A DNA stretch of 64,000 nucleotides from Eledone cirrhosa (taxonomy: Eukaryota): positions 285,386,001 through 285,450,000 of the forward strand of contig OZ024740.1 of NCBI GenBank assembly GCA_964016885.1, written 5' to 3'. Position numbers and translations under genes: made by a program. The notes under the pieces were generated by a model. That model was not told where the DNA came from. It saw only the letters and a list, made by a program, of their open reading frames with translations, and did no database searches. This document shows positions 1-64,000 of this stretch, one piece after another (within the stretch, counting starts at the first letter, position 1; each line of letters begins with the position of its first letter).

Positions 1-1356
1 CAGAACAAATATGAAAAATAGTGAGAATAATTTGATGGTTGAACACTGAACTTGGTTGATGTGTTGTACTGAGATCAAACACTCTGAAATATTTGACAAA
101 AAGAAGAAAAAAAATCTCTGTTATGGCATGTAGTCTGTAATGCGTAGAGATTGATTGCTCTGTCAAGGTCATTGCATTTAACATTTCACTCTAACATTTA
201 TAGGAAAAATAAAAACAATAAATGGTAAAGATTAATTTGTTAATTTCATAATGCAGTGTCTGCAAAGTTTCAGCTCCAAGGGAGTCTTAAGAGCTGAGGC
301 TTATCTCTGGTTTCATGATTTTAAGCAGGTATAATGTAGATCTAATCTGGATAAGGCACCAAGTCTATTATAGGCAAAACTCCCAGATAATCAGGGAATT
401 GTTAGGAACTGTAATACATGACATCCATTCAGCCATTTTGCATCTGTATTCCTCCAAATTAGAGGAATCTGCTAAATTTGAAATTTGAATCAAATTTTTA
501 TATGAACAGGCACCTTTTTTTTAACACTAACAACTAGCTATATTGAAACAAATGGAAAAACGAAAAATGAAATTTAAACTCATATGTATGCAGGCTAAGG
601 TGACTTTCTACAAGGTTGCATTTCATCGGAGGATCTCGGGTGTTTTAGATAGTGGCATTAGTCCTATAACGAAAAATAATGTGAAATAAAGCATCTTGTT
701 CAAGAACACAGTGCACCACCTGGTCCATGTATCGAACCCGTGACCTTATGATTATGTGTCCACAGATTGAGACAAGTAATGTAATGAGATTTGCTAAGAA
801 AAATCATAAAAATGTAAGTAGTTGAATGGGAACCCAAGATCACTTGATTGATTAAAACAACTTATATAAAATAATTTAGTAAAGTTTTCTTTTCTTTGGA
901 TATGGTGTAGACTGTAGCCATAAGCATTATCAGTGTCCATGATGGTGGTGTTGATGATGATGATGTTATGTCTATTTTTACATGCTGCCATATGTTAGAT
1001 GGGCTAGGAACCTTGTGTCACACACATGGTACATTTTTGGCATGGTTTTTGTGTTTGGATACCCTTCATATTGTAAACTGCTTTACAGAGTGCATTTTAT
1101 CATGGATCCAACAGTTGAGATTATCTTGCTCTCAAATAAGACAATAAATAGAGGCCTCTCTATCTTACATTGTCTCCTTTCATTCACTGGCACAAAAGAG
1201 GTTGTCTGGCCACTGACAAGACTAAAGAGAATTCCTTTTCTGTTTTGTTTCCATTTGTTCATACCATTTTTTTTTCCCAAACATAAGAGCCAGAGTAAGA
1301 GAGCCAAATTGAATAAAATGGAATGGAAGAGAAAAGGTAAAGGAGAGTAATAGGAG

Positions 1357-1358
<2 letters not shown>

Positions 1359-1389
<31 letters not shown>
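1359..1389. repeat. (GA)n microsatellite
   Basis: Directly visible. Confidence 0.95.
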
Positions 1390-1391
<2 letters not shown>

Positions 1392-2869
1392 AATAGGGAG
1401 TGAGTGATAGATGAGAATGTAGTGAAGAGAGGGTAAGTAGAAGATAATAACAAAATGGTTGGAGGCAGAGAGTCTTACTAAGTACATAATAGGTGAGATA
1501 TATTCATTTATAGGTATTATTTATCATAACCTCCATTTTCATCATTTTCCCATTTGTTCACATATATAGGTTAGGTGGGTCTAATCAAACACACTATTTA
1601 ACACCCTTGTCATACATGATCCTTTGTCATCTCATTTGTGAGGTTCAGTCTAGTGAAATACATTTTCATGCATGAATGTAATGAATATAAATAACATACT
1701 CAATTTTATTTTGCTTGTTCATTTTCATTCTGATTATTGTATCACCTTGTCATAATTTCTTTCTCTGAAAATTTGACTATCAGTGCTATATTTAATTTTT
1801 TTTCAAAATATTTTCAATAAATTTCTTTTGAAAGTACATTGATTGTTATTTAGCTCTTTATCATGAGTAGTCTCCTTCTCATTTCTTGGTGTTGGAATAA
1901 TTTGGAAAAAACCTTCAAATTCTATCATCATCTTTTATTATGTTTCTTCCAGATAAATTCTAAACAATACAACCTTAACTTTGTCTTAGTTTGCCTATCA
2001 GTGATCTAATTACTTAAACTTAGAAGGAACAGATTTAACTAGTTTGTATAATTTACTCTCATTGTGTAGATTAAATAAATAGTATCTAATTTGATAAACA
2101 GTTCACCACACAAGGCTATGCAGAGCCATGTTATGAGTAAGGTTTTGACATTATATTGGATTTCAAGGTTGGGCAGGGTCAAGAAAAACTATATTACAGG
2201 CTATAAATATTATTTTTTTTATTATGTAACTAATTTTCCTCAGACTACTGTTAGCTTAAATGTTTCAGCATGTGTTTATATCCCATAACCTCTACTGAAA
2301 TCACAAAAATTGCCCCTTAAATTTGAAGATGAATATAAATGATAAAGTTGCCAGACTTGATATAAAATGCATGACTTCAAAGTTTGCTGTGTCGCATTGT
2401 ACTGGCAAGCAATATACATTACTTGCTTTAATTCAGTCAACTTGGCAGAAAAGAATATTGCCATTTTCTACTTAACTGAATGTTGCTATGAAAAACATTA
2501 AACTGCACAACACTGATTGGAACTATTCATATTAATTTAAAAAAATTGAAATTATTGAATCTGTGTTAGCATAGTTGAAAATGTAATAAATAATATACTC
2601 TATTCCTGAAGCTTTCATAAACATTAATGTGTGTACATTGAAAGGGTGATGATAAGACTGGAGACTATCATTAAAACACCCAAGAAACCTATGAAATGCA
2701 ACCTCATTGGAGGCTGGCTAAACCTACATAGATGTATGCTGCGACTATAACAATTGAAAAGGTTCAAGAAAATTAGATTTTGTTGTGTAGCTCAAGGTTA
2801 ATCTTAATTGAGAAGAACTATGATCAAAGGCATTCCAGCCATGTCTTTTTGGAGTTATGTAACACTACA

Positions 2870-3055
2870 TGGATTGGCAGTATCGGTAGTGGGTCGGACG
2901 CCATGCTTTGCAGCATAGAGTTACGCCCCTTTATGGTCTGAGTTCAAATCCTGCTGAGGTTAATTTTGCCTTTCATCCTTACGGGGTCGATACAATAAAG
3001 CACCAGTAATGCACTGGGTAATTGCTGGCCTTGTGCCTAAAATAGAAACAATTAT
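2870..3055 (+). mobile_element. tRNA-derived SINE, family A (ATT-type tail), inserted in a family B repeat (about 2775-3160)
   Basis: A-box-like TTGGCAGTATCGG, B-box GAGTTCAAATCC and central GCCTTTCATCCTTACGGGGTCGATA. Homologous to the copies at 27515 and 40284-40674. Confidence 0.8.
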
Positions 3056-5665
3056 GTAATGTGTCTTTTCCTTTCCCAAGACAATAGGGTGTGATTTGTG
3101 GGAAAATTGGCTGCTATATTTAGCAGATCAAGTGACCACCATGTAAAATTTTCTTCGCTGGCATAAAACTTTGATAATGTTAATTACTAGATGCACACAA
3201 ATTATGAAAGGAAGAGAAAGTCGGTTATATCAACCCCAGTACTTGGCTGGTACTTTATTTTATTGACCTTGGAAGGATAAAGGAGAAAGCTGATCTCAGC
3301 AAAATTTGAACTCAGAGTGTAAAGGGCCTTAACTAAATACTGCAAAGCATTTTATCTGATGCGCTAATGATTCTGCCACTCCCCCACCCCAATGCACTTT
3401 GATAATCAGCCCATTATTATGAAACTACTTAGAACCAACATTTTACTAAAAGTTGTAAAGAAACATAATCCAACAAATGAATATTTTTTGGTAGCTATTA
3501 GCACATGACAAATTTCAGTCATAGTATTTTACTTAGTTCTACTGTAGGTCTCTATCCCTACTTCTATCAGTTTCAGTATCTGTTTTTATCAACTTTTCTT
3601 GGGTGTTTCACATATCCTTGCATTTATAACAGCTGGCAAATACTTGAATACAAATTTAGATTCAAAGCAGCTTAAATAATTTGATGACTAATTCTACTCA
3701 CAGCACTCTTTGGTGTCTAATGTTTTTTCTTTATGTGTAGCTGTACTGTAACTATCCTGCTTTTTATTTTAATTCCTCTCCTTACTTTGTTTCATTGAAT
3801 TAATTCTTTTAATTTAGTGATTAGTTCAGTTAATAATACCTCCATCACTTTTTTTCTGTTATGCTTGATTAAATACACCATTCATTTACTCTGATAAACT
3901 GTCCTATTAGCATCCTAAATGTTTCAAGCCTTAAATGTTTCCACTTTGAAACATAGAACATTGTACTCTATCATTTTTCTAAATAAATATATTTTTATGA
4001 ATATATTCTTCCATATTTTTGCTTTATGCTTTTTTTTTTACTAGCAATTTTTTCCACTCCTGTTCACTTTTCTATATCATCAGTCATAATAATATGCCAT
4101 GTGTATTTGTATATATATTTATATATGTCTCTGTAACTCTTCAAAATTTGCACAGACACACACAAGCATACACATTACACTTTCTATCTCAGTCACGTTG
4201 CTACCATAAAATGTTCACTTTCCGATATCAAGGTCTTGAGTTCTAACCTGAATTTCTTCTTGTAAATAGTTATTTCTCCAAAGTTATTCATATATTTAAT
4301 TCTGTATACCATTTTTACATATATGCGGAACATTTATGTAATTATATCCTATAAATAAATTATTAAAATACTATCTTTAATCACTTCCATGTCTCAATAA
4401 TCAATGTAAACTGTAGGATTTCTCTTTGCAAACCATCATCAAACCCCAATTTCCCCAGTGTGTGTGATTGTTCATATATCCGATAATCCTGGTATATACA
4501 GCAAACCAATCACGAACTCCAAAAATTAAATACATTCAACACTAATTTCACTATATTGAAGGCATGCTATCTTTTTCATTTAAATGCAAATGATTGAATA
4601 AAATTAGAATATGAGAATCAAATGCAAAACTGCTTAACCAATTTACTCATTTTTCTTATGGCTGCAAGCAGCAACTTCTGCAATCTTTTGGAAGCTTAGC
4701 TAGTTATAAAAATGGTATGTATGCTCCTATGTCTTAGGACTTTGAATTTGTTTACTGTAAAATAGGATTCATTCTTAAATGCAAAGATTTTAGTAACTGA
4801 ATGATAATTATGGCACTTTAATTACTTGTAGATTGCATTGGCTGAAATTTATACATAATGCCTGCAAGCATTGATAATAGATGTCAAATTAATGAGTATG
4901 GTGATAAATATACTGTTTATATGTGTAGTAAAGATTGACTCAACTGTTAACTGCATCTTTGGTGGTTTTATTTTAACTCTGTATTCTTGTATTATTTTCT
5001 ATAAAATTCATGAGATTCAACTGTCCTACTGGACAGAATGACAACTCCATTAGCATGATATCGATGCTAGGATTACTGTATTGTCAATTAATGTTACATG
5101 TAAGGACATCAGCTTTTTGCTATTTTCATTGTAGTTATTTTGTATATCATAGAAACCATATTCTGTTGTAATAGGAAATTCCATGGCTTGAGAAATTCTA
5201 GGGTCTTTTGGTTTGGGTAGCTATCGATTTTTGCCTAAACTCCACTTATAACTTGCTTCAGATAAGTTAACCAATGACAAGTCTTCCTATGTATATCCTT
5301 TCCACATTCTGTCGCTATCCTTAAAAAGCCCTGTAAACATTAAAATTTCCTGACTATTAAACCTATCTATTCTGATTTTATATTTAACACTACATTCATT
5401 TAGTTCAATTTCTGAATAAAATGAAATATTAAAACAGTGAAAAATGTGGTTAATAGTCTGAAAAGTTTAAATTATTATCACAATAACTCATATTTGATGG
5501 CAATCCACCCTTTAATAAATGACACAAAAATAGCTCTGGGTTTTATATGTAAAGCTGAGATATTCAGTAGGCTAGTGTTTACTCAGATGCCATAAACTAC
5601 CAGTAATTCTAACTAGCTCAACTCCATAATACTGTAACATTATTTACTTTACCACCATGGCATAA

Positions 5666-6721
5666 CCCATTAGCATTTAAACCGGCTGTATCTGACCAGA
5701 ACTCTCTCACCTATTTCTGTTCAAACCGACTGTAACTGGTCGCTAATATTGATGTTAAGGTATTGTTCTCAAAATAAATAACATAAAATCTCATAGATTC
5801 AATATTATGAGAGATAATTATGTGAGATACAATAGTATACAGGGTGCGGACAATATCTGTTCTAGGAAAAAATATCACAGTAGTTTTATTTTTTAAGATA
5901 TATTTATCAAACTTGGGTCAGTTTGTCTTCATGACTTGTTCTTTCGATCTCACTCGATAAACCCGCCATTGGCTTTGATGACGGTCTCAAGGCGGTTACA
6001 GGCCTTCGTCACTGTCTTAGGCCCCTAAAGGCACTTGTGATCCTGGCCTTCAGATCGTCTTTCATATTGCAGCTAGATCTGTTGGTGTCTCGTTCCACTG
6101 TGCCCCACACAAAGAAGTCGAGGGGGTTGCAGTCAGGCGAGCTGGGAGGCCAGATGTCAGGTGAAGTGTGGTCGACGACAGCCAGGCTTGGGTCTTTCGG
6201 CTGGTATGGCAGGGCGCTGAGTCTTGCTGCCACACACACGTACAGCCTACCTGCAGCTACCTGGTTGATCCAGGGCTTTACTACCTCGCTCAGAACACGG
6301 ATGTAGCCATCAGTGTTCAGCTTGAAGCCCTCAGGGAAGAAGTGAGGTGGCATGACGTCAACTTGACTGCTGACGACACCTAAGACCAATGTTGTCGCTG
6401 GAAACTTTGTCTGCATGACTCTGGGCACGTCTTTGGATGAGACACCATTCTCCTGCTGACGCTGAGAAAGTCTGAAATTTCCTTATTTGTCCTCTCGGCG
6501 CGGATTCCAAGAAGAAATCCGTGTCTCTTCCACAAATTTGGAGGTTCAAAATTATTCATAATCAATTATTCTGAAAATAAATAATGGAAATATAGTCACT
6601 GTTTTTATGAAGACAAGAGTGACAACGGAAGTAAAAAAAAAATTACATAAAATTAGCAGTTGAAAATTGCGAACAGATGTTGTCTGCACCCTGTATATAG
6701 AGTAATGAAAATACTAAAGGG
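5666..6721. mobile_element. TTAA-type (piggyBac-like) MITE interrupted by a maT element
   Basis: CCCATTAGCATTTA...TACTAAAGGG-TTAA ends. The two halves match the intact ~215-bp copies elsewhere in the window. Confidence 0.8.
5840..6693 (-). mobile_element. Internally deleted Tc1/mariner-superfamily DNA transposon, DD37D (maT) type, copy 1
   Basis: 23-bp TIRs CAGGGTGCGGACAATATCTGTTC / GAACAGATGTTGTCTGCACCCTG (2 mismatches) with TA on both sides. Transposase remnant WPPSSPDCNPLDFFVWG. Confidence 0.9.
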
Positions 6722-7366
6722 TTAAAAAAGGAATTATCGTAAGAATTAAAGTTGGAGACCAATAAATTCAGTCAGCACACAACTCTCAAAAGATAAGCAG
6801 TAACTTTTTCTCAATTCATATGCATATTACTGTCTATTTATGTCACATATTTTTATGTGGAAACATTTTTTTTAGTTTCTTAAAAGAAATTTGAAATTGG
6901 GTGATAGTAATGAAAAACACTGGTAACCATCGTTACTGTATGACTCAGTAGCATCGTTGCCATTTATCGCCACATACTAAAAATCTCACATTGTCATGCT
7001 CACTTCCAATTTGTGGGTTTAGTTTTTATCACAGTATGGGCATTTTAGAGCAACAATTGTTATCACACCAACAACAATGGAAATATAAAACGAATGGTAA
7101 TAGCAGTGGGAGATTTTAACATCAAGATTATGGCTGCAGGAAGTATGTGCTCAGGCTATACCATTGTTTAGAAAATAAGTGGTAAATGATACTAAGGAGC
7201 ACTAGTGAAAGCTTTTGGGAAACCACCTACAATAGAAATAAGAGAATGAGTAAGAACAGTTGCAGACTGTTAAAAATGGTAAACATAGCCTTCATTGCCT
7301 AGTGTCACATTGCTTGCAATAGAGTGAACTTGACTAAAGGCATCATGGGTCAGGTGGTGATGTTAA

Positions 7367-7587
7367 CTCTTTAGCATTTACATTATTCTATATTTACTAT
7401 TGTTTTTTTACAGTAAATACTTTATTTTGCATAATTATCTCACATTATATCGAATTTATGAGATTTTGATATTATTTATTTTGAGAACAAAGCCTTAACA
7501 TAAGTATGAGTGGCTGGTTACTGCTGGTTTGAAGAGAAAGAGGTGATAGAATTCTGGCTGGATACGGCCGGTTTAAATGCTAAAGGG
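7367..7587. mobile_element. TTAA-flanked MITE (piggyBac-like)
   Basis: TTAA-CTCTTTAGCATTTA...TAAATGCTAAAGGG-TTAA. Confidence 0.85.
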
Positions 7588-9017
7588 TTAATAGATTATA
7601 AAAGCTAGGTGATTAGTGAAAAGAATGCAGGGAAATGTGTTTCTCCCAAAATATTAATTAATGAAGCCTGGAGAGCAGGAAAAGAACAAAATCTTCAGGA
7701 TTTTGCAAAAACAGAAGGTGTAACTGGTTCTTGAAAAGGCAGGGCTTATGAATGCATGCAGAAAATGTCAGCTGATTATGAAAACAAAATATTAGAATTT
7801 CATATATTTTGAAAATGATTAACATTTTTGTTAACAGAACAGTTTTTGTTTCTCAACTCTATTGGTAACTTGTTACTTATAAAATGTTTTCTGCTATGGC
7901 TAAACTGATTTGATTTTCTTTTGTAATGTTTTAATACTATATTCATGTAAGGTATATTTTTATTCTAAATGGCTGTTTTACTTGTCTAATTCCCTCACTT
8001 ATGTTTAACAATATTGATAGCTTGTTTTATGTAGCTAAGGTACTGTTGACACTTTTTGTCATTAAAATCATCAACAATGAGGTTATTGTCATTTGTTAAT
8101 TAAGTATTCTGAAAGAAGGCCTTAGAGATACAGCTCTGTTGCTCATCTGTTGTGCTGTCCATCACTAGACTAAGCTAAATTATCCTATTGTATACTCTAT
8201 CCCAGTTACTTTATCCATTTCTCTGCCAACAATATGTAAATTATGCCCACTCTAGCACTATAACCAACTCGGAAGCATTTGTACCTATGTTCCTAGCCCA
8301 TTAGGAATATGGCTCAGGCTCCCTTCTACCTTAGCTCTTGTACACAGCATGGATCTAATTACCCCTACTCCAGCATCTTTCCAGACCTACCTTTCATCAT
8401 ACCAATATTAATATTGGTAGCTTTGAAGTTTTGTCCTTGATAGGAAAAAAGGAATTTCCAGTGATCAATAGATTGTTTGATGCCTGTTTTCTGTATCTGA
8501 AAGAAAGGAAGTTGATATGATTGTTTGATGACAACTGAGGGCTTTTCAAATATGGCCAAATGTATGCATCTGACCATTTCATAACTATACATACCACCAG
8601 TAGCTCCAAATCCCAATTTCTGTTTCTTCTACTTGTAGTTAACTTTATATTTGATTTTGGAAATGACACCAAATAGTTGGTACATCTTTTTAGAAAAAAT
8701 GTTGTCAAATGCTAGGAGGCCGTAACCAAATTCTCAAATTGATAATACTGTTTGGGTTTGATAATCAGCTATGGTGTAATACAATGTCAAAGTTCGTATT
8801 AACATCATCCTATCGTGTATAACCAGATTGGAAAAAGGCCCCTCTCCCAGAAGAGATCAATTTTTAACCACTATACGTTGTACTTAATTTTGAAACAACT
8901 TGCTTTGTATTTTAATGTGACATTCTTAAATATATATATTATGAATTCACCTTGAAAACTGAAATAGAATTTTAAAAAGATTATTTTGCTCAATGAATTT
9001 TTTTTTTCTTTTTCAAG

Positions 9018-9126
9018 AATGGCAAAAGCTTCCATGTCCATGACCAAGTGAGATTTGCAAAGGAAATATTACCATTGTATTTCAAACATAACAACATTGC
9101 CAGTTTCATTCGACAGCTAAACATGT
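9018..9126 (+). CDS. HSF1: Heat shock transcription factor, internal exon encoding the central part of the HSF DNA-binding domain ([36 protein letters not shown]+T)
   Basis: Polypyrimidine tract and AG acceptor at 9016-9017, 109-bp open exon, GTAAGT donor at 9127. The translation contains the HSF signature [24 protein letters not shown]. Not in the ORF track because it is too short. Confidence 0.95.
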
Positions 9127-9473
9127 GTAAGTTATTTTTTTAACACTATCTCACTCTTCCCTGAAGAAATACTTATGATTCAATTCCAGTTTGTCTATTC
9201 CTGTTTGAACACTATATTGCAATGTGATATTAATATTTTAGTTAAGTGATTTCATTTAGTGTTACAAACAATTGATAATAGGTTACTTGGTTTTTAGTTG
9301 ATTGTAATTTGTCACAGTATCATTTAATAATAGTTAATTGCTGTAAACATTACTTGGTCACAACAATTTATTACAGTAATTTGATTTTTAAATCCATAAA
9401 ACAAGCTCTGCTACATAAAGGACGGAATGTGTCCTTGTTATCCTGCATGAAGGATGATGTAATCATCATTATT

Positions 9474-9784
9474 TCATCATCATTTCATTTTACGCCCACT
9501 TTTCCCTGCTTGCAAGGGTGGGACAAGAACTGATTCTGGCTTGATTCCTAACACCAACCTCATTTACAGTGAGTGCTGGGTGCTTGTTTGCACCTCCACG
9601 ACCACTTTGCAGTGGAATGATAGGGACCCCAGTCCCTATCATCTCATTTCTACAGCTGAGTAAACTGGAGCAATGTGAAATAAATTGTCTTGCTCAAGGA
9701 AAAACACATCACCCGGTCTGAGGATTGAACTCACAACCTTTCGATTGCAAGGCCAATGCTCTAACCACTAAGCCATGTGCCTCC
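9474..9784 (-). mobile_element. tRNA-derived CORE-like SINE with RTE-derived 3' tail
   Basis: Reverse complement begins GGAGGCACATGGCTTAGTGGTTAGAGC (A box) then GAGTTCAATCC (B box), a CORE-like CCTTGAGCAAGACAA...CTCAGCTGTAGAAATG segment, an RTE 3'UTR segment and an (ATG)n tail. Second copy at 58158. Confidence 0.85.
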
Positions 9785-9849
9785 ATTGGATATATTTACT
9801 GTTTCTGGCTATATTGAGGTGTTTTGGTGGTCTCATTCATGGCAGGCCT

Positions 9850-10911
9850 TTGAGAAAATCGTGGGAGTGTTGTTTCATAGAACTTGAAAAGGCATATGAC
9901 CACGTTTCATGGGAACTTTTGTGGAAGGTTCTGTAGGAGTATGGGATTGATGGATGAACCACCCAACTAAATGGTGCTAAGCTAAAACCATTTAATGTGG
10001 GTGTTGGACTCCTCCAAGGGTGTGTACTCTCACCTCTTCAGAGTTGACATGCGCAACTGGGTTGGAAATGGTATTGAGACTGGTGGGTGTAAGTTCAGTT
10101 GGCTGCAATTTGTGGACGGCACGGTACTTTTTAACTCACTAGAAGGTGATCATCGACATGCACTTGATAGGTTTGCTGCTGAATGCTGCACGGTAGGAAT
10201 GAAAATTATTGCTGTGGTGACTGAAACACTCGTCCTCTCAAGGAAGCTTGCGCATTGCACTTTACATGTGAGTAGAGTTCCACTGAAGCAGGTGGAGAAG
10301 TTGAAGTATCTCGGGGCTGTGTTCACGAGAGATGGAAGCCAGGAGGCTGAATTAAGTGCAAGAATTGCAAGATCTAATGCAATAATATGCCAGCTTCAAC
10401 ATTCAGTAATTAGAAGAAGCGAGGTAGGTTTAAAAGCCAAACTCGCTAGCTTCAATTTGGTATTTGTGCTAACTCTTACCTATGGTCATGAATCTTGGGT
10501 AATGACCGAAAGAATACAACTGCAAATACAAGCCGCTGAAATGGGGTTCCTCTGAAGGGTCTCTAGGGTAATGTTGCTCAATAAAGTGCATTGGTCAGAT
10601 ATTAGAGAGTCACTCCAGGTAGAGCCACTACTTCTCCGAATTGAGAGACCACAGCTTTGATATTACAGGCATGTGGTTAGAATGCTTCAGGAAAGAATTG
10701 CTGGACAGATGTTATGCACAAAACCAACTGGCAGGAAATCAAGGGGTAGACCCTGAGCAAGGTAGTTGGATAGCATCCATAAAATCAACTGGTCACGCTT
10801 GGGGATCCAGCTAGATCAATTGGAGACGGTTGCTTCTGACAGGACCTGCTGGACAGCGTGCTTAAGGACCTTGTCCCCACAACCCTCCCAGGAATAAGTG
10901 GATGAAGAAGA
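9850..10911 (+). mobile_element. 5'-truncated, decayed RTE-clade LINE, family 2 (no zinc-finger insert, GAA tail)
   Basis: LEKAYDHV, QGCVLSP, KYLG, LTYGHESW and YYRHVVRM motifs with stops and frameshifts. Ends GATGAAGAAGAA. Confidence 0.85.
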
Positions 10912-11222
10912 AAAAATACATAAAATTTTATTGGTTTTTAACTAGTCTATAATAGAAATGTTGCCATCAAGGAGGATGACTAATTCTCTGTTTTACACCT
11001 TAGAAGTTCATATATTGAATGAAAATATCGAAATCTCAAAAGTATTTTCATAAATTCTCTTTTTTTTTTACATAACATGTTTCTTAATTTAGATAGAAAA
11101 TATATGAAACTATACAAGTAATGATTGTAATTATTAGATTTATTCATGTCTGAGGTGACAGTTATTACAATCATTCCTTTGATGAAATTTCTTTATAAAT
11201 AGAGAAATTTTATTTATTTATT

Positions 11223-11985
11223 CATCATCATCATCATCGTTTAACGTCCATATTCCACGCTTGCATGAGTTTGGACGGGAGTTTTCCCACTTGAGGCAAG
11301 AGTGGTTGTCTTGCTCGCATAGGACTGTCTGGCGGGTTTTCTACGGCTGGATGCCCTTCCTAACACCAACCACATTTACAGTGTGGAACTGGGAGGTTTT
11401 TACCGTGTTACCTACACGGCCACATTACAGCGTGGACTGTGTGTTTTTTTGTCGTGACACCTACACGACCTCATTTGTTTCGGCCTGGATGTTGTGGCAC
11501 CAACATAACTTTACATTGAAAGGGGTAGTGGGACGGGGGTATATTTTGTTAGAGGTGCCTACTGACTGTAGTAGGTTTTACTTTGTATTTAGGTAAGGCG
11601 GGTCTTCTCTATTACTTTGTAGCGCCAAAGATCTCGGTCCAGTGACATTGTCTTGGAGAGGTGTAAGTGTGTGAGGTCGGAATTTATCAAGTCGTCCCAG
11701 GTTTTTCTGGGTCTGCCTACTCCGTGGCTACCGTCTATTTTTATTGCCCTGCACTTTTTTATACAGCTGTCGTCTTTCATGCGCATCACGTGACCATACC
11801 AACGTAGCCTTCTCTCGAGTAAACAACATCCGATCCCTCTTATTTCTAATTTTTCCCTTAGTTCGTTTATGCTTTGCCGTTCATGTATATTACTATTACA
11901 CATCCAGCGGAGTATGCAAGCTTCGTTCCTCTCTAGTCTGCGTATATCCTCTGCACACAATGTCCAGGTTTCACTGCCATGGCAA
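11223..11985 (-). mobile_element. RTE-clade LINE family 1, 3' fragment with long 3'UTR and (ATG)n tail
   Basis: HGSETW...LRWMC...RRLRWYGHVMRM...GRPRKTW. (CAT)n at 11223. Confidence 0.9.
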
Positions 11986-12320
11986 CTCTTGGATGACTCT
12001 TTACTTTGGTAAGTTTTATAAGCCATATTTGTATGTCTTTGAGACAGCCAGTGTGAATGTATTTGAATGAGCTTTCAGACGGCATAACTATAGTTTGACC
12101 GCAGCTGTGAGCAGGTGTGCAGGCGTGTCTAGACATTAACCGGTAATTAAGATACTAAAAATGAAAAAACCCAGTCACCTGGGTCAAGGACACTTTCCTT
12201 CACCGATAACAATGTATTTCATGTCTGAAATTATTGACTCAACCGTAACGAGTTAACACTATGTAGATCTATTTTATTCCTTATTGTATAATAATATTAC
12301 AAATAAAAAAAAGAAAGAAA

Positions 12321-12671
12321 ACACAGAAGCGGGTAGCACACACATCTAGGACCACATACAACACATAAGCAGGTAATACACACATCTAGGACCACATGCA
12401 ACGCATAAGGAGGTAGCACACACACATCTAGGAGCACATAAAACACACAGGCAGGTAATACATACAACACAGAAGCAGGTAATACAAACATCTAGGACTA
12501 CATACAACACATAATCAGGTAATACAAACATCTAGGACCACATACAACACAATCAGGTAATACACACATCTAGGACCATATACAACACACAAGCAGGTAA
12601 TACATACAGCTGGGACCATATGCAACACACAGGCAGGTAATACATACATCTAGGACCACATACAACACACA
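12321..12671. repeat. Minisatellite, ~40-bp unit (ACACATAAGCAGGTAATACACACATCTAGGACCACATACA), about 9 copies
   Basis: Unit starts at 12321, 12361 and 12401, then continues with small indels. Confidence 0.9.
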
Positions 12672-14373
12672 TTGTTTCATGTGCTACGGATGATGCAAGA
12701 GCAATGGTCGGCCAACATAAGGGCTTCGTCACTCTTCTGAAGAGAGAAAATCTATCTGTATTTGCTGTTCATTATGTCATTCATCAACAACACTTGGCTG
12801 CGAAGAAATTCAGCAAGCCTCTGAGCAAGTCCTTGCAGGTGGCCATTGATGTCATCAATTTTATCAAACACCATTCCCTCAATGAACGAATTTTCCAGCA
12901 ACTGTGCCAAGACAATGACGAAGAATTCGTCAAGTTGCTCCTTCATACTGAAGTGAGGTGGCTTTCAAAGAGCAAGTGCTTTACTCACTTCTTTGAACTG
13001 TTCGACTCTATCATTGAGTTTCTGCGAGGACGCAACACAGAACTGTACAAGAAAACCCTCGATGTGAGGCAAGACTGCGCTTACCTCACCAACATCTTCG
13101 ATAAATGCAATAGCGTCATTTTGGCTTTGCAGGGGAAGAAGATCACCTTGCTTAAAGCAAGGAAAAAAAACATTTCTGGCCAAATTGAATGTCATCGAAA
13201 GGAATCTTTGTTGACGGGAATTCTATAATTTTCCTAGTGTCGCCAATGTTCAAAACATTGTAAGCGATGACCAACTCCAAATTTATACCACTCACCTCCG
13301 TGAGCTACAAGACAACATGAGAGAACGGTTTGTCGACCTTTTGCCGATGGACATCCCAATGTGGATAGCAGATGCTTTCATAGCTAATGTCGACGATTTG
13401 GACGTTAAATTTCAGGAAGAATTCATTGAACTTCAAGCAGATGACACAATCAAAATTAGATTTCCCAAAATAGGTGAACCCCTTTTTGCAAGAGGAAATT
13501 CAGCATTGATTTCCACACCTACATGCAGAGGCTAAGAGATTTGCTCTGCCTTTTCCAAGCTCATACTTAGTCGAGAGGAAGTTTGGTGTTGTTTCCAGAC
13601 TGCACAGTAAAGCTTGCAACCGCTACAATGTAATTACACGTGGAGATCTCTGGCTACATCTTAGGAAAATTGAGCCTTACGTCAAAGAGTTAGCTAGACT
13701 CCATGAAGCTCAAGGGTCCAATTGAAATGAGTCAAAGTTAAAGTAAGTTGATTTATACGAAAACTTGAATATGCTATTGTTACAAAGCAAACTAACAATT
13801 TTTTTTATTTGTAGTTGTAGTCTGACTGGACTGGAAACCATCTACTACAATTCAATTACTCATTTGTTATATATATTTTACCATTTATTAATAAATATAC
13901 CCTCCCGCGTGGTCATGAAAACCCTCTTCCGTGGTCTCTAAGCTCACAAAGCAGGGGGACATCAAGTTTGATATCAACATTTATTCTGTCCGTTTCATTA
14001 AAGGGAAAATTGGAAAGCTTTGAAATGATATAATTGCCACTTTCTTCCAGATAAGAGCACTCTTGGGATAGACAGAGTTACTCTTGTATAAATGTTCAAA
14101 ATAGCTGGTATTGCTTGGTGGGAATATAACAAATTCAACTGGTCCTTATTCATAAAAAAGAACATTTATGTTCCTTTTTTTGAAATTTATATATTTCCTT
14201 TCAAGGAATGTATTTATACTCTCAGCTGCCTGAATATTGTTAATAAATTTTTTAGTAATCTACTGATATCAAAATCAGTAGTATATTGAAAAATGGAAAA
14301 ATAGGGTAGGGGGTGTTTCGTGATTTCAAGGGACAAAAGGGGGCGTTTGGCCTAAATGGATTGAGAACCTGTG
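12672..14373 (+). mobile_element. hAT transposon remnant (Buster/Charlie-like transposase, frameshifted) with probable right terminus
   Basis: CATDDARAMVG, HYVIHQQHL, LLLHTEVRWLS and FPSSYLVERKF...RGDL motifs, stop near 13725. TTGAGAACCTGTG followed by ATCTAG at about 14361-14379 resembles a Charlie-type terminus and target. Confidence 0.85.
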
Positions 14374-15022
14374 ATCTAGGGTTAAACAACATCATTGAAA
14401 TTGGTTATCAAAGAAACTTGGCAATGTTTGTCTGTCTTCTGGTTCTTTTATTTATTTTCTGGTATAAAACATAAAAATGCTCAATACACCCGTGTATTAA
14501 AAATGTGTAGAGTTTGATATGTCTTTGATACACAAGGTAAACAGGAATACACATCTGAACCAAGGTTTTGTTCAATCAATTTTTTCTGAATCTCTTTGTG
14601 TACAGTTGAACAAAAGGTTGATTTGGATATGTAATCCTGTTTAACTCAAAAGCATTGCAAACATTGATTTCTTTACAATTTCATGTGTTGTGGGGGTACA
14701 GTTAAAATAATTGTTTGATAGTCTGCATATCTGAAAATGTATATCTTATTTTAAGCAATAGTGATCTCTTTATATAAAACATTCTACTTACCTCAGTCTA
14801 TTTAAACACAAACAGGCCTCTATCTGTCTGATATTAACTGGCATTAAGTATTATATTCCAGTTGAGTCATATATCTAAACTGCACAAAGAGAAATGCAAA
14901 TATGTTTTAGGAGTCATTTTGGTTCAGAATAAGATTTGGTTTCTTGAATGAAGAAAGAAATATTTACTTCCAAAGAGAATTTATTCCAGTAAAACAAAAT
15001 TTTGAGATAATTGTGATTTTCA

Positions 15023-15073
15023 TCTATCTCTAATATGACAACCTATTGAATTGTATCTTAACCACTTATATTG

Positions 15074-15166
<93 letters not shown>

Positions 15167-16173
15167 CTATGCATTCTCAAATGGCTCGACCAAATCAAAT
15201 CAAATTTTACAAGACCCCTAGGAGTGTCAACATGTAATTTTTATTTTCACTTGGATTAAAACAATATCACATTTTATCTAAAATTATCTTTCTATAGTCA
15301 ACTAACCACCACCGCAACAACGACGTCACATTTTGTATATGAGTGTGTCTGTGAGTGTGTGTGTTTGCGAGTTTGTTACATACGTTAGACCTCAGAGAAT
15401 TAAACACACACACACACATCTACACATAGATATACATATTTGATGACTGACAAGTAATGGGTGTGCTTGAGTGTATGTCTGTGTGTGTCTGTCTTAGCAG
15501 CATATGTATGTGAGTGTATGTGTGATCATTTTTATTTTAACGCCAGGCCTCGGAGAATTAAACACACAATATCTTCACACAGAGAATTGAACACACACAC
15601 ACATCTACACATACATATACATATGTGTTGACTCATAAGTAATAGTTGTGCAGTAATGTATGTATGTCAGTGTATGTGTGTGTGATAATTTTATATTTTC
15701 ATTTTGGATTTAAACTTTAGTAAACAACATAACTATGGCCGTCACATTTTGTATATGAATGTGTATGTGTCTGAATGTATATGAATGTGTGTGTGTTTGC
15801 GCGTTCCTTAGGTACATTATAGAATACACACACATCTACACATACATATACATATGTGTCTGCGTGAAAGTATGTCTGTGTGTGTCTGTCTTAGTATATG
15901 TATGTGAGAGCATGTGTGTGTGAGTGTGCAGCAACAATTTATTCTTTGGACACCAACAAAAAATTACACAATGAATATTGTTTACACTAGGGTGCTTCAA
16001 GATTGGCGGATTTTCATTTCTAAATTCTATTACATTACAATTTTGATATTTTTTTCATAAAATATAGATATTTTGAAATAATTATGAGGAAAAAAAACAT
16101 AACTACATATTTATTGTATACTAATCTGAATAAGAACTGCAGTAATCCGGGCAACGCCGGGTAATTCAGCTAG
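15023..16173 (+). mobile_element. Non-autonomous Helitron-like element with internal microsatellites
   Basis: 3' hairpin CCGGGCAACGCCGGG (16147-16161) then CTAG|T at 16170-16174. Probable A|TC 5' end at 15023, which is less certain. Confidence 0.65.
15077..15166. repeat. (CT)n microsatellite
   Basis: Directly visible. Confidence 0.95.
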
Positions 16174-16226
16174 TAATTAATAAAGTACTCAGCTGAATGA
16201 TGAGGCTGTATTTGAATTCTTCCTTA

Positions 16227-16328
16227 GCTATAATTGTTTCTACTTTTGGCACAAGGCCAGCAATTACCCAATGGTACTTTATTTTATCGACCTCGTAAGG
16301 ATGAAAGGCAAAGTTAACTTTGGCGGGA
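16227..16328 (-). mobile_element. SINE family A, 3' fragment
   Basis: Reverse complement of the 3' half of the copy at 40284. Confidence 0.75.
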
Positions 16329-16558
16329 TTTCTATAATGATGTGGAGAAAGATGGGCTCCATTAGGTTTTAGATAATCCAAATGATTTCACCTAGAATGT
16401 TTGTAAATGAGGTTTATGTTTCAACATGGTCCCTTGAAAGAAACAATGTAGTTATTAACAAGAAGAATTGAAATTAATGCATGCAAAATTTCACAGTTCT
16501 AGCATCACTCCTTCATAGTCAGCCTATGAACTTTTCAGCTGACCCTTGTGTGTGTATA

Positions 16559-16994
16559 TCATCATCATCATACGTCCGCTTTTCCCTGCTTGCAAGGGTG
16601 GGACGGGTCCTATTCAGCACAGCATCTCTTCACTTGTCACGGTCCTTCGTCATCTCTACCGTGAGCTTCAGCAATCTGAGGTCTGCTCTCACCACCTCCA
16701 CCCATGTTTTTCGTGTCTTCCTCAACTACATCTTCCTTCAACTGGCATTTCTTGGCACTTCTTCACCCATCGGTCATCCTCCATGCACATCACAATGGCC
16801 ATACCATCGCAGTCTCCTCTCCCGCAAACTACAATTTATCCCTCTCAGACAGTTTCTTTCTCAACACATCCATGCTCGGTCGTTCACGCACATTGACATT
16901 GCACATCCAATGGAGCATGCTTGCCTCATTTCTCTCCAGCCGTCGCATATCCTCTGCAGTTGCTGCCCATGTCTCACTACCATGCAGCATCGAA
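16559..16994 (-). mobile_element. RTE family 1, 3' fragment (short-UTR subfamily)
   Basis: MLHGSETWAATAEDMRRLERNEASMLHWMC. (CAT)n tail at the left end. Confidence 0.85.
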
Positions 16995-17235
16995 GTGTCA
17001 CGACAAAATGCACCCAGTCCACACTGTAAAGTGGTTGTGTAGGAGACACGGCAAAAAGCACCCAGCACACACTGTAAATGTGGTTGGCGTTGGGAAGGGC
17101 CTCCAGCTGTAGAAAACCGTCCAGAGGCAGTCCTATATGAGTGAGACATGGTCACCCGACTCAACTTGCCTCAAATGGGACAAACCCATCTAAGCCATGC
17201 TAACATAGAAGATAGACGTTAAACGATGATGATGA
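16995..17235 (+). mobile_element. RTE family 1, long 3'UTR fragment with (ATG)n tail
   Basis: Reverse complement of the UTR seen at 11223-11460 and 62828-63070. Ends GACGTTAAACGATGATGATG. Confidence 0.8.
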
Positions 17236-18395
17236 TTAGTGTGAGGACACTGTCTTAAAGGTTGCATATTGGACCGTAAACAGTAACAATGTAGAGTAGA
17301 GAGCACCCTTTGATTCTGCATAGGATAAGGCAACTTATCTAATGTTGGTGCCATGCTTAACACAAAAAATACCTTTATGTATTCTGTTCTGTTACACCTA
17401 CGTCTTTTTACAATTTGGTCAATGGTCAACTTGCCTATCTCTTTTTATGAGATTGATAAAATAAGTGCTGGACAAAGCTGCATTCAGTGTCCCAGAATGA
17501 TTGCACTCCAAGGAGTTCTAGAATTGCTGCTGTGTAAAAGAATTAAAAATATACAAACACATCTGCATACATGTACACATGATTACTGGAAGCGAGTAAG
17601 TAAGGAAGGAATGTTGAAAGAGTAAGAGTGATGAAGAAGAAAAGAGGATCAGCAACAAAAGAGGAAAAGAAGAGTTATAGGGATTAACTTGTGAGTATAT
17701 AACATTTGTTTTCCCCTTCTAGCAAGAGTTAGATGTGTTGTCATCAGCCAAATCAGATGGGAGGGGCACCTCACTTACAAACATTCCCACACTCTACTGA
17801 AAGTCCTGGGTTCATTTTATTGTGGCACCAGCACAAGAGTCCTCTTGACTCTTTGGCAAGAAACCGAAACAGATATACATACCTATTTGTGCACTCACAC
17901 AGTTGTAAGCACATATCAGGGTTCAAAGGAAATAAAGCATGGAAAATTATATTTCAATAAAGAGAAGTAACAGAAATAGGAAACAGATGGGTTCTGATAA
18001 ATAAAGATGTCCCAATGGGGTATAAACAATCTAAAAAAAAGTTACACTACAGGCTAGGAGAGTCTGTTACTGGCATTGGGATATTATCACCTAAACCCTG
18101 ACCTGTTCCTCCTCTGTATAACGCATTGCAAAGTATGTGATGCAGTTGTATTGATTTTATTGTAATAGTTATATTTTCATTTCTTACAAAATTACTTGCT
18201 TGATTCATAAGTCATTGGTGTGTGTGAGAAAGTAATGATGCTAACAGTAATGATTCCTTTCATTAGCGCAAGCCACAGATTTGTATTCATTAAATTTGTC
18301 TTGGTATATCACTTGCACTTATTTTAGTGACTCATGAAAAAACAAAAGCTGACATCAATAGTATTTGAACTTAGAACATAGAGGTATTGATTTAA

Positions 18396-18613
18396 CCCTT
18401 TAGCATTTACATTACTCTATATTTACTATTATATTTTCATGGTAAAGGCTTTATCTCATATAATTATCTCACATAATATTGAATCTATGAGATTTTGATA
18501 TTTATTTTGAGAACAATACCTTAACATCAATATTAGCGGCTGGTTACTGCTGGTTTGAACAGAAAAAGGTGAGAGAATTCTGGCCGGATATGGCTAGTTT
18601 AAATGCTAAAGGG
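18396..18613. mobile_element. TTAA-flanked MITE (piggyBac-like)
   Basis: 14-bp TIR CCCTTTAGCATTTA with TTAA on both sides. Confidence 0.9.
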
Positions 18614-19866
18614 TTAATACAGCAAAGCAACTTTATTTCTGCTAATATTACTATTAGTATTAATAATAATAATTTCATTTATTTGTGACAAAAGTGATGG
18701 ATGAGGAGACATTACATAGAGAGGTTCAAAATGTATGGGTGGTAATAATACTTAGATATAGTCATGAAATTTAAAGCATTTTAGCTTTGCTGAAAGCTAT
18801 ATTTGTTGCTGTTAAACTCCAGGCCAATCCTGGTTGATCAGACCTCTGATCAAAGGCATTCCATCAATGACTGTCCTGTATTTTTTAGGCTTAATGTTAT
18901 CTTTGACAACATTATTTAATGTAATTGACAGTATCAGTAGTGCTTTGCAACATATAGTTACGACTTTTTACGTTCTGATTTCAAATCCCAAATTAATTTT
19001 TCCTTTCATCCTTATGGGGTTGATAAAATAAAGCACCAACCAGTGGGTTGATTTAATCAACTTTTCCCTCTCCCTTAAAAATTATTGGCCTTGTGCCTAA
19101 ATCAGAAACCATTATTTCATGTGCTTTTCTTTTTTTTTAAGACTGTAGGACTAAATTTGCAGAAAATTTAGTTATTATATATCATAAATGAAGTATTCAT
19201 GGAGAAGTGCCATTGTACATGTGATCTGATGCAATCATGAAAGCCAATATTATGTATATTGTTTGAAAATGTGATAAAAACTCATGACCTGGAGTTGTAT
19301 GTGTCTGTGAACTAGAATTAGCATAGATCTGCTATATTTATTATCATTTAATATTTATTTTTCCCTACAAGCAAGGGTAAGATGTGTTGTCATCAGCCAT
19401 GTCAGATAGGAGAGGCACCTCACTTACATGCACCCTCTCACACTACATTTTATTGTAGCACCAGCAATAAGGAGAGTGTCATGTCTTTGACACAACTGAA
19501 GAGTCCTGACCCTTTGGCAAGTTTTTTTTTATGGCTGGAACCCTTCCTATCACCAGAGTGTACTGGATGTGTTTGTGTTGATCACCAACACCAACACTAA
19601 GGAGGTTGTCATATTTTTCACATAATTGAAGAGTAATACTGCCAGATGCCCTTCCTATCACCATCCATCTTACAGGGTGTATTTTTTTGTGTGCTAATTA
19701 TAATGGGTGTATTTTTACACTGTTAATTATAATAGGTATACACAAATAAAAGCTCTTTTAGGTAAGTTACATTGCTTGATCTGCTAGAGATAGCAGTTGA
19801 GTATATGCAACCAAATCTTCAAATCTCACCCGGCTGTCATTAAAAAAAGAAGGATGGATTAAACAT

Positions 19867-20597
19867 CATCTTTGTCCCAACAATCCTCTCAGGAATAAGT
19901 AAACAGAGTCCTCAAACACTTCTAACAGGTCCTGTCAGAAGCAACCGTTTCCAACTGAGCTGGCTGGACCCTCAAGTGAGACCAGCCAAGCTCATGGATG
20001 TTATCCAACCATTTTGCTTGAGGTCTACCCCTGGGTCTCTTGCCAGTTGATTTTGCCCATAAAATCTGTCCAGCAATTCTTTCCTGAGACATTCTAACTA
20101 CGTGCATTTGATAGGTTTGATGTCAAGTGCTGCATGGCTGGAATGAAAATCAGTACTGCAAAAACTGAGACACTCATCCTCTCAAGGAAAATTGCACAGT
20201 GCACTCTACATGTGAATGGAATTTCACTTAAGCAGTGAAGTTCAAGTATCTCAGGGCCATGTTCATGAGTGATGGAAGGCTGAATTAAGTGCAAGAATTG
20301 CAGGAGCTGGTGCAGTAATGCACCGGCTTTAGCATTCGGTAATCAGAAGGGAGGTAGATGTAAAAGCTCTGCTCACTGTTTTCAATTCAGTAATCGTGCC
20401 GACCCTTAACTATGGTCATGAATCTTTGGTAATGACCAAATGAGTGCAATCGCAAATGCAAGCACCCGAAATGGGGTTCCTCCAAAGGGTCTTAGGAGTA
20501 ACTTTACTCGATAGAGTGCATAGCTTGGAGATCAAAGAGTCACTCCAGGTAGGGCCACCACTTCTCCGAATTAAGAGATCACAGCTCCGATACTATG
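19867..20597. mobile_element. RTE family 2 insertion with a 5' inversion
   Basis: 3' part on the minus strand (19867-20104) and upstream part on the plus strand (about 20108-20597), flanked by the direct repeat GGATTAAACAT. Confidence 0.8.
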
Positions 20598-21071
20598 GGA
20601 TTAAACATTGTAGTCTTCAATATACAAAAAACAAGATGTTGGTTACAGATGGTATGCTTTTGATCATGTCTGCTCAGTTATGGTTAAACTATAGAAACAA
20701 CTGTAATCATTCTACATTGGAATTCAGTTTAGTTCAAATGAATGTTAGAAGACAGGAAGTAGTTTTGAATTGAAAACTTCCATTTGCTTGCTTAGCCTCG
20801 TAGCTGTACTGACTGTATACGGCTTGTGTGGTAACATTAATGAGTGAACAGAGTTTCACTAGTTCAGGTCAGTATGTGTGTTTGAACTTTTATAGTATCA
20901 TAGACTGAATAAAGGAATACTGTGACAGCACTGCTACTGCCCATACATTTTAGACTGTATTCCCACCCCCACACCACCTGATTGATTGGCATGAAATTGC
21001 TTACCAATACACACCAACCTTTGACAAACAGACCTGCTGTTTACTTGCCCTGCCTTTTCTAAAGCTACTTA

Positions 21072-21828
21072 CATCATCTTCATCGTTTAACGTCCATCTT
21101 CCACGCTAGCATGGGTTAGACGGGAGTTGTGCTACTTGAGGCAAGGTTGGTCGAGTGACGGTGTCTCGCTCATATAGGACTATCTGGCAGGTTTTCTACT
21201 TCCTAACACCAACCACATTTATAGTGTGGAACTGGGAACTTTTTACCGTGTTACCTACACGGCCACATTTTTTTTTTTTTTGTGACACCTACACGATCTC
21301 AATCTCATTATCTCATTTATTTGGACTGGATGTTCTGGTACCAACTTTACAGAGAGAGGGTGGTGTTAGTGGGAGGGTAGTGGATTGGAGTGTATATTTG
21401 GTTAGGAGGTGCCTACTGACTGTAGGTTTCGCTTTGTACATAGGCAAGGCGGGTCTTCTGTATTACTGCATAGCGCCAAAGATCTTGGTCCAGTGACATT
21501 GTCTTAGAGAGGTGTAAGTGTGTAAGGTCGGAATTTATCAGATCGTCCTAGGTTTTTCTGGGTCTACCTACTCCGTAACTACCATCAATTTTGATCGCCC
21601 TGCACTTTTTTATGCAGCTGTCGTCTTTCATGCGCATCATGTGGCCATACCAACGTAGTCTTCTCTCCAGTAAACAGCATCTGATCCTTCTTATTCCTAA
21701 TTTCTCACTTAGTTCATTTATGCTTTGCCGTTCACGTATATTACTATTACACATCCAACGGAGCATGCATGCTTCATTCTTTTCCAGTCTACGCAGGTCC
21801 TCTGCACGTAATACCCAGTCTGCGTAGC
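21072..21828 (-). mobile_element. RTE family 1, 3' fragment with long UTR
   Basis: MLRWMCNSNIRERQSINEL...RRLRWYGHMMRM. Closely related to 11223-11985. Confidence 0.9.
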
Positions 21829-23642
21829 TCCTCTACTTACAGTAACTTCTAATCCTCTTTACTCAGTCCTTCCTCTCTAGAATGTCAGTCTTTTGGAATA
21901 TATTTCTCAGAGCCCCAACCCATGTTTTTCTTGCGGGGGGAACTATGTTGATCTCGCTGATATCAGAGAGAGTGCAAAGGTTTTTGATATAGCTCCTTCT
22001 TTCAGACCAAGTCATAAAAAAGTACACATGTAGTTGGAGGAATTTATAAATGAGTTGAATTCAATGTATAAAGTATATATAGTTTTATAGAAAGTAAAAT
22101 GAATATTTATAAATGTGAATTGATAGGAACATAATACTTTGGTTATAAATGTAAAAAAGAAGCAAACAATTTTATGGGTCAAATTAATGTTAATTTATTT
22201 CTCTATTCTAAATGTGTATTATATAATAGCAATTTTTCACATAGGCAATTAGTAATTTATAAATAGCAAGGATTTCATTTTAGTTCAAAATAATTGAGTG
22301 ACAGGATTCAATAATCTATTGATACTTATTGAAACACACATTTCAAAATTTGACCGTTTGAGGATTTGAAGCTCAGAAAAGGTATCATCACCATCGTTGC
22401 TATCACTGCCACCAAAAACAACAACAGTCTCTGACCCATGCTGGCATGGGTCGGACAAGTTCTCACAGTCTAAATCAGTTTCTTTTCAGAGTTACTACCT
22501 TCCTAGATGGAGTGGGTTCATTGGGCAAAGTTTCTATGATTTGATACCCTTCTTGACAGTATGCACTGTGTACATTTTAACATGTCAATAGCACTGTAGA
22601 GGTTGTCTTGTCCTTGGCAAAACTAAAGTGTCCTCTATACCTAATATTGTCTTCATTTATTCACCAACCACCTTACATTGTGTATACTACTTGCATCTTA
22701 TTGTGGCACCAGCACTAGTGTGGTTGTCATGTTCTCAATAAGGGTAAAGAGCAGTCTTCATCTGTTCAGAAAGTGTATTCATATAAATGAGATGATGAGT
22801 CGGAGCAAATAGAGTGATAGAAAAGGGATTAATGGAAGAAAGACAATGATATGCAGCTAAATACCATCAAAGATTCATTTTTTTTTTTTTTTTTGCAAAG
22901 ACTTTTGTATATTCATAATTAATAGAAATGTATTTGAAGCTTTGGATTAACTCAGAAGTAGAGTAGTTAGAAGTTTTGATGTTTACTTGTCTCCCTTAGA
23001 CATTAGCAACATAAGTAATGCAGGTCCACTTAGGATTTAAAACAATGCTGCAAGCTGAGGCTGTTATGAACTTAATTCTGCACTTTGATCACCCAGGATA
23101 TCTTTTAGAATAAAGAAAACTCAAGAATACTCAATGTAGTTGTCCAACCTGCTAGAAATAGCTGTCATGTTTCCTTTCAAAAACACCTCACCATCTTAAA
23201 TGTGGTCACTTTAGATAATGGAATCCTGGTTTCCCAGCACAGGACAAAGACAGGATGGTCATGACTGAAATGCTTTTGATTGTAGGGGGCTGATCTGTGT
23301 ATAAACCCCCCCCCCCCCCCCCCCCCATAAAAAAAGCCATAGCTGAAGCAATGAGGAGATTTGATAGGATTAATTTCATTTGGTATTTTCATTTCATTCA
23401 TGATACAGCTGGTTATCTGGTTATATTGATTTATTTATTTATTATTATTTTTCTTCTTCTTCCGTCCCTGAGAAAGGAATTGTATGTAATCTTTTTGCAA
23501 TGATTTTAAAAGCAATTGCACTCACAATATGCAATACGGAAAAAAAATTCAGATGCCATTTCCTTACACTCTTCTGGAAAAATTAATGTAGAACTACAGG
23601 GATTAAAAAAAATATGTTTTGAAAATAGCTTTTATATATATA

Positions 23643-24457
23643 TCATCATCATCATCATCATCATCAACGTTTAACGTCCGTGTTCCACGCTTGCATGGGT
23701 TTGGACGGGGGTAGTCCCACTTGAGGCAAGAGTGATTGTCTTGCTCGCATCGGACTGTCTGGCAGGTTTTCTACAGTTGGATGCCCTTCCTAACACCAAC
23801 CACATTTACAGTGTGGGTCTGGGAGGTTTTTACCGTGTTGCCTACACGGCCACATTACAGCGTGGACTGTGTGTTTTTTTGTCGTGACACCTACACGTAT
23901 ATATATATATCATCACCACCACCGTTTAATGTCAATTTTTTCACGCTGGCATGGGTTATTTGAGGTGTCCTTTTGTGGGCAATGCTAGGTCAGGTGACCA
24001 TGTCTTGCTCATACAGAACTGATTCTGGCTTGGTTTCTGCAGCTGGATGCCCTTCCTAATGCCAACCTCATTTACAGTGAGTACTGGGTGCCTTTTGTCA
24101 TGATGCCTACATAACCACTTTACAGTGTGGGCTGGACACTTTTGCCAAACACGACCACTTTACAGCGTGGGCCAGGTGCTTTTTTGTCATGACACCTACA
24201 TGACCACTTTACAGTGTGGGTTGGGCGCTTTTTGTCGTGTTGCCATCACGGCCACTTTACAGTGTGGGCTGGAGGCTTCACTGGATGTATGTGTGGGAGT
24301 GGGTAGGGTGTAATTGAGTGGTGTGGTGCATATTATACATATGCTTCATCTTCGGCCTGTGCCTGTGGGAAGTCAGGTTTTCTGTATTACTGCATAACAC
24401 CAAAGATCCCGGTCATGTCATCCCCTTTGAGAGGTGCAATTGGGCATGGTCAGCTTT
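23643..24457 (-). mobile_element. Two stacked RTE family 1 3'UTR fragments (about 23643-23897 and 23911-24457)
   Basis: Each begins with a (CAT)n or CATCACCACC tail next to a TA run and carries ACCACTTTACAGTGTGGG subrepeats. Confidence 0.8.
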
Positions 24458-24458
24458 T

Positions 24459-25647
24459 CATCATCATCATCATACGTCCGCTTTTCCCTGCTTGCAAGGG
24501 TTGGACGGGTCCTATTCAGCACAGCATCTCTCCACTTATTACGGTCCTTCGTTATCTCCTTGGTGAGTTTCAGCGATCTGAGGTCTGCTCTCACCACCTC
24601 TGCCCATGTTTTTTGTGATCTACCTCTACTGTGTCTTCCTTCTACTGGGATTTCTTGGCACTTCTTTACCCAGTGGTCATTCTCCATGCGTATCACATGT
24701 CCATACCATCTCTCCCTTCTCTCCTGCACACCACAACTTATCCCTCTTATACCCAGTTTCTTTCTCAACTTGGTCGTTCACGCACATTGACATTGCACAT
24801 CCAACGGAGCATACTTGATTCATTTCTCTCCAGCCATTGCATATCCTCTGCAGTTGCTGCCCATGTCTCACTACCATGCAGCTTCGCGCATCTCACACAG
24901 GCATCATGTAATTGTCCTTTCGTACGCAGGGAGAAACCCTTCTTTGTCAACAGAGGAAGCAGCTCCCTAAACTTCTTCCAACCCGTCCTTATTCTAGATA
25001 CTATGGCCTCGAAACACCCCCTCCCATGCTAATCTGATCACCTAGGTACCGGAAGCTATCAACCACTTCTATAGAACCCACCTGCATTGGAAAAATGTGT
25101 CTATCACAGCGATTACTACTGCCAACTACATAGTTTTCCCTACCTGTTAGTTTGCCTGCTATCCCACTACATCTCTTGTGCACCCAAGATCTGCATTGCG
25201 TACATTTTATGGAATCAGAGTATTGTCTTGTCTTCTACTTATCAACACTTTTGTCTTAGCTATGTTCACTCTCAGACCTCTTGATTCCAACTGCTGTTTC
25301 CATAGCCAGAATTTATTCTCTAGCTCCTCTACTGATTCTGCTATAAGAACCAGATCATCAGCATAGAGAAGTTCCCATGGGCATCCAGTTTTAAACTCCT
25401 CTGTTATGGCTTGGAGAACTATAATGAATAAGAGTGGGCTGAGGACCGAACACTGATGAACTCCTACTTGTATCTGGAATTCCTCATTAAACTTCATTCC
25501 TACTCTCACTTTACTGACAGCACCCCTGTACATAGCTTGCACTGTCCTCACAAGCCATTCCTCTACACCTAGTTTCCTTAGGGCCACCAGATGACAGATC
25601 GGGGTACCCTATCAAAGGCCTTCTCTAGGTCAACAAAAGCTAAGTAT
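24459..25647 (-). mobile_element. RTE family 1, 5'-truncated decayed copy covering the RT and C-terminus
   Basis: FVDLEKAFDRVP, GVHQCSVLSPLLF, ELLYADDLVL, VDSFRYLGD, HGSETW and WYGHVIRM motifs. Confidence 0.9.
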
Positions 25648-25790
25648 AGTGGCGATACGAATAATAATAAACAAACTTATCTCAACGGATTTTCGAAATT
25701 ATGTTATATATATAACATCCGGAATAAGAAATGTGTGTGGGCAGTGGAGGATATAACTAAAGTTCAAACATTTTCATCATAATTTAAACA

Positions 25791-26160
25791 AAAGGATGAC
25801 TGTATGACGCCTGTGTGCGATGGTGCTAAGTAGTGGAATATGGGCAGTGACTGAGATGAACTGAGGGAGAAGCTGGGTTTAAGAAGAATCCGAGGTGGTG
25901 TGCAGGAAAGAAGTGTGCGTTTGTACAGACATATAATACTCATGGATGATGATCGATGGGTGAAGAAGTGCCAGGAAATGCCAGTGGATGGAAGCTAGAC
26001 GTAGACCTGAGCAAAGGTGGTGAGAGCTAACCTCAAATCGCTGAGACTCACAGAGGAGAGGACGAAGAAATGCAGTGATTGGAGAGATGCTGAACTGAAA
26101 AGCACCTGTCCAACCCATGCAAGCATGGAAAAACGGATGTAAAAACGTTGATGATGATGA
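25791..26160 (+). mobile_element. RTE family 1, decayed 3' fragment
   Basis: Reverse-complement homology to 24459-24930 and an (ATG)n tail. Confidence 0.75.
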
Positions 26161-27514
26161 TCAAATAATCACATAGCAGAGGCTTATTGAAACTAATTTT
26201 TTTATTTAGCTTGCTTTCAACAGGAAAAAGCCAAGTTTGTATGAATGGACTGTGCAACTTCTGAATGTACAGCCCCTCCTTCCATCCATGCATGGACTAG
26301 GCATTATATAGTGTTTTGCAGCACAATTATTTATTTAATTTGATATGAGGTATTAGTTCTTTTTGTAGATTAATAAGATAGTGTTCTATTTGTTTTCCAT
26401 ACATATTTAATGCAACTGAATACAAATGTAAGCACTGGTGATGAAAGTCATCTTGGCTTTGGGGAAGAAAGAAAAGCAATGAAGGTAGTTGTTATAATAT
26501 CTTGGCAACCATCTTAACAGAACGGGAAACAAACTAAATTCATTATCCTCTAAATTGTATAGCAGATGTTATTAGTCATCCAGGATTTTATAAAGAAGTT
26601 GTATCCAATTAAAAGAAATGAGGTCACCATACATATGTATACTTGGAAATTAACAGTAATATTTGGGATTGAACAAACAGGCACATTACTTTAATTTTTT
26701 AATATTAATGGAACATTTTTGTCTACTTGTTTTGTGATACTCACTCTATTACTGGAAAGAAAGATGCATACTGCAAGCCATTCAGATTATGTACCTTTGA
26801 TATTTAAGTTTAATCTACTTCTGTTGTTTTATTTAACATGTTGACCATTTAAACTGAATTCTAAAAAATAATGATTCATATTATGATACAGTACAGTTGG
26901 ATTAAACATTTGGCTTGGCAGGTAGATATTTGTAAATACACTAAGAAAAATGTTCATATTTCTTTTACAAGAAATCAACTGAAATTTTACAACTTGAAAA
27001 AAAGGTTTATAACAAAAAAAGTAACAACAGAAAAAAAACCCCATTATAACTTTGTTTTTCTTCTTGTTCAATATAGAACATCTTAAAGTTATTGATCAAT
27101 AACCTTTATAAATTCAACAGAACATAAATATATATGATATATTATTAAACCATATGGATGAGCCAAGACACTAATACGTAGTAGTCCATGTCACTATTTT
27201 ATTAGAGGAAAACGGGGATGGGGGTATAATATGAGCAGTGGGAGTGGTGTCAGCAGAGAATAAAGAATATCAGAGGTGTACATGTGTGCATGAATGTATG
27301 TGCATATGTGTGAATGCATATGTAATTAATCACTGAAAGACTACAAGTGAAGGTGACTATGGTGGTCATCTGATTCAATGAGAGATTGGTAATTACACAC
27401 ATTTGCAAGCAAATTTAATTAGCAATCTCATCATCATCATCTCTTCCTCAAACTTGATTATGTTGTTGAGAATAATGGTTATATTTCACAATATTATTAT
27501 TTTCTTCAATAATA

Positions 27515-27702
27515 GGGTGGTAGATTGGCAGTATCGGTAGAGTGTCAGACACTATGCTTTGCAGCATAGTTATTGCCATTTACATTCTGAGTTCAAATCC
27601 CGCTGATGTTAACTTTGCCTTTCATCCTTACGGGGGGTCGATAAAATAAAGCACCAGTAATACACTGGAGTAATTGCTGGTCTTATGCCAAAAGTAGAAA
27701 CA
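27515..27702 (+). mobile_element. SINE family A, full length with 16-bp TSD
   Basis: ATTATTATTTTCTTCA at 27493-27508 and 27703-27718. A and B boxes present. Confidence 0.85.
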
Positions 27703-28364
27703 ATTATTATTTTCTTCAGTGAAATAATTTACACAGAAATTAACAAAATGGATGGTTTTCTTCTACTAAACTGATGCTTTCTGCTATCTTTTTACATATT
27801 GGAAGGTAGACTTTCTTCATCTTTATTGGCCAGCTGTTTAAATTCTAGTAACCTGTTTTCCCTGCTAATATTTAAATAAACTTTGTAAATTTAGTTCTCT
27901 TGTAATTACAATATAGATCAGTGTAACTGGGTTATTTCTTTTGTATCATAATGTGTGAACAATAGTATTATTGGTTACATTATTCCAGTGGGCCAGTCAT
28001 TGTTTCACTACATTTATAATGACATGAGTGATAAAGGAGTATCTATAACTTGGTGCAGAAGACTTTGTTTGAAGATTGACATGTAGCTGAGTGGATAGGG
28101 AAGAACTTTGTCACAACTCAAGCGCTCACTCATGACCAACAGAGATGGAGGCTGTTGGTGCAGCGTTCGAACCCCCAGTGACCCGTCGACCCTGAAAGAG
28201 GTTAGGGGACCATGATGATGATGATGACTGCTTGTTCATCAGTGTCTATATGCATACATTGGTGAAAGATACACACTTACTCTAGATATAAATATATTTA
28301 TATGTATGTATGTTGCTGCTGTATGTGTATATAACACGCACATACACACATGTATGTATGTATT

Positions 28365-28900
28365 GAAGGTGCATGACTTAGTGGTTAGGGTATTTGGTTG
28401 TGAACCAAGCTTAACCTTTTAATGTTCAAACCGGCCAAAACCGGCCAGAATTCTCTACCTCTTTCTGTTGAAACTGGCTGTAACTGTGTGCTCAAACTAA
28501 TGTTAAGGTATTGTTCTCAAAATAAATACTTTCAAAATCTCATAGATTCGACATAATTATTATGCGAGGTAAAGCCTTTACCATGAAAATATAATAGTAT
28601 ATATAGAGTAATGTGAATGCTAGAGGGTTAAGCTTGTGAGTTCAATTCCTGGCAATGCTTTTGTGTCCTTGAGAAAGACACTATTTCACATTGGTCCACT
28701 CCACACAGTTGGGAAAAATGAGTTGTACCCGTAATTTGAAGGGCCAGCCTTGTCATTGTCACATCATGTCATACTGAATCTCCCTGAGAACTACACAAAG
28801 GCTACACACATCTGTGGATTGGCCACTTACACATTAATTTCACAAGTTGATTGAATCAACTGGAATATTTGTCGTCATAACCAGCGGAGTGCCAGTTATT
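28365..28900 (+). mobile_element. CORE-like tRNA SINE interrupted between its A and B boxes by a TTAA MITE (28415-28627)
   Basis: GGTGCATGACTTAGTGGTTAGG...[TTAA-MITE-TTAA]...GTGAGTTCAATTCC...GTGTCCTTGAGAAAGACAC. Confidence 0.75.
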
Positions 28901-28934
28901 TACACACACACACACACATATTATATTATGTGCA

Positions 28935-29110
28935 GGTACATGGCCTAGGTGTTAGAGCATTGAGCTCACAATTGTAAGATTGAATCCCTGACCAGGTTGT
29001 GCGTTGTGTTCTTGAGCAAAAAACTTTATTTCATGTTGCTCCAGTTCCCTCAGCTGTAGAAATGAGTTGTGATGTCACTGGTGCCATGTTGTATCGGCCT
29101 TTCTCTTGGA
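28935..29110 (+). mobile_element. CORE-like SINE, decayed
   Basis: Homologous to the head and core of the copy at 58158. Confidence 0.65.
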
Positions 29111-30719
29111 CAACATTTTACAAGCTGGGCTGGGGGCATTTTATCTTAGCACTGGCACTACCACTTTACAGTGTGTATCAGATATTTGTATCGTATAATA
29201 GTAGTGCAACATATATTCCACTCCTGACTACTTATACAATGAAGGAAAAAAAAATACTCTTTTCATTCTATTATCCTTTTGGTAAATATTTATTCAGATA
29301 TTTCTTCTAATTATGTAATAGAAAGAAACGTGATGGACATCAAACAGCCCAACATGTTATTATTGTTTGTATTTAATCCTCTTCTCCCTGCTATATATAA
29401 TGCTTCCAATTATTCTAGTTTTAGACCATGTTTGAGGTTTTACACATTAAAGTATGAATTTCTTCCATGATTTTCCTATAGCAGACAATTATCTTTTCCC
29501 CAGTTAACCCTTCTACCGTTGCGATATTCTAAGATGGCTTCACAAACATAATTATGAAAACTTAATTTGTGGGTTCACATGGTAACAGCTTGTCCTTCAA
29601 TTAAATGATTTCCTGTTTTACAACTGGCAAATATTCAGAATAACACATCAATACTGGACTGATTTAGCATTACTTCTTTTAATTGCACTGAATAACTTCA
29701 CCATGAAGTTCTTAATGACTAATGTATTTTGGTTCAGACATATTTAACATGTGTGAATAGAAGATCAGTTTATTATTTGCTCAGTCTAATAACTTCTCCA
29801 TCATACAATCTAATACTTCAGATCAAGCTAGGTAAACTATCTTGCTAAAAAGCAATGCAATTATTGCTTTGAAATTCAATTATTGCTTTGAAATACAATG
29901 TTAAAAATCTTAAATTTCCTTATCTTTGTTTGGCATTTTCTATTATAAGTAATGTTGGTATCTTAATTGAGTACAAGGGTATAAATTTGTAAGAAAAAAG
30001 TATATTCAATTGAATTGACACTAGTATATTACTAGTATTTATTTTATTAATCCTAGTTGGTGATTGAGAAATAAGAGCAAAAATTGAATTCATTATAGAG
30101 AGATGTAATTAAATGCTCAAAACATTCCTACTTACTGTTTATGTTATAACCCTTTAAAAGCTGTTGTGTTTTGCTAACTGAGCTTCATATTGCTTCTTAT
30201 CAATGATTGGATTAGAAAAGATGTTTTTTTAATGTTATGGCCATATGTTTCATTTTTGTAATATTAAGACTGCCTGCACATATAGGGTTCTTCACAATTT
30301 GGATTGACAAAGTATTGGATTAATTGGAAATTTCTGAAAATCATAGAAATGATTTAGCTATTTAACAATGTTTGGGTTAACTTTAGTTTTACTATTAGAG
30401 AAATGGGGAAAAATAGCATATTTAAGTTACTTTGCTGACTGTTGTTTCAATAAAGCAGATCCAAGTAAAACTTGCTTAAGTATTTGGTTAAATACTTGGG
30501 ATTGACACAAAGTCCAGCACATCAGATAAGCCAATGTGTCACTGTGGTCTGGAATAATGTTGCATATTTTGGCATATCATGTGTGTGTGATAATTTTGGC
30601 ATGTTATATCCAGCCTGTTTTGGCATGTCTGAAGAATGTGTTAGTGATTACAGTGGAGGTGAACAAAGTGATAAATCGATCATTATATGACCATTGATTC
30701 CTTGAGATTTATCACACAA

Positions 30720-32346
30720 CTAGCATTAAAGCCCGGCGTTGCTCGGGGTCATTAAGTTACCAAAGTTAGGTTGCACCACCCATTTTATGGCAGCACTTTT
30801 TTGTCTGCCAGGCACTGGGTGAATGAATTGCAGACCTGGAAGCATGAGCTGCGCCAGCAGTGACAATTGCAGTTTCGCCTATGGATATTATCTCTGTGCA
30901 AAAAAGTGTTGAAATTTATTGTTTCACAGTACTTGCGCAACACGCGCGTAGACGATGCCAGCCGAACAACAGAGCTGCGATGGAGTTGTTCTGCATGGTT
31001 GTCTGTGTGTTTTCTAAATTTAAGACAGTAGGGAGGGTTGTGATATGAGGGAGAGTTAGCTGTTGTTTCTAGCAGGTTTAGTGACCTCATAGAGGATATG
31101 TTTTCTAAATTTAAGACAGTAGGGAGTGGTGTGATATGGGGGAGAGTTAGCTGCTGTTTCTAGCAGGTTTAGTAACCTCATAGAGGATATGTGTTTTCTA
31201 AATTTAAGGCAGTAGGGATTGGTGTGATATGGGTGAGAGTTAGCTGCTGTTTCTAGCAGGTTTAGTAACCTCATAGAGGATATGTGTTTTCTAAATTTAA
31301 GGCAGTAGGGATTGGTGTGATATGGGTGAGAGTTAGCTGCTGTTTCTAGCAGGTTTAGTGACCTCATAGAAGATATTGTTTATCATTATCTATAAAAGGC
31401 AGATTGTTGTTGTTGTTGTTGTGTGTGTGCACATGTTCCATGTTTATACATTTGCACAATTTCAAACCGATTCGACTCAAAGTCTGTAAGAATCCACGTT
31501 CGTTGAGAGGTTTTAAAAAAGATTTATCGCTTGTTGTTGAATAAATGTATCTGTTGCTTTTGAATAATTGTCGTTTCGTATGAAATATAATAATTGTTTC
31601 TACTTTTTTGGCACAAGGCCAGCAATTACCCAGTACATTACTGGTACTTTATGTAATAATAAACGTTCTCTCTCCCTCTCACTCTCTTCTCTTTCTCTCT
31701 CTTCGGCAATCACGCACGTTGTTTAATTGCTTTAAATGTTGTTAATGAATAGTCGTGTATTTGTGGTTATAAATCCCGCACGTTGTTTAATTGCTTAAAA
31801 TTTTTTTTTATCAATTTATGTGAGTGTGTGTTTGTATGTGTTTGTAAATAAATCCTTAAGTTTGAAGCAACTAAAAGTTAGTGTGGTTATAAATCACGCA
31901 CGTTGTTTAATTGCTTTAAATGTTTTTTTTATCATTTGAAGTGAGTGTGTGTTTGTATGCGTTTGGAAATAAATCAGTAAGTTTGAAGTATAAAAGAGAA
32001 AGTAGCAAAATGTGTGGGTTGTAGATAGAGGTAAGCAGATGATATGAGAGAGTAAAACGGACAGTATCACCATCAAGCTTGGAAAGAGAAAGTAGCAGAA
32101 AGTATGAAGTTGTATAGATTTTGAATGGTAGTGGAAAGAGTTTAGCAGTTTAAATGAGAGAGAAAAATCGTAAAATATTGAGTTTTATCTATTTTTTGTG
32201 TAATTGTGGGTGAAATTGAAAAAATTATCTGTGCCAAGACGCAATCGAAGCTATTTCGAATACTGAATTGTAAATTTCAATTGAAGAAATTCTATATCGT
32301 AGATTTCTATAACAAAGGAGCATGACCATACACTGAGCTTTATAGA
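30720..32346 (-). mobile_element. Non-autonomous Helitron-like element (~1.6 kb) with internal tandem arrays
   Basis: On the minus strand: A|TCTATAAAG 5' end at 32346, 3' hairpin CCGAGCAACGCCGGG and CTAG|T at 30720. AT target with no TSD. Confidence 0.75.
31010..31376. repeat. Tandem array of four 91-93-bp units
   Basis: CTAAATTTAAG recurs at 31014, 31105, 31198 and 31291. Confidence 0.95.
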
Positions 32347-33675
32347 TTATGATTAATAAATCCAGCTCGCACTTGTACTCTGAAAATGGTACAGGTGTTT
32401 TACGTTTGGATCAGGTTAGTAATTACTGGCTGGAAGGTGTTCCAGTGAGGATGTATTGGGCAATGTTTAACAATGGAGGTCTGAGGAGTGAAACAAAGGG
32501 ACTGGTGGAAAGACAAGTATACTCAGTGGGTTTAGATATGAGCTATATATATATACTGTGTGGAAGATGGACGTTAAACAAAGATGATGATGATGAGGAA
32601 GTTCAAAGTATTAGATATTGTTACAAATGATAGAAGCAAGGGCAGTGGATGAAAGATGGTAGACATTTGCTAGGTGAAGGATTTGTTGTGCTTTTGAGAA
32701 TTGTTGATAATATAAAGAGTGTTTTCTTTGATAATGTATTTTATCCACTCAGTTTCATTGTTAGAGATAGTTTACATCTATTGTTATTTTAAATACTATT
32801 GTCTTAAGAATTGTTGAACTTGACCCTTTCGTTACTAACCTGGCCCTTTTCCTATGAAACAAACCACCCATTTTAAAAGATTCTTACTTAAATTAAAATC
32901 TTTTAAGATTATTTTTTATAAGAACCATATGTTAAGTTACTATTTTAGTAATGAAATAAATAATTTTAGTAAATCCTTTAAAATTCTTCATTAATTAATT
33001 GAAATAGTGTATTTATTTAGAAGTACTGCAATGACAGAATTGATCTGTTTTGAAGAATAGGATTCTATTTATTTCTAATCATAAACACATGGTGATTGGT
33101 TATATCAGCGAGGCACCTTTATTATGATTTACTTCACTTCAGTGATAAATGATTGACTTTTGCTGTTAACATCTGACGATAAATGAATATTTTGAGTGGA
33201 TGTTCAAGGACATTGTTTATATTTTTGAGGAATGGATGTGACCAAGATGTCTTGTCCTTGAGACACTAAGTAAACATAGTATTTAGTAAATCAGTGGGTT
33301 AAGAAATAATTTCATTTTTCAGCTCCAATTCACTTCATACTAATTCCAGGAAGATAGTTATCTCTCTAGTAATTTTTTTTTTTTCTTTTTCTCCAGCTAG
33401 CAATTTTTAGCATATTCATTACCTTGCACCATCTGTCTACATAATTTCCTGACAACAGTTCTGTATTTCTCACTACTTTTTCATCACTTCATTCTCTAGT
33501 AATATTGTTTTGAAACTTATGTTTTTTGTTTATATCATCCAAACCTGTCTCTGTATCCTGTACTGGAAGAGAGAATAACCTTTTTGATAGCAAACTGACT
33601 ATAACTGCTCTGGTTCTGTGATACAAAATTGTTTGTTTCAAAGTGTTTATCTTTTCTAAAAACCTTCCCCCTTAA

Positions 33676-33883
33676 CCCTTTAGCATTTACATTACTCTAT
33701 ATTTACTATTGTATTTTTGTGGTAAAAGCTTTACCTCACATAATATCGAATCTATGAGACTTTAATATTATTTATTTTGAGAAAAATACCGTAGCATCAG
33801 TATGAGCGGCTAGTTATGGCCTGTTTGAACAGAAAGAGATGAGAGAATTCTGGCCGGATACAGCAGGTTTAAATGCTAAAGGG
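33676..33883. mobile_element. TTAA-flanked MITE (piggyBac-like)
   Basis: Perfect TIR CCCTTTAGCATTTA with TTAA on both sides. Confidence 0.9.
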
Positions 33884-34867
33884 TTAATTTTATCTAAGAA
33901 ACTTTCCAAACACCAGCATAATAATGAGAAAATTACTGTATATATTTGAATATACGCCGATCCCACTATGCCTGACAAATGGGCAAAAATCCAAACCTTA
34001 TTTATGTAAAATTTGAAGTTGGTGAAAATCGTCAAAATATTGTGCATCAATTTTTGGGTCACATATTCCTCGGCTTAAATTTGAGTATAGTAGTTATGTT
34101 ACTAAATCTCAAATTCTTGATTATTTTCAAAATCAGTGTTTTTTCTTAGAAATATGATAAAAGAATTGAGCACATTTGCTAACAGCAAAAACACAAGTTA
34201 TATATATATATATCAACTACAATTTTTTAGATAGCTCTCAGCTTATAGTATTTATCCATATTACACATGTTAAGGATCATCTATGCTAAATGACATGTTG
34301 AGGTTAGCTATTTCCTGTGATCTCTTTTGGAACATCCTCAACTTCACAAGAGTTTTACTGTGAAAATTGCTTATTCCTTGTCTTACCACAATGAAATGGT
34401 TGTATATTTTACTAGTAAGTTACCCAATGTTGGCTGGAAAATAAAGCACAAAGTTGGTGGTAACCAATTTGTTGAATGGTAATCCTGCTAATTCTGCATC
34501 AATTTATTTTGGAGTTAAAAGTTTTCTGAAAGAGATAACAGGAATATTTTTCCTCATAAAATTGTACTTGCATTTCAATAACCTACTGTAAAAGGAAATA
34601 GCTCAAACGCATAAACACACACAGACATACACACACATGCACATGTTTTGTCCTTTAAAAGTTGGGAAGGAATTAAAGATAGTAAGGTGTGTGATTTGAA
34701 GGAGATTTGACTGTAATTTCCAGTGAGTTGAGCAACTGTATACAGGCTCCTTTGTTCATAATTTGTATGTGTCTTGTAAATGTGTTGTTTTGTTTGAATG
34801 TATGTGTGTGTCACTGAATATTTTGAATATGTGTTTGTGCATATTCATGATTATTATATATATATAT

Positions 34868-35106
34868 AAGCACCCAGCCCACACTGTAAAGTGGACGTGT
34901 AGGCGCCACGAAAAAGCACCCAGCACTCACTGTAAATGAGGTTGGTGTTAGGAAGGGCATCCAGCTGTAGAAATCAAGCCAGATCAGTTCCTGTATGAGC
35001 AAGGCATGGTCAGCCGACCAGACACTGCCCACAACAGGACAACCCGTCTAACCCATGCTAGCGTGGAAGAACGGACGTAAAACGGTGATGATGATGATGA
35101 TGATGA
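34868..35106 (+). mobile_element. Young RTE family 1 3'UTR fragment inserted in a TA run
   Basis: Reverse complement of 62828-63070 with 2 mismatches by eye. ATATATAA on both sides. Confidence 0.9.
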
Positions 35107-35825
35107 TATATAATCACATGTTTAAGGATTGGTTTATTGTTAATGTGTAGCTCCAGCTAACTAGTCTTTCTCTAGTCCAAAACCAATAAAAAACAAAAAG
35201 TCAAACCTCATTGATCAGACATTTATGTGTGTCTGTGTCAAAGTATGTTTGTATGTAATGTGTATGTGTGTTTTCTTATGTATTTATCTGTGCAAATGCA
35301 TTTGTTGTTGCATGTGCATATGTGTATTGTAAATGTATCTGTTGTTTGAATGAATGCTTGTCTCGTATGTTTTGAATATGCCTTTGTGCACATTGATAAT
35401 TAGATATGTGTTTTTGTTATGTATAAGGTTGGTTTCATATTTCCTGTTTGTGCATATGTGTGTTTCTTTGTATTATCTCTGTCTTTCATTAATCAATGCA
35501 AATTCTCTTTTCTATTGAGAATCTTTTGGTTTTGAGAGTTCTAGTTCAAGAAACCTGCTGGGTGGACTTATGTTTAGAGTAGAATAAACTGAAACATTTT
35601 TACCATACAATGGTCTGTTTTGCCGAACTCAAGGCATTCACAATTAGAGATGTAGATCCACAGTTTTAGTAGTATACTAGCAGAATGGCCCGGCATTGCT
35701 CGGGATATGCTCTAGGGTTCTTATATATTTGATATATATTTATCCTTATCGAGCCTCGTGAAATAAATGTTTGTTTATATTTTGTTATTGTGTATGCAAA
35801 AATATCTGTACACGAATATATATAC

Positions 35826-35884
<59 letters not shown>

Positions 35885-35885
<1 letters not shown>

Positions 35886-37355
35886 ATAATGATAATGAAA
35901 TTGTGTAAAGTGCTCAGGTGCACTACAACTCGTCAATATAGTACATAGAATAATACACAAATGTCAGGGAAGTACATGTGTGTATGTGTTAGCTGTAGTG
36001 TTGGCGGATCTTGGGAAGCATGGAGGCCTTAAAGGATGCAGTGTCGCGACAGCTAACAACTGATGCAGGTAGTTTGTTCCATGCTTCAGCAACTCTGAGC
36101 GTGAAAAAATGTTTCCGAAAGTCATGGGAACTGTGCTGTTTTCTTACTTTGTGGGCATGTCCACGTGTGTTAGACACATGGAAATCAGAAAGGTACTCAG
36201 GGTTGTTGGCAACATGGTTAACAATTTTGTGGGTGTTTACCAAGTCAGTTGCCAGGCGTCGGAGCTTCAATGAATCCATGCCCAGGGAAGCAAGGCGCTC
36301 AGGGTATGGTAGGTGTCTGATGGAGGGTATTCGCTTGGTTGCACATCTCTGAACAGTTTCCAGATGGTCAATGTCCTGAGCAAGATAGGGGTTCCAGACT
36401 GGTGATGCAAATTCTAAGTGTGGTCGCACCATAGCTGTATACAGCCTTAAATAGATATCTGGAGAGCGGCTGACAAAGGTCTTGCTGAGTGATGCTAAGA
36501 CACCCTCGGCCCTCTTGACAATTTTAGAGATGTGCCTCGTCCAACGCAAATCGCTGCTGACCGTAATGCCCAGGTCACGTTCAAAGGAAGACTTCTTGAT
36601 ATTAGTGCTGTGGAGGGAGTATGTGGACGCTGGGTTTTTACTCCCAAAATGCATGGTGGTGCACTTGTCCACAGCTAGCTTGAGTTGCCAGTCTGAGATT
36701 CATTGTTGCATTGTGTCCAGGTCAGACTGCAAGCAAGATCTATAGTGTTCAGGATCTGTCCTTTTTATCTCAAAGTACAGCTTGATGTCGTCTGCGTACT
36801 TTAGTACTGTGGCATTCCTTAAGTTGGCATCTATGTCATTAATATATGCCACAAACAAAAGGGGGCCAAGAACAGATCCTTGTGGTACACCAGATGACAT
36901 CTCATATGGTGAAGAATGCTGTCCCAGAACCGTGACTACCTCTCTTCGACTGAGAATGAAGGACTTCAACCAGTTAAAAAGATCATCCTTCACACCCATT
37001 GCAGAGAGTTTTGCCATAAGCCTTTTGTGTGGCACAGAATTGAAGGCCTTCGCAAAGTCAAGGTAAACAACATCCACCCATGAGCCGCCATCAGTGATCC
37101 GGGTGTTGTCCTCAAGAAACTCTATAAGTTGATCACAGCAGCTGGAGTTGGGGATAAATCCAAATTGCGAGGGCCGGATAAGACTGTGAGAGCTCCAGAA
37201 GTTCCAAAGTGTTTCTCTGACACAGGATTCCATCAGTTTGGCGATGCAACTAGTAAGACTGACTGGACGATAGTTCACAGGTGATGTGCGGTCACCCTTT
37301 TTGAACAGAGGAATGACACTGGCAGTTTTCCACTGTTCTGGAGTAGCACTGTTGT
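35885..37355 (-). mobile_element. CR1-type LINE, 5'-truncated, RT nearly intact
   Basis: IPLFKKGD...NYRPVSLTS, QFGF, VYLDFAKAFNSVPH, SGVPQGSVLGPLLF, YADDIKL, ERDLGI, VRPHLEFASPVWNP and NTRGH motifs. One in-frame stop at 36700-36702 separates the two ORF-track pieces. Confidence 0.92.
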
Positions 37356-37478
37356 TCAGACAGATAACAGATTAAAATTTAAGCAAAGAATCGCTGCTTT
37401 CACCCTTAACGGGATCTTCTGAAACAAAAACAAAATCAATCTGTGAATGCAGAAGTAAATATTTCGAAAAACGTTACA

Positions 37479-37533
<55 letters not shown>

Positions 37534-37541
37534 TATACATA

Positions 37542-38423
37542 CAGGGTGCGGACGATATTTGTTCGCAAGATTACTGTCTAGAAAAAAAATAACACAGTAG
37601 TTTTATTTTTTAAGATATATTTATCAAACTTGGGTCAGTTTGTCTTCATGACTTGTTCTTTCGATCTCACTCGATAAACCCGCCATTGGCTTTGATGACG
37701 GCCTCAAGGCACCTCGGAACCGGCTACAGGCCTTCGTCACTGTCCCCCGACTTAGGCCTCTAAAGGCACTTGTGATCCTGGCCTTCAGATCGTCTTTCAT
37801 ATTGCAGCTAGATCTGTTGGTGTCTCGTTCCACTGTGCCCCACACAAAGAAGTCGAGGGGGTTGTGGTCAGGCGAGCTGGGAGGCCAGATGTCAGGTGAA
37901 GTATGGTCAACGAAGTTCTCTGACAGCCAGGCTTGGGTCTTTCGGCTGGTATGGCAGGGCGCTGAGTCTTGCTGCCTCACGTACGGCCTACCTGGTTGAT
38001 CCAGGGCTTTACTACCCCGCTCAGAACGCGGATGTAGCCATCTGTGTTCAGCTTGAGGCCCTCAGGGAAGAAGTGAGGTGGCATGACGTCACCTTGACTG
38101 CTGACGACACCTAAGACCAATGTTGTCACTGGAAACTTTGTCTGCATGACTCTGGGCACATCTTTGGATGAGACACCATTCTCCTGCTGACGCTGAGAAA
38201 GTCTGAAATTTCCTTATGTGTCCTCCCGGCGCGGATTCCAAGAAGAACTCCGTGCCTCTTCCACAAATTTGGAGGTTCAAAATTATTCATAATCAATTAT
38301 TCTGAAAATAAATAATTGAAATATAGTCACTGTTTTTATGAAGACAAGAGTGACAATGGAAGTAAAAAAAATTTGTATAAAATTAGCGGTTGATAATTGC
38401 AAACAAATATCGTCCACAGCCTG
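37542..38423 (-). mobile_element. Internally deleted DD37D (maT) transposon, copy 2
   Basis: TIRs CAGGGTGCGGACGATATTTGTT / AACAAATATCGTCCACAGCCTG. QQDSAP...SPDHNPLD has 37 residues between the second and third catalytic Asp. Confidence 0.92.
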
Positions 38424-38590
<167 letters not shown>

Positions 38591-40283
38591 GGTAGCGTCA
38601 TAATGTTGTAATGCAGACATACAGACATATTATAAGGGTGCGACGTTGTAGCTATGTATCTATCTAAAAAGAAAGACTAAGAATTATAGAGAGATCGCTA
38701 AATCGCCTAGTGCGATCCCTAGCGCATTGAAAATTTGAAATTTCTTTTGGTCAAAACACTCACACAACCATAAGTATTACGTGTGTAAAGTTTGAAAACA
38801 ATCAGTTGGGTGGTTCTCGAGTTGTAAGGAGTCCGACAGACAGGCAGGCATTCTCTGTTCTAGATATATAAATAAATTTAACATAACTAAATATGCATTG
38901 TTTCCTCTAGAAGGCAGAAACATCTTCAGATTTTTTTTATCTATTTATCACATTCAATTGTATTATTTATTTTATTTTACTTATGATAATATTTCAAGAT
39001 TGTGTTGTGTTATTTGTTTTATCTGAAAAATCATATAAAAATGAAATACCTTGGGACAACAAACTTGAACTGTGGTAATGCTGAAACATGTCTTTGAACG
39101 ACAATTCCTTTTTGTTTATATATCTAACTATTCAATTGTTTTGTTGTTTTTTAAATTCATATCATATATTTGAATTGTAATTTCTTCATTGTATAGTAAA
39201 TAATAAAACAATCACCAACAAATGTAGAGTTAATACTGGAAAAAATATTGTTTTTCTATCTTCCATGGTCTAATCTGAAATAATAGATGAATGCAAAATT
39301 TTGATAATTACTGTTCTATTATTATTTAGTGGTTTTACATGAACCTTGTAAGACTCATTGATTTCTTAAGAAAAATACGAGGTAAAAGCCATTGACTAAA
39401 TTTGATAATTTGATGGCGATAAATGAACTACTAGGAGTTTATTACTCTACTGTGTCGGTCTGATCTGAGTTCAAATACTACTGAGGTTAGCTTTGTCTTT
39501 TACACATCTAGACTGAATAGAATAAATGCCAATAATGTACTAGAACACCACCTTAGGTTATTTGAGACAAATAGCACTTTTCTCTCACAGAGCCTATGTA
39601 TTCTTGCTTCTGGTTTACCCTATGAAGACTAAATACAGCTAAAGGAAGAAATCAATAGACCTTAATGACAGTAATGTGCCACAAACAATTGCGGAAACGA
39701 AAGAAGCATTTAGCAACAGAACTGCATTATTAATAATGAATATCATTTTTTCTCACATTGGCATAAAGCCACAAAGTTTTTAGAGGAATGTTTGCTGATA
39801 CTTATTTTATTGATTTTAATGAAGTAGAGGAGGTTAAGGGGAAGTATTTGGTTTTAAACTTTGTATATCAAAAGACATTGTCTTCTTTCTGTCACTCAAC
39901 GGCTATGATCTTTTTCTAGCATAATATATCTAAAAATAAACTAGCCAATATATCTTTCTTTTAAAAAAAAAAAGTGTTATTTGAAGGAGATTTTGCTGCT
40001 ATTTTCACCAGGTTGAAAGACTGAACAACTATGTAGAAGCTCTTTCATTTGTTGATAAACTTTTACTTAATTTTTAGGAGGCTGAATTTTTTTATGAATT
40101 GCTTCCTTTAATACTGTATTATGTATTAAGGGGAGATCACTCTATTGGCAGCTTCTGTTTCCCACAGCGCCAAAAGGATTAAGTATAAACCCTTTTACAA
40201 CTTAAATTCATTGACAAAATTTTGGATCGTTTGTTAGCATGAATAAGTTGGGAAGTCCTCATTACATTATTGAGCTATTGTAG

Positions 40284-40674
40284 GTGGATTGGCAGTATCG
40301 GTAGAAGGTCGGACGCCATGCTTTGCAGCAAAGAGTTACGGCCCTTTATGGTCTGAGTTCAAATCCCACCGAGGTTAACTTTGCCTTTCATCCTTACGGG
40401 GTCGATAAAATAAAGTACCAGTAATACACGGGGATAATTGCTGGCCTTGTGCCAAAAGTAGAAACAATTATTAAAATAAATTATTAAGGGCGGTGGATTG
40501 GCAGTATTGTTAGAGAGTTGGACACCATGCTTTGAAGCATAGAGTTACGTCCCTTTATGATCTGAGTTCAAATCCCGCTGAGGTTAACTTTGCCTTTCAT
40601 CCTTACAGGGTCGATAAAATAAAATACCAGTAATGTACTGGGTAATTGCTGGCCTTGTGCCAAAAATAGAAATA
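40284..40674 (+). mobile_element. Head-to-tail dimer of SINE family A within one 18-bp direct repeat
   Basis: ATTATTGAGCTATTGTAG at 40266-40283 and 40675-40692. Confidence 0.85.
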
Positions 40675-40868
40675 ATTATTGAGCTATTGTAGTATGAGGT
40701 GGACAGTTAGAGATTATTGAATTAAATAAATTATTACTGGTAGAAGGGGAAAACATGGGATATATCTGTGATAAAAGATAAGGTTAATATATTTAGTGTA
40801 ATATCTAGTGACTGAAATATAGTGGTGGTGACATAAAAAGAGACTGGGTTCAAAGGAGGCTTAGGTTA

Positions 40869-41063
40869 CAAGGGTTGACTGAAAAGTTCATAGGCTGACC
40901 AAGATACTCTTATGGAATGACCAAATGAGGTTTAATTTTCAACATAATCTTTGGAAAGGAACAATGCAGTTATTAGTAAGAGTTGAAATTAATGCATGCA
41001 AGATTTCACAGCTCTAGCATTAATCCTTCATAGTCTGCCTATAAACTTTTCAGCTGACCTTCA
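40869..41063. mobile_element. Mariner-type MITE with ~30-bp TIRs and TA TSD (partial second copy at about 16404-16548)
   Basis: TA-CAAGGGTTGACTGAAAAGTTCATAGGCTGAC...GTCTGCCTATAAACTTTTCAGCTGACCTTCA-TA. Confidence 0.8.
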
Positions 41064-43544
41064 TAGAGTCAGGATTGTGGGAGAGCAGAGCCCATTGTAA
41101 TTTTAGTAGAAAAGACAAAATGTCTTTATTTTAAATGAATGCCAAGTACTTATTTTATCAACCCTGTATAAAGGAAAGGCAAATCAACGTGGTTTAAGTA
41201 TAGAGTAAGATTCAAAAGGTTTAAATGGTAACAAAACATGTGTAATTGATGCAACAACATTGCCTCTTCAAGTGCATATCATTGCTTATTCACATAAACT
41301 TTCTTTTAAACTATAGCAACTCTAAAACAAAGCTTAATTTAAAGGATTGAGTAAGTTGAAAAAGCATTGGCATACAAAATAATGTACAAGTAGTATGGAT
41401 AGTGTTGCTTGGTAGTTGATAATACATTCAAAGGCCACTTAATTGACAATTTGCTTAGTTTTGTTACTTTATTTTGTTTATAAGAGTGGAGTTACTCTAT
41501 AAACAAATGAAGTACATTTGTTTTTAAAGTCCTTAAACCATCAAATGATTTAAGTATTGACATATTTATGGATTCAAATAGACTAGGATTGCACAACAAA
41601 AACAAAAAGCAAAAAATTCTAAAGCAAGGAAAAAGAAAAACAAATGCAACAGCAACAATAACAACACTAACAGCCAAAGGTACTACTCACCCTCATCATC
41701 TTCACTATCAGATAAAAGAGCACTAGTGGTTTGATTGAGGAAGTAATAAACAACAAAAATATATACATCAAGGATGAGGGGTAAATAATTTATACACAAA
41801 ACATCACAACAAATAATTCTCATTCAGACGCTCGTGTCTATATGGTACTCAGAAAAAATACTTACATGACATAAGAATACTTCAGGCAAATATGAAGTGG
41901 AGAACACATATGTGGCTTATGGTGTATATAACCCAATCACCATTGTGCCTTGCTCTGGTTTTTGTTTAATGAGATTAGAGCACCTGCTCTGTCACTTGCA
42001 GAAAGGTTGTTCTTTGTCTGCCATGCCTTTCCATAGCTAATGTTTTTGATGGAGCTGCTGCAGTCCGGTATTAAGTGAAGACCAAGAGTGGATGGACATT
42101 AGCTGGCACCCACATTCCTCTACAAGTCGGGCAATGTCACTGCTGGAACTCCATATTAGCTCTTTATAGCAGATTAGTAGTGATGATGTGATGGCATTCT
42201 CAGGAAAACTGAGCATTAATGAAAATCAAATCCTTGCTCTGTCAGTGCTAGCAGGAAGGATCATTGCCAGGTTGAGAAGTTCTACCAACATGAAAGGGCC
42301 ATCATCTGAGTCTGTCCAAGACATGGACCAAAACAAGGAAAGATTTTTCTGCATGAGCTTGTTAAGTGTTTAAGTACTGCTGTCTTATGGATTTGTATCA
42401 AATAACTGTTGTCGGGAGGGATTCAGCTATTGATGTATCACTCAAGTAGATCCTCCTTCCCCCAACACAGATGAACACAACTGAAAGGAACGAGGTCTGG
42501 CACTTGGCTCTTTAACAAAGCACACATTTTTCTCTTGATCTCCTTCTAGTGCTCTTTTTTCTCTTACATTCCCACTGCAGCATGAAGAGATTGGGGTTTA
42601 GCTTTAGAGTTAGGGTTAAACAGAGAAGGGCAATTTGAAGAGGGAGGGGACAAAAAACAACAACAAAAAAAAAACTGAAATTGTAAAAATGTTATTTGTT
42701 CTTGGGTAATGTCATGTAGCCATCTAGTTATCCTAACCAACAACACTGCCTTCATTTAATGTTCGTTTTTTCCCTGCGAGGAGGGATTAGATGGGTTGTC
42801 AGACTGAACCAGCACTCGAGCAGAGCTTCTTGCTTATATGTATTCCTGCAATCTCTCAAGTATTCAAATGGGCTAGGGGCATGTGTGTCTCTCTTACATA
42901 TGTTTGTGCACTCTACCTAGTGCATTTTATTGTGACACCAACACTAGAGAAATTGTCATGTCTTAAAAAGGGTCCTCCTGATCTTTTGTTTGGAAAATTT
43001 TCTAAGCTGGATGCCCTTTCTATCACCACCACTTTACAGAGATTATTTGGTGCATTTATCATGTAGATACTAGGAATTTTGTTGTGCAATTGACACAACT
43101 GAACAGTCCTCTTTATACTTTTTTGGCATGCTTTCTATAGCTGGACACCTTTCATATTGCTTACCTCTTTACAGAGTGTACTGGGTGCATTTTCGTGGCA
43201 CCAGTACTAGAGAGATGTTGGTCATTGATTCAACTAAAGACCTATCAAGAGTGTGTGTGTGTGTGTGGGGGGGGTATGATAAGCTAAGGGTGAGAAGGAT
43301 GAAGATCATGGATGATAGCATGGTGAGTACTGTGATGATAGCAGCTACATATGACACACTGGTCATAAGAGGTTATGACTGGTATGTCAGGATTTTGGGT
43401 GTGGAGGTAGTTATGGTGGGAATAACTACTAGGGTGTTGTAGTGGAGGGGCCATGAATGGAATGAGGTAGAGTGAAGTTGAAGATAGCTACTAAGAAGTG
43501 AAGGGGCATGTAGATGAGTCGGGTAATATTTTATGCTGGCAGGC

Positions 43545-43910
43545 AGGTCTTCTTTAGTACAGTGTGTCACTAATTCTTACAGTCCTTTGCCTATTCCATT
43601 GTGAGGTTCAGCTTCTTAAGGTCAGTCTTCCCTACCACATCCCATATCCTCCCAGGTTTATCTCTTCCATGAGTCCTCTCCACTGATATTGCTCTGCACT
43701 TCTTTATACAGCTGTCATTTTCCATTCACATCGCATGTCCATACCAAATCAGCTTTCTTTCTTGTGTGCTACATCCAATTCCTCTTTTGCCAAATTCTTC
43801 TCTTAGTTCACATATGCTACACCATTCACACACATTAACATTGCACACCCATCAAAGAATACTCACTTCACTTCTTTCTACCATTCACAAGTCTTCTGCA
43901 GTCAAAATCC
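43545..43910 (-). mobile_element. RTE family 1, decayed 3' fragment
   Basis: Remnants of the WYGHxMRM and MCNV motifs. Homologous to 63260-63500. Confidence 0.65.
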
Positions 43911-45302
43911 AAAATATAATTTCCATCTGGTTCAGTCTTTAAGTATGGTTAGCTCCCTGTATGTTTTCTTAAGGCTGACTCTTTCTATATCAGTCAATAT
44001 GTACAATAAAACCTGTTGGAGGAGTAGATTTGGGGGAATTATTGACTGTTGAATATTATAAATATATGCATATATATAGGTACAGGGATAGCTGTGTGAG
44101 AACTTGAGATAGACTTATTTATTGTAGCATTGCGTTGACCATTGCTTTATTAGTGCAGATACTGAAGCTCATTGTATGCGCGCGCGCCTGTGTTTGTGTC
44201 TTTTTTTGTTGTTCTTTGTTTATTATCAGCAGAAACTGTGTAAGTTACCTCCATATATATATCATAGGTTCTTTAATAATTTGACAAATAGAGATCATTA
44301 AAACACACCAAATTGAAATAAGTATTATAGTCTTTAACAGTGCTGTAATCAATAAGCATACAAAATAGAGCCAGCTTTGGAGAAGAATAACCGTTTTGGT
44401 GGATTTTGTGTGTATGTGTGTGCAGGGTAGAATTATATGCATATCTAATAGCTGTATCAGTAGAGGTCCTGATAGGCAAGCAGATTTTGCAAGTTGGAAG
44501 AATACATGTTGGCAAGAAACCAGAGGCCTGATATAAAGTTTATGAAGCAAGAGAGCTTGCAAACTACGAAACATTCAAAGCATTATTTTTGTATTTCTTG
44601 ATGGTTATTTTACAGGAGTTATTTATGTTGTTCATTCCCAAGACTACTCTGATAGAGTAGACCTATAATCATGGGCATCTTGTGTTTTTTCAGGAATAAT
44701 GTTCTCTTCTTTCTTGTGAGAAAACAACAGAAGTACTTAGCTAAGAATAAGCTCCTTTATTTGTCAATCCAAAAGAGGGTTTTCACAGGCTTCCACACTC
44801 TTGAATCTGGGAATTGTTAAGGAAGCTAGGGATAGATGAATGACTTGCAAGTGTCATACAAGCCATATATAGAGTTGTAGTCTGCAAGGTCAGCAAATTT
44901 AGTGAGCTGGAGGTGTTTACCAATTCCCTTTTAGTCCTTCAGACTAGAAAGAGATGAAGTGAGCACACTCTGTTGGATATATAGTGTTTGTGTACATAAA
45001 GAAGTAGATAGAACTTGTGGAAGAGGAAGACAGGATAAAATGTTACAGACTGATCTTAGGATCATTTCATATTTATTAATAGTTAGTTTTTAATGCTGTA
45101 TGTATAACACAAACACCAGCTTTACCATAAAGTAGTGGGAGGTAATGCAACAGCTGTTGTTAGTGGATATGAAGGTCATCAAATCAAGAAGCAATGTTTT
45201 CTTCTTCTTTCAATCATTAGTCCAATGTATCATAAAACATTTACAATGCTATGGTAATGGTAATAATAAGCTATTGAATGACTCATTGAGTTATCAATTC
45301 AC

Positions 45303-45719
45303 TTTATCCCTCTCATGACTGCATTTCTAATGAAATACACTCTATTGAAATTATTTCATTAGGAAGATAGTAACTTAATATAAGGTTCTTGTATAAAATT
45401 ATGTTGGATAATTTTTTATTTAAATTGGAAACCTTTAAAATGGGTGGCTTTATTTCATAGAACTGGAGCTGGTTTTGGCCAGGCTGATAATTAAAGGGTT
45501 ATTTTGAATTGTAACCTTTTTGTTAACAGCCTGTTCAAAACTGCCTTTGTTTCTATGAAATAAAACTAACCTTTTTAAAGTGTTCCAATTTAAATTAAAA
45601 GCTTATCTTTTGTTAAGTCAAATACCATCTTAATAATGAAATAACTAATAATTTTAGTAAATTCCTCAAAATTCTTCATACAGTATATTTCATTAGATAC
45701 ATGGTAATAAAAGGATTAA
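45303..45719. mobile_element. Two copies of a second TTAA-type MITE in inverted orientation (related copy at about 32820-33040)
   Basis: 45303-45501 is the diverged reverse complement of 45511-45719, with a ~10-bp spacer. Confidence 0.6.
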
Positions 45720-45899
45720 TGAAAATAGTATAAAACATGGAGATAAAACAACGATTATTTTTATGTCATCAGACCATGAACATTGAATTTTCCAGTTGGG
45801 TTTTAACAATTCTGAAAATATTTTATATGAAAATCTTAATTATTCAGAATCAGTGAAAAAGTTTGAGGAACAAATATTTTTACAAAACAACCTACTGCG

Positions 45900-47803
45900 A
45901 ACTACTGATGAGATTTGTGGCTGGTGCTTTGTTCCAGCCAGGCAGAGGGTGACCTGGTGGTGGTACAGCACAGTAGATAGTCATTAAGGTCAAGAAACAG
46001 GTGTGGAAAGACTGGAAAATGGGGATAGCAGAGACCTGTATCATTAGCTAAGAGAGAAGCTATGTAGGTGATAAGTATACATAACATAGAAAAAGGTTGA
46101 AAGAACAAACATTGCCAATGTCATGCAATGGGAGGATCATAGACATGAAGTGTTCTGCATTGCAAGACAGTGTGTCAGTGTGAATTGAGATGTTGTTGGG
46201 GAAAAGTATGTTTGAAATGGTACCACTGCAAAAGAAAAAGACTGGAAAATGTTACTATGAGATGCTGATGAATGTGAAGAATGAGTGGGAGGAAGAGAGA
46301 CTAACGCCAGCCAACCCAGCAGAGGACCCAGCTATTGAAATTGACAGTTATAGGTTTGAAGAAGCAATCAAAGAGATGAAGAATAGTAAAGCTGCAGGAC
46401 CATCAAAGATAGTTGCCAAGATGCTAAAAGCACTGAGATAAGTAGGAGCTGAACTAATCACCTGCATAGTCAATCAGGATGGCGTTATACTCAATGACTA
46501 GTGATGCTGTAGAAAGGAACAACTACAGAGGAATAAAACTAATGGACCAAGTTATGAAAGTGACAGAAAGCGTTCTAGCTCAGCTAATTAGAGAAAGAGT
46601 CAAATTAGACGAGATACAGCTTGGCTTTATACCTAATAAAAATACTATAGATGCCCTCTTCCTAGTGAGATAACTACAAGAAAAGTTCTTAGCCAAGAAT
46701 AAGCTGCTATATTTAGCTTTTGTCGATCTAGAAAAGTCCTTTGACAGAGTTCCTCGATTTGTCATCTGGTGGTCTTTAAGGAAATTAGGTGAAGAATGGC
46801 TGCTGAGAGCAGTGCAAGCCATTTACAGAGGAGGTAGGAGTTCATCAGTGTTTGGTCCTCAGCCCACTTCTGTTCATTATGGTTTTCCAGGCCATAACAG
46901 GAGCTTAAGACTGGTTATCCATGGGAACTCCTTTATGCTGATGATCTGCTTCTTAGAGCTGAATCCATAGAAGAACTAGAGAATAAGTTCCAACAGTAGA
47001 AACCAAATTTAAAATCAAAATATCTAAGAGAAAGAAGATTAGACCCTGATTCCACCAGGGAAGTGGATAAATTTGATATGCAGAAAAGGAGTAAATATAA
47101 ATTCTATCTGATATATACAATGCAAATCTTGAGTACACAAGAAGTATAGTTGGATTGCAAGCATACTTACTGGAAAGGAAGACTTTGTATGTAATAGATG
47201 CACAGGGGTAATTGCTAGTAACAGGGGCAGAGATATAAACCTTTTCCAATCACATGAAGGATCCATAGAAGTGGTTGATATCTTTTGCTACCTAGGTGAT
47301 CTAATTAGCAGTGGAAGTGGTTGGTCCGAGAGCAGAGTAGTTATAATAAGGATAAGATGGAAGAAGTTTAGAGACCTATTTCCTTTGTTTACACCAAGAT
47401 GTTTCTCTCTATGAATGAAATGACAGCTCTGTGTAAAGTGTGATACTGCATTGTAGTGAAACATGGGCAGTGACCACAGGAGAGAAATGAAGTAAGCATG
47501 CATTGATGGATGTACATTGTAAATGTGAGAGAATGACAGCTTGGATGAACTGAAAATAACTGGATTTTAGAGGAATCAGAAGTAGTGTGCAAGAGAGAAG
47601 ATTGCATTGGTATCGATATGTGATGTGCCTGGATGATGATTGCTGGGTGAAGAAGTGTGAAGAAATTCTAGTAGAAGAGCTAGGCAGTGCTGAGAGTTGA
47701 TTTTGAATCACTGAAACTCACAGAGAAGATGAAAAAGGAACATGACAAGTGGAGAGATGGTGTATTGCAAGCATGGAAAAATGGACATAAAAACAATGAT
47801 GAT
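45900..47803 (+). mobile_element. RTE family 1, long decayed copy
   Basis: KAAGPS, NYRGIKLM, AFVDLEKSFDRVP, ELLYADDL, Cys-rich insert, YLGD and an ATG-type tail, with many stops. Confidence 0.85.
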
Positions 47804-47902
47804 GTCTTAACTTGAATGTTCTGAGTCAAATATGAGGGGGTTAAATGTTAAACCATGTCTCAGAGCTTTACTCAGCCTATTAGTTTAACTATATATATTT
47901 AA

Positions 47903-48108
47903 CCCTTTAATGTTCAAACCGGCCAGAATTCTCTACCTCTTTCTGTTGAAACTGGCTGTAACTGGTCGCTCAAACTGATGTTAAGGTATTGTTCTCAAAA
48001 TAAATACTTTCAAAATCCCATAGATTCAATATTATGTGAGATATATGAGGTAAAGCCTTTACCATGAAAATATAATAATATATATAGAGTAATGTGAATG
48101 CTAAAGGG
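47903..48108. mobile_element. TTAA-flanked MITE (variant left end shared with the 28415 copy)
   Basis: TTAA-CCCTTTAATGTTCAAACC...GCTAAAGGG-TTAA. Confidence 0.85.
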
Positions 48109-48439
48109 TTAAATGTGAATTAGTTAATAGAAACACAGTATTTGCTGCAGTACTATTTGAAAAATATCGGTGAAATTAGACTGAATTAATTGTTGAATAT
48201 GATAAATTTCCGAAGTGTGAAATAATATAATGTAGTTATAAATAGTATAATTGGAAGGTTTGGATTTCAATAAGTGTACAGAAAAGTTATAGTGGTAAAT
48301 TACTCCTTAGTGAAATAAGAGTTCTATGCATGCAGTTGATTGGGACGTGTATAAATTTTGTAAGAAGAGCTGCCTGTGCACATGTAATGAGAGAGAGTGT
48401 GTGTGTATCATCACCAGCATTTAACATCCGCTTTCCTTG

Positions 48440-48475
<36 letters not shown>

Positions 48476-49052
48476 AACAAGGGGAAGAAGAATACTGCAT
48501 GGTTGCACATGGATTACATATTATAAAATTAGTCCCTCATCAGTGATTTTGCCAACCATCATTGGTATTTCATCGCATTAAAAATCAGATACCTCAGGTT
48601 GGTGCGAGCAATAACTAAAATAAGCTATTGGGACAAGTGATACGCGTAAAGCGAGTGAGACAAGTAAACAACAGAAGGAAAAGCAAACCGAAGGTTGGAA
48701 AACAGCAAGCCACATGGTAGTTATCCGATCAGCATAAACTGGGTGAATTTCATGAGCGGTCAGAGAAGCAGACCGTACGCCGTGAGTGCGGTGTGAGAAA
48801 GAAGGAACCCCACTAGTAGCGTATATATAAACATCCAGTTGACTTAACCATTGTTTTTTCAGTTGTGCTAACTGATGCAAATAATTGTACATTTATTGGA
48901 GTATTAAAAAGATAACTACAAATAAATATCTATGATTGTGTCATGTCCTCTACTTACTGAAAAATGAAAATATTTTTTGTTTGCTAATATTATTGTTTCC
49001 TTTTCCCATAGCATATTTATTTCAAAATAGCCTTTTAACTTTAGCTTTTTAA

Positions 49053-49265
49053 CCCTTTAGCATTTATATTACTCTATATTTACTATTATATTTTCATGGT
49101 AAAGGCTTTACCTCACATAATATCTCACCTAATATCAAATTTATGAGATTTTGATATTATTCATTTTGAGAACAGCATCAGTAAGAGTGGCTGATTATGG
49201 CCAGTTTGAACTAAAAGAGGTGAGAGAATTCTGGCCGAATACAGCCAGGTTTAAATGCTAAAGGG
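49053..49265. mobile_element. TTAA-type MITE, opposite orientation to the 47903 copy
   Basis: CCCTTTAGCATTTA...TAAATGCTAAAGGG. Confidence 0.85.
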
Positions 49266-51194
49266 TAAATGTTATATGCTTTGTCCAGGAACACATCACA
49301 AAATGTTTGTATTAGTAGTAGTAATATGGGAATTTTTTTCACCTCTAGACCAGCAGCTTATGCCCCCCTCCTCCATTGCGTACACACACAACATAAAACC
49401 TGTACAATATCTTCTCAATGTCAAGACCTCTATTTTTATCATGACACTTTATGATTATGCCACTTTTATTTTGTCCCAAAATAGACTAAGCTGATTGTTA
49501 TTTTGTTAGTTGTTAAAACAATCTTGTGTAGAGTTGCTTCTTTTTTAAACTGATGACTTAGCAGGTGTTATATTTTTATGTAAGAAAACACTGGAGTTAC
49601 TTTTGTTTTTACATGAGAAAATATTTGCTCATGCCAATAATGAATTACAGTTTAAAAGACTTGAATATTTGTATGAGTTGTTAGAACAAATGTTTTACAG
49701 CCTAATTCACTTCTCTTCTGGATATGTATTTTTTTCTCCTTATTTATTTTACTAGCCATGTATTAATTTAAAATATAAAAAAAGGTGCATAAAAAAAAAA
49801 AAGTATGATACACTATTTACAAAGAAAATGATAGATATTAGCAGATTGGTTGATTGAGCTATTTTTAAATATTGTGAAAACCTCGTATTAAAGTTATGGA
49901 TAATGCTGACAAAATTGGTGGGTCCTGAATTCTAGTTAAAATTACTTTATTTAAATATTATCCACTTGAATTTTTGGATATTATCAACATTTTCAAGTAA
50001 GCAACTATACAACCCCTATAATCAAAGAAAAGCATGCTAGTTACAGATGCATGGTAGGTGATGGTAATGGTAGTGGCAGAAATTGTATGTTAGTATTAGG
50101 ATCGGAGAAACTAGTGTGTTGACTTTGGTCTGTGGAATTGAACTATTCTGTTATGTCTGAGCCCCTCATGAGATGGACAGTTAAAAACATCGGTTGGCAT
50201 AATCAAGTCAGCTCTTGTGAACTATTATCTGGGCTTTACTTATATAGTGCCCACTGGATCTTCTATTTATTTAAATAGAAGGTCCAGATATTGTTATAAT
50301 ATCTGCTTAATGTTAGTGATCATAATAACTGACTGTATTGTAATGCAAATATTATGTGAATATAAGAACCAGTAAAACTACTGATTTTTACATCACATAT
50401 GTGCTGTAGTGTTTATTGTAAGAGAGAGAGATCAGAAACTATAGTTTGCATTTATCTTATTGATACTGATGATGAGAAAGAAAAAATTTCAATGCCTCTG
50501 ATAGTGGTGTGTAGGAAGGGAGGAAGAACTTAGTAAGAAGCAGTGCATCAAGATATCAAATTATTCTCAGCAGGGCTGAATCAATTATTGGGTTACTGGA
50601 CAGTGAAAATGTGCCAACTCTGATTAAAAGTAAAATTGTAATATAACAAGTTAAAAATTCCAATTTCACAGAGACTAATTTGAATATGGGTCATTAGTGT
50701 TTATGAAATGTTTGACTATATGTAGTGGTTTATGATATCCTTCAGCTTAAAAAGGAGATAAATGTGAAAAAAATAAAATAAATACAAAACATGATATCAA
50801 GTCAATAAAGTTAGCACCAGTTAAACAAGGGGTATAGTACTTGATTCCTAGTATCATTTTCTTTCTCTTTCTGTTCTTCATTGTCCTTATAGAAATAAAA
50901 ACCAAGCTGTTGACATATTTTGAAGTTATTTAGCAGTTGATAGGATTAGTACTTTATTTTATCAACACCTGAAGGCAGAGCTGCCTTTGACAAGGATATG
51001 AACTGGAACAAATGACAGAAAGCATTTTCCCCAAGCTCTAATGACTGCCAATTCACTGATTTAAAAAAAAGCAATCTGTCATTTAAATTTATATTCTATA
51101 TATAAGTCTTATTAAATTCATCTATTTCTTTTTATATTTGTGGCTTGTGTCATTATTACTATTGATGTTTATATCTTTGGTTTATCTTTTGTAG

Positions 51195-51319
51195 ATGGCT
51201 TCCGAAAAGTTATCAATTTAGAGCAAGGCTCCCTCAAGACAGAAAAGGATAATTTACAGTTTCAACACAACTATTTTGTGAAAGGAAAAGAAAACTTGCT
51301 GGAATTAATTAAAAGAAAA
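51195..51319 (+). CDS. HSF1: Heat shock transcription factor, next exon completing the DNA-binding domain ((Y)[41 protein letters not shown])
   Basis: TTTTGTAG acceptor ending at 51194 and GTAAGT donor at 51320. Phase matches the previous exon (T+AT = Tyr). GFRK...FQHxxF...LLxxIKRK is the HSF wing and C-terminal DBD motif. Confidence 0.95.
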
Positions 51320-51799
51320 GTAAGTTGAAAGAAATGTTATAAGAAAAGCTGTTTACTGTTTGGCACCAATATTTTATTAGGTTACAAATACATTAGATCT
51401 TAAAATAGAACTGGTAGTCTTTGACTTTCATTTCTGTTTATGTTAGTGTAGCTTCAAGTTTCTTAATCAAAGTTAATTAACTTGCTGTTAAGAATTGTAC
51501 TTAAAAGTTGGTAAACATTGCTACTATTTAATTAGTTGCCTTGAAAACAATATGGACATGTGGTTTGGAGGTTTACTTTCTCATCTTAAGTGTGTGTATG
51601 AGTGAACGATAAAGAGGAAATTGATTGCATAGAGGGCAACGTGTTTTGGGCCAAGCTGGAATAAAGTATCATCCAGACAAAAGGTAATTTGCTGGTAGAT
51701 TAGTACTTTATATAGAATCATAAAAGCAAAAGGCATGCCAAAAATAACAGGAAGAAAGGACAATATCATGTAGCTAGAAGAGAATCTAGATGGCAGATT

Positions 51800-53275
51800 C
51801 ACATAGCACAGAAAAAAACAAAAAAACAATGTTTGCCAATGTTCTACAATTTGAGGTTCAGAGAATTGTGGTGTTCCAGATTACAAGACTGGGTATTAGT
51901 ATAAATCAAGATGTTGTTGGGGGAAAAGTGTGTAGGAATGACTCTGGTACACTTAGCCTCACTGATGCACAGAAGAAAGAAACATAGAAATGTTATTAGA
52001 GGTTACTAAATGTGGAGAAAGTATAGGATAAGGGATTATCTCCAGGAGACGAAACAAAGGACCAAGCTATTGAGATCACAAAATATATGGTTATGGATGT
52101 TATTAAGGATATGGAGAAAGGAAAAGCTGTTGGAATAGTCACAGTGATGCTGAAATATCTAGTGAGGTAAGGCTTTAGTCAACCAGATAATACATGGTGT
52201 TCTACCTGCTTAATGTCATAATCATGCCATTAACTGCTACAATGGAAAAGGAAATGCACTAGAAAGAAGCATCAATAGACCAAGTTTTAGCTCAGTTGCT
52301 TAGGAATAGAATTAGATTAGATGAGATGCAATTTGGATGTGTCCAAGCCAGAATACAGCTTATGCCTTCCTTTTAGTGAGACAACTGCAAAAGAAGTTTC
52401 CAGCATTCACTAACTTAGAGAAATCCTTTAACAGAATGGTACACTCAACTAGGCATAAATGAATGGCTTGTTAGAGCAGTATAGGTCATGTTTAGAGAAT
52501 CTGCCAGTAAAGTGAGTGTTGGTATGTATCAAAGTTCAGTCATCACTCTCCTTCTGTTTGTTATAGTGTCCATTATTGGTTGTTCATGTTAACTGCTGTA
52601 TACTGACGACCTATGACCTATTTTTTATAGCCCGATCTGTCGAAGAAATTCTAGTTGTGGAAACAAAACTTAGTATCAAAAAGACTCTTCATCAGGAAAA
52701 TGGCTATGTTCGATATGCAGAAAAAGAGTAGGCAGGAATTCTATATGGTATACTCAATGTGAAATATGGGTTCACAAAAAGTGTAATGGGATTACAGGCA
52801 GGTTAATAAACAAAAACGTATGTGGCACATGCATAAGGATAATTGGTAGTAAGATCACCAGTAAAATAGACTTTTTCTACTCCAGAGAAGGTTCAATAGA
52901 AGTAGTTGACAACTTTTGTTACTTAGGTTTTCTAATTAGCAGTAGATGAGGTTGCTCTGTATATCTTAGTAACTAGAATAAAAATACAGTGGGAAAAAAA
53001 TGTAAGGAGTGGCTACCTTTGTTAGCAATGAAGGTATTCTTTTTCTAAACAAATGGTAGATTGCATATGATGTCTCTATACATAGTACAATGCCGCATGA
53101 TAGAGAGGTATGGGCACTAAATGATGAGGATATGCAAAGGCTAGAAAGTAATGAATCATAATCATGCCATTAACTGCTACAATGGAAAAGGGATGTGTAA
53201 TGTTAGCATACATGAATGAAGAAGTACAGTTAAGTTCAGAGAAAAACTGTGTATAAGAAGACTCATGAATGTACA
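51800..53275 (+). mobile_element. RTE family 1, highly decayed copy
   Basis: Collinear with 45900-47803: LEKSF, LLYTDDL, Cys-rich insert and VDNFCYLG. Confidence 0.75.
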
Positions 53276-53524
53276 TCATCATTTAAAGTCGTGTTTTCCA
53301 CATAACTGAAAAATTCTTTTGACTTTTTTTTTTGGCATGGTTTCCAATAGCCAGCCACTTTACAAGGCGCAATTTTCATCAACACTAGAGAGGTTGTCAT
53401 TCATTGACAAGCATCATACACCCTTCTCTGAGAGAAGGTTTTTGTTTTAGAAGTCTCTTCTAACTCTAGTTACTACACTTTCTGAACTGATTAAGTTACT
53501 GAAGTAGCAAAAGCTGTCACAACC

Positions 53525-54000
53525 TATAGGGAGCCATCCAGTCAATTGAGGGAATCTATTTCACATGTGCCCTTGATGCATATTTCTCCTGTACATTTGC
53601 TGCATACAAAACTGCATTCTTTGTAAATCTGCCTGTAATCCAACTACATCTTTTGTACATCCATAGATTGTATTGTGTGCACCTTATGCAATTTCTGTCT
53701 ACTCCTTTTTAACATATAGACTAAAGTCAATGACACCATCCTATATGATTTGATTGATTTTGTGTCTGCCTAGTTCATAACCTACCATGCTGGATTTTTT
53801 AGCATCTTAACAGCTACACCAAATGGTCCAGCTGCCTTCCCTATCTTCAAATCCTGATTCACTTTGTCTATCATACTGCTGTCAACTTTTGTGGCTGCAT
53901 CCTCAATTGGGTCTGTTTGTAGCTGGCCACCACTATCTCATTTATTCTCTTCTTTCAACAGTCTTTTGTAATATGACTTCCATGCTTATTTCTTGATATC
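53525..54000 (-). mobile_element. RTE family 1, decayed internally deleted fragment
   Basis: KAAGPFG remnant and the Cys-rich insert on the minus strand. Confidence 0.55.
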
Positions 54001-56940
54001 AGTCATGAGGGGCTGGTTATGACCGGTTTGAACAGAAAGTGGAGATAATTCTGGTTGAATGTGGCTGGCTTAAATGCTAAAGATTTAAGGGAGTCCTTGT
54101 TTTGAAATTGAGAGGATAATCTCAGTTGATTGAAGTGTTTCTGCTTGCCATATTTATCATGTAAGACTCTATTCTCTCTCTCTATCTCTCTCTGCAGTAG
54201 CTGGTAGAATCAGTCTACATTCTTGTTAGTTGTTAGTTGTTGTTTGTTTGTTGTTTTTGTGCTCAAGTTGACTTTATTTTTCTTCTTCTGGAAGTTGATA
54301 AAATAGGTATTGGAGAAATTACTGGGCTTGACATAATCCAGTAAAAATTCTCTAACGTTTGTGCTTCAGCATTGTATATAATCCATTGTTTGAAACTAAC
54401 AACAGAATATTTACTTACATTGCAAGGTTTATGTAAAATGATTTTAATATATCCTATTAAATAAGTTATGTCATTTTCTAGAACTATATTGGCATAAAGA
54501 TGGCTCTATTCTTAGAGGAGAGCATTTGAAATCTTGCAATGGTAAAAATTTCAATCTCATTTAGACAAAGAATTGGTTTAATTTTTTTTATTTTTTAAAT
54601 TCAATGAATAATATTGAAAAATGAAAGCTTGCAATCAAAAACCAAAATCCATGCAGAATAAAAGATTTTTTTAATAACAAAATAATGATTTACTCACTCC
54701 TCAAACATAATTTCTATCTATTGAAATTAATATATTTTATGGTGTATTTTAACTTTTAATGTCCTGTACTATATGAAACCACATTATCAAGACATTCTTG
54801 AAAAATACAAAACTACTATGACTGCTCTGCATAAAAAAATAAAGTTTTTACTTTAGTTTACAGTAAATTTTCAGAATTATCTGTCCACATATAACGATAC
54901 TATAAAATATTTGAATTAACAAACCTGATTCTAGATGTTATGTATCATCACAGGATATTACAAGTTAATTGTCCTATGGTTGATGAAGAAAAATAGGTGA
55001 GGATGAAGAATGAATATACCAATATTTTGTATGATTTATCTGTAATTTGTCAAAGTACTATTTTCTTATCGTCACAAATTTTTGCTTTGTTATGGATATG
55101 GAGACAACCTTTATTTGTAGTGGCCTTAGACAGACTCCCACTGTGAGCTTCTTTTGTAGGAACCCCTCCCCCCATGTTCATGGAGACACGTGGCTTCCTT
55201 GCTATAGTGCATGGAGGAAACATGCAAGCCACAGTGAAATCTTCCAATCTAGGAGAGCAGTAACTCTGAATAAAAACTGATCCAGCATAAAGAGGATTCT
55301 TTAGTCTTAGCAGATAAATTTCTCTATAGACTGGTGGCATGATAACCTGTCACCAGTCCATGCTGTAAGGTGGTTGAAGATGGAGCGTGTTCCAGCTTTT
55401 CCATGGGTTGACCTTATATTGCAGTACATCCAGGATTTAGCTGATTCTAATAATAATATATATCCTGATTTTTAGAATAGGTACACTGTATCCTTGTGTG
55501 AAATAAGGGTTGGTATCAACCAGAGCATCTGGTTGTAAAACACTACTTCAAAAAGTCCCATCTAATCTATGCTAGTATGGAAAAGAAGATATAACATATG
55601 ATGGTTGATGTAAATGTTAGTCTTGAAAATAGTTTCAGGTAGAAAAAAGGGTGAAAAAAAAAAAAATTCATTTTTGTCAATTTGCTAAAGGATAACCAAA
55701 TTTAGATATACATATTTATTTGACTGTAATTTTAATGGGTAGGTTTTTAAAAGTCTGTGTATTCTTTTATGCTAAAAAACAAACAAACATTATTCTCTTT
55801 TCTCACGTAATATTGTTACAATTTCTTCACGACTAATCCGTCAATCCTGCTTATTTATTTGCATTATTTTTACTGATATCTAGTGAGTTTTCTTTTAAGT
55901 TTTTTTTCTCAATGCTGAAGTGGCTATGACATGATCATGGCTAGACTAAATGTATGTCAGAAATTATTATATGTGAAGATATTGTAAATGGTTTTATATA
56001 CACCTTTATTTTAAAAAAAGTTATGTATACAGATTACAGTAGACTTGTAATAGGCTATTGTTGTCTATGAAAATAAAAAGTAGAAAAATTAAAATTCACC
56101 GTTGAGATGACTAATCTCAAGTTCTAATGATAATTGTTCATTGTTGCATAGTTTAAATATGTTCAAAACTGTGTCTTAGAGTCCAGAATTCAACTAAGTT
56201 CTAAAAAAATTGGAAATATCAACTAGTAATAAATGTGAGAATTGTTCAACAGGCCATGCAGCCACAGTGGTCAGACTTTATCAGTTAATATTTTTTGTTC
56301 TGAATATGAAAGCACACACAAGTCAACCTATTAACAAAACTACACTGTATGAATCAATATTTATATCCAATCAAATCTCCCATTTTTGGAGATGTGAAAG
56401 CAAAACTATACCAAATGAGACTGTATTTAAAAATTATTCATAAAAAGAACTGTTTCCAGTTTTAATTCTGTTACCAAGAGATTAAGACCCATGAAAAGGG
56501 CAATGAATAAAATTATATTACAAGGGCTTTGGAAGGATGTTTAGCCATGTTATAACACACCTTAGTTAGTTGAAATCTTGCTGATAGAATATAAGTGGTC
56601 ACATAAAAATTTCTGTGATTTGTAATAAAAGTGGTTATGTGTCAACTTGTGTGTTCTAGTAATGAAGTTGATGTTTCAACTGAAGAGAACAATAATATTC
56701 TCAGCAATTGTTTCCCAAGCAGAAAGTACTCTGGGACATGTCTTTCTGCAGTAAAATAACTGCAACAGAAGCAATAGTAACATTTCTTTGTGCATGCTGC
56801 TTTCATGGAGCCTATCAGATACACCGGAAAACTACATTCCCAAATTTTCTTAAAAGTATATTGTTTAATTAATACAATTAAAACAAGAATAATTAAGAAA
56901 GCAGACATTGTTTAGTCATGTGATTAAAAATTAGAATTAT

Positions 56941-57260
56941 TTAGTACTTTGATCCCTGTTGGCAATATTTGGTTCCAACTTTGATAAAAGAAGTTATAAA
57001 TCTCCATGCTGTACTACTTTCATTCAGTTTCTGTTCTTCATCAAAATTCAGGTTACTGTGCAAAAAACCTTTTTCCACTAAATATGATGATGAAAAAGCA
57101 ATAACAATTAGTTTGACTTCATTCCACAATAAAGGAAATTTCATACTGCATTGTAACGATATTCCACTCAAGCCTTGGTTTTCAAAAATCATCTGTACTT
57201 CGTCATTTTGTAAATCAATGATGGTCTTCTGCAATTCAATTTTTTGTTTTTCTATTTTGC
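56941..57260 (-). mobile_element. hAT (Buster-like) transposase C-terminal fragment
   Basis: KFPLLWNEVKLIVIAFSSSYLVEKGF, homologous to the C-terminus at 13500-13725. Confidence 0.7.
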
Positions 57261-58019
57261 ATATGAATGGGTTCCGGTTCAGGTGCCTTATGGTATACCG
57301 TGGTTGAAAGCTGGCAGCCACTACGTCATAAACTTGTGTGCTCGAATATGGAATTTGACATTGAGCTGAATAGAATGATTTGATTCTCAGCAATTGTTTC
57401 TCATTACAACAGGTCATTAAGAAAATACAAAGATCTCCCCCCCCCCCCCCCCCCCCCCCCACAGAATTTATACTTATGTGAGGGATACATTGAATAGAAT
57501 AAAGTAAATGTGCTCTACAATACACATTTTTTTCTTACAATTTTCGAAAAAAAATTTATAGAATTATTTTTTATAACATACTATTTCATTTTAGTACCAT
57601 TTTCGTTTTTAACTTTCTGCGTTCCCATTATGAGCAAGCAGAAAAATAGTGAATAAGAAGTAGTACCTACCACTCCAACAACAACAAAAGTGAAACAAAG
57701 AAATTGGAAACAAAATTTGCCAATATAGGCAACTTCAGATCATTGGCAACCCATGTATCTTTTCTTTGAAAATATTTCTTCCAATGGAGCTATGAAACCA
57801 TCATGTCTAAAATACTATTTTTTAAAAAGAATCACTCAGAAAAAAGTGTGTATTAAATGTTACAGTTACAAACAAAAGATGAAGGATGCATTTGAAAGAT
57901 ACACTAGTCAGGATATTTTAAAGAACTCAAACCAAAAAACTTGAGAATATAGCAGTATAGTTAACATGAAGCATTGAGGAATATGCAATAAGAACTTCAG
58001 AAGGCCAGTACAATGTGGA

Positions 58020-58496
<477 letters not shown>

Positions 58497-60587
58497 ATAT
58501 ATATAAAAAATTATATATATATATATATATAAAGGTAGTATTGGGGTAAAGGACAACAAATAATACAAAACAATATGGTTTTTTTATCCAGTATATTTCA
58601 TCATAATATTTCAAGGTAAAAAACTTTTCAACTGAAAATGAAAAACGATGTGTCCTCCTTCAACTGATTCCTGTGTTGTGTGTGGATTTTACATGTGTGG
58701 CACATAAGGATATCATCACATACCTGGAGAAGAAGGGGAAAGAGCAGCAGGTGGTGAACACTGTATGCTCGATCTGGTTCATGTGTGGCCTGAGAAGTGT
58801 AGAGAGAAACTATTTAACTAAAAGGATATTTATTTTGTCTAAGTGCTGTAGGGTTAAAGTTTTGCATTCTGTTGAGTATTTCATTAAAGCTATTTATGTG
58901 TCCAAGGAAGTTATGAAGAGTGGTTTGAGAAGCCAGGAGATTTTATAGAAAGGATCATCTATACCGGAAACAATAGATTTAACTTGACATTTGCTTTATT
59001 GCTTCATACAATTGCTTATCACAGTTGATAGTTAAATATGAAAAGACACGCTCTTGTAACTTATAACACCTTCGGTTTCTGAAATTCTTACCATGGTCCT
59101 TAAATATATTTTTAAATAAGTTCTTCCTGATGAAACAGATGATATTAAAAATCAGCTGTAAATGAATTTTCAGACAACTGATTTTAGTATACAGCTTTTA
59201 ATGAATCAAATATATGAAGCAACAAATCTTTATTAATGGCCTATAAGCAACTTGTTTAAAAAAAAAAAAGGAACGTTTATGAAGAAATACTCATCTGTAA
59301 ATTGTTGAAAACAAATACAAAAGGACAAACAATTTTTTAAGTATTAAAAACTTGTCTTGAAAATAACTTTCTCCTTCAATATGATATCATGTCTAACTTA
59401 TGGTGCACCAGCTATGACAGGTCACCAAGCTGGTCTGGTAATATATATATATGAAAAAGGAAATAGCTGATCCATTTGCATTTCAGTGTGTATCCACTGT
59501 GAAAATCCTGCAATAAAGAAGTTTTTGTGAGCAACAGTCTTCAAGACTAGCTTTAGTAAATTTTGATGTTAATAAAAACCAAAGCTGAAGCCTTAAACAT
59601 TAGGCTATTCCATCAGTTATGTGAACAAAATTGTGAACATTTTGAAAGACTGCTTCTCCACACTGAAGTTCATTGACTGTCAAAAATACTTCTTCCAGCT
59701 TTATGTCACTTATTAAATTTTTACTTATAAAATAGGATGGTCAACTAATAAAATACATGGGCTATATTTATGAGAAGATATGACCCATTTAGCCAATATT
59801 CATGACAAGATTAACTGTATAAATGGAAACAATTTTAATCTACATGGAAAAAATGCATTCAACTTTGTAAGCGTAATTAAATTGTGCAAGCAGAACCTTG
59901 GCAGAAGGGAGTTCTTTCAATTCCCATCTATAAAAAGTATTTCACAATTATTTACATAGCTGAAAAACCTACTGTGTACATTAATTGGTCAATGTTTTTG
60001 AGACAAGATTTCATGGTTTTATCAAACGGAAGATTTAACCTTACTGGGTTAAAAAAAAAAACAACCCATATACATGCAAAATAGAAGAAAAAATTGAATT
60101 GCAGGGGACAAAATGATTTTTTAACAGCAAGGCTGTGTGAAATGAAGTTACAATACAATAGGAAATTTTCTTTATTGTGAAATGAAACCAAAGTCATGTG
60201 GATGTAGAATGTGATTTTCCTCTGGCTCTGGTGGAGGTGCTTTCTCATCATCCTTTGTAGTAGACTAACTGCAATTTTAATCAAGAATGGAAGAAGTGCA
60301 GTATGGAGATTTAAAACTTTTATCAAAGTTGGAACTAAATATTACCAAACTTACTGCTAGTCATTGGCAACAAGGATCACATATCTTCTATCTCAATTAT
60401 TTGTATTTTAGCCATATTATTAAATAATGTCAGCTATCTTTATTCTTATTTTAATCATATTAGCAATGTACGTTATAAAGTAAATTAAGAAAGTTGTTTA
60501 CATTTAAGTTTAACTCCTAACATCCTGTACTGATTTAGCAGAAAATATCTATTTAAAAAAATAGGCTTCATTAATTCAAATGTTTAT

Positions 60588-61832
60588 ATTGGGTTGGAGA
60601 GAAAGTTCCAGCTGTTTTTCAAAAGGAGGTATTTTGGTAGAGTTTTCTGAAAATCTTGATGGTTGTGCATGCGCACATATACAAGATGTGATGTTGATAT
60701 GCACTGTGCATTTTTCATTTTCTGTTATGCTGTCAAAGGGGAAGAAACGTGGTTCTATCCAAATCAATTATTTATGGCTATTTACTTTATGACTTCGAAT
60801 CTGGCCTAAACACAGCAGCATGAAGTCATGTTAACAATGCATTTGGGTTACAGACTATGTTTGAATGGACTGCCAGAGATTGGTTCACATGCTTCCATTC
60901 TGGTGATTGCAGGCTTGAGGATCGACCTCATGCAATACATCCATCCAACTTTAATGGCAAGCAACTGCGTGAGCTGGTGGGAGCTGATACATGTCAGACA
61001 TCATATCAACTCTCTGAAATACTTGAGGCTTTGAAAACAACCATCCTCAATCACTTGCATGCAATAGGGAACGTGACCAAGCTGGACTAATGGGTGCCCA
61101 CACAATCTTACTGACCTTAATCATGAATGTTGTGCAGCAGCAGCTGACTTCTCTGCTCTCCTACCATTGCACAATGAACTGGTTACATTCTATTGTCACT
61201 GGTAATGAAAAATGGTGTCTCTACATTAATGTCAAGGCAAGTGGTTGTGAGTTGATAAAAGAGAGTGTGCCACAATGGCAAGCAAAGGCTGGCCTCCTCG
61301 CAAGACTCTACTGAGCATCTGGTGGGACTGGAAAGGTGTCATCCACTACAAGCTGCTCCCATCAAACACCAGCTTAATCTCTGACATCTATTGCCAACAA
61401 CTTGATGGATTAGCAACAAAAATCACACAGGTGTCCCCACACTGTGGTCCTGTTTGATTCCTTCATGTTAATATTCCGCTGCATATATCAAGGATGATCT
61501 GAGAAGCTGCTGGAGCTATTTGGGAGGTTCTGTCCCACCTGTTGTTTTTGCTCGACCACACACTTACAGACTATCACCTTTTTCTCTCAATGAGCAATGC
61601 AATGCAGTCAAAGACCTTCGCCAATAAAGTCCAGTTAAATCAGTGGTTGATGGAGTTTTTTGCGTTGAAGCCTAAAGGATTCTACAGGGATAGAATCATG
61701 TGCCTTCCTAAACGATGGCGGGGGGGGGGGGGGGGTAATTGCAAGTGATGGCGATTATTTTGACTTGTAAAATTTTTCTAATGTTAAAAACTGCCAAAGA
61801 CAATAAAACACCTGAAAAATGGCAAGAACTTT
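60588..61832 (+). mobile_element. Decayed mariner (DD34D-type) transposon
   Basis: WVPH, IVTGNEKWCLY, LLSIWWDWKGVIHY, YCQQL and TDYHLF motifs. Left TIR-like TTGGGTTGGAGAGAAAGTTCC after TA; right TIR degenerate. Confidence 0.85.
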
Positions 61833-62827
61833 TGGTTGGACAGACAGATTGTTGCAGAAATTAGTTACATTAGAGCAAAAACGTAAATTTTTAATATGAT
61901 GTAGTCATTCTGCTGTTTTGCACTTTTCAAGAGTGTCTTGTTAATGTGGCTTCATATGATACAGGGTGTTATGGGTTAATTTGATTTTTATTACTTACGG
62001 ATAAAAGTTGTTTGAGTGGAGACAGTAGTATGTAGCCAAATGTTTTAGGTAGACTTTTGATAAAAGAGATTGTGAAACACTGTTTTAGATAATCTGATAG
62101 GAGCACGTCAAGAAGTCATGCCTGCTTAAAGAACTGAACAAAAACTTGCGTAAAGAAAAGGAGCAAGCCGATAGCATACCTTGCAACACTTGACAACTTA
62201 GGAGACTTGATATTTTACAAATGTATACAGCTGAAAACTTGTCTTCTTGGTGACAGCAGTTATACATCATGCTTTAAAATTATATTTGAAAGACAAAGAA
62301 ATGCAGCTTTACTCAAATACTTCTAAAAGTTAATTAAAGTTTTTCCGATAAGCATTCAAATGAACTTGAACTATTTCTGTATTGGTTTGAAGGCAGAAGA
62401 AATGAAAATAGCAATGGCAGGCATCTTCCATTTTTTCCACAGAAAATGTGGAACATTTCTTGAATGACAATGATAGGACAGATTATCGTGCAGAAGCTGT
62501 GCACTGAAGACTGCTGGATAAACTATGTTTGGGGATTTATTAATAGTTTGAAAAAAGTTAACTGAGAAAAAAAAAGATCTATATTATGTACAGTTGATCA
62601 TGGGCCAAAATCTTCTAGTCAAGTGAAAACAATTCAGAGAAGCAAATGGAATAATCAAATCAATTGTCAGTAAATTAGTAAGTGGAAATTTTGTTGAACA
62701 CCTCGGAGGAATTACCCATAACTTGTCATAGTTATTTCCATTTTAACTTTATTATATATCTTTTTACACCAATAATGTACTTGTATAAATTATTTTGTTA
62801 CAAACAATTTGATTTTTCTTATTCTCT

Positions 62828-64000
62828 ATCATCATCATCATCATCATCATCACCGTTTTACGTCCGTTCTTCCACGCTAGCATGGGTTAGACGGGTTGTC
62901 CTGTTGTGGGCAGTGTCTGGTCGGCTGACCATGCCTTGCTCATACAGGAACTGATTTGGCTTGATTTCTACAGCTGGATGCCCTTCCTAACACCAACCTC
63001 ATTTACAGTGAGTGCTGGGTGCTTTTTCGTGGCGCCTACACGTCCACTTTACAGTATGGGCTGGGTGCTTTTTTGCCGTGGCACCTCCACGACGACCTTG
63101 CAGTGGGGGGTGTGGGGGTATATTGTCTATATGCTTCAGCTTGTACCCATGGGAGGTTGGGTACTCTGTATTACTGTGTGACGCCAGAGGTCACAGTCGT
63201 GTGTCATCGCCTTTGAGAGGTGTAATTGGGTAAGGCCGGCTTTTACACCTCAACCCAGGTCATCTTGGGTCTCCCCACTCCGCGACTTCTAGTGCTCTGC
63301 ACCTTTTTATGCAGCTGTCATCCTTCATACGCATCACATGTCCATACCAAATCAACTGCCTCTCCTGCACACAGCATTTGATTCCTCTTATGCTCAGTCT
63401 CTCTCTCAATTCATTTATGCTTTGTCGTTCGCGTATATTACTATTACACATCCATCGGAGCATGCAGGCTTTGTTTCTCTCTAATCTACGTAAGTCTTCC
63501 ACCTTCAGCGCCCAGGTCTCACTACCATGCAACATCGCTGTTCGGATACACGCATCATACAGTCTGCCTTTCATTTTGAGGGAGAAGCCTTTTGCAGCTA
63601 GCAGTGGTAGTAGTTCCCTAAACTTCTTCCATCCCGTTCTTACCCTAGTTATTGTACTTTCTGAACACCCACCTCCGCTGCTAATTCGGTCACCTAGGTA
63701 GCCGAAGCTGTCTACTGTTTCTACAGAACCCTCCCAGAGATTGGTGCATGTGGAGCCTACATTCTTAATTAAGCTTCCTGAGATCCGGCTACATCTCTTG
63801 TGTACCCATTGTTTGCATTTGGGGCAGAGAATGGAGTTCCTACCTACACTTTTCCTACATACTGAGCAAGGCCATTTCCCTGAGGGGATCTGGGTTCTGT
63901 CTTCTCGTCTACTTACAAGGACCTTAGTCTTTGTCATGTTGACTTGAGACCCTTTCTTTCTAGTCCCTGCTTCCAAGTTTGGAATTTCTTCTCTAGTTCT
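62828..64000 (-). mobile_element. Relatively young RTE family 1 copy running off the window edge, with PHD-like finger in the RT region
   Basis: ORF 63260-63976: KTKVL-[Cys-rich insert]-VDSFGYLGD...HGSETW...WYGHVMRM, followed by the long UTR and (ATG)n tail. Confidence 0.92.

Follow-up and report, generated by a model that had tools for sequence, protein, structure and literature searches.

A conserved PHD-type zinc finger between reverse transcriptase motifs 6 and 7 in an RTE-type lineage of non-LTR retrotransposons

Background

The architecture of LINE ORF2 proteins is regarded as highly constrained. PHD-bearing elements of the CR1/L2 group were reportedly described by Kapitonov and Jurka in 2003. 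In such elements, the PHD finger is found in ORF1 or at the N-terminus of ORF2 or of a single ORF; a role of LINE PHD fingers in chromatin targeting had been proposed but not put to the test when the field was reviewed in 2014 (Metcalfe and Casane, PMC4120745). Among LTR elements, the Chlamydomonas Gypsy-7a_cRei carries a PHD in its Gypsy polyprotein (PMC9940879). The octopus element RTE-2_OV was described with a C2H2 finger, and a PHD is not mentioned in the accessible parts of that paper, including 8 of its 12 supplements (PMC9115989). In the site-specific element R2Bm, a contact loop in motif 6a (residues 672-677) reads an upstream target motif, and its deletion blocks nicking; the loop was termed R2-specific (PMC10499050). 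Motif 6a of vertebrate R2 is wedged into the upstream DNA (bioRxiv 10.1101/2024.11.11.623112), and a palm 6a insertion is present in L1 ORF2p (PMC10830420).

Comparison of the retrotransposon lineage described here, which carries a zinc finger in its reverse transcriptase (RT), with these systems revealed several characteristic features: (i) with the RTE clade (BovB/RTE type, including RTE-2_OV) it shares a single ORF of about 1040 residues combining an APE endonuclease and an RT, a microsatellite tail and frequent 5' truncation; (ii) like the CR1/L2 PHD elements it is a non-LTR element with a PHD, but it belongs to a different clade and its PHD lies inside the RT catalytic domain; (iii) like chromoviruses and PHD-bearing LTR elements it has a chromatin-reader fold fused into a replication or integration polyprotein, whereas those elements are integrase-based and their reader is a separate polyprotein domain, not known inside the RT palm; and (iv) like insertion 6a of R2Bm, R2Tg and R2Pm, the finger separates RT motifs 6 and 7 and thereby occupies the segment with which R2 touches its target DNA upstream. 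In contrast to 6a, a short loop reading bases of a fixed rDNA site, the finger is predicted to fold as a two-zinc domain, and its element lacks site specificity and has a different endonuclease.

A full-text literature search, with Repbase, Dfam and most subscription papers outside its scope, yielded no description of a PHD inside an RTE RT. The main texts of PMC10294476, PMC11203168 and PMC10830420 contain no relevant mention of PHD, and the accessible parts of PMC3849965, PMC12247875 and PMC7617806 hold nothing relevant on such an arrangement. The architecture is apparently undescribed, PHD fingers in non-LTR elements as such being already known. Because it is so common, a curator's note on it may well exist, at chances that we put somewhat short of even.

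The finger and its element in the analysed window

The analysed window is a stretch of 64,000 nucleotides of the Eledone cirrhosa genome (assembly GCA_964016885.1, contig OZ024740.1, positions 285,386,001 to 285,450,000). At its right edge it holds an RTE-type copy (Table 1) that is 92% identical to a young full-length copy elsewhere in the genome. The first-pass annotation had placed a C4HC3 finger of this copy at 63746-63870, between two RT motifs. The coordinates stand, the strand is corrected to minus, and the flanking KTKVL and FxYLGD motifs bear out the insertion between RT motifs 6 and 7, inside the RT. The ligand codons start at 63868, 63859, 63826 and 63817 (Cys), 63802 (His), and 63793 and 63748 (Cys); the eighth ligand, the last Cys, was removed by a 16-codon in-frame deletion, visible as a tblastn gap against an intact copy. 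The frame holding the finger is open over 246 residues and runs off the window edge. The finger scores 25 bits on the Pfam PHD profile (cut-off 24), and a strict pattern of six ligands plus Trp has one match in the window and none in 100 shuffles.

The same annotation had listed four homologous inserts and a second RTE family, near 10215-10320, with only a short linker at the insert site. All four inserts occur at the places given and at the same RT position, and all four are decayed; the short linker of the second family is likewise present. In the window no single copy has all eight ligands; the C4HC3 pattern that had been composed from the five copies is complete in individual intact copies at other genomic locations.

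Table 1. Features of the RTE-like copies in the window
Feature	Position	Strand	Remarks
PHD-less RTE-like control family	9840..10915	+	Short motif 6-7 linker; (GAA)n-type tail
Older copy, same lineage	24358..25652	-	Insert remnant 25010-25216, frameshifted, keeps C3-C4-W-H-C6
Older decayed copy	45877..47676	+	Insert remnant ~47065-47205, little left beyond last Cx2C
Older decayed copy	51832..53258	+	Insert ~52700-52835, 7/8 ligands (C3 to Tyr)
Heavily decayed copy	53616..53994	-	Insert remnant 53616-53720
RTE-type non-LTR copy, 5'-truncated, frameshifted	62834..64000	-	Extends ~574 bp beyond the right edge of the window
3' microsatellite tail (GAT)8	62828..62851	-	
ORF thumb and C-terminal region	63142..63688	-	Frameshifts near 63284 and 63246
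RT motif 7 (FxYLGD)	63689..63706	-	Downstream insert boundary
PHD finger remnant	63746..63874	-	7/8 ligands; aromatic at Cys1-2, Trp at His-2
RT motif 6 end (KTKVL)	63917..63931	-	Upstream insert boundary

Other mobile elements were observed in the window. Related subfamilies within the PHD lineage are represented by short 3' fragments at 11225-11981, 21449-21817, 16588-17005 and 43537-43911, all on the minus strand; the fragment ending near 11225 has a (GAT)n tail like that of the PHD lineage. A LINE of another, CR1/L2-like kind occupies 35989-37371 (-); it matches RVT_1, and its ORF is split by one stop. Two remnants at 6009-6482 (-) and 12641-13228 (+) gave no match in a Pfam scan; by their motifs we take them to be remnants of Tc1/mariner-like and hAT-like DNA transposons, respectively.

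Intact copies and recent activity in the genome

A protein search of the 3.0 Gb genome produced 268 matches from the 150 scored of 76,298 candidates. At first look, this genome holds 37,938 candidate PHD matches, an abundance that the finger lineage explains. ORFs of 1012-1057 codons were found in several of 20 stretches taken from the genome, and young full-length copies carry the complete C4HC3 finger. An ORF of 1040 residues includes an endonuclease (residues 33-267), RVT_1 (558-762) and a PHD (778-821), the latter with 26.5 bits on Pfam PF00628 at a gathering cut-off of 24. Several copies are 99.3-99.7% identical to the copy with this ORF, and thus the family was recently active. No ORF1 is evident in three full-length copies, where the 1.5 kb preceding the ORF holds stop-free stretches of at most 100-121 codons. 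A single ORF with APE endonuclease and RT, and without evident ORF1, is an RTE-type feature; the RTE label rests on this architecture plus what we take to be a resemblance of the outgroup linkers to those of fish and plant RTEs. Tails of (GAT)2-11 terminate 61 of 69 copies, the majority of which are 5'-truncated. Inspection of 27 young copies for target-site duplications gave mostly none or repeat-derived matches, owing to their (TA)n flanks.

The eighth ligand is intact in 39 of the 69 distinct copies, lost by a deletion in 25 and in another state in five, in a sample biased by a first query that itself bears a deletion. Its absence from so many copies is what would suggest that the finger is carried along neutrally or is an artefact of copy decay. 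We consider this highly improbable, since the deletions are scattered, 19 of 20 copies of the youngest clade are intact at this ligand, and the zinc ligands do not vary among proteins whose RTs share only about 45-60% identity, with a low pN/pS (see below). Mapping the deletion on a 49-copy tree takes eight changes, at least three of them forced by well-supported branches. Together with the state of the youngest clade, this scatter indicates recurrent decay rather than a finger-less active lineage, and a deletion-bearing active subfamily is ruled out. The region of the eighth ligand looks like a hotspot of recurrent in-frame deletions. The most frequent one is bounded by short direct repeats on either side of a small hairpin.

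Two further observations concern the genomic copies. Four full-length copies (L048, L049, L034 and L033) have tandem 5' units, exemplified by 5.2 units of 386 bp with 98% matches at L048:6596-8610; these are possibly promoter monomers, as in rodent L1. On contig C25, more than 20 equal-scoring PHD matches cluster at about 19.3-23.7 Mb, which suggests tandem or segmental amplification.

Predicted fold of the insert

The first-pass annotation had called the insert PHD-like and asked whether it folds as a domain on the RT. Both points are borne out at the level of prediction: the Pfam PHD score is above the cut-off, structural searches are topped by PHD fingers, and the insert is modelled as a PHD fold with an intact RT fold on both sides. 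In detail, an AlphaFold model of RT, PHD and thumb has a pLDDT of 90, with blocks of the insert at about 77-93 except for one loop block at 62. The model aligns with R2 and L1 RTs from end to end (about 400-420 of 492 residues; against 9dou, Z 28.0, rmsd 3.6, 412 aligned), and the predicted RT fold is therefore undisturbed by the insert.

The finger modelled alone has a pLDDT of 72. In a Foldseek search with this model the top rows were PHD fingers (probability ~1.0, E at best 0.007). The VIA structural search gave modest Z values, with a best Z of 6.0 for BPTF (rmsd 5.2, 63 aligned) and a tighter superposition on MLL4 PHD6 (Z 5.0, rmsd 1.9, 52 aligned); all six rows with Z of at least 5 and a domain-naming title were PHD fingers. 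Identities as C1, RING or double zinc ribbon are ruled out, their scores being below the cut-off, those of C1 and RING far below. The finger is predicted to adopt the cross-brace PHD fold.

By family profile, the closest solved fingers are the PHDs of Pygopus (E ~2e-6). The RTE finger shares with them the aromatic-Pro-Cys start, the pocket Val and the Trp divider, but the aspartate of EVND is missing and the finger has a strongly basic character. At about 22-29% identity in structural alignments, the comparison does not establish descent from Pygopus.

Conservation, distribution and origin

Using residues 715-880 as the query, we found 316 homologs among 418 candidates, 120 of which were listed. 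The eight zinc ligands expected for the consensus are invariant in 120/120 listed homologs. Among these proteins, the finger has a mean pairwise identity of 58%, close to that of the RT core (64%) and the thumb (55%), whereas the loop that follows it has 20%. The Pfam PHD tag had already been assigned automatically to 64 of the 120, so the architecture is visible in databases. Few hosts are named, among them Octopus bimaculoides (56% identity) and the catfish Neoarius graeffei. The matches to protein clusters are PHD or RT plus PHD clusters with scant taxonomy. Where the finger is present, the segment between motifs 6 and 7 is 93-116 residues long (measured in 117 of the 120), compared with about 32-39 residues in other RTE-like RTs without it.

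Retention of the finger in this set is biased, because the scored region includes the finger. A repeat search with the RT core alone yielded 150 representatives with a readable linker in 84: 14 with a PHD and 70 with a short linker, many of the latter being near-copies of one family. In this search, the nearest RTs have the finger and more distant RTE-like RTs the short linker; PHD bearers were found down to 45% RT identity. The RTE lineage with the finger, as judged from these sequences, is old and widespread and reaches beyond the family of one genome.

The RT-only tree of 64 rows, with unnamed relatives, combines 36 proteins from the finger-region search with 14 PHD and 14 thinned short representatives. 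It needs two changes of state, and a single change is sufficient in only 22% of bootstrap trees; monophyly of the PHD bearers is not rejected (p-AU 0.51). A single, early gain of the finger is probable, and some lineages may have lost it later. A search for a host donor gene with the PHD only did not find one: it gave 33/35 candidates, most of them RVT_1-annotated and the others short unannotated or PHD-only proteins.

Purifying selection between subfamilies, on which the proposal of a functional insert had been made to depend, is indeed apparent. Uncorrected pN/pS between two genomic subfamilies, computed for one copy versus two with pS near saturation, is 0.17-0.18 in the finger and 0.09-0.14 in the thumb, compared with 0.59-0.74 in the post-finger loop.

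Insertion sites

Copies of the finger lineage are frequently inserted next to TA repeats. At 26/61 3' junctions and 24/55 5' junctions there is a (TA)4 run no more than 30 bp away, against a background of 9% of bins at least 300 bp away and 2.6% in control loci. The PHD-less family has such a run at 3/22 junctions (Fisher p = 0.018 versus the finger lineage); it is a weak control, given its greater age (its copies share about 70% identity at the protein level) and its different tail. (TA)n microsatellites occur on both sides in 17 of the 49 copies of the 69-copy set with both junctions readable. In a published model, the cleavage sites of RTE-related elements are tied to endonuclease preference and to microhomology of the 3' microsatellite tail (PMC6007223). 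The (TA)n bias cannot be credited to the finger, because endonuclease or 3'-tail effects could produce it. No sign of promoter targeting was seen at the junctions of young copies.

Surface, pocket and candidate ligands

The fingers are strongly basic, with a mean net charge of +6.4 (range +1 to +11; 119 of the 120 homologs), about 1.5 acidic residues per finger, and Asp or Glu after Cys3 in only 9/119. Six host PHD fingers of this genome have net charges of -6, -5, -1, 0, +2 and +6; charge alone is indecisive, because one of the six is also at +6. At the same time, the elements of a methyl-lysine pocket are retained in the sequences: the pocket-divider Trp in 118/120 listed homologs and in 20/20 additional proteins, some of them deep-branching; this Trp, two before the His, in combination with an aromatic residue at Cys1-2 in 111/119; and the Val that matches Pygopus EVND in 111/120. 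The position two before Cys1 is occupied by Y in 47, W in 40, F in 17 and H in 10 of the 120.

Roles of the EVND residues in the Pygopus pocket have been described (PMC3851687). The kept Trp, aromatic residue and Val, and the rank of the Pygopus fingers as best PDB PHD matches of the family profile, would agree with a classical reader of H3K4me2/3 that steers insertions to marked, open chromatin. We nevertheless regard this as unlikely. The binding site of typical H3 readers is mainly negative (PMC10124903), and this acidic character is missing here, given the scarcity of acidic residues overall and after Cys3; with net charge as the sequence proxy, a negatively charged groove for A1 and R2 of H3 is not found. 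Moreover, the young copies lie in (TA)n repeats, and promoter targeting is not apparent. A finger that binds DNA or nucleosomes and retains a methyl-lysine pocket would fit the sequences better than a plain histone reader.

Outside the zinc ligands, a GVGxNSI segment is almost invariant, which suggests a conserved binding surface. The rear face of Pygopus fingers binds a cofactor (PMC3851687). Both facts could be accommodated if the finger docks a host protein (a methyl-lysine non-histone, repair or silencing factor) to finish integration or to evade repression, but conservation from cephalopod to fish would demand a very conserved partner, and we consider such docking quite unlikely.

Position relative to R2 motif 6a and proposed function

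In the profile alignment, R2Bm can be followed as far as residue 671, equivalent to profile position 744, and the PHD match begins some eight positions later, at about 752. Thus, the finger occupies the same segment between motifs 6 and 7 as the DNA-contacting 6a loop of R2, and by this analogy we infer that it may face target DNA. A common segment need not mean the same geometry.

The finger is a real, conserved and widespread domain insertion, its predicted fold and its maintenance by selection being well supported, and its function can be proposed as follows. At roughly even chances, it is a target-engagement module that binds DNA or nucleosomal DNA and possibly also methyl-lysine. In this mechanism, (i) the finger would hold chromosomal DNA beside the nick during target-primed reverse transcription, (ii) its basic surface (about +6) would bind target or nucleosomal DNA upstream of the nick, (iii) the Pygopus-like aromatic pocket might in addition weakly read methylated H3K4 or some other methyl-lysine, and (iv) the enzyme would be stabilised on chromatin rather than a sequence being chosen. 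The finger is not essential to the RTE mechanism, because most RTE-like elements transpose without it.

A strongly basic finger in an element with no ORF1 evident in three full-length copies might alternatively bind the element's own RNA or the RNA-cDNA hybrid, and aid RNP assembly or processivity without an ORF1 protein. This seems very unlikely, as it leaves the conserved aromatic pocket unexplained and target DNA is what motif 6a faces in the R2 structures. PHD-less RTEs, too, manage with one ORF.

The target-engagement reading has a bolder form: a polymerase with a chromatin reader grafted in the RT palm, at the target-reading site of R2, that would sense nucleosomal DNA and H3K4 methylation while priming. 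We hold this form to be rather doubtful. If true, it would make the lineage a non-LTR counterpart of chromoviruses and would provide LINE-based gene-writing enzymes with a naturally tolerated site at which targeting domains could be grafted. As it is, tolerance of a folded domain at the motif 6-7 site is useful for the engineering of retrotransposon-based insertion tools, and with a conserved reader domain inside the RT and young intact copies at hand, chromatin reading by LINEs in site choice becomes directly testable.

Related gene models in databases

The finger lineage also explains misnamed gene models in other species. Those of Neoarius graeffei annotated as 'uncharacterized protein slc22a21' are identified by Pfam as ORFs of RT-PHD retrotransposons and are apparently misannotated. 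LINE-like ORFs with a further kind of accessory zinc finger were observed in an endonuclease-RT protein cluster, 78% of whose members carry zf-PARP.
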